This document shows, piece after piece, positions 1-64,000 of a stretch of 64,000 bases of DNA (within the stretch, counting starts at the first letter, position 1; each line of letters starts with the position of its first letter). Under the pieces are notes generated by a model. The model was not told the origin of the DNA and made no database searches. It saw nothing but the letters and a program-made list of their open reading frames with translations. The stretch is from Podarcis bocagei (Eukaryota): NCBI GenBank assembly GCA_964188305.1, contig OZ076899.1; one strand, given 5' to 3'. The position numbers and the translations under genes were made by a program.

Positions 1-819
1 GCAGCTTTGTGGGTCACCTCAAACAGAATGCCGGGAAAGCCAAAACGAGCTCCCACCTTCCAGCAGGTGTACTGTCTGAATTTGGGTTTCCTCTGGAGGA
101 CCTGAGGTGTTTTTGTAACATTTGGCTCATATTCACATATGCCAGCAGAGCATAAGTGGAGGGAAAACAGGTGGCACTCCTGGAAAGCAACAGATCCACT
201 AACCCAAATCAGCTTCCAGGAGAGAAGCCTCTCAGCTTCCAGGTGTCTTCAGCTGTCTCACAGCTCTCTTTGTCTCCCATTCTCCATTGCCAATCATTTT
301 GTACATGCACTGTTGGCATCAGGCTCTGTCCCCCACAACTCCTTAGCTGGAGGTGTGGTGTGTCACCTTCTCCAAGCTGTGGCAGCGCTCTCTCTTCAAA
401 ACACTCAACAGAGACTACCACCTCTCAAAAGACCCTCCCTGGACAATCAGATCCCACCTTTGTCAGTTATTGCTCTTCTAAATGGTCAATGCACATCTCT
501 TGCTTACATGGAATTGTCACAGACTCTTGTCTTTTGCATTTCGTGACCATCTGGGCACACAGCCTACAATTTCCCCGCTCTGTACTAATATGTGTGTGTG
601 TAGGTGGTTCATATGCATCAATAAGCCAAATCATGGTTTAGTGTGGGTGTGTGGACCCAGACAGATCACAGCCACTTTGCTCATCTTCTGGTCCTGCTGC
701 TGCTGAACAGCTGGCTGCACTAAACTATGGCTTGACTTAGCATGCTGTCAGATCCTGAGCTCATGGTTTGTCTCACTCCAGTTTGCTTTCCATCCTTGAT
801 GTCAGTCCTGCTACTCCGG

Positions 820-1150
820 CCCGAGAGAGAACAAATGCCTGCTCCATCTTTTGTGTGCAAGACATCCCGTCGGATAGCTTAAACTGCCATCACATCTCCC
901 CTTCATCTGTTCTTCTCCGGGCTAACTAGACCCCGATTTTTCAGCCATTCCTTATAGGACTTGGTTTCCATCCTGAGCACCCTTCTCTGGACACATTCCC
1001 ATCAGTCTACACTCTTCTTAAATGTGGTACCCAGAACTGGACAGAGTACCCTAGGTGCAATCTGTCCAGCATGGAATAAAGAGGAAAAGATCTGGACACT
1101 CTGCTCTCCTTCATGGAGCTGAGGGTTGTGTTCACTTTTTCAGCTGTGGA
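820..1150 (-). mobile_element. CR1 LINE ORF2 3' fragment (degenerate)
   Basis: cccagaactggacagagtac and cttctccgggctaactagaccc are antisense CR1 RT motifs. Confidence 0.65.
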
Positions 1151-1245
1151 TGCTCTATGCCGAGAATTTTTTTACAACTGGAAAAATATTCCAGTTTTCC
1201 CTGATATTCATAACTGAAAAGCAGATACATCTAAAACAGTAACTA

Positions 1246-1431
<186 letters not shown>

Positions 1432-1844
1432 TTATTTGGAGTTGTCATAGGCACTTTTTCGCTTGCCTCCCAGCAGCTTATTCCAAAAATACTCACCTTA
1501 CCTGCCACACTATCACAGACTAGAATTGTTGATAATTGTTGATAATTTTATTACTCTTTAAAAAAGAAGAAGTTTGAATTCAGACACACTTCTGGCACAT
1601 GGAGGTTTTCAAACTCACACTCTGAACCTATGCCAACTTACTCATAAGAAAAGCAGAAGGTTTGACAGTAGATTCAGCCCAGATTTTAAAAAGAAATTCT
1701 GCACATAATACATTTACAGAATCTGCTGCCACAGAATGTGGCGACCAAAGACAAGTTCATGGTGGTGGTGACGGCAGGAAGCTGCCTTCTGCTGAGGCAG
1801 ACCATTGGTCCATCTAGTTTGGTGTTGTCTGCAGTGACTGGCGT

Positions 1845-2206
1845 GGGACACAGATGGCACTGTGGGTTAAACCACAGAGCCTAGGACTTGCCGATCAGAA
1901 GGTCGGCGGTTCGAATCCCCGCGACAGGGTGAGCTCCCGTTGCTCGGTCCCTGCTCCTGCCAACCTAGCAGTTCGAAAGCACATCAAAGTGCAAGTAGAT
2001 AAATAGGTACAGTACTGCTCTGGCGGGAAGGTAAACGGTGTTTCCGTGCGCTGCTCTGGTTCGCCAGAAGCGGCTTAGTCATGCTGGCCACATGACCTGG
2101 AAGCTGTACACCGGCTCCCTTGGCCAATAAAGCGAGATGAGCGCCGCTACCCCAGAGTCGGCCACGACTGGACCTAATGGTCAGCGGTCCCTTTACCTTT
2201 ACCTTA
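1845..2206 (+). mobile_element. Sauria SINE with TSD cagtgactggc, nested in an older antisense tRNA-derived SINE (about 1775-2320)
   Basis: tRNA-like head with ggttcgaatccc B box, gtgcaagtagataaataggtac core, (ACCTTT)n tail. 11-bp TSD at 1832-1842 and 2207-2217. Confidence 0.9.
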
Positions 2207-2854
2207 CAGTGACTGGCAGCAGCTCTCCAGGATTTCACGCTGGAGTTTTCCCTCAGCCCCACCTGGAGATGGAACCTGGGACCTTCTGCATGCAAAAGTG
2301 ATGCTCTGCCACTGAAGCCAGCCACAAAGGTGTCAGAGTGGATTCAGTGTTGATCCTCTCTGTGGAGGTTCTATCGTGCAGTGTCCACACAGAGCCAAAC
2401 TTTTTTGAAAATGGGTTCTCGTGTGAATACCCTAAAGCCCAGGTCTCCACTTCCTTTTGATCCTGCAACTTCTCCACATGTGTAATCACCTCCTCATTTG
2501 CACCTCCCTGCCTGGCCTGTTTCTGTTCATAATACCATCGGCTGTTCTCTTCTGGTGCAGCTGTGTCACAGCTGGCAGCCACTGGCTTAGTTACGCTCAC
2601 GTCAGAGAGAGATGCTGGACAAAATTGTATCTGGTAACTGAGTTATACGACAAACATGGGGAATGGATTTCCATGTGCACAATTAACTGTTGTTGAATAT
2701 AGAAACTGCTGAGATAATAGACCTAGGTCCTGTGTTTTATATAAAATTTTGGCAGAGTTGGAACATCTGTGGGTCTTAAAATGTTGTTGGACACACACAC
2801 ACACACACCAGCTACAACTTAGTTAGCTTCCATTCTTCAAATAGAAAACATCCC

Positions 2855-3290
2855 TGGAACAGTTCAGTCGGTAGAACATGAGACACTTAATCTCAGGGCT
2901 ATGGGTGCGAGCCAGGCATGCCGAGTTGGGCCCAACATTGGGGGGGGGGAGGGAGTCATGCGTGCATGATGCCACACACATGGGCCATCCCTGCTAGGAC
3001 ACTGGCAATCGCAGCAGGGGCACATGGAGCGAAAATCACCCTCCTCCTGCCCCCACCTGCCATGCGGGGGCAGCGGGGGAGGGCGGCCCCCTCAGTATGG
3101 GGAGGGTCAGCACCCTGCCTCAAAATATTGAGGGGGCTGTAGCCCCTTGCACTTGCTATACCCAGTGCCTCTGGTTCAAGCCCTGCATTGGGGCGAGAGA
3201 TTCCTGCGTTGCAGGAGGTTGGACTAGATGACCCTCGTGGTCCCTTCCAAGGCGACAATTCTATTATTTTGTGGCCCTTCTGTATTATTC
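2855..3290 (+). mobile_element. tRNA-Lys(CTT)-derived SINE with CR1-like 3' tail, interrupted by a GC-rich insert (about 2935-3165)
   Basis: Head agttcagtcggtagaacatgagacacttaatctcaggg resembles tRNA-Lys. Tail ggttggactagatgaccctcgtggtcccttccaa is a CR1-type 3' end. Confidence 0.6.
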
Positions 3291-3348
3291 TGTAGCTGGA
3301 AATCACAATGGCTATATAGAACTTCTGTCTCAAGAAACCATGTGCCAT

Positions 3349-4135
3349 TGTGGAAAGTAAATTTGAAATTTACAGACTGTTCTCTTTTGAAATAAAATTA
3401 CATGAAAATGATGTATAGATGTTATATTACACCAGTACAGATAGCAAAAATGTATAAAATTGGGTCAAACATATGTTGGAAATGTAAAGAAAAAGAAGGG
3501 ACTTTTTATCACATGTGGTGGGAATGTAGAGAAGTTTTAAAAAATGGAAATGATATACAATGAATTGAAAAAAAATGTTTAAAATGACATTTGTAAAAAA
3601 AACCAGAAGCATTTTTGTGAGGGATTGTAGGACAAAGACCTGCCAAGAAAAAAAAAATAATTTTTTATGTATGCGACAACAGTGTCAAGAGTCTTGATAG
3701 CACAAGGATGGAAGAATGAGGAAATCCCAATGAAAGAACAGTGGCAAGAAAAATTGATGAGTTATGCAGAGTTGGCTAAACTGACATACAAACTCCGGGA
3801 CAAGGACAACTGTGACTTTAAGGAAGAATGGGAGCTTTTCATAAATTATCTAAAAAGACAACAAAATGAACTGGACTCCTTGGCAGGTTTTGAATAAACA
3901 TACACAAATTTATTGGTTGATAACATGATAGATAGACAAGGCAAGGATAGGTATAATTTTATAACATGCAGAGAATAATATGTGCAGAGAAATCAGAGAG
4001 AGGAGCTGTGGGAAGTCCCTGGTGGTTGGGGGAGGGAGGGATGGGTGGAAGGGGGAAAATAATGTATGTGATTACATGGTTTGATAATTTGTTAAGTTGA
4101 AATTGCTTAATAAAAATATTTTTAAAAAAGAAAGA
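3349..4135 (+). mobile_element. L1 LINE, 5'-truncated 3' fragment
   Basis: ORF2 C-terminal CWKC...HMWWEC-like remnant, aataaa plus A-rich tail. 17-bp TSD aagaaac(c/a)atgtgccat at 3332-3348 and 4136-4152. Confidence 0.85.
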
Positions 4136-6235
4136 AAGAAACAATGTGCCATGGAATAGCAGTTTCTGTGGATTAACAATGGGTGAGCACTGAAGCCCCC
4201 TCCATCCCGCTTGCTGGGCTAAATGGACTTCACCAGGGCAGGTTACAACAATGTAAACATTAGAACCAGTTATAACAATTTACAATCAAAAGAATAGGGT
4301 GGGTCCTAAAGCCATACCTCTCTGGGGTCAAAGGCCAGGGTCAAGACATGGGCATAGCCAGGACTTTTGTTGGGGGGACAGGCAGTGGCATTTGGGGGGG
4401 GGGATCCGTGTCAGGAGGTGGTGTGAGACACACCTCTGTGAAAAGGGAATTCCACAGCATTTGGGTACCACCGAGAAGGCCCTCTCCCAGCCCCCCAGCC
4501 CCACCCCCTGAAGGCAAGAGAACTGAAAGAGGACCCCTCTCTGCTGATGTTTCATCCATGGAGATCATGGTGGTGGGCCTGGTTCCCTCACGCCTCATTT
4601 TGTCCTTAGCAAAAGCCCTGTGAGGGAGGTTGGGCTGAGAGACAGGAAGTGGCCCACGTTCACTCAGTGAGCTTCGTCGGCTGAGTGGGGAATTCACAGT
4701 AAACCAAAAGGAGGAGTTCCCTCCATAACGCATACAAAATATACAAGCCACGGACCAATCAATGACAAAAATGATAAATAGGTGATAAAGCTCATATACA
4801 ACAGTGGACTCAAGCCTCCAGCATAATATGATATAATGTGATACAGATATGGATAACAACCAATAAACAACTGAAGACCCACGTATCAATGAAAATGCAA
4901 CATGATACAAAATTTAAGTTTTATTGAACAACCAATATGAAGGCTATCTAAAACAGAAATAACAGTCCATGAAAACTGTATGTAACATAAATAATAGTCC
5001 AATATAAGTTATATGAATTCCACATGTGTGAAGACAGGTGGCATGTCTGATGCATCAAATAAAGCTGATGTACAAATTCCACGCGGCAGCAAATTTAATA
5101 GGGTAAAAATTCCAGGCTATGTTTTCATTTTGGTGCTTCCTCAGAAACTACTGTGATGGATGGCAGCCAACCTTGACTCTTACCAAGAGATTCCTAGCTG
5201 CACAGCAATACAAAAATCCATAGGTAACATAAAATGGTGAGCTTCATGGCAGAGTGTGGATTTGAACCCTGGAATCCCATGTTCCAGTCCAACACTGACC
5301 ATCACATGGAACTCAAAGACGTCTCCAATCTAGGCACTGAGCAGACCCAGGCCTGCTTAGCTTCAATAAGTACCTGCATTGTGGATCCTCAGATCATTCT
5401 GCTGCATATAAATATATTATATTTGTGTGCGTGTTTCAAGAGAGGGGGAAACAGCTTGCCAGAGACTTCGCTTTCCATGATGTTCTCCAGATGTTCTGGG
5501 CTACAAATCCCATCAGCCTCAGCCAACAAGGTTATATGATACTGGGACTGGTGGGAGCTGTGATCCAAAACTTTTGGAGGACATCAGGTCAAGGAAGGCT
5601 TCTGTTCAAGAAACATCCAAATCTGTCTAGTAAAAAGTGAATTTGGGGTACACAGTCCCTCTTTTGAACTGGCTTTAGCTGCCTGCACAAAAGCCACCAG
5701 CTCTTCCCAACTCTCACGAAAAAGTGGTTTCTGAAAGGCTTTCTCTCCCTGCTACCCAGAAATAAACCCCATGTATGCTCCAGATAAGCATGCTGGTATA
5801 GGGCGGTATACAAATGCTAGATAGCTAGATAATTGTCTGGCTTTAGCAATCAATACCTTTCTTACGCACACTCTTTTGCCCTAAAACCTATTATAATCGT
5901 CTCCTCTGCGTGGCATTTGGGCCACAACATTCTCCATACATCTAGTCCAGCAGTCAGTTCTCACAGTGGATAGAGAAGTGCCTGTGGGATGCTGGCAAGC
6001 TGGACATGAGCACAAAAGCACTCTCCCCTCCTGTGGCTTCCAGAAACTAGTATTAAGATGCCTGCAAATGACTAACCTGCTAGTGTTCCCTCTGCTAGCT
6101 TAATTTGTTGCACTGGGAGGGGGCCTACTAGGGAAGATCTGTCATTACACCCTCTCTTATCCCAAGAGTGAGGGAGTCCCAGAGTTAACTGCAGCTCTGT
6201 GCCCTAGTATTAACTTTCCTGCCCCTTTTCCAGCA

Positions 6236-6573
6236 TGGGTGGTGCTGTGGTCTAAACCACTGAGCCTAGGGCTTGCTGATCAGAAGGTCGGCGATTCGAA
6301 TCCCTGCGACGGGGTGAGCTCCCGTTGCTTGGTCCCTTCTCCTGCCAACCTACCAGTTCGAAAGCACATTAAAGTGCAAGTAGATAAATAGGTACCGCTC
6401 TGGCGGGAAGGTAAATGGCGCTGCTCTGGTTCGCTGGTTCATGCTGGCCACATGACTCAGAAGCTGTTTGCAGAAAAACGCCAGCTCCCTCGGCCAGTAA
6501 AGTGAGATGAGCGCCAGAACCCTAGAGTCATCCGCGACTGGACCTAATGGTCAGTGGTCCCTTTACCTTTACC
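6236..6573 (+). mobile_element. Sauria SINE with 77-bp flanking direct repeat
   Basis: Same core and tail as 1845-2206. The flanks 6158-6234 and 6574-6650 are duplicated. Confidence 0.9.
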
Positions 6574-7531
6574 TATCCCAAGAGTGAGGGAGTCCCAGAG
6601 TTAACTGCAGCTCTGTGCCCTAGCGTTAACTTTCCTGCCCCTTTTCCAGCCAGGGGCTCATTCACACTTCCATTTGTCTAGGCACAGGTTGGCATTTGTT
6701 CTGAATCAGCAGTAAACAACAAGTTTTCCCTGTGAAAGCAGTAGGAGAAAAGAAAAACCTATTGGACTCGTGCCTAGGAATTGCAGTACAAACGAAAGTG
6801 TAGATGTGCCTTAGGTGCTGCTGCATCAGCAACTGATGCTCTCGGTTCTTCCCCTCCTCCCTGCAGAAAACCTGCTTGCCAGAAGGGCTGCTGTCACCTA
6901 AATTCAGGTCTAATTTCACTACTGCAGCGTCAACATGGCGCGCACACAGAGAAATGGATTTATAAAATATACGGCTAAGCCCACACACCATTGTGGTGGA
7001 AATGATTTCTGCTCCAGGAAATAACTTTTTCCAACCAATAGGGGTTTTTTGCAGGAAGGCCAAATAAGAAATATATTTTTTGGCATAGGCTAACTTGAAA
7101 TGAGGTCATTTCTAAAACATAGTGCAGTATTCAAGGGCACAAATTAGAAATAATAAAAACTTTCCCCCATATAAAATAATAACCCCTTTTCTTTAGTTGG
7201 AAAAGGGTCAAGTGTTAACATGTGCTAAGCAATATACTTCACAAATGTTTTTTGGCTTTTTTAGTTACCTGATTTTTTCATGGGTACAGCAGTCAGCAAA
7301 TCAAAACAGTTAAGTGTGTTGGCTTATAATTTCATGCACTCTTACTAGGAAATAAGTCCTACAGAACTCAGTAGGACTTGCTTATGAGTAGACGTGTATC
7401 GGATTGCACTGTGTGCAAAGTTTTAGGCAATGTGAAAGGTTGAATTACAGTAAATGAAGAGATTCAATGGACTGTGAGCTGAATTAAGGTAACTTTTTTG
7501 AGAATGGCCCCTCTTAATAATGTAATTACAC

Positions 7532-7646
7532 CAGGCTTCCTCAACCTCAGCCCTCCAGATGTTTTTGGCCTACAACTCCCATGACCCCTAGCTATGATGG
7601 GAATTGTAGTCTCAAAACATCTGGAAGGCCAAGGTTGAGGAAGCTG
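7532..7646. mobile_element. Small hairpin MITE (hAT-like)
   Basis: TIR caggcttcctcaacct...aggttgaggaagc with an internal actacaa(c/t)tccca-type palindrome. Confidence 0.6.
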
Positions 7647-7977
7647 GACTGCAAGAAGATCAAACCTCTCCATTCTTAAGGAAATCAGCCCTGAGTGCTC
7701 ACTGGAAGGACAGATCCTAAAGCTGAGGCTCCAAAACTTTGGCCACCTGGTGAGAAGAGAAGACTCCCTGGAAAAGACCCTCATGTTGGGAAAGATGGAG
7801 GGCACAAGGAGAAGGGGACGACAGAGGACGAGATGGTTGGACAGTGTTCTCAAAGCTACTAACATGCGTTTGACCAAACTGCAAGAGGCAGTGGAAGACA
7901 GGAGTGCCTGGCGTGCTCTGGTCCATGGGGTCATGAAGAGTCGGACACGACTAAACGACTAAACAACAACAACAACA
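7645..7977 (+). mobile_element. BovB (RTE-clade) LINE 3' fragment
   Basis: Encodes RREDSLEKTLMLGKMEGTRRRGRQRTRWLD; ends in gagtcggacacgactaaacgactaaacaacaacaac. Confidence 0.92.
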
Positions 7978-9329
7978 CTTTTGCCATAATAAATTTGTGA
8001 GCACCCACAAAACACTCTTTGTTTTTGCTGCAACAGACTAGCATGTCTACTGCCATCCTAAACACACTTAGCCCCACTGAGCACAGTGGAGCTTACTTCT
8101 GAGTAAATAGATGTAGGATTGTGCTACACACATTAAGGTTTGCCTGTTCTATTCCTACAAGTAAAAAAATGTGATTTTTTTTTTTAAATTACTCAAGCAT
8201 TTTTTAACACCTCCTGTTTTGAATATGTTTCCCAACATCTGATTTGGACTCATAGAAAGAATGATCAGTTTGCAAACCTTTGAAAGGATCTAGATTTGAA
8301 AAACAGCAGCGGCAGGTAGGCTCAGCAGCAACAAAAGCAATTGGAAAGAGCTGGTTTTCAGTGCCAGATAGTTTGCTTTGCTAGTAAACAGTATAATCTT
8401 GACAAACCAGAGTGAGTGTCTAAAATAAACTATAAAATTATGGCACAGTGCTGTCTTCCAGATCTCAAAGGGGTAAAGGGAGGGCTTCTTCCACTGTGTA
8501 GCTGAAAAGCCTTTTTAAAATCTCTGACAGTTCTAAGAAGCGGCTGCATAATGTGAAAAAACTCACTGTTCTATTACTCCTGCCAAAGCTGTGCCAAACA
8601 ACACGCCTCGCGCTCTGTGAGGAAGGCACAGAAAAGATGTTTTGAAGTAAGGTGGGCCCTCCCTGGCCTCCGTCGCGGCATGATGTGCCTCTTTGAACAG
8701 CCTGTTCCAGTGCAACAGAGGATGGTCAGTGTGATCCTCCAGAGTTCCTGGCACAGCTTTGAAAGGGGGTTAGTCAGATTTGCGGGGGATCAGTCACTCC
8801 ATCCATGGCTAGCAATGAGAGCTGCATGAAACTTCCACATTCAGAGGCAGTCGAACATTCAGAGCCAGTTATGGGGGATAGAAAGCAATAGCAGGAGAAT
8901 GTGACCTCTCTCTGCCCACAGCTCAGCTGTGTTACATATGCTGGAGTCAGTGGCAGGACATACTGCAAGAGCAACCAAAGTGGCAAATGTTTTTAGGGTG
9001 CCAATGAAGAAGCATGCAGCTCAAGAGGTGTGGCTCAACACCCTCTGCTAAGCTACAGATTCAGGAGCTTGGGGGGGGGGGGCTGAGCTAGGAACCCTTC
9101 GCCTGTGGGGCATGCAAGCTGAAAAGCCTCTCACGGGCATTGCAAGGTGTGCTGTGCTGTTATTGGGACATTGGATGTTTTGAGGGTCTTGAGTTCCCAG
9201 TGAATGCTCTGCAACTGGTCCCACCTGCAAAGGATCCTGGACTATGCTCCTCAGGTCTTACACTGCCATTATTCGGAGCAACAAAACATCCTGAGAGTGG
9301 TCACGTGGCTAGCCTTTGGTCATGTTCAC

Positions 9330-10590
9330 ACAACACTGCAAGCCATAAACCGTGCCCATTTGATTTCCTCCTGGCTTGTGCTGAGAGTAAACAAACCATT
9401 ATCTCTGGCTTGGTCTTACATCCCAGCCTTGACAGTGTACTCTGAGGAAGCTCTGCAGAGACCCATCAACCATTTTGCCCAAGCCTGCATGGAGTTTGGC
9501 CTTATGCCCCACAAGCTCAGTGTCGCTTTGCAAGACTTGCAAAAACGATGCAGGGTGCCGCAAGTAGGTGTGCACCCTGGCCCCTGCAAGCTCAGCGCTG
9601 CTTTTGTGAGCGGCATTGGGCTTGCAGGAGCCAGGGTGCAACAGCTCACAACGGGGCAGGGCGCTGTGATGTGCCCCCCAAAGTGCACCCAGGGTGACGG
9701 CTCCCTCAGCCCCTCCCCACACTATGCCACTGAGCACTCCACACAAATCAGCATTGGTTACCACATTCTTTAGGTGGTAGATGATTTTTTCTACTTAAGC
9801 TCCTCCATAACTAGCAGCCTCTCAACTGACACTGAGCAGGACAAGTGTATTGGCAATGCAGTTGTGGCACTGACTCAGCTCTCCAAAAGAGTAAGTGAGA
9901 ATGTGAAGCTAACAACCAATACCAAGATGAAGATCTACCAGGTTTGTGTGTTGAACACACTGCTTTATGGAAGTGAGTTGTGGGTAACTGACAACACTCA
10001 GGAGTGATGCCTAAACACTTTCCACATGTGCTGCATCAGGAAGATTTTGGGCGTCAAATGTCAGGACAGAGTCTCAAATAAAGATGTGCTCTCTCAAGTC
10101 CACATTCCCAGCATGTTCACACTCCTGTCTCAGCAACATCTACACTGACTTGGTCATGTCCACAACTTGAAGATGGCAGGACCCCCAAGGATGTGCTCTA
10201 TGGGGAGCTGGCTTCAAGTACCAGGCCCATTGGCAGACCACATTTGCATTACAAAGATGTCTGCAAATGTGACATGAAGGCTGGCAACATTAATCGTGCC
10301 ATGTGGGAATCCCTTGCAGATAACCGCAGCACCTGGAGATAATCAGTCTGATTGTGTATCTACAGCAGTGACCAAAGGAGGAATGACTCCTGGGAGGAGC
10401 AAAGAAAGAAAAAATATCACCCTGCACCTGCATCAGCACAACTGGATGCCTTCAACTGCCCCAGCAGCAACAAAACACGTCACTCTCATATTGGTCTCTA
10501 CAGCCACAGCAGGTGCTATAACTCTCCAATGGTCTGACTTCACCCCCAAAGGCACACTCTTCCATTGTCTCCCGAGACAGGCATGTTTCA
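9330..10590 (+). mobile_element. RTE-clade LINE RT / 3' region, degenerate, with an insertion at about 9505-9675
   Basis: SEEALQRPINHFAQACMEFGL; DFFYLSS...TKMKIYQVCVLNTLLYGSE RT motifs with stops. Confidence 0.75.
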
Positions 10591-11039
10591 GATCCCTCAG
10601 CAAAAAGAAATACCGGTAGACTGGTGGTGGATCATAGGTTGAATGGAGTCCACCAAGACTCTCTATCAAACTCCCAGGACTTTCTCCAGGCCACAATCCA
10701 CATCAACCCTGCTTCACACTCTGCTTAATTGCCCTTGCCAAGCTAGACTACATCTTTACATTTTAATAATGCCTCTTGTGCCCTGGATGGAGGATGGAGA
10801 TGGGGGGCACTAAGTCCCTGAAAGAGCTGTTTCCAGTCAGAGTAGACCAGCCTCCCCCTAACATCTGGTGCCCTACAAATGTTGCTGGGCTCCTAATGCC
10901 ACCAGTCCCAACCAGCATGGCCACTGGTCAGGGATGATGGGGGTATCTGGAGCATGCCAGGTCAGAGAAGGCTGGAGTAAGCAACTCTGGGGTAGACTGA
11001 CATGTGGTCTGGCTTAGTCTGTGAATGCAACTTCGTGTA

Positions 11040-11987
11040 CCGTATTTTTCGCCCTATAAGACGCACTTTTCCCCCTCCAAAAATGAAGGGGAAATGTGGG
11101 TGCGTCTTATGGGGCGAATGCAGGCTTTCGCTGAAGCCTGGAGAGCGAGAGCGGTAGGTGCGCACCGACCCCTCTCGCTCTCCAGGCTTCGCGGACCTCT
11201 CCCCAAGCAGCGGGAATGCTCCCGCTGCTTGGGGAGAGTTGCCGGCATCCCGAAGCCTGCGCGCGCTGATCCCAGCGCCTGCAGGCTTCGCGGATCTCTC
11301 CGCAAGCAGCGGGAACGTTCCCGCTGCTTGGGGAGAGTTGCCGGCATCCCGAAGCCTGCGCGCGCTGATCCCAGCGCCTGCAGGCTTCGCGGATCTCTCC
11401 GCAAGCAGCGGGAACGTTCCCGCTGCTTGGGGAGAGTTGCAGGCATCCCGAAGCCTGCCCGCGCTGATCCCAGCGCCTGCAGGCTTCGCGGATCTCTCCG
11501 CAAGCAGCGGGAACGTTCCCGCTGCTTGGGGAGAGTTGCAGGCATCCCGAAGCCTGCCCGCGCTGATCCCAGCGCCTGCAGGCTTCGCGGATCTCTCCGC
11601 AAGCAGCGGGAACGTTCCCGCTGCTTGGGGAGAGTTGCAGGCATCCCGAAGCCTGCCCACGCTGATCCCAGCGCCTGCAGGCTTCGCGGATCTCTCCGCA
11701 AGCAGCGGGAACGGTCCCGCTGCTTGGGGAGAGTTGCAGGCATCCCGAAGCCTGCCCGCGCTGATCCCAGCGCCTGCAGGCTTCGCGGATCTCTCCGCAA
11801 GCAGCGGGAACCACCGCTGGGCTCCCACGGCTTGCAGAGAGCTGCCTGTTTGCGGGCTGGGGTCGGGGGAAGCTCGGGCTGCCCCAGCCCCGCGCCTGGG
11901 GGGGAAATAATTTTTTCCCTTTATTTCCCCCCCAAAAAACTAGGTGCGTCTTATGGGCCGGAGCGTCTTATGGGGCGCAAAATACGG
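11040..11987. mobile_element. Non-autonomous Tc1/mariner (pogo/Tigger-like) element carrying a tandem array
   Basis: TA|CCGTATTTTTCGCCCTATAAGACGC ... GCGTCTTATGGGGCGCAAAATACGG|TA TIRs with TA TSD. Confidence 0.85.
11184..11810. repeat. 99-bp GC-rich palindromic minisatellite, about 6.3 copies
   Basis: aggcttcgcgga recurs at 11184, 11283, 11382, 11481, 11580, 11679 and 11778. Confidence 0.95.
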
Positions 11988-13707
11988 TATGTTACCATGG
12001 GTCTCATTAGGGACCACTGGGGCTGAAAAATGATCTGCCAAGGAGCTATGATCCCTCCCCATAGGAGTTCCCAGGCTCAGTCCCTGGAATCTCCAGGTAG
12101 AAGGTTCAAGTAGCAGGTGAATGGAGGAGGCAATGCAGGGCTGGATGGACAAATAGCCCACCCTGTTGTAAGACGTTTCTGCATTCTCAGGAATGCATGT
12201 GTATGCATATAATGTGCATGCCAAGGAGTAATTTAATTGGTGATTGAATACAGTCAAAATTATAGGAATAAACATGGAATGGATGTATCTGCCAATTTTG
12301 GTTCCCCCTCATTGTTCCAGTCTCAAATTTTGTTTAATGCACCTAGGCCATCATTTGCAATTAAAAAAGACAGTCCTCCCAAACAGTTGTCAGTATTTTA
12401 GTCACTAACGTTTTCATTTAGGATGCAATTTTGCCTAACACACACATTTTTGCAAGCAATTTTCCTTAATAGAATGCATGTTTTGTGTTGTTTTCACAAA
12501 TATATGTGTTTTCTGCACACTTTCCCCTAGCATGTTCGGAGATGTGCCTTGCTTTGTGTATTGATTTCAGTAAGGGCAATTTTAGAAGGTTCACATAGAA
12601 AGTTTTGCAACCATAATCAAATCTCTCTCTCTGCCCCATCTTTGTTATAAAGAGATCTGAAACTGGCCTTGAGCAAGGCAGTGGAGAGCCAGTGAATAGC
12701 TCAGACCCCCCAGGTGGGTGTGTTTTTGGTTCACAACCGTGTTTTCACAGAATCTTGTACAAAGAAGGAACATCTGCCATGCTGCAAGATACCCCAAGTT
12801 CTACCTCCAAAGGGCAGCAGCCTGCTTTTTCTGACTCACAACAATACACATCCCTGATCACTGCTACAATTACACCTACAATTTTTCAAAGAATATGATG
12901 ACACCTATAAGGAAGAAAACAATAACTAGCTTTCAGAAACACCTGACAGTTCAATGTGCAGAAGCAGTATGCTTCAGTATGCTATTTTTGCTTTCCTTGT
13001 GTGGGAGAGCAAATGATCAACAAATTGTCATGGACAGGGAATTTTGCCGATTGCTCCCTTTAGTCTACCAGTCTTCAGCTGCTGAGCTGTGACCCAAAGG
13101 CAGTCATTCCCCATCAGTATTGCCACCATTTTCTCATTGTCCTCTTTAAAGTGGGGAAGGCAAAAAGATAGTGGAGAGAAAACGAGAAACAGACCTCCAC
13201 TAAAGACTTTGCCTGAGTCATTGTTTTGAAAATGCTGGTCTTTTTCTGTGAAGAACTGAATGTTTTAGGCTGGGATGAAGCCTTTGCAAAACACCCTGTT
13301 GATTACTATGGGTGTTGTGCGTGACTGGAGAGGAACCATAACACAAGTGCGTAGAATCTGCAGCAGCCTTCCCCAATCTGGGGACCTCCAGATATTTTGG
13401 ACTATAACTCCAATCAGCACCAGTCAGCACAGCTGTATGATGTGAGAGCTGATGGGAGTTGTAGTCCAAAAAGTTTGGAGGTCCTCAGGCTGGGTAAGGC
13501 TGATCTACATTTTATATTCAGTCCCAAAGCATACAAAGCTTTGCAGAAGCAGCTGCTTCTCTGGTTTGCTTCAGTGCCAGGGAATGTTGTTCACTCTCTT
13601 ACTGGCTGTGGTTGGAAGTATGGCTGATTCTGCCTGCCCACCTCCCCACAAAACCCCAGAAATCTGCTTTAGCTGCTAGAGAAATAACAACAACAAAGAA
13701 AAAATTA

Positions 13708-13827
<120 letters not shown>

Positions 13828-15079
13828 CTATAATTGCAGAGGAGTGAAATGGGCGACTCCCCTCTTAAGTGTGTGGTGCAGAGAGGCTGATAGAGTGTGT
13901 CAGCTCTCAAGAGTCCTTCACACATGCTCCATTTGCCCTGGGGTTTGACCTCAGGACCCATAATTCCCATGCACATTCATGCATCTCCCCAAATCTCTTA
14001 TCAGAGACCATGCTGGCTGGGGCTGATGGGAACTGTAGTCCAAAAACTACTTGGGCACCAGGGTTAGATGGAAGGCATGGAGAATGGACCTATCACTGGC
14101 AGTTTTGTTGCTATTCAGAGGCACTCTGCTGCTACATACCAACTGCAAAGGGAGGGTGCTCCCTTCATGTTAAGCTTGTGGGCTACTCAGAGGTATCTGG
14201 TTGGCCACTGTGGCAAGGAAGATGCTGGCTGAGAGAGGCCCTTAGTATGCCTCTTATTATGTGCTGACTGTGTATACATGTTGTTGACACATGGAGAAAG
14301 ACATGCATGATCAATCCCATCAACCTGGCTTGTAAAAGAACCACACAGTCAACCCCACCAATGTGACTGCATTATTTGCCCATATATCACAGCCAGTTGG
14401 GGTTGCTTCACCGACAAGTGGTGTGTGTATGGGGGGCAGTCCTTTGTGATTGTGGGTGAAAAACCAGAAGGTGGTAATTATGCATCTCAGATATTTTGAT
14501 TAATTAAAAACAAGTAGACTGCCTGCAATGTACCTTAGTGGGGATGGTAATTATCCCAGACTAATTAACACTGTGTGTAAATGTGTGATCTTATGTGTGT
14601 GGTACTCGTGTGCTCTCAAATAGAACTGTAAAGAATTTGTCCCAGTTCTTCCTGTAAATAAGCCTGCACCAAAGCCTAAGGGCAGGTACATGAAACAATT
14701 GCATGTTTCTTCCCTGTTTATGTCCTAAGTACATAGCAGGAGCCTCCCTGGATCAGACCAATGGCCCATCTAATCCAGCATCCTGATCTCACAGAGGCCA
14801 AGCAGATGCCCATTATGGGATGCCCACAAGCAGGTCCCAAGTGCAACAGCAGTGCTCTCACCACCTCTGCATCAGTCTCTGCTTTCCTCCGTGCATAAAT
14901 TGAGACTGTAGGTTCTTTGGCAGCAGCGAACTGTCTACTTGTACACTATAAAGCACTAGGCACGTGGATGGCACTAAACAAGCAATAAATAATAATTTAT
15001 TTCCAACATTTGTTTTCTCTTGATTAAAAGGGAAACATGAAGAAGGGCTGCAGATTCTTAGGACTGAACCACCTGTGTG

Positions 15080-15666
<587 letters not shown>

Positions 15667-16800
15667 TTATGGAGCAAGTACTTATCCGACACCCCACTTA
15701 CTTCTACAATATCTTATCTTCCCCCTCCTCCAAGGAGGTCAATAAAGCACCTTCTGCCATTTCATTGTCACAATGACACTATGCGGCAGGTCAGCCTGAG
15801 AGACAGTGACTGGCCCAGGGTCACCCAGTGAACACGGAGTGAGCGAGGATTTGAATTTGAATACATAGTGCAGCACTCTAACCATTACACTACACTGCTC
15901 AAGCCATTATAATTAACTGTCTATTGTGCACCAGAATCAGCCAGGATGTGCACTGGTCTGTGTATTGTGCAGCATTGTTGTGAGCCATGAGAGGAGCAGG
16001 ATTATGCTCCCAAGGACCAGAAGGGATCCACACAACTGGTAGTGAATCAGTTCCCCTCATCCGGACTGGTGAAAATTGATTTTGGGTCAGGCTCAGATCT
16101 TCACCTCAGCAAGAGCCAAATTCCGGCCTTGCCTGTGTGGCTTTTAGTCTCTCCAAGCATCAGTTCTTGTTCCTCTTCTGTCTCCATGTGTGCCGGCCAG
16201 TTGTAAGAACCTAGGAAGAGCCTCCTGGGTCTGGCAGAAAGTGGCCCATGTAGTCCAGGACCCGATTCTCACATTGACCAACCAGATGCCTCTGGAAAAG
16301 TCACAAGCAGGAGCTGAGCACATGAGCACACGCCCCTCCCATGGTTTTCTAAACTGGATTCAGAACCATAAATGCCTCTGACGATAGAGGCAGAGCAGAA
16401 CCATGATGGCTAGTAGCCATTAATAGCTTTCTCCGACATGAATTTGTCTAATCCTCTATTATACACATCTATCATGTCACCTCTTATTTGCCTTTTCTCT
16501 AAACCAAAACCCCCCAAATACTGCAACCTTTCCTCATATGGGAGTTGTTCCATCCCCTTGATCATTTTGGCTGCTCTTATCCCATGTTTCCTATCCACTT
16601 GCTCTGCAGCCAAATGCATCCTTGGCCTAGTCCTCCTTTGAATACAGCTCTGTGCTCAGATCTTGGCCTGCTACTGATTCCACTGCCTGATGGGTACTGG
16701 AGCTTTTGTGGCTCTTAGGAAGTGTCCTACCAGAGACAAGATTAGGGCTGGGTGATCAACATTGTGATACATCACCAACTAAACATTGTGATATACAGTG

Positions 16801-17160
16801 GTAAAGGTAAAGGTACCCCTGCCCGTACGGGCCAGTCTTGACAGACTCTAGGGATGTGCGCCCATCTCACTCAAGAGGCCAAGGGCCAGCGCTGTCCGGA
16901 GACACTTCCGGGTCACGTGGCCAGCGTGACAAAGCTGCATCTGGCGAGCCAGCGCAGCACACGGAAACGCCATTTACCTTCCTGCCAGTAATGGTCCCTA
17001 TTTATCTACTTGCACCCGGGGGTGCTTTCGAACTGCTAGGTTGGCAGGCGCTGGGGCCGAGCAACGGGAGCGCACCCCGCCGCGGGGATTCGAACCGCCG
17101 ACCTTTCGATCGGCAAGCCCTAGGCACTGAGGCTTTTACCCACAGCGCCACCCGCGTCCC
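16801..17160 (-). mobile_element. Sauria SINE (second subfamily, ...cccgtacgggcaggggtacc tail)
   Basis: Reverse-complement SINE; TSD atatacagtggta. Confidence 0.9.
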
Positions 17161-17167
17161 TCATATA

Positions 17168-17425
17168 CAGTGGTACCTCGGGTTAAGTACTTAATTCGTT
17201 CCAGAGGTCTGTACTTAACCTGAAACTGTTCTTAACCTGAAGCACCACTTTAGCTAATGGGACCTCCTGCTGCTGCCGCGCCGCCGGAGCACAATTTCTG
17301 TTCTCATCCTGAAGCAAAGTTCTTAACCTGAAGCACTATTTCTGGGTTAGCAGAGTCTGTAACCTGAAGCGTATGTAACCTGAAGCGTATGTAACCTGAA
17401 GCGTATGTAACCCGAGGTACCACTG
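17168..17425. mobile_element. Tc1/mariner-type MITE (CAGTGGTACCTCGGGTTA family)
   Basis: TA|cagtggtacctcgggtta...taacccgaggtaccactg|TA; internal gtaacctgaagcgtat tandem repeats. Confidence 0.88.
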
Positions 17426-18200
17426 TATCACGATGTCTGAAATAAGGATGGAGCTATGTAGAGGCATTGGCTGGCAGCACGGTTTCCCCCACATTGTAAT
17501 TCCTGCATAGCACACACACAAACACACACATCATGATTTGCGATGTATTGGCAGGTCAAAAATTATGAAACCGATATCACAATATGGACTTCAAACCAGT
17601 TTTGGATGATATATCAATATATCTCCCAGCCCTAAACAAGATCCATTGAACCCCGCATCCTCCTTCCCACATCAGCCAATCAGACGTTATCAGGATGAAG
17701 CCTACAAGGAGAGCTGGAAGGCAAGAGGCCCCCTCTCATGGCTGCTCCCTAGCAATGGGCAAAAGTCTCTGGGTCCAAACAGGCAAGTCCTCTTTTGGCC
17801 CCACTCACACTCAGCTGAGCTAAACCTGAAAATGCACCATAGTGGGGAAACATGAACCCTATGTGTTTCCTGACATGCACTGAACCTGGGATGTTCTGCA
17901 AGCAAAGAACCTGTCCTTTTGCCCCTGAGATTTGTCCTGACCCTGTAAGAGCTCCATGGAAGGATGGGCATAGAGTAAATGGGCCTTCCTCACCAAATGT
18001 TGTTTGACCTCCAACTCCCATTATTCCCAGCAAGCACATTCAATGGTTGGCAGTGATGCAAGCTGGAGTCCAGCAACATATGGAGGGGGCTACCGGGTCT
18101 GGGAAACCTTCAATAAATAAATATTTCAAATCACACACACACACCTCACACACCCTCTGCCACACCACCAAAGCCAGTTCCCTCACATGCCTCAGGATAC

Positions 18201-18270
18201 CTTTCAGTTGGGCCGAGTGTGGAGAATATTGGGCTTCGCTGTGCCATCCTCTCTTTCCAAGAATTTATGC
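18201..18270 (-). CDS. FAM81A: Probable FAM81A start-codon exon (5'UTR 18270-18248; ATG at 18247; MAQRSPIFSTLGPTE-R)
   Basis: Polypyrimidine acceptor tgtttccccaacag|, strong Kozak aggATGG, and AAG|gtatcc donor in phase 2, matching the 15634 exon. Confidence 0.6.
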
Positions 18271-18959
18271 CTGTTGGGGAAACAGCAACACAACATGACT
18301 GAAGCAGTTAAATTATTCATCTGTTTATAGCTGGCACAGAACAGCCACTTCACGCCAGCAATGCCACTGTTAGAGGGCACTTTTGGAATCTGCACAGCCA
18401 AGACAGCACAAAGCTTCCCCATGGAGAAGGCAGTGGCTTGTGGAGGCTCCCAGGGTTATCTGCAACGTGGGTTGGGCAGAAGCAAAACACATGGGAGTAA
18501 CACATGGGCCAAGACGCCTGGCATTGCACCAAAGAGGCTTAGGCCTACACTATCAGGAGCACATGAGGACGCTGTTCCCATATTGAACATGCATGTAAAG
18601 CTTACCTGTGTGCAGAGGTCCAAAAGAGGATGTGTTAGGCCCTGGCACTCTGATGGAATACAGGAAGGCCTGCTAATATTGAGTCAGGAGTGGGCCCATG
18701 TCCTGATGGGCAGCCCTGGTTCTCTAGGATTTTGGGGTTGGGTATCTCCCAGCCCTAGCTGGAGGTGCTGCTAGGGACTGAAATGAGGAGCTTCTGCCTG
18801 CAAAGAAGTATGCTCCCCCTGAGCAACAGCCCATTTATTGGGAAATAGATTGAGCTAGGACTATAACATGGCCAGTCCACTTCCAGAATCTCAGCCAGAG
18901 CAATTGCAGAATCATTGCAGGACCTCCTAGTTTGGGCTGGTGTCCCAGGGCAGAGAGTC

Positions 18960-19265
18960 TGAGAGATCCAGAGGGTGGCAACACACAAACGGGCCTTTTC
19001 TGCAGTGGCTCCCCGCCTGTGGAATGTTCTCCCCAGGGAGGTTCGCCTGGAGCCTTCATTATACACCTTTAAGCACCAGGCAAAAACGTTCCTCTTTAAC
19101 CAGGCTTTTGGTTGATTTGATTGACATATTATGCCCTTTTAAAATGTGTTGGGTGGTGGTGGTGGTTGTTTTTTTAATTATTTGAGTATGCATTTTGTGG
19201 TTTTATATTCTGATGTTATCCTGTGACCTGCAGATATAGGGCAGTATATAAATTCAGTAAATAAA
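18960..19265 (+). mobile_element. L2 LINE 3' fragment
   Basis: gggccttttctgcagtggctccccgcctgtggaat...ggcaaaaacgttcctctt, a typical squamate L2 3' end. Confidence 0.65.
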
Positions 19266-19619
19266 ACAATAAAAAACATACTGGGGAATGTCTTGTGTAG
19301 CTATCCTTGCAGTTTTTGCCTCTATTTATTTATTTTTAATCTAGATGCTTTAGAGCTGTCACCAGATGAAATAAATCTTAGTGAATTGCTTGTATGAGTT
19401 TGATTCATCGATTGGTTACAATAAACACAATTATTTTGGAGGCAAGTCACGCGTTTCCTTTGTTTTTTGAGGATGCTGAGAGGCCTTGAAAGGAAGGGAG
19501 AAGATGGTGGTGGCAGAGATGGGCCCAGCCAGGCCCGCGGCAAAGGAGACACCTAAGTTGCCCCTGCCTCACCTCCCCCCTCCGCCACCACTAACTTCTC
19601 CTTCCTCTGTGCCTCTGGG

Positions 19620-19951
19620 ACCACCTTCACACCACACATTTAAAGTGCTATGAATACCACTGAAACAGTCATGGCTTCCCTCAAAGAATTCTGGGAGCTG
19701 TAGTCTGTTAAGAGTGCTGAGAGTTGTTCAGAGACCCCTGTTCCCCCCACAGAGCTACAATTCTCAGAGTGGCTTAACTGTCAATCTCTCTTCACAGGGA
19801 ACTCTAGAACTGGAACTCTGTAAGGGAAATATGGGCCTCCTCACAACTCTCAGAACGCTTAACAAACTACAGCTCCCAGAATTCTTGAGGGGAAGCCATG
19901 TTGATTCAAAGTAGTATCGTTGTGCTTTAAAAGTATGGTGTGAATTTGGTC
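19620..19951. mobile_element. Hairpin MITE (possibly PIF/Harbinger-like)
   Basis: Inverted ends ttcacaccacacatttaaag...ctttaaaagtatggtgtgaa; internal ggcttccctcaaagaattctgggagctgtag inverted copy. Confidence 0.55.
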
Positions 19952-20200
19952 AGAGTTGAGGGGCCCAGTAGCAGGGGAGGGGAGGAAGAGAACAGCTCCA
20001 GTACTGCTCTACAGCGCTGTGTGATTAAGTTTAAAATAATACATACATTTTAAACATCCCATCCCATAGGCTGATGCCAAGCCTTTTGAAAGTGACTTCT
20101 GGCTCTTTTCTATCTCTTTGGCTTTTGATTTGATTTTGCACCCCTTTCCCAAGCCCATGTTCCTTTCTTGCCTGCTGCTCAGAAGCTACTGCTCAGATAC

Positions 20201-20298
20201 CTTCCTGGAAAATGTCCAGATATTACTCTCCCTCTGATCAACCATAGGTTCCCATTCCAGCCTACTTTCTTTCTGCCTCTCAGCCAACTTTCATGAGA
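20201..20298 (-). other. FAM81A: Candidate alternative FAM81A 5' exon (98 bp, open frame phase 0 to 2)
   Basis: Long pyrimidine tract ...ccttctccacag| and AAG|gtatct donor. Reads SHESWLRGRKKVGWNGNLWLIRGRVISGHFPGR with no stop, in phase with exon 15634. Confidence 0.4.
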
Positions 20299-21674
20299 CT
20301 GTGGAGAAGGAAAGCAAGAAAGAGAAATAAATGGGAGGGGATCTGATGGAGCAACGGAAGGAGGGAGAACCCTCTGCAAGTGACCAGCTTGGACCCCTGG
20401 AGACAGACCCCTGGCAGTCCCCCAGCAGCCTGCTGGGTGGGGAAGAGAGGGAGGAAAAAGGAGGTAGCTCAAACCACTTTTTGTCCTGGCCCCATCTACC
20501 ACCTAAACACCTCACATTGTTCCCCTGCATCTGTTTTAGATTGCAAGCCTCTTGAGGACAGGGACCTTTCACACCCATTCATTGTAAAGCACCCAGACGG
20601 CACTATACAAATCATCATAATTATAACAAAGGCTCATTTCATTCCAGCACAATAACCTGCAATATAAAATTAAACCAGACTCTGGCCCTCACCGCTTTGC
20701 TTTCTGAATGGAATTCACAAAGATTAGTCAGTCACCAAGGCCGGCTACCAAAAAAGAAAAGAAAAGCCATACTGGAGTCCCACTTGCCACCTCAGAGGCC
20801 ATTTGCTCCGAGGCTGATCTCACATGCTCTGAAAACACTGGAACACCCACTGAAACCTGGCAGGATGTGCCATCAGGAGGACTGCTTGGGGATTACTGAT
20901 TAAACATGATGCAATATGGTGCGCAGATGGAAAGGGAACAGAGGGGTTATTTCGATGGAAGTGTCAGCTTTGCAGAGAAAAAAAACCCACAAGGGATATC
21001 CTGCAAAACATCACAAGATACTGCTTGTCTGTTAACCAAGGCCACATTTTCCAAGCACTGCATGGAAAAGAGAGACTTGCTGTGTGCTCCTCCACTCAAA
21101 ATGACAGCACCTCTCTTGGAGGGAGCTTTTGAAAATAGGGCTGCTCCCATGTCTGTAGGAACACCATATACCGGTACATTAGATGAGATTGCCTGTTGCC
21201 TGTCAGCCCCCATCCCATAAGCTGTTGACTAAGATTCTGGGGATGCCATGGAATTCTCCAGATGCTTAGGGGAGAGGTATCAGCAACAGACTGCCAACAG
21301 GCAGTGCTGCTTATGAGAGATGAGTGAGAGGTCCTTTGCTAGACAGGAAAAAAAGATAGCTAGCCTATTGAACTTGGAGGGGTTTGACTTAAGATACGGT
21401 TGGCATGCGTACTTATGGTATGACAAAGTTAAAGTACATAGAGCATGGGTAGGTAAACTAAGGCCCAGGGGCTGGATCCGGTCCAATCGCCTTCTAAATC
21501 TGGCCCGCGGATGGTCCGGGGATCAGCATGTTTTTACATGAGTAGAATGTGTCCTTTTATTTATTTAACTAGAGGTACCACTGTAATCTCCTACAGTAAC
21601 TTTTCTAGCAGAAACTCTTTGACATTCCAGGGTTGCAGCCTCTTCAATGCAGTGTCCATGTAACACACATTTTA

Positions 21675-21933
21675 GAGCATGGGTAGGCAAACTAAGGCCT
21701 GGGGGCCAGATCTGGCCCAATCGCCTTCTAAATCCAGCCTGCGGACGGTCCAGGAATCAGTGTTTTTTTACATGAGTAGAATGTGTGCTTTTATTTAAAA
21801 TGCATCTCTGGGTTTTTTGTGGGGCATAGGAATTCATTCATCCCCCCCCCCAAAAAAAAAATATAGTCCGGCCCCTCACAAGGTCTGAGGGACAGTGGAC
21901 TGGCCCCCTGCTGAAAAAGTTTGCTGACCCCTG
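21675..21933 (+). mobile_element. hAT-type MITE (gggtaggcaaactaaggccc family); a 5'-half copy lies at 21440-21562
   Basis: Ends gggtaggcaaac...tttgctgacccctg. The same family occurs at 56529-56767 (-) and 59624-59870 (+). Confidence 0.75.
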
Positions 21934-23002
21934 ACAGAGAGGGTTCCTAAATCATATAGTAAGGAGGCGTTTATACAGTTTGGATAAGGTATAAGGACCT
22001 TTTAGAAAGGAAAACGCCACAATGGTTATCACCTGTGGAATTATATATTTTTTTATTTTCCTGGCTAATAAATTAAAAATGGCCTCACAAAAGAAGTATC
22101 TGGCATTGACACCTGGCCAATCAAGGAAAGGCTTTATCCAAGAGGGAGAACCAAAGATGACCTTGTGGAGGTAATAATGGAAATGCGGAAAGATCTTCAA
22201 AGCCACACCAAAGTGGTAGGTGAATTATCAACAGAAATAAAGGCTCTTGCAAGTAAAACAAGTAATTTGGAGAAAACAGTGCAAGCTCTTCAAGATGCTG
22301 TCCAAATAAATAAAGAGGAAAATAAAGAAATAATGAAGGAACAGGAAAAGATGCTAGAGGAAGTTGTGGCAGCCAGAGCAACTCAGGAATTAACGGTGGA
22401 TAATTTGGCGTTAATTGAATTAAGGCAAAAAGCGATGTTTTTGAGATTCAGATCTATTCCTCAGCAATCAGATGTAGTAATAAGGGATAAAATAACCGAG
22501 GCACTTGCATCTTTGCTTGAGATGCAACAACAGGATGTGGATACAGCTATTGATTGTGCATTCAGGGTTAAATTTCCATATGCTAAGAAGAAAATATTTC
22601 CAGGGACTGTCTGGTCCTTTTTAATTCTAGAAGTATCAAAGACAGAGTGCTCCAGACATATTATGAGAAAGGTATTGAAATAGATGATGAAAGGATTATA
22701 CGGTAATTTTAAAAGACATTCCAGTAAAATTGTTGAAAAGAGAGAGGATTACAATTTTTTGACAGAGGCCCTTAAAAAGATAAAATTCCGCTTCAGACGG
22801 GAATGACCTGAAGGGATTTCCTATGATTATGAAGGTAAAAAATAGAGGTGTGTAGAACCAGTTAAAGCACATGCCTTTGTAATGCCTTCGTGGTGAGATT
22901 TTGGAATTGAGCATGGAGAATAAGAAGAAGAAGAGAGGGAAGAAGAAGAGGATAAACAGTAAAGAGGGAAGGGGGTAGAAGGAAAACTGGAACTGTGAAA
23001 AA

Positions 23003-23009
<7 letters not shown>

Positions 23010-23063
<54 letters not shown>
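23010..23063. repeat. (TG)n/(TA)n microsatellite
   Basis: Seen directly. Confidence 0.95.
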
Positions 23064-23064
<1 letters not shown>

Positions 23065-23083
23065 GAATGATAAATAAGATATA

Positions 23084-24269
23084 CCGTAATTCTCGCTCTA
23101 TAACACGCACATTTTTTCTCCTAAAAAGTAAGGGGAAATGTCTGTGCATGGTCCCTGGCAGCCGACTGGCAAATGTGTGGTCCCTGGAGCCGACTGGCCC
23201 GAGTGCAGGGGCAAAAATCAGGCAAAAATCAGATCACGCGTCACGGAGGAGGGAAGGCTGCAGAAGCGAGGCTGCTGCTTTCCTGCATTCTGCCTCAGGG
23301 TCTTACTGCCCACCCGTCTCTGTTTTTGGTTGCTGTGTTTGCTCAAATGCAACAAAGAGCAGAGAAATCCCCTGACCTCCTGGCAAGCAGAGGGGAAAGG
23401 AAAGGATCACGTCCTTCCTTCTAATTCCTTCCTAGTCACACTGTGCGCAGGCTCCAGCCCACCCGGCTCAGGTTCCGTCAGCTAGGAGCGCAGCCGACAG
23501 CCACCACCTCCTCCTCTCCGTGCTCCGGTGCTGCTGCTGCTGCGTCCAGCATTCTAAGGACTTGCAGGCAGCCGGACAAAATGCAGGTGGGTGGGAGAGG
23601 GTGGGCTGGCTTGGGTGGGGGAAAACTTTTGCCTTCCTTTCCTCCCTCCTGTTAAACCTCTCTCCTGCATTGTTAGCCAGCTGCTTCTCAGCACACCCCT
23701 CTCATGCTCCTTGTCCCTTCTGTGTTTTTCCTTCCCTCCCCACTTAAAACATGGTTACAAAGCACGGATCCACATGGATCCTCAGGATCTTTGCATTGGG
23801 TCACCACAAATTCACCACCAGATCACATTACATGTCCATGGTTACAGCCTGCACCAAAAAAAATAATGCACCCACTGTTGCCTGGGGCTGCAATGGTGCA
23901 AAAACGTGGTTACAAAGCATGGATCCACATGTATCCTCGGGGTCTTTGCATTGGGTCACCCCAAATTCACCATCAAATCACATAGCATGTCCATGGCTAC
24001 AGCCTGCACCAAAAAAATCACGCACCCACTGTTGCCTGGGGCTGCAATGGTGCAAAAACGTGGTTACAAAGCATGGGTCCACATGGATCCTCAGGATCTT
24101 TGCATTGGGCTACCCCAAACTCACCGTCAAATCACATGTCTGTGGCCACAGCATGAAGCACAAAAATGATACATCCACTGTTTCATTCAGAATTTTTTTT
24201 CTTGTTTTCCTCCTCTAAAAACTATGTGCGTGTTATGGTCAGGTGCGTGTTATAGAGTGAAAAATACGG
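23084..24269. mobile_element. Non-autonomous Tc1/mariner (pogo/Tigger-like) element with about 3 copies of a 155-bp internal repeat (23745-24170)
   Basis: TA|ccgtaattctcgctctataacacgc...gcgtgttatagagtgaaaaatacgg|TA; tggttacaaagca recurs at about 23752, 23907 and 24061. Confidence 0.85.
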
Positions 24270-25750
24270 TAATAGAATACAGTATGGATCTTATATTTAT
24301 TTCATAGAATGTAAATGGACTAAATACTGAAATGAAAATGAATAAAATAGTGCATATATTGTCAAAGTAGAAATTAGACATCATTTGCTTGCAGGACACA
24401 CATATAAAAAGACAACATAGAAAACTACTAATAAATAAATATTTTTAAATAAATAACAAATAAAGGTCTGGGGCAAGAGTTTATCTCTTCTTATAAAACC
24501 AAAAAGGGAGGGGTAATTATGTATGTTAACCCCAAACTAGATCCTAAATTCATTTTTAAAGAAGGCAGAATGATGGTTATTGAAGTGAGACTAGATGGAG
24601 AACCAATTACTGTAGTGGGAAATTTATGCCCCCAATGAACAGAAAACTGATTAAAAAACAAACAAACTGGAAGAGAAATTGTTTGATTTGTGTGATAGTA
24701 AAATAATAATGATGGGTAATTTTAATTGTGTCATTCCCTTGATCTAGATAGAATGGTACGGAAAACAGATTCAAAATAAGGGAAATTGCCAAATACCTTT
24801 TTTGATATGGTGTCCAATTTTGACTTAACTGACCTATGGCGAGTTAAGCATCCATTAGAACACAAATTTACTTTTTTCTCAAATGCAAACAATTCTTCAA
24901 GCAGAATACACCTTTTATTGGCTTTGAAAGAGTTAACAACTAGGGTAAAAAAGGTAGAAATTCAACCTAAGATATTATCCAATCTCAATGGCATCTTTAT
25001 GACAATAACAGGAGGGAAATGTTCTTCATTTAGGTGGAAGGTAAATGATGTGGTATTGCAAAATGAACAAATTATGAGTAAGGGGCAACACTCCCCTACA
25101 AGAATTTTTTTTACCTCAATCTAAATAAAGAAACAGATTTAATTATAGTATGGGATGCCAGTAAGGCAGTGGTGAGAGGTTTCCTAATTCAACAAAATAC
25201 TTTTCAAAAAAAGAGATAGGGGGAAAAAGAAGCAGGAGATATTAGATGCCATGTTGAATAAGGAGAAGTTAATTGCAAAACCAAAGGATAAAGATTTGTG
25301 TCAAGTGATTAAAATACTGCAAGCACAATTTTCACTGTTAGTTAATCAAGAGATTGAGATGAAAATTAAATTAATGGAACAATTTTTTTTTAATTTGCTA
25401 ACAAAGCACATAAATTGTTAGCATGGCAACTCAAAAAAGAAAGAAAAAATAGCACAATAAATAATATTGTAGATGAGGATAAGCATTTGACTAGCTGAAT
25501 AGATAAGAAAGCGTTTGAAAAATATTATATTTCATTATATCATTGTGAGAAAGAGCACTTTAAGAAAATGGACTCTTATTTAAGTGACTGTAACATATCC
25601 CGAGTATCTAAGGAAAACTGGCAAATTCTGAATGCACCCAAATCGATATCGGAATTGCAAATAGAAATAAACTGAATAAATATGGGGAAAGCACCGGGGC
25701 CAGGTGGACTTACAGCCATTTATTATAAAAAGTTTCAGGATATATTTTTA

Positions 25751-25976
25751 CAGTGGTACCTCGGGTTAAGAACTTAATTCGTTCTGGAGGTCTGTTCTTA
25801 ACCTGAAACTGTTCTTAACCTGAGGTACCACTTTAGCTAATGGGGCCTCCCGCTGCCGCCGTGCCGCCGCCACACAATTTCTGTTCTCATCCTGAAGCAA
25901 AGTTTTTAACCCGAGGTACTATTCCTGGGTTAGCGGAGTCTGTAACCTAAAGCGTCTATAACCCGAGGTACCACTG
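25751..25976. mobile_element. Tc1/mariner MITE (CAGTGGTACCTCGGGTTA family) inserted in L1 ORF2
   Basis: TIRs and TA TSD. Confidence 0.88.
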
Positions 25977-28900
25977 TAGAACCACTTAAGGACACCATGA
26001 AGGGAATTTTGGTGACAGGAGTAGTTCCGGCTTCATGGAAAGATGCATTCATTACTTTGATCCACAAACAAGACAGTGACCTAACAAAAACTAAAAATTA
26101 CAGACCTATTTCATTATTGAATTGTGACTACAAACAATTTGCTACAATATTGGCTAATAGATTGAAAAAGACATTGACTGAGTTAGTTCACAGAGATCAG
26201 GCTGGGTTTTTACCAGGCCAACAAATGAATGAAAATATAGGAAATGTAATTAATTTAATAGAGTATGCGGAAGTAAGAAATGAAAAACAGGCTGCGTTAA
26301 TCTTCCAAGACGCAGATAAAGCTTTTGACAACATTTCCTGGTCATTTATGATTAAGGTTTTAGAGAAAATGGAAATAGGTAATTATTTCCTAGGAGGAAT
26401 TAAAACAATCTATATCTGCAAATATAGTAATAAATTATATTATTTCAGACAAATGCCAAATAGAAAAAGGAACAAGACAAGGCTGTCCCTGTTTGTTATG
26501 ACATTAGAAATACTGCTTCAGAATATAACGAGAAAAGGGGAAATTAAAGGTTTTGAGGTGGGACGTAGAGTCTACAAATTAAGGGCATTTGCTGATGATG
26601 TGGTGTTGACACTAGAACAACCTTTGGAGAGCGTTCTCTAAGCATTAGAATAAATTAAAAGGTTTGGAGAAGTGGTGGGTTTCAAAATAAACTCAGATAA
26701 AACCAAAATGTTGGTTAAAACATGGATGAGCAGTCAAAATTTTTTTAGAAAGGATGTCTGGTTTAAAAATAGATAAAAAAATTAAGTATTTAGGAATTTG
26801 GCTGACAGTAAGAAAGCTCAACCTATTTGAAAATAATTATATTAAATTGTGGAAAGAGGTTAAGAAAGCTGGAGATATGGGGGAGAATGAAACTCTCCCT
26901 ATTAGATAGAATTTCGGCCATTAAAATGAATATACTCCCTAGGGCGCTGTTTTTATTCCAATCAATCCTGATTGTAAATCATTCAAGCTGCTTCAAAGAA
27001 TGGAAAAAAGATGTCTCTAAATTTATCTGGCAAGGGGAGAAGCCAAGAATAAAATATTTTGTATCCTGATAGATACAAAAGAAAGAGGAGGCTTTGCCCT
27101 GCCAGATTTGCAACTGTATTATGAGGGAGGTTGTTTGCATAGGTTAAAAGAATGGATTGTATTGGACAATGCAAACATCTTAGATTGAGAGGGTCATGAT
27201 TTAAAATTTGGCTGACATGCATGTCTTTGGTATGGGAAGGCTAAAACCTATGAGTTTAATGAACCACATTCTTAGGAAGAATCTATATAGAGACTGGGAA
27301 AAATATATAAATATGCTAGAAACACCTTTATGGCTATCTCACATCAAAGCAATTACAATTAAGAGAGTTAATATGGATAGACAATGGGCATCTTATAGGG
27401 AACTGCTGGATTTTATGGGGGGGGTGGAACCCAAACTGAAACCAATGGACCCCAAAAGAAGATGTATTTTGTGGCATCCCCATGGCTAGCTTACCTGCAA
27501 GGCATAATATGGGGGCCTGCCTTGGAAGATGATATACAGCACATGCCAAGTGATGTGGGTTAGAAAATTTCCCCTTTTTTCATCAGGTCATTAGTAACAA
27601 TAAATGGGTGTCAACAGCAAATACAATATTAGGGAAGCTTGGAAAGTCCCCCCCCCCTTATGCTTTGTTTACAAGTAAAACGAACACTATCGCTCTTCAG
27701 GAAATTTCGCAGTGCAAATTAGGCTAATTTGCATTGGAAATTTTTCCAGTACAACTTATTTCCAGAGAAGTGACATTACTAGCACAAGCTTTGCATGCAG
27801 AAGGTCTAAGATTTAATAATTATTAAAGGCAACCACATTCGTTATGGCATGAGCTTCCATGGACTAGTAGAATCTGCTCCATCAGAAGCATGATGAGTTG
27901 CATCAGAGGAAGTGGCATCAATGAAGACTTCTGCTAAATTTGTTAGGCTTTATGATGCTGCAAGACCCTTTGGTTATTTTTGCTCCAACAGAATAACACA
28001 GGCTTCTCTCTGGAAGCTGGTAGAAAAGCACCAGGGGGGCGGGCTTCCTTTGAAATGCTAATAGGCGTCACAAAAATGTGGTTTTTTATTTTAACTGTGA
28101 CAGGGAAAGAGAGTAAAACCCCTCCCTCCCAGCAGTCCTGGGGCTGCTCAGGCATTTGCTATTTGCTCAGCAAGAAAAAATGCATGTTAACTGTATTCAC
28201 TTCACACAACCTAAGAGCCTGCTGGACCAGTCCAATGGCCCATTTAGTCCAGCATCCTGGGGAGGGTGTTAAAAGGCCTTTCAAAGTGTGATATGCTGTA
28301 TGGATGGGCTCTGTAGCTAGAAGGAGTCTCTCTTTGCTAATCACAGCTGTCAGTGGTGGAGCAAGGTGACAGGAGGTGTTTTGCAAATCACCTGAGGTTC
28401 AGTTGCGGAACCAAATGGCTGGACATAAGTAGTTTAAGAAATTATTTAATAAATAAGCTGCTCTCCAGGTGACAGAGGGAAAAGTTGAGAAGTTGGGAAC
28501 TTCCCACCCACATGTGTAGATAGATGCCTTCACGAACAGCTGTCTGGGTGAAGGTGTTGGGCACCATTCAAGGTAGTCTAGCAGCAGAACGGAGAGAGCT
28601 GACCCACAGCCGAAAGAGGGAGGAGGAGGAGGAGGGTGATGAAGAGAGCATCTGTTGCTGAAAAATCAGGTTAAGTGATGGACAGTAGAGCACCTGTTCC
28701 TTTCATGCAGAAGGTTCGCTTAGATGTCAACTTTTCCCTTTTCTTGTGATGAATCCTATTCAGAATAAGAGAATTTCCCTTTTAAAAAAGGAAAAAGTTG
28801 ACAGCTATGGGTTCAAGTTTCAATCCATCTCCATGGAGGGGAGATTTGGCCAGCAAGTAATGGCTTTTCCCACCTGCCTTGCCCCACCCTCCAGCCCTAG

Positions 28901-29382
28901 GAGATCTTATAGGGGAGCTGTTTCCAGAGGAAAAACTGTGAGGACTCTGTTTTCCATCAGGGGGTGGCTGGTTTCACCTGTGCTGCCCCATGTCTGGCCC
29001 GAAGAACCTTTAGAAGGGAGTTGCTACCCTGGGCATTACACGCATGTGTACTTCAATGAGCTGAATAGAGTGAAATATGAGTCATGGGAGCGTGGCAAAT
29101 GTGTGCAAGAACTTAACAGTGCTTAGTGTAACTGACCTGTAGAAAGGACTCTATGAACTGAAAAGAGATATGCTTATGTACCCTTATTAACTACGAAAAT
29201 CCTTTTTAAAAAGAATGATTATAAAAAAACAACAATGCTTAGTGTATTTTTGGCTGCTATTTTGTTAATGTTGCTTTGTAGACTGTGAATGTTGCATTGA
29301 TTTGTTAATCATATAATATGACTTTTGCTTTAATTGTGACGTATAGCTTATTTTTAAGTTGCTACTTTGCTAACAAAGACAA

Positions 29383-29745
29383 GCGGGTGGCGCTGTGGGT
29401 AAAACCTCAGTGCCTAGGACTTGCCGACCGCATGGTCGGCAGTTCGAATCCCCGCGGCGGGGTGAGCTCCCGTCTTTCGGTCCCAGCTCCTGCCCACCTA
29501 GCAGTTCGAAAGCACCCCCAAGTGCAAGTAGATAAATAGGTACCGCTTTATAGCGGGAAGGTAAACGGCGTTTCCGTGTGCTGCGCTGGTGCTGGCTCGC
29601 CAGAGCAGCTTCGTCACGCTGGCCATGTGACCCGGAAATGTTTCCGGACAGCGCTGGCCCCCAGCCTCTTAAGTGAGATGGGCGCATAACCCTAGAGTCG
29701 GACACGACTGGCCCGTACGGGCAGGGGTACCTTGATCTTACCTTT
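29383..29745 (+). mobile_element. Sauria SINE
   Basis: Family core and tail; TSD tttgctaaca. Confidence 0.9.
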
Positions 29746-30200
29746 AATTTGCTAACAGTGCTTTATAGATTGTAATTGTTTCACTGATGATTTGTTAATT
29801 TTTCTATATGATCTATGCTGCATTTGTGATGTTCTATGATGTTCCATAATGTTATTATTTATGGTTTGCAAGTCGCTTTGGGATTCATTTGAATGAAAAA
29901 CAGTATAGAGTTATAATGAATTGAATCAAATCTCCAGGTAAGACTCCCTGCCTGAAATTCTGGAGAGCTGTTGCCAGTCAGTGTAGTCAGTACTGAGTAA
30001 GATGGACCAATGGCCTGATGTATTTTCTATGTTCTATTTCTAATGATGGGAGGAGGGGAAAACCTGCTCCTAGCTGACGGAATGACAAACCCCAGGGATG
30101 GCTGTGCTCTGCCTCCAACTGGTATCCACGGTCTGGATACCAGTTGCTGGGAATTGCAAATATGGAAGAGTGCTCTTGCTCTCAGGTCCTGCTTGTGGAC

Positions 30201-30243
<43 letters not shown>
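30201..30243. repeat. (TAA)n microsatellite
   Basis: Seen directly; explains the poly-N/poly-I ORFs. Confidence 0.95.
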
Positions 30244-30244
<1 letters not shown>

Positions 30245-31595
30245 TTATTATTTATACCCACCCATCTGGCTAGGTCTCCCCAGCCACTCTGGGCATCTGC
30301 CTGGGTGGACCATGATGGGCGTTTGCCTGGATCCTGCAGGGCTCTTCTTATGTTGCTATGAAAAGACAGAGGTTGCAACTCTCTCTGCTTTGGCAGGGCC
30401 AGCCATTGACCCGGCTACCAACAACTGATCCCCCTGCTGCTGGGAAGGTGAACTTTGGATAACACTGTACAAACCAGCATGTTGGATGTTGGAGAGTGAT
30501 AATTAAGCAGAGATTCCTGCCACCCACCCTCAGACACTGCAGAAATCTCTCCCCACTGCGAGAATAACACCAAGCAAGTGAGATGTCTCCCTCTTGCCTT
30601 GACTGTGGGGGGGGGGGTGCCTCAACAGGGGGCTGGAGCCCTGAGTCCAACTTGCAGACTTCCACTGTCAAGTTCTCCTGCCCAAGCCTCATGGAAACAA
30701 ACGAGAGATGAGCAAGAGAGCCCTTACATCTCTCCCATTCATTTCTAGGAAACTTGTGCAGGAGAACTTCTCAGTCCATGCCTCATTAGGAATGGGGGAG
30801 GGGGAGGTGCTATTTGGATTTCCCACCGCAGGCACCAAAATAAGCCTCGGCCCATCTCATCCCAGCCTGAAAAGGCATCTTTTTATGTATGTACATCAGC
30901 CCATTACAATTAATACAACGGCAAACATACCCGAAGAAAGAAGCCCCATCAAAAACTGCTTGTCATAAGGCGCAAAAAAGCTCACCACCACCATCTCCAA
31001 CCACACAATGCACAGATCTCCCTGCTGTTGATTTGTTTGTTTCAAGTCACCCACTGAAATGCTCCCTCTCAGATACCAGTTTATTTTGGATCTTCAAAGG
31101 AACATTTCTTAATCCCCCACCCCACCGTACGCTGACTATTTTGAGAGAAGTCACAAATGTACAACACATCCCCTCCCTAGAGAGACCCCCCCCAGGAGCA
31201 TCCCCCCAACAGCCTAAGAAACTCACAACAGAACATGCCACAGCTGCATCCAGGGCCCCGCTGACAGCATTCAACATGGCTTTGTTCCCGTCGCCTCAAA
31301 CTCGTGTCTTCGGAAAACCAAAAGTCGTCAGGATCCTGGCATGGTGGAAGGAGGCGGCATGCAGTGTCTCCACTGGTCTTGACAGCGAAGGCTTCCCTCA
31401 TTCCCCGCCCCCACTCTGCTTCCCCACCCTCATGCGAGAGACGTGTGGTCTCAGTGCCAACACACCTGAAAATATGGAGGTGGTTGGAAGCAACGGTGAC
31501 AGAAATGAACCGAAGGTCAACACCAGGAGCCTCACCACATCTGAATGCAAATGAAACGTCTGACTGGAAGCAAGTTGTCTCTCAAGGCTGCTTAC

Positions 31596-31880
31596 CTGGG
31601 TCTGGTTAGGGCAGGGCTGGAGTGCCCCAAATCTGCTTCTGAGTATCATAGCAGCATATTCGACTACACTTCTTGTTTGGGGGGTGTAGGTATTTTTCAG
31701 GTCAGCAGCCACACCTAAAGGCTTCCCAGGATGAAGCTGGGATGTACTGGTGCCCCTCTGTTGCTGATTTCCTGCTTCCACCACGGCAACCGAGGAGCGT
31801 GGCAACCGAGGAGCCCCCTCGGCTCTTCTTGGCTGGGCCTCGGAGAAGGAGAAGCAAAGCAGCAGCTGGGAGTTGTTGCC
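31596..31880 (-). other. FAM81A: Candidate FAM81A first exon (5' end approximate)
   Basis: Perfect CAG|gtaag donor at 31596/31595, directly downstream of an X-box cluster. In-frame ATG at 31649 (MILRSRFGALQPCPNQTQ), phase 0 end. Confidence 0.35.
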
Positions 31881-31902
31881 AGGACGCTGTCGCTATAGCA
31901 AC
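31875..31902. promoter_or_regulatory. RFX X-box cluster (GTCGCTATAGCAAC at 31889-31902 plus GTTGCCAGGAC)
   Basis: Near-palindromic match to the X-box consensus GTYNCY-AT-RGNAAC. Extra GGCAAC half-sites occur in a direct repeat (ggcaaccgaggag x2, about 31785-31813). Confidence 0.55.
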
Positions 31903-32899
31903 AAGCATCTCAACCTCCATGAAGCAAGGCCCTCCTCAAGAGGAGAGAGAGAGAAGGAACTTATTTATAGGGAACAAAATATCAGCACATACAAATCCTC
32001 TTTGAAGAGACTTAACCCCACAATTATTTCCTAGCGGGGTCAGTTTCTCTCAGAAGATTGGCAGGGGGAAGAACAGTTTCTTCCCTTTTTCAAAAGCAAA
32101 TTGCCAGCTGTGACGAATTCTAATCCAGACAAAGCACAGACACAGAAAGAACACTTTGGCTTCCCATAGCTCAAGCTTATATCCTGTTCAATGTGCGCCA
32201 CAGAATTCCTGCAGGCACACAATGCTCGGCTGTAAGGAAATGAAGTTGGTACACATAAAAGGTCCTGGTGACATTTCTCCGGGCTGTCATTCACAGAAAT
32301 TAATTACCCCCTCTCCCCCCACCTCCAGTAAGAGAGAGTTTGGCCTGGTGGCAAAGCAACACAGTTGCCAACCAAAGTCAAGACACGCAGTATCGCTTTT
32401 TTACAGAGAACAAAAGGAACCCCATGCAGGGCCATTGAGGCAAACTTCCCACAAAGAGGATGTTGAGCTCCATGAAATGCTACAAACCTCAGCCATGTAG
32501 CATTATCCCTTGGGAAGTTCTCCTGCACAAGCCACCCCCCCCCCCCGCCATGGAAAAGCACACACAAGAGTCCTTACGTAGGATAATTTTTGGCAGGTTG
32601 TTCCTCCGGTGGGAAAACTGGAGGGAACTGTCACTTGGGGTTTCACCCCAGCACCTCAAGGCTATAGCAAGTGGCCTGCTCCAGGCAGTCAGGTCCTGGG
32701 ACTGGCTGCCTATCCAAGTAGGCTGAAAGACATCATTCACACTTGGGGTTCAAACAGGCAGAGATCAACTTTCAGAGCAGCAAATGTGAGAGGCTGAAGG
32801 CAGGTGCTTAGGCAAAGCCAGGTGGGGCTTAAGAAAGCCCACTGGAAAAGTGGGAAAATGGGAGGTTGGCAACAAGGTTTTCACATCAAAGATGAGAAT

Positions 32900-33580
32900 T
32901 ACTATTCTTATTATAAATTTCTGTACCGGCTTTTATCCGAAGATCACAGGGTGATTTACAAGATCAAAACACAAAAATACATACCATAATAACAAGCAAA
33001 AACAATACCCTTACTTCAGTTTAAAAGGCCAAATATTGTTTAATTAGCCACAGGCCTTGGAGTAGAGGCATGATATAGCTTGTAATGAAGGTACCAGGTG
33101 AGCCTCTCTGGGGAGAGCATTCCACAAGTGGGGGGCCACTGCAGAAAAGGCCCATTATTGTCTTGCCACCCGCTGGACCTTTCATCACAGAGGAGGCACA
33201 CGAAGAAGGGCCTGAGATGATGATTGCAGGGTCCGGGTTTATATGGGAAACGGCATTGAGGAATTGTGGTCCTGAGCCATTTTAAGACTTTATAGGTCAA
33301 AACCAGCACTTTGAACTGGGACTGGAAACTAATTGGCAGCCAGTGCAGTCGGGCCAGGATCGGTGTAAAATGCTCAAACCGTCTTGCCCTGGTGAGCAAC
33401 CAGGCTGCCAAATTTGGCATCAGCTGAAGTTTCTAAACCGTCTTCAGAGGCAGCCCTACGTATAACACATTGCGGTAATCTAACATTGAAGTTACCAGAG
33501 CACAGGCAACAGTTGTTAGGCTATCCCTGTCCAGATAGGGGCACAGCTGGGCCACTAGCCAAAGTAAATGGGAGGCACTC
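32900..33580 (-). mobile_element. L2 LINE ORF2 3' fragment
   Basis: LVTSMLDYRNVLYVGLP and HFTPILARLHWLPISFQSQFKVLVLTYK, the L2 RT C-terminus. Confidence 0.85.
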
Positions 33581-34249
33581 TGCGCCAGCATGGTGTAGTG
33601 GTTAAGAGCAGTGGACTTGTAATCTGGTGAACCATGTTCACTCCTCCACTCCTCCACCTGCAGCTGCTGGGTGACCTTGGGCTAGTCACACTTTTCTGAA
33701 ATCTCTCGGCCTCACTCACCTCACAGAGTGTTTGTTGTAATATTCAGTCAAACCTCATGTTGCGTCCGCTTCAGGTTGCATTTTTTCGGGTTGCGGACTG
33801 CTGAAACCTGGAAGTACCAGAACGGGTTACTTCCGGGCTTTGGCAGAAGCGCATGTGCAGAAGCGCCAAATCACAACCTGCGCAAGCACAGACATGGGTT
33901 GCAAACGCTGTGGGTTGCAAACGTGCATCCCACACGGATCACGTTTGCAACCCAAGCGTCCACTGTAATAATGAAACAACAACACAAGACTCGGAACCAG
34001 CACAAAATAATGAAAACATTGGAGAAAAACATCTAATTTTGCAGCAGCACATGAAATGGTGGCGTATGACAGCAGGAAAATAACAAATTACCCATCAGTC
34101 TCAGAAGACAAAACTCAAAATTACCATTCAAATATCAGGCTGTACCTGGCCCCTAAAGCTTTAAGGGTGCTGGGTGGGTGACTCTGAGGAGGACATTCTA
34201 ATAAAGGGGAGCCACAACTGAAAAGGGCACTTGCTTCTCTCCTGAAGGA

Positions 34250-34585
34250 GGGTGAGGCCAGTATATCTGAAGGAGCGTCTCCACCCCCATCATTCTACCC
34301 GGACACTGAGGTCCAGCACCGAGAGCCTTCTGGTGGTTCCCTCACTGCGAGAAGCCAAGTTACAGGGAACCAGACAGAGGGCCTTCTCAGTAGTGGCGCC
34401 TTCCCTGTGGAACACCCTCCCACCAGATGTCAAAGAGAAGAACAACTACCAGAGTTTTAGAAGACATCTGAAGGCTTGTTTAGGGAAGCTTTTAATGTTT
34501 GATGTATTACGGTATTTTAATATTTTGTTGGAAGCCGCCCAGAGTGGCTGTGGAAGCCCAGCCACATGGGCGGGGTATAAATAAT

Positions 34586-34620
<35 letters not shown>
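34250..34620 (+). mobile_element. L2 LINE 3' end with (TTA)n tail
   Basis: PVYLKERL...RTLRS...RAFSVVAPSLWNTLP followed by (att)n. Confidence 0.85.
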
Positions 34621-34621
<1 letters not shown>

Positions 34622-36723
34622 GGCGGCACCCACAGGAAGACTTCTGGCATAATGTTTTGGCAGGTTCATATAAGAGTAGCAAATTCTTCAGAGTTGTCAA
34701 AAGCCTGGAACTGTCCAGGAAGAGATCTGTCTATAAAAAAGGAACTAAATAAATACACATTTACAGTCACATCATCAGCTCCCTGCCTAGCCAAGAGCAT
34801 TAAATTCAGAGTAAGCCCTCCCTCCCCCCGCCTACAGGTATTAGGGCAGATTACAGGTTAGGACATCTCCGCGGCTGTCCTAGCAGCCATGAAGTTATTG
34901 AAAAGGCAGTGGGAATATTGAGGTCCCCAAGAATGAGCGTGGGGTACTCAACAACAAGCCTCACCTTTCTGAGACCACTTCTGTTAGCTGAAGATGCCTA
35001 GTCTGTCCTGATTAGCCAATATCAGATGCAAACACTGGTAGCCAGGTTTCCTGGAAGAGATGGGACCACGATGTCCTACAGTAGAAAGCCCTCCTGCCCC
35101 ATCTGCAAGCATGAGAGCTAGTGTGGCACAGTGGTTATGGTACAGGACTAGGACCTGGGAGAGACGGGAGATGAAATCCCCACTTGGCCAGGAAGCTTGC
35201 TGGGTGACCCTTGGCCAGTCACTCACTCTCAGCCTAACCTACCTCGTTGTGAGGATAAAATGGGGAAAAGGAGAACCATGTATGCCACCTTGAGCTCCTT
35301 GTAGCGAAGGTAGGATATAAATTAAACAAACAAACAAACAAACAAACACGGTAATTCAGTTTTACTAGCAAACCAGAGGTTAAACTAACTCCTTTCCAGC
35401 TCTGGAAGGAGCAAGAGGAGCATTTGTGCGACCCACCTACACACTACAACTGACACACTAATGTGGAGAGTTCTGCTCTGTTCTGTTATTGCTGTAAATA
35501 GGACTGTCAAAGGTAGAAGGGAACATTGCTCGGTAGTTATGAACTTCTGTCCATTGTGGCAGCAGGCTGTTTTTGGACAATAAATACAATCAGACTGAAT
35601 AGGAAGCTTTGACTTATTTGGAACATGAAGGAAACAAGACGTTCTCAGAAAAGAAAAAAGAGCAAAGCAAGAATAGGAGACTAGGGGCAGAGCTAAGGGA
35701 AACATGCCTCCCAAAACCCATATTGTGTATACTTTAGATTTTCCATACATTTTAAACTATAACGGTTAGGAAAAACAAATCTTGAGTTTCACTCAGTGCT
35801 GAAAAGCATAATTTGTTTGGGCTTCATCTGATTGAGGTAGATCTGAAACATGTGACTCAAGGGAAGGCAATGTCACGAGAAGCACCTGGGGTCTGGCTTG
35901 AGCCAGCGAAAGGCCTAGAGATTCTGCTCATCACAAGGGGAATTTCATGTTGGCATAACTTGTTTCCCACTCACAGTCCTGGCCCAATTGCTAGCTTATT
36001 GATTAGCATGACGACGGTTATCCTTTGTTAATGGTAGGTGTTGTTGGTGTTAGGCGTATGAAACTCACTACATGGTGGGCAGGATGAACCATTAGCAACA
36101 TGGCTGGAGTGTGGCCAGCTCAGCCCCAGAGAAGTACTGAAACCCTGTTAGGCCAGAACTGGGTCACTTGGTTCCTCAAAAAGTTGGTGATTCATAGCTG
36201 AACTGTGTGAACTGTCTCTAATGGAATGAAAAGCACTATGTCTGAGGGTCAGATAAGACCCAGATGGGCTTAGCTTACCACCTTAAAAAAAAATCACATG
36301 CCTAGCTTGTTCATTAATAGGGTTGTTGGGGTGGATGCCTAATTTTAATTTGAGACAGGGTCTGGATCTTAACCCCATACCTGCCTTTCCTCCCTTGGAT
36401 CCATCACTACGAACATTTTAAGCCCAGCTCACGCTGGGGAAAAAGCACGGCAGGGGAAGTAAAGGGAAGCTTTTTCTATTTATTGTGATTCAGCAAATAT
36501 GGCTGTCCTTGTCCCGTCAGTCATCACATCTAGTTTGGCCCTGAGGTAAGGTGAGGTGGGGACACAGAAGCCCTCTCCGTGGGGTCTTGTGGTTTCTGCT
36601 GACCCGTTCGCACGTCTAAGTTATCCACTTGCTGTTGCAGACATTAAGAAAGACAAACCTCTTTCTTGGGAAAGAGAATCAGAGAATTGTAGACTTGAAA
36701 GGGACACAAAGGATCATCTTATT

Positions 36724-36917
36724 CAGAGCTTTCCAAACGTTGCATGTCGGTGACACACTTTTGAGACACACATCATTTCACGGCAAAGTAATTCAGTTTT
36801 AACAGCAAACCAGAGGTTCAACTAACCCCTTTCCAGCAGTGGGAGCGTTTGCATGACACACCTACACATTGCAGCTGACACACTAATGTGTCGCGACATA
36901 CAGTTTGGGTAACTCTG
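36724..36917. mobile_element. hAT-like MITE (partial related copy at 35348-35480)
   Basis: cagagctttccaaac...gtttgggtaactctg TIR; shared gtaattcagtttt...agcaaaccagaggtt core. Confidence 0.6.
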
Positions 36918-37384
36918 GCCTGGAGCCTGTTGTTTGACTTGTCTGCTGTTCTGGCTCATGCCCACTAGAGTCCACTGTTCTCCCTGATAGGTTGGAACAT
37001 CCATTCCCCCAGATTTCTGCTCCACTGAAAAAGTGCCCACTAACTTTACAAACAAACTGGACGCTTACTTTGGGAGGTGGAGTGAGGGTGTTAGAGGAAA
37101 GCTGCTCACTAGAGAAGATCATTTATCAGTCTATGGTGATTGTGTAGGGCAGGTAGGTGTAAATGAACCATTCTCTCTCAATCCCAACAACCCAAGTTCC
37201 AAGTACGTATAAACCACGCTGCCTCCTGTGTTCCTTGAAAGCAGGTTGTTTCCTTTCTTAATTTCCTTTATGAAATGGGATCAAATACCATAACCAAACC
37301 CTAGTGGGGGAAGGGGGCAACTACCCTGTGAGTATAGGTCCAACCAAAAAATCATATTAGGCTTCCTCAAGGTGGGGTTAGATA

Positions 37385-38050
37385 TAGAATCATAGATTCT
37401 TAGAGTTGGAAGGGACCCCAAGGGTCATCTAGTCTAACCCCCTGCAACGCAGGAATCTCAGCTAAAGCATCCATGACAGATGGCCATCCAACCTCTGTTT
37501 AAAAACCTCCAAGGAAGGAGAGTCCACCACATCTTGTGGGAGTCTGTTCCACTGTTGAACAGCTGTTACTGTCAGAAAGTTTTTCCAAATGTTTAGTTGG
37601 AATCTCCTTTCTTGCAACTTGAAGTCATTGGTTCAAGTCCTTCCCTCTAGAGCAGGAGAAAACAAGCCTGCTTCCTCCTCCATGTGACAGCCCTTAAGAT
37701 ATTTGAAGATCTCTTCTCAGTCTCTTCTTTTCCAGGCTAAACATACCCAGCTCCTTCAAGTGCTCTTCATGAGGCTTAGTTTCTTGATTGTCCTCCTCTG
37801 CATGCATTGCACCTTGTCAACATCCTTCTTAAACCATGGTGTCCAGAACTGGACACAGTATTCCAGATGTGGTCTGACCAAGGCAGAACAGAGTGGTACT
37901 CTTACTTCCCTTGATCTGAACACTATACTTCTGTTGCTGCAGCCTAGAATAGCATTAGCCTTTTTTGCTGCTGTATCACTTTTGACTCATGTTAAGCTTG
38001 TGGTCCACCAAGCTTCACATGTACTGCTAGTAAGCCAGGTGTCTCCCATC
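37385..38050 (-). mobile_element. CR1 LINE 3' portion
   Basis: tagaatcataga tail (reverse complement of the ttctatgattcta repeat); antisense QNWTQYSRCGLTKAE-type ORF. Confidence 0.85.
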
Positions 38051-39538
38051 TATATAGTTGTGGTTGAAATTTTTAAAAAGGGATTAGTTAAATTAACAAT
38101 GGTTGATAGGTTACTAGGGAGAGGGATACTGCCCTCATGCCCTCCTTCCAGGGGCTTTCCACAGACATCAAAGTGGACATCATGGGAAAAGAGGATGTGG
38201 GACTAGAAGCCTTTAGCTTCTTACGATGTCAGCCACAACAGCTGATGGAGCCTCTATTTCCAGGGGCCGTCTGGCTAACTGATATTGGAGATAAACAGCT
38301 GGGGAACATTGTTGCCTTCAGTTTCTTGTGACTGTCCTGGAGGTCTCTGGATGGTGGGCCTTTGGTCTCATCCAGAAGGGCACTTCTTAGGTTCCTATAG
38401 AAAGTGGCTATCACCAGCTATTACTGGATTATTTGCCATGGTAGATAGATAAAACCTCCATGTACAGAGACGGTTCACCTCTGAATATGAGTTCTAGCTT
38501 CCTGGAGGCATCTGATGTACATGCTGGACTGAGGTCTCCTGGTCCAATTCAACAGAGCTTAAATTGCAGGGGGCGGGGGATACAGTGTACTTTAGAAGCT
38601 GTTGCTGTGGTTACCTTTTTAATACACATCTGTTACCCTTGCATGTCAACCCCTCGTTTCTCTATTTGTAGGGATGCTTCGACTCTGGGGATGCTGCAGC
38701 AGGCAAGTTCCTCCTTCCTTGAGAGCTTGCAAAAGAAGTCTCCTTGGACTCCAGATCTGTTCCAGCGGCTACAAAACTCCTGTTCTTAAGCAGAGCCGTA
38801 GCTAGGTGATCTTGCACCCCTGGCAGATTGCGCTTCCTAGCCACAGACAAACTAGCTCTTCTTTCCGCCTCCACCCATTCAATTCACCCTCTATTTAAAA
38901 CCTTTTCTTATGAGGCAATAATCAATATTTTTATTTATAGACATATTTATGGACATGTTTCTTAAGCCAATTTTGCACACACACCCCGTCTGCATCTCTG
39001 GTGGGGGCCCACCTCACCACCCCCTAGCTATGGCCCTGCTTGCTGTCAGACATGGCCAGGAAAGCGTTCTTCCTGAGACTGGTTATAACCTGTTAAAAGG
39101 TTCTAATTAGGGTCTTCAGCATGATACATCTGTTTGAGGATGCACATGTTGTGTCAAATTAGATGTGACGAGTCCAAGCACATTTTTATAAAAAATGTTG
39201 TGCTTTAAAAAATAAAATGGATTAAATGTTCTGGAGAGATTGCAGTTCTTTTGTGGCAACGAGAGAATGTGAGGAGTGGGGAGTGCTCTCTTTTCTAGAG
39301 GCCCTGCTTTTGGTGTATGGAAATTTACAACTGAAGCTTTTCCCTTCATGGATATAAATGGTGGGGGAAACTTCACGTGTCAGAAGTTAATGTAAAGGAA
39401 TGCTCCTCAATACTCAAGGCCCTGCCAAGGAGGAACTGAAATCAAGATAGACTGAAATCAAGATACATTATGTCGACAGCATCCCCTTGATCCACCAAGC
39501 TTGTAACTCCATCAGCAAAAAGAAATGAGATTTGTCTG

Positions 39539-40005
39539 TGTGGCGTTCGTACAGAGCCCCCGGTCGTTTCATGGACTATTGACCTGTACACCACTGCTTT
39601 ATTCTTCTGCTGCCACCAACCAGGTTTCTTCTGGTGAAATACTGAGTCTCAGTCAGGTTGTAAAATCAACAATGAAGATTAAAGTTTATTGAAGAACAAA
39701 TAAGTTTTTAAAATATTCAGAACGGTTTCTCAAATGCGCGCCCTTAACTAGATGTGGCACTATCTCACACTGTCACACTCTTCTCTCTCAGTTCTATCCC
39801 TGTCTCTCACTCTAGCTGTCACAACCGCTATGTTCATCTTAGTGGCTCTCTGTCTCTGACTCCTCTATCTCCCCATGGTAAAACCCCTGGGCTGAGCCTC
39901 AAAACCAGGTAGGCTCCACCTCTGAGCTTTCTCATGGGTCAATCTACATTAACCATTTCCATCCCCCTGTACAAACAAATTCACAAGGAATGGGCAAATG
40001 CCACA
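39539..40005 (-). mobile_element. Solo LTR (TG...CA, 5-bp TSD GTCTG)
   Basis: Termini tgtggcg...tgccaca; GTCTG at 39534-39538 and 40006-40010; homologous in reverse to 40083-40992. Confidence 0.75.
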
Positions 40006-40082
40006 GTCTGGAATTACTTGTCATTGAGAAACCCATGCTGGGTCTTAGGAATCACAGCATTCTTTTCTAAATGCTCACAAAC

Positions 40083-40992
40083 TGTGGCGTTTGCCTGTTC
40101 TTTTTAAAATGTCTGTAAAGGGGGAGAGAAAGAGTTAATAGGTAGACCAATAGAAAAGCCAGAGGCGGAGCCTACCTGTTCATAAAAGGGCTAAGCCCGA
40201 GGTTTGGGTTGGTTGGTTTTAGTTGGCTGGGAAAGGCAGTTGAGAAAGCAGTTGGCAGACAGTTGGAAATAGACAGTTAGTGCAGTTGGTTCTTGTGTGA
40301 GGGGAGGTAGAAGAGTTAGAGACAGGATAAAATAAGACTAAGAAGATAAAGAGTAACAACGTTTTGAATGCAGTTGAAGTTTATTTGTGTTTGCAATAAA
40401 CTACACCCTTCTTTGTTAACTTAAGAACCTGACTGAGACTTCTGTATTTTTCGCTCCATAAGAGGCACTTTTTTCTTCCTAAAAAGTAAGGGGAAATGTC
40501 TGTGCGTCTTATGGAGCGAACACGTGGTCCCTGGAGCCAAATTGCCCAGGGGTGAAAAGCAGATCATGCTTTTTTTTTTTTTTTTTGAAAGAGGAAAGTG
40601 GGTGTTGAAAGGAAGCAGCTGATCGGAAAGCGATCGGGGAGGGAGATAAGGGACGCTAGAGATAAAGGAGGCTGCTTGGGAGGGGGGAGGTAAAAGCCCA
40701 TGGATCCTCAGGATTTTTGCATTGGGTCACCCCAAATTCACCATCAGATCACATAGCATGTCCATGGCTACAGCCTGCACCACAAAAATCATACATCCAC
40801 TGTTTTGTTCAGAATTTTTGTTTTCTTGTTTTCCTCCTCTAAAAACTAGGTGCGTCTTATGGTCAGGTGCGTCTTATGGAGCGAAAAATACGGTAGGTGA
40901 TTTACCGGGGAGGACCTGGTTGGTGGCAGCGGATTAGTGGTGTATGGGTCAATAGTCCGTGAGATGACCGGGGGCTCTGTACAAACGCCACA
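40083..40992 (+). mobile_element. Solo LTR of the same family, interrupted by a pogo/Tigger-like MITE (about 40443-40893)
   Basis: tgtggcgtttg...caaacgccaca; CCAAT at about 40147, cataaaa at 40181, aataaa at about 40395. Decayed 5-bp TSD caaac/cagat. Confidence 0.75.
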
Positions 40993-41452
40993 CAGATTGA
41001 TTTGGGTGCTGGGCTGCTGCTGCACTACTTTTGGGAAAAGGGAGGTTTGAGAGGGTGGCATGAGGGCTGCTCTTTCTGTTGAGGGGGTGCTCCTGGTGGA
41101 ATCTGCCCCCTTATCCCCTGGGGTGGGGCTGTGGTGTTAGCTGGCATTTCCATCATGGAGGGGGGCCTGGGAAAGGGAGGGAGTTGGGAGGAGCTGTTTG
41201 CCCTCAGGGTCTTCCAGACACCCTCTGGGCTGAAAGGGAGAGAAAAAGAGAGGGACATTTCATTCATTCAGAAAATTACTTCTGTACTGCTTTGTCTCAC
41301 ACACACACACATATTCATTCATGGAAGCTGTTTCCAAAATTCCAAGCCATAGAAGGATTAAAGACAGGCATGCATTAACCCTTTGTGGAGGGCTGTGTCA
41401 TCCTCTTGTCATGAATATAATGCATGGGGATAAGTGAATGCTTACAAGAATA

Positions 41453-41809
41453 AAAGGTAAAGGTACCCCTGCCCGTACGGGCCAGTCGTGTCCGACTCTG
41501 GGGTTGCACGCCCATCTCGCTTAAGAGGCCGGGGGCCAGCGCTGTCCGAAGATACTTCCGGGTCACGTGGCCAGCGTGACAAGCTGCATCTGGCGAGCCA
41601 GCGCAGCACACGGAAACGCCGTTTACCTTCCTGCTAGTAAGCAGTCCCTATTTATCTACTTGCACCCGGGGGTGCTTTCGAACTGCTAGGTTGGCAGGTG
41701 CTGGGACCGAGCAACGGGAGCGCACCCCGCCGCGGGGATTCGAACCGCCGACCTGACGATCGGCAAGTCCTAGGTGCTGAGGTTTTACCCACAGCGCCAC
41801 CCGCGTCCC
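41453..41809 (-). mobile_element. Sauria SINE
   Basis: Family sequence; TSD gctt(a/g)caagaata. Confidence 0.9.
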
Positions 41810-43426
41810 GCTTGCAAGAATACAGAAGCACAAACACAGCTCCATATGCCAAGAAAGTGCTACAGAAAAATGGCAGTTGCTCTTTGAATTTTAAATCCCC
41901 TTAGGAAACAGCATCCTCTATAGGAAAAACAGAGTCAGTAGAAGGCTTGTCAACACCTCATCCATCAAACAGCAGGGGGCAAAGCAGAGACACACACCTA
42001 AAGGTATATACTGCCCTTAATCCACAGATCACAGGGTGTCGACGACATAAAAATGCAATATAAAAGCACAAATACATGACAAGAGTAAGAACAAAAAATA
42101 AACAAACCTATAACCCACCCCCATATAGTAACATTATTAATTAAAGCCTATAAACTCTCTTTTATGAATGAAAAACACTGTAAATGTTTGAATAAAATGT
42201 TATGTGCTGGCCAGATAAGGGGTATAACAGCATATGCTTGACCTTTCCAGCAAACTGTCAATGGGAAATACTAGACCTAACAAAAGACCTAAATAAAGCT
42301 ATCTACCCAAAAATATAGAACTATGTGAACAGACACTAATTGCAATAGCAAAGAGATATAATAATGTTGGCCCCAGAGGCGAAAGAGACACTTTGACTGG
42401 TCAGGGACTTGAACTAGTCAAGAAAGTTGTGATTCCCCACCGGCACTTTAAAAAAGTAAGGTCTTCCCATCTTCCTTTTGAGCAGCAGCAAAGATCTATC
42501 ACAAACTCAGGAGCGGAGAAAGAGTCAAATAAGCCTAATCAGGGTGATGATTTATCCCAAGAAAAGCAGAACCACCATAAAAAAATTAAGGTGTCTACTC
42601 AAACAATTTAAGTGACTCCCTACCAGAATAAGCCAATCCCCAAACAGCTGGCCCCAGACCAATTTGACTGGGTGGAACCAGCAGAAGAAGAATTGATATC
42701 CTCCTTCCTCAAACTCCCTGATGAAGAACAACACAGGATTATGGACAAATTAGACAAGCTACCATTTAAATTGAGACATTTATGGACATGTACCCAGCCC
42801 AATCTTGAAGGAACAGATTCAACAGAATCCCTTTGCAAAATCTGATTCTAAGATCACTGTTGAGGCAGAGGCCGAAAATATCCCTGCTAGACACAGAATA
42901 AATATCCTTGCTCTGGCAAAGAATTACTAGCCAACAGATATCTAGAACCACACGAACTGGGTAGCCCATTGGAATCAGCATAAGACACGCATTCTGAAGA
43001 GCATGAGAAGATGCAAACTGCCCAATTTCGCAATAGCAGCGTTTTTTGGGCACCACCAGTTGTGATAGATTAGATAGATAGATTAGAAGTAAAGCACACT
43101 GAGCATTCACGACATATCTTGTCATGGAACATGGCAGGGTGGATAAACGAATTTGTTGATCCTGAATTTATTACTTATATGCAATCATTTGATTTACTGT
43201 GCCTACAAGAAACTTGGCCAACAGATACCACCAGCATCCATTTACAAGGCTTTAAAATAGTGTCCTGCCCAGCAGTTAAAACAGGTAAATACGGATCTGG
43301 AAGTGGCGGTGTGGCTGTCCTCCTCTCTTGTGACACACAAAAATGGATATAAAGGAGCTGAAATGAACAAATAATGGTTATATCCGGACAGTATTAAATG
43401 AATTCATGTATCTGCTTAAATGTATA

Positions 43427-43663
43427 CAGTGGTACCTCAGGTTAAGAACTTTATTCGTTCTGGAGGTCTGTTCTTAACCTGAAACTGTTCTTAATCTGAG
43501 GTACCACTTTAGCTAATGGGGCCTCTCGCTGCTGCTGCCGCCGCGCAATTTCTGTTCTGATTCTGAAGCAAAGTTCTTAACCCGAGGTACTATTTCTGGG
43601 TTAGCGGAGTCTGTAACCTGAAGCGTCTATAACCTGAAGCGTCTGTAACCTGAGGTACCACTG
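43427..43663. mobile_element. Tc1/mariner MITE (CAGTGGTACCTC family)
   Basis: TIRs and TA TSD. Confidence 0.88.
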
Positions 43664-43680
43664 TATATCCCTCCTAAACA

Positions 43681-43853
43681 CAGTGCTTTTTTCTGGGGGT
43701 ACGCAGGGGTACGCATACCCCTAAACATTTTCTGAATCTTTATACTTTTGTCCATTTACTGCATTTATTTTTCCCGATTTGAACTATAAAATGGTGATTT
43801 TCTTGAGTCAAAATGAGAGTACCCCTAAACATTTTTTAAGAAAAAAATCACTG
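43681..43853. mobile_element. hAT-type MITE
   Basis: cagtgctttttt...aaaaaatcactg; 8-bp TSD cctaaaca/gctaaaca. Confidence 0.75.
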
Positions 43854-44204
43854 GCTAAACACATAAACCACGATGCAAAACAACTCTGGCAGGATCTAGA
43901 ACAAGCTCTACAATGTATTGAGGAAAAATTCCCAACAACAGAGGTATTGTTATGTGGGGATTTTAATGCGAGAATCGGGGGGGGGGGGATAATCTAATAA
44001 GTAAAGCTGTTGCCCTAAATGAGGACAATATTAACACCACAGACATATCCTCACAAAATAGGATTATCTATCAATTTGGGCAATATGCTTAAATATTCCA
44101 GAATGGGGGCAGTATGGTAGATTACATATTTGTGTCATATGCTGTTTATTCAAAAATCCAATTATTTTAAGTTGAAGATAGGGCAGATAGCGATCACCTT
44201 TCAT

Positions 44205-47200
44205 TGGTGGCCCAGGTAGGTCACTTAAAGAGTAGCAAAGCCCCCACTGTCATTCATCCAATGCAGGGAGTAAACTGTGGTCCTCTATTGGACACCAGAT
44301 GCTGCAGCAGGCTGTGCAGCCAAAACACCTCCCACAAGAAGAGGTCTGCTGTTTCTCTGGCCAATGGCAGGCCAGTGCAAGGGACAAAATGCACCATCTT
44401 GGTCAAGGTATCCACCATTACCAACATGGTAGTGGCCCCGGGATGGAGGCAGGTCCGTGATAAAGTCCAGTCTGCCAGAGCTGTTCAGGAATTGGTAGAG
44501 GTAGAATGTGTCCTGCCGGCTTGCCAGGACCATCTTTAGCCCAACGACAGACTGGGCAGGAGGCCACTATTGCTCCACCTTGACCCGAAGATGAGGCCAC
44601 CAAAAGTCCTTGGCCAGCAAATGAAGTTTTGAAGCGTCCGAAGTGCCCTGCCGGAAGATTGTCATGGCATAACGGCAGAAAAATTCCCCGTAGTGGACCA
44701 GGAGGGACATAATAACAGTCCCAAAAAAGAAGCACGTCCTGGTACAGAGTCCAATGGCAAGGAGTGTGTCCGGCCCATTCAGGCAATTCTTGCCGCTGGT
44801 GCTGCGAATAGGCATCCTGCTCATGCAGCTCCCACAGGAAGTCCCCAGGAACTTGGGCCAGAGCAAAGCTGGCAGGCGGCAAGGCCGTGGCTGTATGTGA
44901 CGTACCATCGGACTGCTCATACTCCGGCTTCCTAGACAGGGTATCAGCCTGCTGGTTCTGGCTGCGGGGAATATAGATGACATTGAAATTGAAGAACTGG
45001 GACCACTGGATCTGGCGTTGATTCAGCTTCTTGGCTAACTGGAGATGTTCTAGGTTCCAATGGTCTGTCCGATCTTCAACCAGATAACGGGCCCCCTCTA
45101 ACAAATGATGCCACATCTCAAAGGCCACTTCGACAGCCAATAGTTCCTCATCCCAAATGCCATAATTCTGATCTGCTGGTTGAAGTTTTTAGAAGTAGTA
45201 CCCACAGGGGTAGAACACCGAAGGCTGTGGGTCGGCCTGAAGTAGCGCTACCCCTACCGTAACATCCGAAGCATCGGTTTCCACCACAAACGGCAGTGTT
45301 GGGTCTGGTTGCCTAAGGATGGGTTCTGAAGCAAACACAGCCTTCAAGGCATCTAATGCCTCCTGAGCTGCACCATCCCAGACAAACACAGCCTTTTTCC
45401 GAAGGAGGACGGTCAGAGATGCTGTGACCTGAGTGAAGTGCAGGATGAACGAACAATAGTAGTTCGCAAATCCCAGTAGGTTCTGCACCTCCTTGGGGTT
45501 ATGGGGAGACTGCCAGGACAACATAGTCTCCACCTTGCCATCGGCTGAGATGCAATGGCCCAGGAAGTCGATGGTGGGCTTGTCAAACTTGCACTTCAAG
45601 AGGTTGGAGAACAGGCAATGCTCTTGTAATCTCTGCAGCAGGGTGTATACATGCTGCTCATGGTCAGTGGCTGAAGAGGAGTAGATCAGGATCTTGTCAA
45701 GGTAAACAAAGCGGTCAGGGAGGTCCTGGAACACATCATTCATGAAATGTTGGAAGACCAGGCACGTTGGTCAAGCTGAAGGGAATTACAGTGTACTCAA
45801 AGTGCCCATATCGTGTCCGAAATGCTGTCTTTCATCCATTACCCTCACAGATGTGCACCAGGTTATAGGCTCCCTGCAAGTCCAGCTTGGTGAATAGTGT
45901 GCCCCCCCCCCTGCAGCTGCTCCAAAATTTCAGCAATGAAGGGAAGTGAGTATCAATTATGGATGGTAACCTGGTTTAAACACCAGTTATCATTGCAAAG
46001 CCACAACTCCCCCAACTTACTCACAAAGCGTACAGAATCAGCAGCTGGTGAGGAAGAGGGTTATATAAAACATCTCTGCAGATTCTTGGTAATAATGAAC
46101 TCACGTAATGTGGCCCATTCAGGTTCCAACAAAGGGTAGATACAGGTTACTGGAATTTGAGCCCCAGGAATCAGGTTGATAGGACAGTTGTAGGGTCAAT
46201 GAAGTGGCAAGAGGGCTGCTTCTGTTTCACTGAACACATCAGCAAACTCGGCATACTTAGCAGGCAGGTCGGCAAGCCCATCCTTCTCCATTCCTGCTGC
46301 CAGGACTGCTAGTGCCAGACAGACATGGCTCATGCAGCCAGGGACACCAAAGCTGATTGTCCTCTGGGACCAACTGATGTGTGGATCATGGGCCTCCAAC
46401 CACTCCAGGCCCAACACAATGGGGAAATGGAGTGCAGAAGCCAAATAAAACTCTGCCTCCTCACTATGAGTCCCCACCTGCAGCTGCAGCTTGTCCACTG
46501 CCCAAGTCACCGGTCCCAAGGCCAAAAGCTGGCCATCAATTGTTTCCACCACAAGAGGTGACCGGGGATTCCCTGCCAGGTAGCAAAATCCATGGCCATG
46601 AAGTTGGCCATAGCCCCTGAATCGATCATGGCCCAGGTCTGCAGGGCTGGTCTCCCTCTCTGCGTCTCCTTTCATTGTCAACTGCCACCAAATGAGGGCG
46701 AATTCCCCCTATTTGCAGTGACTCCTCAGCAGGAGGCACTTCTGGAGCGGGTTGGGGCACGGCACCCCCTGGAGAAGGTGCCACCAGATGGGTCCTGTTG
46801 GCACTGTTGTAGGCATTGAGCAATCCTGAGACACAGGTGAATCAGGTTTTGCAGGCACTCTGTGTGGGCCAGTTTGTTTAGAACTGGGTCTGAAAGCCCT
46901 TCTTGAAACTGGTCCACTAGAGCTGCCTGATTCCAAGCCAATTCCTGTGCCAGCAGCTGAAATTCACTGGCATACTTCCCCACCAACTGATTTCTCTGTT
47001 TCAGCTTCCAGATCAGGCAGTTGGCAGTCTGAGTCCTGACGGGGTCCGTGTACATGCCCTGGAGTTGTTGCCTAAGGTGTCAAAATCGGCCAGCAATGGA
47101 CTCTCTTGTGGCAGCTTTCGGACAGCAGGCTGATGATGAACCCCACTTTATGCCCATATGTCGGAAAGTCCTCAGCCCGCAAACTGAGGACAACTGGAAC

Positions 47201-47255
47201 GGACCTCAAAAGGCTGGGAACTTTGCTGGACCCATCCAACTTTTCAGGGCCAGCA
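44205..47255 (-). mobile_element. Degenerate Ty3/Gypsy (sushi/PEG10-like clade) gag-pol internal region, no LTRs seen
   Basis: gag PEKLDG...KVGFIISLL and LKQ...YASEFQLLA...WN..AL.DQF.EGLS; protease MIDSGA; RT FVYLDKILIYS; RNase H VETDAS; integrase CHD...AGHFG...CPVC. Many stops and frameshifts. Confidence 0.92.
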
Positions 47256-47344
47256 TGGGAAAAGAGCCCCCCAGGGACAGTGTCCAGCCAGCAGCTGAGA
47301 AGGCCCCTTCCGTGAGCTCAGCCTCCTCTTCTCACACAGCTTAC

Positions 47345-47470
47345 CTGGATGACATGCCGGAGCCGAGCATCCCTCTGCTGCTTCGTTTTAAGAATCTCCA
47401 GGGCCCTGGCCTGCTGCAAGCTGCTTTTGAGGATGGCCTGCCGGAACTCCTCGCTTGCAGCCACACCAAA
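47345..47470 (-). CDS. ARHGEF11-like RhoGEF DH exon D (126 bp; FGVAASEEFRQAILKSSLQQARALEILKTKQQRDARLRHVIQ)
   Basis: 42 aa, aligning ungapped with recalled ARHGEF11 FDGPAREELQQVAAQFCSYQSIALELIKTKQRKESRFQLFMQ. ttccccccag| acceptor and CAG|gtaag donor, phase 0/0. Confidence 0.8.
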
Positions 47471-47551
47471 CTGGGGGGAAGGTAGGGGGCCTTGGAGAGG
47501 AAACACGCCTGGTGAGCATCAGGAAATCAAGGGCCCCAGTCCACTGGAGAC

Positions 47552-47628
47552 CCACAGGCAGCCCCTTCCCAGCTGCCGCCAGCCTCTCCCTTTCTCCTGC
47601 AGATCCCTCATCTTCCCCGACAGAGAAC
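47552..47628 (-). CDS. ARHGEF11-like RhoGEF DH exon C (about 77 bp; GSLSGKMRDLQEKGRGWRQLGRGCLW)
   Basis: ctcccag| acceptor, phase 1 start. Positionally equivalent to NSWCEAMKKLREEGPIIKEISDLMLAR. The donor (TGG|gtctcc) is weak, so the 3' boundary is uncertain. Confidence 0.55.
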
Positions 47629-48166
47629 CTGGGAGGGGAGGGAAGAAACACGGGAGGGGAGGTTGAGCAAGGCAATGGGAGTGGGGGAATAAAGAATAAC
47701 CCCAGCAGGGACAGGAGGGGGACGGAGATGGCCTGCTCTTTTTAAAATACCACTTTCTCAGTGGTGGAGAGACCAGGCGTCTCATTTATTTATGTCATTT
47801 ACACCCCACCTTACCCTACAAGGAACTTAAGAGGGTGTCCATGGATTCCCTCCTCAATTAATCCTCACAACAACCCTGTGAGGTAGGTTAGGCTCAGAGG
47901 CAGCAACTGGCTGCCCCCTCCATCCTCCCTGTCCAAGGCAGTGGACGCCTCTAAAGAATCCCCGTTCCTGGGCCTCCTGCCCTGCTGCTTGCGCCCCCCC
48001 CCCTGAAAAAGGCTGCAGTTGTGGCTGGGCCCCTTAGGCCTGATCCTGCTGCAGAGCTCTTTGGATGCTGTGCTTTTCTTTTAGTCCCTTCTCCCTCTGC
48101 CCCTGACCCACCCAGGAAGAAGCGGAGGCCTGGGCCAGCCACAGTCTGGAGGGGAAGCAGACTTAC

Positions 48167-48313
48167 CATGGATCTTAATCAGTTCTCTTAGGTCGGGGAA
48201 GAGGAGGGTCAGCTCCTCCTGCGAAAGGAGCTTTTCTGTATGGAGCTGCTGATAGAAGAGCACGGCCACAATACGAAGGGAGCTCAGGTGGGACGCCTCC
48301 ATCATAAACAGCT
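48167..48313 (-). CDS. ARHGEF11-like RhoGEF DH exon B (147 bp; ELFMMEASHLSSLRIVAVLFYQQLHTEKLLSQEELTLLFPDLRELIKIH)
   Basis: Aligns ungapped (49 aa, roughly half identical) to recalled ARHGEF11 ELFVTEASHLRTLRVLDLIFYQRMKKENLMPREELARLFPNLPELIEIH. cacag| acceptor and G|gtaagt donor. Confidence 0.85.
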
Positions 48314-49087
48314 CTGTGCAAAGAGGGCAGAAGGGGAAGAACATCAGGTAGAGGCCACATCCCAGCAGGGTCTGGAAGAGAGGCAGCTAAAGTGGACTGT
48401 TCTTTGAAAAAAGACTTGGGCTCTGCCTGGCAAGGAGAGATGGATCCTGCTCTCCTCCTGAACTGGGAGCAAAGCCCAAAGAGTGGCCATTGGTGGGGTG
48501 CCAAGGAGTTGGTCCTCCTGGCCCAAAGTGACCTCCATGCTGACTGGCAGGTGGCTGTCCAGCGCCTCAGGCAGGGGTCCCTCCTTCCCAGGCCTTCCTG
48601 GAGATGCCACTGCACTTGGGGCTCGTGCAGGCAAGGCAAGGGCTCCACCGCTGAGCTGTGGCCATTTGCCAGCCTGGACACCAGGAAGCACCCCATGGCT
48701 CTGGCGGTTTTAGGGCGGCGTGGCTGGTGTGGCTGCACTGGGCACCGCACTGCAGGGAGTGCCAAAACAGTGCTTTGGTACAGAGCACGAGAGGCGGCGG
48801 TGGGCCTTGTGGGTGGGAGTTGCACAGGGTGGCACTGGAATTTGAGAGCCCGAAGTCCACCACTGTCATTCTGGGTCTTGTTTGGAGAAAAATTATCTCC
48901 TGGCCATTTTTGAGAACTCAAAAGTTCCAGGCTACCCTTGGGAGGGAGAAGGACCCACTTCCCAGCTGATCTCCCAGGCACTCCCTCCCTCCCCATGCTT
49001 TACAAAATTGAAGATCCCCCCTGGACTCCCTTGCCTAATATTTATGAGGGAGACCTGAGGTAAGAGCCAGAGAAAGACCCTCCTCAC

Positions 49088-49249
49088 CATGAATGGCTTC
49101 CTGCCGGAGGACCTCCCTTGCCAAAAGAGAACCAGCGATGTTGCGGCCAGCCGTCTCTCCACAGGCTCCCCTCGTATTGAAAGACTTCCTCCAGCTCTGA
49201 GGGGAGGGAGGGGTCCGGCTTGGCTCTCCCATCTGAGACTCTGGCTGTT
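49088..49249 (-). CDS. ARHGEF11-like RhoGEF exon A (162 bp; ...SLLAREVLRQEAIH)
   Basis: ttttccacag| acceptor and G|gtgagg donor, phase 1/1, open. The C-terminus resembles the start of the ARHGEF11 DH domain (LTQREIDRQEVIN). Confidence 0.7.
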
Positions 49250-49284
49250 CTGTGGAAAAAGGGAGAAGCAAAGATCAGTTAGAC

Positions 49285-50422
49285 TGTAACAATAAAGTGA
49301 TGACTAAAATGCATAAGATATTATTGGAATGGGAAACAAAGGCTGAACAAGTGCAATCTTCAACAATATGTTGGGCAATAGATATTGGTCATAACATTGA
49401 AAAGGAGGCATGAGAATGATTGTGGAATATGGATATAAAATTTACAACTTGCTATGGTATAAGTGAAAATTATATGAAAAATGTTATATAGATGGTATTT
49501 AACACTTAGTAGACTGGCAAAAATGTATAAATCAAAAGCAAATAAGTGTTGGAAGTGTAAAGAGAAAGAAGGTTCATTTTTTTCACATGTGGTGGTCTTG
49601 TAATAAGGTCAAAGCTTACTGGCAAATGATATATAATAAATTGAAAAAATGTTTAAGGTAACATTTGTAAGAAAACCAGAAGCTTTTCTCTTGGGAATTA
49701 TAGGATCAGAACTACCTAAACAGTATAGAAATTTATTTACCGTATTTTTCGCTCTATAAGACGCACCAGACCACAAGACGCACCTAGTTTTTGGAGGAGG
49801 AAAACAAGAAAAAAAATATTCTGAATCTCAGAAGCCAGAACAGCAAGAGGGATTGCTGCGCAGTGAAAGCAGCAATCCCTCTTGCTGTTCTGGCTTCTGG
49901 GATAGCTGCGTAGCCTGCATTCGCTCCATAAGACGCACACACATTTCCCCTTACTTTTTAGGAGGGAAAAAGTGAGTCTTATAGAGCAAAAAATACGGTA
50001 TATATGCAGCTACAGCTGCAAGAATGGAAAGAAGTAGATGTCCCGATGAAAGAAGAATAGATAATAAAACTAATGGATGCAGAAATGGCAAAGCTTACCA
50101 GAAGAATAAGAAACTAAAGACTAAGAATAAGACACAAAACTTTTTATAATGGAATGGAAATGGTTTATTGAATATTTACAAATAAACTGTAAATGGATTA
50201 AAACGTTGGCGGGATTATTGCAAAAACCTGCAGTTTCAAAAATATATGTGAGAACAGATGATTAAAAGAATGAGTTAAGATAATTTGGAGTATGCAGAAA
50301 ATGTGAAAATAAATATAAGGAACCACAGAAAGAGCAGGAAGGAAGTCAAGGTTCGAAATGTTAGAATTATAGTTGAACTATTGTTGTAATATAAATTAAA
50401 ATTATTAAAAAAAATTAAAAAA
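49285..50422 (+). mobile_element. L1 LINE 3' fragment interrupted by a MITE
   Basis: [10 protein letters not shown]...HMWWSC ORF2 C-terminal remnant; A-rich tail. Confidence 0.8.
49740..49998 (-). mobile_element. 259-bp pogo/Tigger-like MITE
   Basis: TA|ccgtatttttcgctctataagac...gtcttatagagcaaaaaatacgg|TA; internal hairpin. Confidence 0.88.
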
Positions 50423-52219
50423 CCCAACTCTGTGCCAAGTCACAACAACCTTTTAAACAGACAAAAGGCACTGCCAGTTACGGTACTTCTTATTTTGCAA
50501 AGAGTGCAGAGCTGATCCCCAGGGCTGCTCTCCTGCAGATGACTAACAAGGTCCTCTGATCCACTTTCCACATTGGACAGCAAGTGGCTGATTCTGGCTA
50601 CTCCTGATCAGAGTCAGGATAAACCCCTGGCCCAGTGTTATGATGCTAAATTACCCTTATGTTTTCTCCATCAAGCCTCCCCAAACCTGGTTCCCTCCAG
50701 ATGTTGCAACGGGACTCCAACTGTTGCAATTTGGATGGTGACAAAAAAGGAAACTCAGAGAATTCATCAGAAAACTCCCTGGGAAAATTGCTGGCTCACT
50801 TAACACAGCATGGGAGTTAGAAAGGTCAAATAACCAAGGAGCATCTTTAAAAACTAGGCATGTGGTGGGGGCACAAATCTTCAGGATACCTCCCCCCTTT
50901 CCCATGACTTTACCTTCTACCATCCGGCACATTATGCAAAACATCTTCAGAACCAGAAAGACCACAAAAGGCTTTCAAGACCACAAAAGAAGGATCACTG
51001 CTTTATGGGCTGCTAACTGATCCAACTGGCTCTCAACTGACCCAGGCCTCCTAGAACTCACCTGGCCTCCTAGGAAACAAAATATTCTGCAGGATTCCCC
51101 AGCGGGTTGTGAGGTCAGAGCCTGGCCAAGGACTGGAGCCAATGGGCTCTGGGCTCCAGGAATGCTCTCTCTGCCAGGCCCATGGCACCACTGGGCAACT
51201 TCAGGAAGCTGCCAAGCGTCTGGCCCAGCCCTGCATTTACCCCCAGGCAGAAGGCTCAGGCAGCTGGATCTAGGCTCTCCTTAAGAGTTTCCCCAAATCC
51301 TCCCAGCTTTGCATCCCTCTGGATAATCGAGAAAATAAGGCAGGCCAGGACTGTGGTCCAGTTTCTGGCACCTCCTTAAAACTCACCTGTTTGCCCAGAT
51401 GTTGTTGGCTGGCTAGTGGTCCATCATTTAGTCATGGTGTATTAGATCTTTAAATATTTTTTTGGGGGGGGCTTCATTGTATTATGGAGCCACCTTCTCT
51501 CTCTGCCTGGGTGCTCACCCACATTCGCCACCTCCAGGCATCTTTTTAAAACATGTTTGTGCACCTAGAGGCCTTTCTTGGTGCTTTATTGTATTATTAC
51601 ATGAAAACTGCATCTTTTCTCCGAGGAACTCAAAGTGGTGTACAAGATGCAATGCCTCTCTCCAAATTATCCTCACAATCACCCTGTGAGGTAGGCTAGG
51701 CTGAGAGCCCGAAACCTGGTCCAAGGTCAGCCAGGGAGCTTGATAGCCAAGAGGGGACTTGAACCCTGGACACCTGGGTCCTAGTCTGGTCTGGACACCG
51801 CAGTGTATTAACAACTTGGATGGTTTTAAAGGAGGATCAGACAATGAAGGAGAAGGCAAACAGTGACTACTAGCCATGGTTGCAATACTTTGCCTTCACA
51901 ATCGCAATCAGTAACGCTTTGGAACAGGGCCAAATTATTCAGGGGTGTTACCAAGGGCAGAACCAGTCCACAGTGTGGGGAAATATTTCAAGCGAGAGGG
52001 CTTCATATTAGGGAACACCTTTTTTTTGGCCGGGGAGGGGGGACTTTTCTAACACTTGGTGGATGGGCTTCCTTTCCTTGCCCAACAGCACCTTTCTGGA
52101 AGCAATGCTGGCTTAGAAGATGGAGAGTGGAAGGACCTGGCCCCCGGCCTACCTCACAGGGTCGTTGTGAGGAAAACGTAACGAAACAATACCAGCCATC
52201 CAAAACCTGCACCAAAGCA

Positions 52220-52871
52220 TGGACGTGCCCAAGGATTAAGGCTTTCTGGGAAATGATATAAAATGAATTGAAAAAGGTATTTAAATATACCTTCCTGAAG
52301 AAACCAGAGGCCTTTCTCCTGGGCATGGTCGGCCAATTGGTGCCAACGAAAGACAGAACTTTTTTATGTACGCTACAACAGCAGCAAGAATACTCATCGC
52401 AAAGTATTGGAAGACACAAGATTTACCCACTCTGGAAGAATGGCAGATGAAAATGATGGACTACATGGAATTGGCGGAAATGACTGGCAGAATCCGTGAC
52501 CAGGGAGAAGAGTCGGTGGAAGAAGATTGGAAGAAATTCAAAGACTATTTACAGAAATATTGTAAAATTAATGAATGTTAGAATGATGTTGGATAGAAAT
52601 TAAATGGTTTCCAGCTGCAATGCTTTAAGAGACATGAAAAAAAAGGTTTATAAATGGGTAAAAGCTTAATGGCAAGGATTTGCTGAACTAACAAATTGAA
52701 GTGGAATACAAAAAAGGGAGGTATGAGGAGGTCCGGGGAAATAAGTGTAAGAAAAATATGCAATGGAAAATTAAGGTGTTTTTAACTGTTTTTATTTTGT
52801 ATTTTTTCTTGTATTTTTTTCATTTTTACTGTAATATCTTAAAATTTTTAATAAATATCTTATTAAAAAAA
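52220..52871 (+). mobile_element. Young 5'-truncated L1 with perfect 18-bp TSD
   Basis: aaaacctgcaccaaagca at 52202-52219 and 52872-52889; YATTAARILIAKYWK ORF2 end; aataaa plus polyA. Confidence 0.9.
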
Positions 52872-52919
52872 AAAACCTGCACCAAAGCAGCTCATGTGAG
52901 AGAGGGAGGGCAGGACTGT

Positions 52920-53520
52920 AATGCGCGGACTGGGCAGTAGGCTCCCGCCTAGCGCTCGAGGAGCGCGGAGCCGTCTCCCTCAGCGGAGCCGCCCGCTCGT
53001 CCGCCCGCGCTGGCTCCACGCCGGGCTCCCCCTCAGGAAAGGGCGCGCAGGCTGGGCGGGCCGGCGCCGGTTCGGCCTTGTATGGGAAACGAGGCGCGGC
53101 CGGCGGGCCCGCGGGAGGAGCCCGGAGGGGAGGCGCCGCCCAGCTCCACTCGCGCCGGCTCCAAAGTTCCCTCAGGACTCGGCGGCGGCGGCTGGCTGTG
53201 TGATGGCGCGGGCGCCCCGCCGGCCTCCCCACCGCCGCGCTCGGCCCGGAGCGCCTTGAGCCCAGCCTGCCAGTGAGCGAGACAGGAGCCGCAGCCGGAG
53301 CGCAGCCGGCCAGCCAGCGAGCCATGGTGAGTGAGGCGTCTCCGTGGGCCTCGGCCGCGGGGTACCAGGGGCGCTCGGCTCGTAGCGCCGGAGCCGGGCG
53401 GAGGACCCGAGCCTCCCCTGCCGCCTTCGCCGCCCGGTTTGGGGGCCAAAGCGGAAAGTCGCGGGCGGTGAAGTTCGCTTGGTTCTGCAAGAGCGGGGAA
53501 GCTCTGTTTGTAGCCAGGGC
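52920..53520 (+). promoter_or_regulatory. CpG-island promoter of probable MYO1E, with GC box (53054-53060) and CArG-like box CCTTGTATGG (53076-53085)
   Basis: Dense, undepleted CpGs, GGGCGGG, and a one-mismatch CC(A/T)6GG upstream of an ATG|GTGAGT exon end. Confidence 0.8.
53324..53326 (+). CDS. MYO1E: Probable MYO1E exon 1 coding part (initiator Met only, followed by the GTGAGT donor); intron 1 runs past the window end
   Basis: gccATG|gtgagt at the end of a GC-rich 5'UTR. In mammals MYO1E lies head-to-head with FAM81A and has an ATG-only exon 1. No myosin-coding exon lies in the window, so the identity rests on synteny. Confidence 0.7.
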
Positions 53521-56256
53521 GGAGGGAAAGTCAGAGAAATATAGGCATCACACGCCCACCGAATATATTCTTGTGTCTTTTGCACTTTGCAATTAACCCC
53601 CCCAAAAAACAAACAAACAAACAAACAAACAAACAAACCGGGCAGTTAGTTATTCAGGAATAAGCCTCCTCGGATCGGATTTGCGCACATTTGTTTTGTT
53701 CCTCTCCCTCTTGGTTGGAGTGGATTCTGGCCCATGGAAGCTTTTGTGCCGCGGTGTAGTTTTGTGCCTGTAACGTCATTGGCGTGTATAGCGCTGTTCT
53801 GAGCTCCGCGAGCCGGAGTGGAGGTTGGCCAGGCCCTTCTCGCGAGGAGCTGACCGTGTAAAATCAGCAGGGGGCGAAGGATGCTGGCTACCCCTTGGCG
53901 GGGGTGCACATGGGTCAAGCTAAGCAGGGTTCTGTATGGTTTCAAACTGGACGGAGGATCGCATGTTGAGATGGCAGGGGGTTGGACTAGATGATGCTTG
54001 GGGTCCCTTCCAACTCTACAGTTCTATGATTGCCTCTTGAGAATCAGCGTCCGCCTTAGGAAGCAGGCCCTTGGTCTTGTGCTCTGGCTTTCCAACACTC
54101 ACATCAGTTCCCGGCAGCATGGCCTGGGGCTGGAGTTAGCGCTGCTGTGCTGGCTGGGCTGATGCAAGTTGTAATCCAACAACACCTTTTCTTCCTTGTG
54201 ACTTGATCCATCATATACCCTCCAAAATTTCTCCAGTGAAAATAGGGACATCCCATTCCATAATGATAATTTTACTATTTATATTCCACACATCTTATTG
54301 GGTTGCTCCAGCACTCTGGGCAGCTTCCAACATATATTAAAAACATAATAAAACAGTAAACATTTTTTTTAAAAAAACCTGTATACAGGATTGCCTTCTG
54401 ATGGCTCACAGGTTGGATTACTCCAATATTTCTCCAATGAAAATAGGGACATCCTGAGAAAAAGCGAGACATTCCGGGATCAAATCAGAAACAGGGACGG
54501 CTTCTCTAATTCAGGGACGTCCCTGGAAAATAGGGACACTTGGAGGGTTTGCCATTAGATTTATTTTGTTGACTGTGGTCAGCCCCCCCCCCCCCTGCAG
54601 CCTGGTGCCCTGGTTTGTGAAGACTGGGCTAGGAATTGCTGGAGCTACTTTTGTGTTTTTTTGAAGGAGGAGGGGTGGCAGTGTGTGGGAGGGTGCTGGG
54701 GAACATCTGCTCTGAATTTCCATGGGGGGTGGTTAGCCTGGCATGAGAAGGAAGCAGAGAGAAGCTTTACCACCCAAATTACTCATGCTACAACTTATTC
54801 AGCAGATGTGTGGGCCTCTGCTGCCATCCTCCTTCAATGCCTTGCTGGATCCTTTCCAGAAAGGAGATCCTTGTTCACATGCTGTGCTTTCTCGGTTTGC
54901 TTCTGCTTCGTTACTGCCTACCATGAGGATTTTGGCCATATGTAAGTGTCTCAGAATGGGAGAGATGCGTAAGATCCAGTCTTACTATGGAAAGTTCTCC
55001 TGCACAAGTTCCATTGTGCTGCAACTCTGATTCATTTCAATGGGGCTTGTGCAGGAGAATTTCCTGCAGGATTGCGTCTAGTGTTTCTGAGGGGCGGTGA
55101 TGGAGAAGTGCTCCTTGGATTTCTCACCTCTTGGCATCAAAATGTTTGGGGCAGGCCCATGAGCTCTGGAACATGGTCTCCTGGCTCTTGGCTTCCTCTT
55201 TGGTGTTCTCTTGCATTACTTCTCTCTATCCTCTGCTCAATACTTCTGGAAGGATGTCCCCAAATTTTCTTTGGTTTTTGCAGTCTGACTCTGTTCTGGG
55301 TGTTCTGCTGATTTGCAAGGCTTTTTAAACTGTTGGGTCTTCCCAGCGACTTCTGGGTTTCTGATGACCACCCACTAGTGGAATGGATACCTCTGCCTGC
55401 CTTTTCACTGTCCTTTAGAAATTGATGATGGTGCCTTTTTCAGAGCTGTCCATTCTATTTCCTCTCCTTTCTCTGAGCCAGTGCCAGTTTCTTAAGCATG
55501 TAGGAGTCTCTACCTCTTCTCTCCAAAGGTACTGAACTTGGAGGCCAGGGGTAAGCCACATGTTGGTGATGATGGCCCAGCTTTTGGTGAGGCAACTGTC
55601 ACTATTTTTGTCCTGGTTTGCTTGCAACTTCTCCTCTTTATAGCACAAGGTGGGTGGAAAGGAGGAAGGAAGTACAATTCACTAGTTGGATGGGTTACCT
55701 GGAGAGCTCTTTGTTTACCACATGAAAGCAAAAGTCAGAGAGCCTGGAGGTGGAGCTGGCAGGATTCCTGCATATGTAAGAAGGTGCTTGGTGTCCTCAA
55801 GGCTCAAATGAATGCCTTTCTTGAATGCTGGGCGTTGGCATAGTTACAAGGTTAGCTGGACTGTCTTGGCTTGAGGTGGAGGGTGCATGACGTGAAGGCA
55901 TAGAAGCTGTTCTGTCCATATGCTCATTCAGGAATTTGGTCCCCCCTCCTACCCTTTGCTGGCATATGAGGAAAAGTAAACACCTACCTCACAAGACCCG
56001 TTGAGTCTTCTAGGAGATCAAGAAGCCACTAAAGCCTGTCTGCCTTTCCAAAGCTGAAGCAAACACTTGTGGCTGACCCAACTGAGCAAGGAAGCCAAGC
56101 GGTTGCTTGACTTGGATTTTAAGGGGTGAAGCAGCATGTTACCCAAGAGGTGCAGCCGACAATACTTTGCGGTGGATTCTGGGGTGCGGCTCCTGTTTTG
56201 CACAGTGCAGCTGGTCTGAAAAAGGCACCCGACAATCTCTTTGAGGCTTCAAACTA

Positions 56257-56515
56257 CCGTATTTTTTGCTCTATAAGACTCACTTTCCCCCCCCTAAAAA
56301 GTAAGGGGAAATGTGTGTGCGTCTTATGGAGCGAATGCAGGCTGCGCAGCTATCCCAGAAGCCAGAACAGCAAGAGGGATTGCTGCTTTCACTGCACAGC
56401 GATCCCTCTTGCTGTTCTGGCTTCTGAGATTCAGAATATTTTTTTTCTTGTTTTCCTCCTCCAAAAACTAGGTGCGTCTTGTGGTCTGGTGCGTCTTATA
56501 GAGCGAAAAATACGG
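56257..56515 (+). mobile_element. 259-bp pogo/Tigger-like MITE, near-identical inverted copy of 49740-49998
   Basis: TIRs, TA TSD, and reverse-complement match read by eye. Confidence 0.88.
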
Positions 56516-56528
56516 TATGTCTCTTAGG

Positions 56529-56767
56529 CAGGGTCAGCAACCTTTTTTCAGCCGTGGGCCGGTCCATCGTCCCTCAAACCATGTGGTGGGCCGGAATATA
56601 TTTTGAAAAAAAATATGAACCCTCCACAAATAACCCAGAGATGCATTTTAAATAAAAGCACACATTCTACTAGTGTAAAAACACGCTGATTCCTGGACTG
56701 TCTGCGGGCCGGACTGAGAAGGCGATTGGGCTACATCTGGCCCTGGGCCTTAGGTTGCCTACCCCTG
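56529..56767 (-). mobile_element. hAT-type MITE
   Basis: cagggtcagcaac...gttgcctacccctg; reverse copy of the 21675 family. Confidence 0.75.
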
Positions 56768-57686
56768 CTCTTGAAGGCATCACATTTCTTACCAAAGCCC
56801 ATCCCTCAAGTACAGTGTGTGGCCTGGTGCCAAGTTAAGCCCACTGTGCCAGCAGATCACTTGGCTTGATGACCATCTTGTCATTGCTGGCTTCTGTGAA
56901 ACAGTCAGGCCTGCCACCTGGGCCTCATTTGTTGGGCAGCAGTTGTGAGGTGGCAGTGTGTTTTGGAACTTAGGGACTTCTGTGGCCTTATGTAGGGGCA
57001 AAGCTAGGCTTTATTTCACATGGGTCAAAGACCCAGTTTGGCACCATGTGCATTTGCACACACATGCACAGACACAGGCTGGGAGCTTCAATGGTGCCCT
57101 TCTGGAAGCCTCACCCAGGGCAAAAACACTGGCTAGCCCTCCTCTCCCCACTCCCCTACCCCCGTAGCTAGGGCTCTGCCTTACACAAAGGGTTATGTTT
57201 CAGTTCCCTCACCTATGCAGTGTAGATAGGAGCACTGGACTGCCTTGTCAGATCGTTGTAAGGACAGCCAGAACAATATATTTGCCATTCTTTTACTGTA
57301 CTTGGGCTTCCCCCCAACTCTTTAAAAACTGGGGATTAGACAGATCAATGGCGGTGGAGATCTCTCCTCTTCACAGGCTAAATAGAGGCAGATGCTGGGG
57401 GCAAATAATGGGGGGGGGGAAGAGACTCCTGAGTTGGTGCCCTGCTCATGGGATTCCCAGAGGCACCTGGTAGGAAACCAGGATGCTGGGAAAAGATGGA
57501 ACTTTCTGTGCTGTTCCAGCAGATTCCTCTAATTGACTATAGCTGCCTGTTTTATCTGCTGAAGAGACTGGAAGCATTTCTCTTGTTTTCTTTGGCCAGC
57601 CATCACTGGTGACTTTTTCCTAACCTTGAGGCTTGACTTAGGAGTGCTTTTGGAGTCTGCTCTGATACCATAATGATTCCCTGCAC

Positions 57687-57947
57687 TAGTGTTTCCCAAA
57701 GTGTGGTAGGCATACCTCCAGGGGTATGTGAAAGGATTTCAAAGGATATAGGGCAGACTTTTATTTTTATTTTTTAAAATACCACATGTATAGTATTTGC
57801 TCTAGTCTGGATAAAATATTATTAAAAATGCCCCCTAAATGTCTTTGCCTGGGAAGGGGTAAGACTAAACTCTCAAAATTCTCTGCGAAGGGGTAAGGCT
57901 AAACTCTCAAAAGGGGTATGCAATTATTATAAGTTTTGGGAACACTG
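57687..57947. mobile_element. hAT-type MITE
   Basis: tagtgtttcccaaa...tttgggaacactg; 8-bp TSD ccctgca(c/t). Confidence 0.75.
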
Positions 57948-59623
57948 CCCTGCATGAACCTTCTCTCCTCACAAGGTGACCCATTGGGAATGCTTTGTAC
58001 CCATGCCCCACATGTGCTGCTTCATGAGCCTTCAAGGATGGTTTAAACCCCACACAGAGGCCGGTCGCTCGCTTTGAGAGTAAACAGCTTCCAGGTGGTT
58101 AGATTGTTAGACAAGCTTAACTTATAGGTGTCTGCAGGATGGCTGGTTTGAAAATAGTACTGCAGGCTGATAACCTCTGTCTTTTTTAAACACTTGAAGA
58201 CAGAGAGAACATGATATTCTGAAAAAGAAGAGAGAAAATACAACACATCTAAAACTTGTAGACCTTTTTCTGATCCCTCTTTGCTTATGAGTTGATCCAT
58301 CAGATTTCTTTTGCTTATCAAAGACAGCCATCTTCAATCTAATGTCCTGCAGGTGTTTTTGACCATTATTCCCATCACCTCCAGCCCAGGTTGTATGATG
58401 GTTGGTTGATGGGAAAACAGCTGTACTAGCTAGTCCAAAACATCTGGAGGGCCAAAGATTGGCACAGTTGATTTGTGGAGGCTTGTATTGGATTACTGTT
58501 TTAAAGCATACAGTCCTGTAATGGTGGTGTCTAATAGCTGAGTCTGTAATTAACCCTTATCCACCATGGCATGTGGTTGCTTCCACACCTCCAGCTGTCA
58601 CATGCCCCCACCTCTGACTTGGTGGTGCCGTGGGCAGGTGATGCAAGAGGCCAGTGGGCCTGTGAACCATAGCCTCTGAACATAAGAAAAAAAGATGAAT
58701 CTGCTGGATCAGGCCAATGGTCCATCTAGTCCAGCATTCTGTTCTCACTGTGGGAAGCCTGCAAGCTGCACATGAGCGAAACCACACTCTGCCCGCTTGC
58801 GATTCCCAGCAACTAGTCATAGTGGCTAGTAGCCATTGGTAGCCTTGTCCTCCACAAATTCATTCAACTCACGAACAATTCTGGAAGTAAATACTGGGTT
58901 TGCCGCGATTCGCGCATGCACAGAAGCGGCTTCTGCTGTTAGCGCATGCGCAGAAGCGGCTTCTGCCATCTGCACATGCGCAGAATGACGCTGCCTCCGA
59001 ATGCCCACAAGCAGAACCGCGTTTCTACTAGCGACCCGGATCAACGCACGAACGGACGTCCGGAACGGATTCCGTACGTGAGAATAATCCGCCTATCTGG
59101 ATGGAGGGCTCCTTAACCTGAGCCATGAAGCACAAGATGTACCAGACTGTTCTGGGTGAGATGCTTGTGCTCCATCCTCCACTTGGATCAGAGTCCACGG
59201 CTGCTTCTCAGTCCACCTCAAGTCTCAGTAGAGGCTGGATGTCGCTGGACACACTGGTTACTGGTGTTTGTGGGATTTTACCAGCCCCACTAAACAAGCT
59301 CCTCTGAAGTCAGTAAGAGGCAAAGCTGTGTTCAGGACACACAGGTGTGATTGCTTTTGGTTGTTTTGGCCCTGGGGCTGTTGGCAGGCAGGCAGGGGAG
59401 TCAGGTGGACGCCTTGAATGCATCTTATTTCAACCATAGGACTGATAGAGAAAAATGTTGTGCTGCAGGTTAAACTGGTAATCCAGGTTGACCCAAGACA
59501 TTTTGACACTTGAGGTCAAAAATCTGAATCTCTCACTCTTACTTTTTCCTTTGCCTTGCTCCTAAATTAAGATTAGATACAATCTACTGCAAAATTTGTT
59601 ATTGTGATTGTGTCACTTTCAAC

Positions 59624-59870
59624 AATGGGTAGGCAAACTAAGGCCCGGGAGCTGGATCCGGCCCAATTGCCTTCTAAATGTGGCCCGCGGACGGTCCGGG
59701 AATCAGCGTGTTTTTACATGAGTAGAATGTGCCCTTTTATTTAAAATGCATCTCTGGGTTATTTGTGGGGCATAGGAATTCATTCACCCCCCCCCCAATA
59801 TAGTCCGGCCCCCCACAAGGTCTGAGGAACAGTGGACCAGCCCCCTGCTGAAAACGTTTGCTGACCCCTG
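59624..59870 (+). mobile_element. hAT-type MITE (21675 family)
   Basis: gggtaggcaaactaaggcccg...tttgctgacccctg. Confidence 0.75.
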
Positions 59871-60084
59871 AACCATCCCTTCATAGATAGCTCAACGATG
59901 GAGCCTGCTTTGCATGGAAAATGTTTCCAGGTTCAGTAGCCTCTGGCATCTCCAGTTAGGGCTGCGTAAGACTCTTGTCTGAAATAGTAGAGAGCCTGAC
60001 AAATATCTGTAGTTCTGAAGACATTTTTTATTATTCTGTACCTAGATATTATTAATAAAAATAGGCCAAAACCATAGAATCAGA

Positions 60085-60975
60085 AGAACCTTTATTTTCA
60101 TCAGCCACTAGTCATAGCAATAAAATAAAATACAGTGTACTGAAATTGAGGTAAAAACCTAACTTTACAAAATACATTCTGGAGGTTTACATCAATAATC
60201 AAATAATAGATCTTTTTCTAATTTTCCCAGCTAAATTTTTTGCAGTTTTTGCTGTCACCTGATTACCTTGATTTGCTAGAAGGACACAGTAGCAATGGTT
60301 GGGCGACCTGGTATGAATAGTAGTACAGGGGTAATAACCTCACTCCTCAAATCTTTATGAAGAGTGGAAGCCAGAAGCACGTGAGCTACTTATTCAATAC
60401 TGTCATCTCCACATGGACATAACTGTTTTTCTAGCAGATTTTTTTTGAAATTGACTTTCAAGTACAGCTGAAGACAGTATATTTAATCTTGTGTAAGTCA
60501 AAGCGCATCTGTACTTTGGAATTGTTAAATTTTGCAAATAGGGTGCTACTGTATCAAAATGACAAGGTGGAAAATAATCATACCATGGACAAAATTTCCT
60601 TATCGTGGCAAAATTATGCTGTCACTAAATTATTTGCTTTACTGAAGCCCAGTGTTAATAACTGTTCTGGTGATAAACCAGAAAAGTAAAGCTTTAGGTT
60701 GACAATTTTAGTCCAAGTGCTCTCATGGCAATCTTGTGATACTAAGGGTAGTAGACTCATGAGGTTTAAATTTAGCTGAAGCCAATAATTAAATGTCCTG
60801 CACCAAATCTGTAATTCAACAGGGGGAAGATTAGCCTCCAAGCGCAATGAAGCATTTGAAACACAGAATGGAACAGAAAAAAATTGCCTTAGGAACTTAG
60901 ACCGAACAGCTTCTGTAGATCCAAGGTGAGCACCTGCCCAAATCTGAGCCCTATATAAGAAAGCATAGTGGATAG
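60085..60975 (-). mobile_element. Degenerate non-LTR retrotransposon 3' region
   Basis: LYRAQIW...SKFLR...VSNASLRLEA...FNYW post-RT motif; ends near aataaagg. Confidence 0.6.
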
Positions 60976-62602
60976 CCACTGCTGACATAAATGGGCGGAT
61001 GGTTTGACTTGTAGGCTGCTTATTCTGATTCTATATTGGCGATAGGTGCCTTGAGGAATTATACTCCAGGGGGCCAGATGTATTCATCTCCCAGTCTGCC
61101 ACTGTGAAAAACACCCCAAAACTGAGACAATTACCTCTATTGGTAATCTTTTCCCACAGTCTGTCAAGTCTTCCGAAGTAGTTTTGTATGGCTGAAGAAA
61201 TCTTGAGCTGATGGATCTAGTCTGTGCAGCATATGAGATTGTTGGCACTGGTCCCTTTTTGCACTTCTGAAAAGTGCACTGGCCCACTCTTGTCTTAAAC
61301 CAACCTAAAACTGGAAACCAACAGTTCTCTTTTGGGCTGCTGTGTCTTCTCTAAGTGTTTGTGCTGTCATTGCATCCTGCACAGTGGTGCCCCAACACAG
61401 CAGTCTGAGCACCGCAGCACCACTTTTAATTTGCTGATGCAACAGATCTGTCCGTGTTTTTTATCCACTGCAATAGATCTTCCATTGCAGAATAAAATGT
61501 GAAGTGCTTGCATTTCTTTTCCAACACATTGCCCTTTTAGGGTGAAACCATCTGGCAAGCTACCAGTTACCTGTGAAGTGGGTTGTTAATAATAATAATA
61601 GAAATAATAATACTCTTCCCATCCGGCTGGGACTCCCCAGTCACTCTGAGCGGCTTACAACATATATAAAAACATAGTAAAACATCAAACATTAAAAACT
61701 TCTTGATACAGATGCCTACAGGTGTCTTCTAAAAGTTATGGCTTGGTTCCCAAACAAATTGGCTTCTGAACGTCACAAACCCGGAAGTAAGTGTTCCAGT
61801 TTGCGAATGTTTTTTGGAAGCTGAGCATCCATTTCAGCTGTAGGCATTGTTTCCGGGGCTAGCAGCCAATCAGAAGTCGTGCCTTGGTTTGTGAACATTT
61901 TGGTATTTGAACAGACTTCCAGAACAGATTGAGTTCGGGAACCAAGGTACCACTGTAGTTCTTTATCTTCTTGACATCTGAAGGGAGGGTGTTCCACAGG
62001 GCGTCACTATCAAGAAGGATGCAAGGAGGTTCCCTGACAGAGCTGTTAAGGGCAGGAAGTGGAAAAGGAATCCACACTCTGGGCAGATCAAGACAATGTC
62101 TGCAGCCTTCCACTGCCAAGGGTTCAGCTCCACATTATGTTTAATGCATACTGTGCAGCTCTGGCTCTTGTTTTTCATTAATTAATTGCAGGCATATCTC
62201 CCTCCAAATTACTGTCAGGATCACAGCACATAGGGAGGGAGGAGAGATTTATCCCCTTCCCTCCCTAGTCACCACCCCATCCCAGAAAACAACAACAACA
62301 AAACACACCTGACCAACTGTGCAGCTACAAGGCTTAGAGAGAGAAGAATCCTGTTGGAAACAATGGGAATATTTCTAAGCCTGTGGAGGGGAGGTATAAA
62401 CTTCCCATTTCTCTGTGCACTTTGATCCCAATTCCTGCCCCCTGTGCATGCAATTAATTGAAGAAAAACAGGAAACAGTTACCAAAAGGTGTAGTTAGGC
62501 CCAGAAGTGTTATAATATTACCTTTACAGCAGTGACTTGCAAATAGTGTTTTCAGCAGCCCTGGGCTACCTTGGGAGCTAATTGGTGGATTTTGAACTAG
62601 AC

Positions 62603-62738
62603 CAGTGATGGCCAAACTTGGCCCTCCAGCTGTTTTGGGACTACAACTCCCATCATCCCTAGCTAACAGGATCAGTGGTCAGGGATGATGGGAATTGTAG
62701 TCCCCAAACAGCTGGAGGGCCAAGTTTGGCTATCACTG
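62603..62738. mobile_element. 136-bp hairpin hAT MITE with perfect 8-bp TSD aactagac
   Basis: cagtgatggccaaacttggccctccagctgttt...aaacagctggagggccaagtttggctatcactg. Confidence 0.9.
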
Positions 62739-64000
62739 AACTAGACAATCAGAATGGTAACAGTGGACATGTTTCTGCTGTACTTGAACTCATGTTTGCA
62801 GATGTTCCTGAGTTCAGTCCCCACCATCCCCAGTAAAAATAAGAAAAATTGATTGTAGACCTAGGAAAAATCTAGAGAGCTGCTACGAGTCAGATGAACA
62901 GGACTGGGCTAGATGGATACTGGTGTCCTACCCTGGTGCAAGGCAGTTTCTTATGGCAGCTGTATTGGATGTCTTAAGAGCTCCTCACGTCAATTGGACT
63001 GATGCCTCTTGCAGCTTTGACTCTGATGGTGGTGTCTGGCTGGCCATTTGTGAACTAGGTATATGGAATGTTCCAGGCTCCATGTCCAAGATGTAGCTGT
63101 TCCGCAGCAGATGGATTGATCAGTGAAAGGTTCCCCAGAGGCAGAAATTGTGAAAATATCTCCTTTGCAATACTGATCCTACAGAACTGTTGCATTAAAA
63201 AAAAAGCAAACCTTGACATGTTTGTGTAAAATATATCTGTTTCATAAAGTTCTGTGCACATAAATGTGTAGCCTGGTCTCTTCTTTCTAAAACTCTTGCC
63301 ACACTGATCCTATCTCCTGCACCCTTCCCTGCATGCTGTGTAGGAGACCTGGGGTCTCACTTTTGTAGTACACAAGATAAAACAGGTCCCAGGAGCTACC
63401 GCTGCTGTCTCTTCTGATCCAGCTCTGGATTTGAAGCTTACAGGAAGAATCTCTGGATTGGCAGCTGGAAAGCTCTATGGAGTTTGGAACTGGGTCCCTT
63501 GAAATCATTGGGACCTATTTCTGCGAATCCATCAGCAGAGCTTTGGATTCCATGTCCCCTATAGACATGCAGGACAGTTAAGTTGGATCTTGCAGTGTTT
63601 GTGGAGTTAACTTGGCTGGGGCTGTTTGGGTGGGTGGATTGCTCAGCACTGAGACTCCCTTTGCAAATGAAGCATGAATTACTGCTCAACTACATTGGAA
63701 GCTTCATGTAAATAAGCTTGCATAAGGGTCTTTTCTTTCTCTCCCCCCGCCCCCCGATCATGGTGGGTGCCAAGCCACAGCCACAAATGCCTTTGCTGTG
63801 CTACAGTTATGAAACTGATGCCCTTAAATGCAAGTCTATGAACTTTGCCCCTTTAATGCCTTGATGTCTGGATCAGGTGGGGTGTTGTATAAACATATTC
63901 AACTTTAGCTCATTTCCTTTTAGGTCAGAGGCCAAACTAGATGATGTAATTAACAAAGTGTGGAGTGATTATTTAATGTATAAATTGCAGGCTCAGAGAA

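Follow-up and report, generated by a model that had tools for sequence, protein, structure and literature searches.

A probable pseudogene fragment between MYO1E and FAM81A in Podarcis, from a dispersed family of ARHGEF11-derived duplicates

Introduction

The RhoGEF-like segment that lies between MYO1E and FAM81A in Podarcis bocagei is, in all likelihood, a truncated and mutated copy belonging to a Podarcis family of unprocessed ARHGEF11-derived duplicates, and we infer that it has no protein function. It was found in a window of 64,000 nucleotides (contig OZ076899.1 of assembly GCA_964188305.1), by which we mean the whole stretch of DNA that was analysed. A literature search found no paper that treats Podarcis and ARHGEF11 together. 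In an earlier sequence-only reading of the window, the segment had been described as part of a RhoGEF-like gene with intact frames and splice sites. Here, we compare it with its ortholog in P. lilfordi, with the protein of its ortholog in P. muralis and with further copies elsewhere in these two genomes. The window copy is most likely a dead pseudogene fragment rather than a new working RhoGEF.

Splice edges, reading frame and homology

The sequence-only reading had joined four blocks of the minus strand (49249–49088, 48313–48167, 47628–47552 and 47470–47345), each preceded by AG and followed by GT, and had seen no stops in them. These edges are present; the blocks are separated by introns of 774, 538 and 81 nt and join into a single open frame of 170 codons. 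The Pfam RhoGEF profile, which had been suggested as a check, matches the spliced peptide above its threshold (33.9 bits against a cut-off of 27.6), with the match confined to profile positions 1–115 of 180. The best solved relatives of the peptide in the PDB are four ARHGEF11 DH-PH chains (E of about 6e-26, including 3T06 and 1XCG), followed by ARHGEF12 (4e-16) and then ARHGEF1 (1e-12). The ARHGEF11 motifs named in the sequence-only reading recur in the PDB alignment. The statement that the peptides align without gaps needs correction, as the alignment has a single one-residue gap. Over exons 1b–3a, the identity is 58% to turtle ARHGEF11, 53% to goose and 48% to marmot, compared with 44% to the Pelobates 11-like proteins and 31–34% to ARHGEF12 and ARHGEF1. 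On these comparisons, the RhoGEF homology of the window peptide is judged to be real and far beyond chance, and the peptide can be taken as a genuine partial DH domain that is closest to ARHGEF11.

Exon structure of the window copy

The family unit was numbered from its exon peptides as a start exon ('exon 0') plus exons 1–10, and the parts that can be recognized in the window are collected in Table 1 together with the other copies. Comparison with these copies overturns the earlier statement that the frames and splice sites are intact. Compared with its counterparts in L002, L004 and L007, exon 0 lacks 4 nt between 50921 and 50920 through a deletion; exon 1 has lost 2 nt at about 49158–49159, and both deletions are common to the P. 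lilfordi ortholog. Because of the 2-nt deletion, exon 1 opens with about 30 codons in a foreign frame, and since the two deletions sum to six nucleotides the ancestral frame is regained at 'ETAGRN' within this exon. The coordinates and edges first given for exon 1 stand, and its first 30 or so codons lie outside the ancestral frame of the family.

The lesion in exon 3 is larger. A 62-nt deletion, present in the window only, has removed about 39 nt of the exon end, the GTAAG donor and about 23 nt of the intron. As the true donor was lost with it, the exon 3 of the sequence-only reading runs through the intron to a cryptic GT. Its 5' part is true exon, while its last 38 nt (47589–47552) and the GT that follows belong to the intron; this intron-3 part ('RGWRQLGRGCLW', 47552–47589) has no similarity to any RhoGEF.

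Exons 5–10, which encode CR3 of the DH domain and the PH domain, were not found in the window; exons of this series are present in L002, L003, L006 and L007. No motif resembling DH CR3 occurs in any of the six frames of the window, and exon searches and tblastn likewise bear out the earlier observation that the window contains neither the PH domain nor the remainder of the DH domain. Where these exons would be expected (they take up about 2.45 kb in L003), a gypsy-type remnant and a LINE endonuclease piece now stand. The copy makes better sense as a fragment in decay than as a gene that has been kept. A PH domain directly following the DH domain is encoded by exons present in L003, L006 and L007. 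What coding capacity remains in the window amounts to at most the first ~115 of ~180 DH positions, with no exon 5, no CR3 and no PH domain, and for these reasons its product is predicted to be unable to act as an exchange factor. A tblastn search with full-length frog ARHGEF11 (P0009) detected no PDZ or RGS-like exons in the window or at any Podarcis locus; only residues 786–1000 match.

Table 1. Features of the RhoGEF-like unit in the window and positions of its further copies in Podarcis
Feature	Position	Strand	Basis or remarks
Exon 0 (upstream start exon)	50914–50932	−	ATG at 50932; GTAAAG donor after 50914; P0002 and P0003 models
Exon 1 (linker before DH and DH start)	49088–49249	−	Exon alignment
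Exon 2 (DH CR1, 'ELFMMEASHL...')	48167–48313	−	Intact in the window
Exon 3, retained true 5' part	47590–47628	−	39–41 nt of the ancestral 80 nt; deletion junction 47588–47590
Intron-3 sequence earlier read as the 3' half of exon 3	47552–47589	−	Runs to a chance GT (GTCTCC)
Exon 4 (DH, 'FGVAASEEF...VIQ')	47345–47470	−	Intact; GTAAGC donor
Start of intron 4	47250–47344	−	Homology to all paralogs stops at 47250–47253
Upstream part of the unit, with exon 0	49250–51932	−	86–96% identity to L002, L004 and L007
3' flank of the unit, interrupted by repeats	39162–43368	−	Homologous to sequence after exon 10 in L003 and L004
Ty3/gypsy-type LTR retroelement remnant (gag, RT, RNase H, integrase zinc finger)	44421–47055	−	Pfam; common to P. 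lilfordi
SINE-like insertion (~260 nt), upstream of exon 1	49740–49998	.	Absent from P. lilfordi L001 and L002
Copy L002	P. lilfordi OX395139.1, 46.60 Mb		Adjoins L24e and Rab genes; exons 0–5
Copy L003	P. lilfordi OX395139.1, 45.60 Mb		Exons 4–10, with CR3 motif 'QRLASYPLLL' and PH domain
Copy L004	P. lilfordi OX395139.1, 44.80 Mb		
Copies L006a and L006b	P. lilfordi OX395127.1, 11.0 Mb		Two inverted copies; exons up to 7
Copy L007	P. muralis OZ076955.1, 4.85 Mb		Exons up to 7

Orthologs and dispersed copies in Podarcis

The orthologous locus of P. lilfordi (L001, protein P0002) matches the window at 97% identity across the greater part of its extent. There, the RhoGEF-like model comes after a gene with Myosin_head, TH1 and SH3 domains and before an RT_RNaseH_2 piece, beyond which lies a FAM81 gene; the myosin and FAM81 genes are the neighbours that the earlier reading had given, and an exon of FAM81A lies in the window itself. 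The fragment between MYO1E and FAM81A is thus orthologous between the Podarcis species. A protein search returned only Podarcis proteins, namely P0001 of P. muralis (89% identity), with which the P. muralis ortholog was compared at the protein level, and several P. lilfordi models; the family proteins are P0001–P0005, P0045, P0082 and P0130. P0001 is annotated as 'rho guanine nucleotide exchange factor 11-like', and the orthologous locus carries this protein-coding annotation in P. lilfordi as well as in P. muralis. In the model of the latter, exon 4 is translated in the wrong frame.

A count of paralogous copies, also proposed in the sequence-only reading, gives at least seven further copies of the fragment across P. 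lilfordi and P. muralis. The loci of the family proteins occupy four places on P. lilfordi OX395139.1, a single place with two inverted copies on OX395127.1 and another on P. muralis OZ076955.1, and their neighbouring genes differ. L007 adjoins a putative PIP5K-type gene; the idea that this gene puts the basal copies next to the native ARHGEF11 locus was dropped, its identity being no more than putative. DNA homology between the window and these paralogs extends beyond the exons, covering 47250–51932 (74–96% identity) and resuming after a gap from 43368 down to 39162. A hint of direction comes from L007, which lies on another chromosome: its positions 8195–8437 are homologous to window positions 52872–53117, reaching to about 220 nt from the MYO1E start, and the MYO1E–FAM81A locus may therefore be the source of this P. 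muralis copy.

Each copy examined bears its own lesions in the form of stops, deletions or insertions. The donor of exon 2 is lost in L002; exons 1 and 2 are truncated in L004; exon 4 has a 13-nt deletion in L006a and exon 5 a stop in L006b; in L007, exon 2 bears an insertion while exons 4 and 6 contain stops; and L003 is without exons 0–3. The confinement of the lesions to single copies makes it probable that the Podarcis copies had an intact common ancestor. Protein searches at lengths of 91–289, 133–423 and 354–1125 residues retrieved no intact family protein, and hence no intact copy of the diverged short DH-PH parent within these ranges; protein and representative searches for such a parent returned only the Podarcis fragments, true ARHGEF11, ARHGEF12 and ARHGEF1, and frog and fish 11-like proteins.

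A 10-nt deletion in exon 2 is found in two non-orthologous P. lilfordi copies, the one beside MYO1E (L001, region of 12374) and the one beside RSL24D1 (L002, region of 17112), and is absent from the window and from P. muralis. Either gene conversion between the paralogs or parallel loss would account for it. Gene conversion was also considered as the cause of the lower identity between the window and L001 across the fragment; it was rejected, as three-way site counts show no clear skew and indels give most of the drop.

Origin of the family

A tree of the DH-PH region (38 rows, IQ-TREE), again following a suggestion of the sequence-only reading, places the family inside the ARHGEF11 clade rather than beside ARHGEF12 or ARHGEF1. 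The eight Podarcis copies form one clade (100/100) with a stem of 0.99 changes per site, and their distribution over several chromosomes agrees with the dispersed, lineage-specific family that had been proposed. This clade is nested in the ARHGEF11 clade (100/99) and within it in tetrapod ARHGEF11 (94/91), with coelacanth and teleost ARHGEF11 splitting off before the position of the Podarcis family. Amniote or sauropsid ARHGEF11 may be its sister group, or else the Pelobates 11-like proteins, a pairing supported at 68/66 for which long-branch attraction is a risk; AU tests of the alternative placements give p values of 0.34–0.40. Because the identity is highest to turtle ARHGEF11 and lower to the Pelobates 11-like proteins, the sequence evidence favours an origin on the reptile side.

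The gene structure points to the same descent. The introns after exons 1, 2 and 3 are placed as in unspliced bird ARHGEF11 transcripts (P0097 and P0085), and the later intron positions agree with the Pelobates locus. Together with the tree and the PDB matches, these positions support descent from ARHGEF11, and the Podarcis copies are DNA-level, unprocessed duplicates; a processed pseudogene would have no introns and a poly(A) tail, and here introns are present. The retained introns and the long stem agree with the earlier view of a DNA-level duplicate, not a retrocopy, of a fast-evolving ARHGEF11-like paralogue.

On the favoured explanation, the family descends from a short ARHGEF11-derived gene made up of the start exon, the DH domain and the PH domain (exons 0–10). 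The window copy at first spanned the minus strand from about 51.9 kb down to 39.2 kb. Exons 5–10 have been lost, their place now being taken by the gypsy-type remnant and the LINE fragment. The copy has also acquired the short deletions of 4 nt in exon 0 and 2 nt in exon 1 and, only in the species of the window, the 62-nt deletion that took the last part of exon 3 together with the splice donor.

Selection and transcription

The dN/dS values were calculated by the method of Nei and Gojobori, which ignores transition and CpG bias. Between the window and the P. lilfordi ortholog the ratio is 0.54, derived from only seven non-synonymous and four synonymous differences, and it cannot be told from neutral. 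Pairs of paralogs give ratios of 0.35–1.05 from small counts (11–72 differences per pair). Such values would fit weak past constraint and its absence alike. RNA-derived contigs of 14 runs contain 7–17% of the sampled words of 46500–50500, so some transcription of the fragment is possible. Any such RNA would be no more than a by-product, such as a junk or non-coding transcript that ends in the retroelement as the gene models of the sister species do (in a short exon at about 45685–45727).

Alternative explanations

Some features speak against decay. Splicing still yields an open frame, which the deletions of 4 and 2 nt jointly restore, possibly as a mark of selection for the open reading frame; annotation in both P. 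muralis and P. lilfordi treats the locus as protein-coding; and several dN/dS values between paralogs, from their small counts, are below 1. A young lineage-specific coding gene would be read from these features if exons 0–4 were joined to a retroelement-derived terminal exon and the small partial-DH protein had a role other than nucleotide exchange, for example as a decoy for RhoA or ARHGEF11 partners; the frame opens at the ATG of exon 0, gene models exist in both sister species and RNA runs have words in common with the stretch. We consider such a gene highly unlikely, however, because the disabling lesions differ by species (the 62-nt deletion here, the 10-nt deletion of exon 2 in P. lilfordi), exon 4 is out of frame in the P. 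muralis model and the ortholog comparison is indistinguishable from neutral evolution. Moreover, from what is established about DH domains, for example through the structure of PDZ-RhoGEF with RhoA (1XCG), neither folding nor Rho binding would be expected of half a domain that has no CR3. The RNA words could also come from a chimeric RhoGEF-DH::FAM81A transcript in which the exons act as alternative 5' exons, or from a non-coding RNA transcribed divergently out of the MYO1E CpG island at 53.0–54.0 kb. The fragment does lie upstream of FAM81A on the same strand, but 32 kb separate it from the first FAM81A coding exon (about 15600–15361, minus strand), the RhoGEF-like, retroelement and FAM81 models are separate in the P. 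lilfordi annotation, and the RhoGEF-like models stop inside the retroelement at about 45.7 kb; the probability that we attach to either form is very slight.

Two further possibilities concern how the family arose or spread. Capture of the DH-PH piece by a transposable element, in place of segmental duplication, would change only the mechanism and is compatible with a decayed unprocessed duplicate. It would explain copies on at least two chromosomes, the end points in common with the window copy (51931–51932 in L002, L004 and L007; 39162 in L003 and L004) and the retroelement pieces adjoining two copies, that of the window and L004. It nevertheless seems quite unlikely: the unit has no flanking terminal repeats, direct or inverted, homology between paralogs passes the end point of the window copy (by 217 nt more in L002 and L004, and to 53117 in L007), the kept introns argue against RNA-mediated copying and L003 has exons 4–10 without a retroelement. 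The fragment might instead be left over from an old fourth paralogue among the RGS-RhoGEFs, one that arose in the vertebrate whole-genome duplications, survived on the MYO1E chromosome and disappeared from mammals; in favour, the region lies on a chromosome arm that is paralogous to the ARHGEF11 region, and the stem branch is long. This reading is excluded by the tree, in which the family sits within tetrapod ARHGEF11, after the coelacanth and teleost split, and the highest identity is to turtle ARHGEF11; we give it practically no credence.

The preferred reading, a decayed unprocessed duplicate, also fits what is seen in other unprocessed pseudogene fragments. Introns are kept at the parental positions, the copy is partial, frame-breaking indels and truncation beside a retroelement remnant are evident relative to the paralogs, and each copy has its own lesions. 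It differs from such fragments in that the parent is not the conserved ARHGEF11 but an already highly diverged short DH-PH derivative. With the DH domain of ARHGEF11 (PDZ-RhoGEF), the window copy has in common the closest sequence relationship, the intron positions and the CR1 'E-A-S-H-L' motif; unlike ARHGEF11, neither it nor the paralog loci have PDZ or RGS-like exons, the window copy is without CR3 and PH, and the family stands on a branch of 0.99.

The nearest parallel to the family as a whole is found in the spadefoot toad Pelobates cultripes, whose 11-like proteins (P0006, P0015, P0021 and P0219) are likewise short, multi-copy, composed of DH and PH without RGS or PDZ, and placed on a long branch inside tetrapod ARHGEF11. 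In contrast to the Podarcis fragments, the DH-PH units of the frog proteins are complete, with three tandem DH domains in P0006. The Pelobates genes are a separate expansion of DH-PH-only ARHGEF11 derivatives, and the support and AU values given above neither establish nor reject that they share an origin with the Podarcis family. The gene for P0006 (L005, OW240915.1, 8.22–8.27 Mb) encodes its three DH domains, all complete, before one PH domain, and several short genes related to it lie on other Pelobates chromosomes.

Implications

As a pseudogene fragment, the window copy is of local interest, and annotation of the orthologous locus already exists for two Podarcis genomes. The copy also carries a warning that short models named 'rho guanine nucleotide exchange factor 11-like' of this kind are broken duplicates. 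A modest but real point is that the conserved ARHGEF11 yielded a very diverged DH-PH-only derivative in one lizard lineage, which spread widely and is now decaying.

The private lesions and the long stem branch also suggest a more far-reaching, and rather unlikely, possibility. Podarcis, and perhaps lacertids, would have had, and may still have, a fast-evolving short DH-PH paralogue of ARHGEF11 that was amplified over several chromosomes and is maybe related to the spadefoot toad genes. An intact expressed member may then exist beyond the protein sets that were searched, and the P. muralis copy between MYO1E and FAM81A may make a small novel protein ending in retroelement sequence; exons 0–4 are still open in sister species such as P. 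muralis. If there is an intact member, it would be a lineage-specific Rho regulator worth testing.

Repeats and flanking genes

Several features around the fragment were noted in the course of the analysis. The SINE-like element upstream of exon 1, an insertion specific to the species of the window, forms an inverted repeat of 91–93% identity with a copy 9 kb away (40444–40895). A repeat of about 650 nt (52220–52871) has inserted immediately before the MYO1E CpG island, on its upstream side; it is absent from the P. lilfordi ortholog, and similar copies of it occur in L003 and L002. A small 'CpG island' at 41.5–42.0 kb coincides with a multi-copy repeat at 41453–41809, of which L003 has at least five copies, and is therefore probably not a promoter. 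The P. lilfordi FAM81 gene model (L001 15626–25056, 515 residues) begins inside the gypsy remnant and thus probably incorporates retroelement-derived exons. A strong CpG island (11001–12000; GC 0.63–0.65, CpG observed/expected 0.8–0.94) lies downstream of the first FAM81A coding exons.
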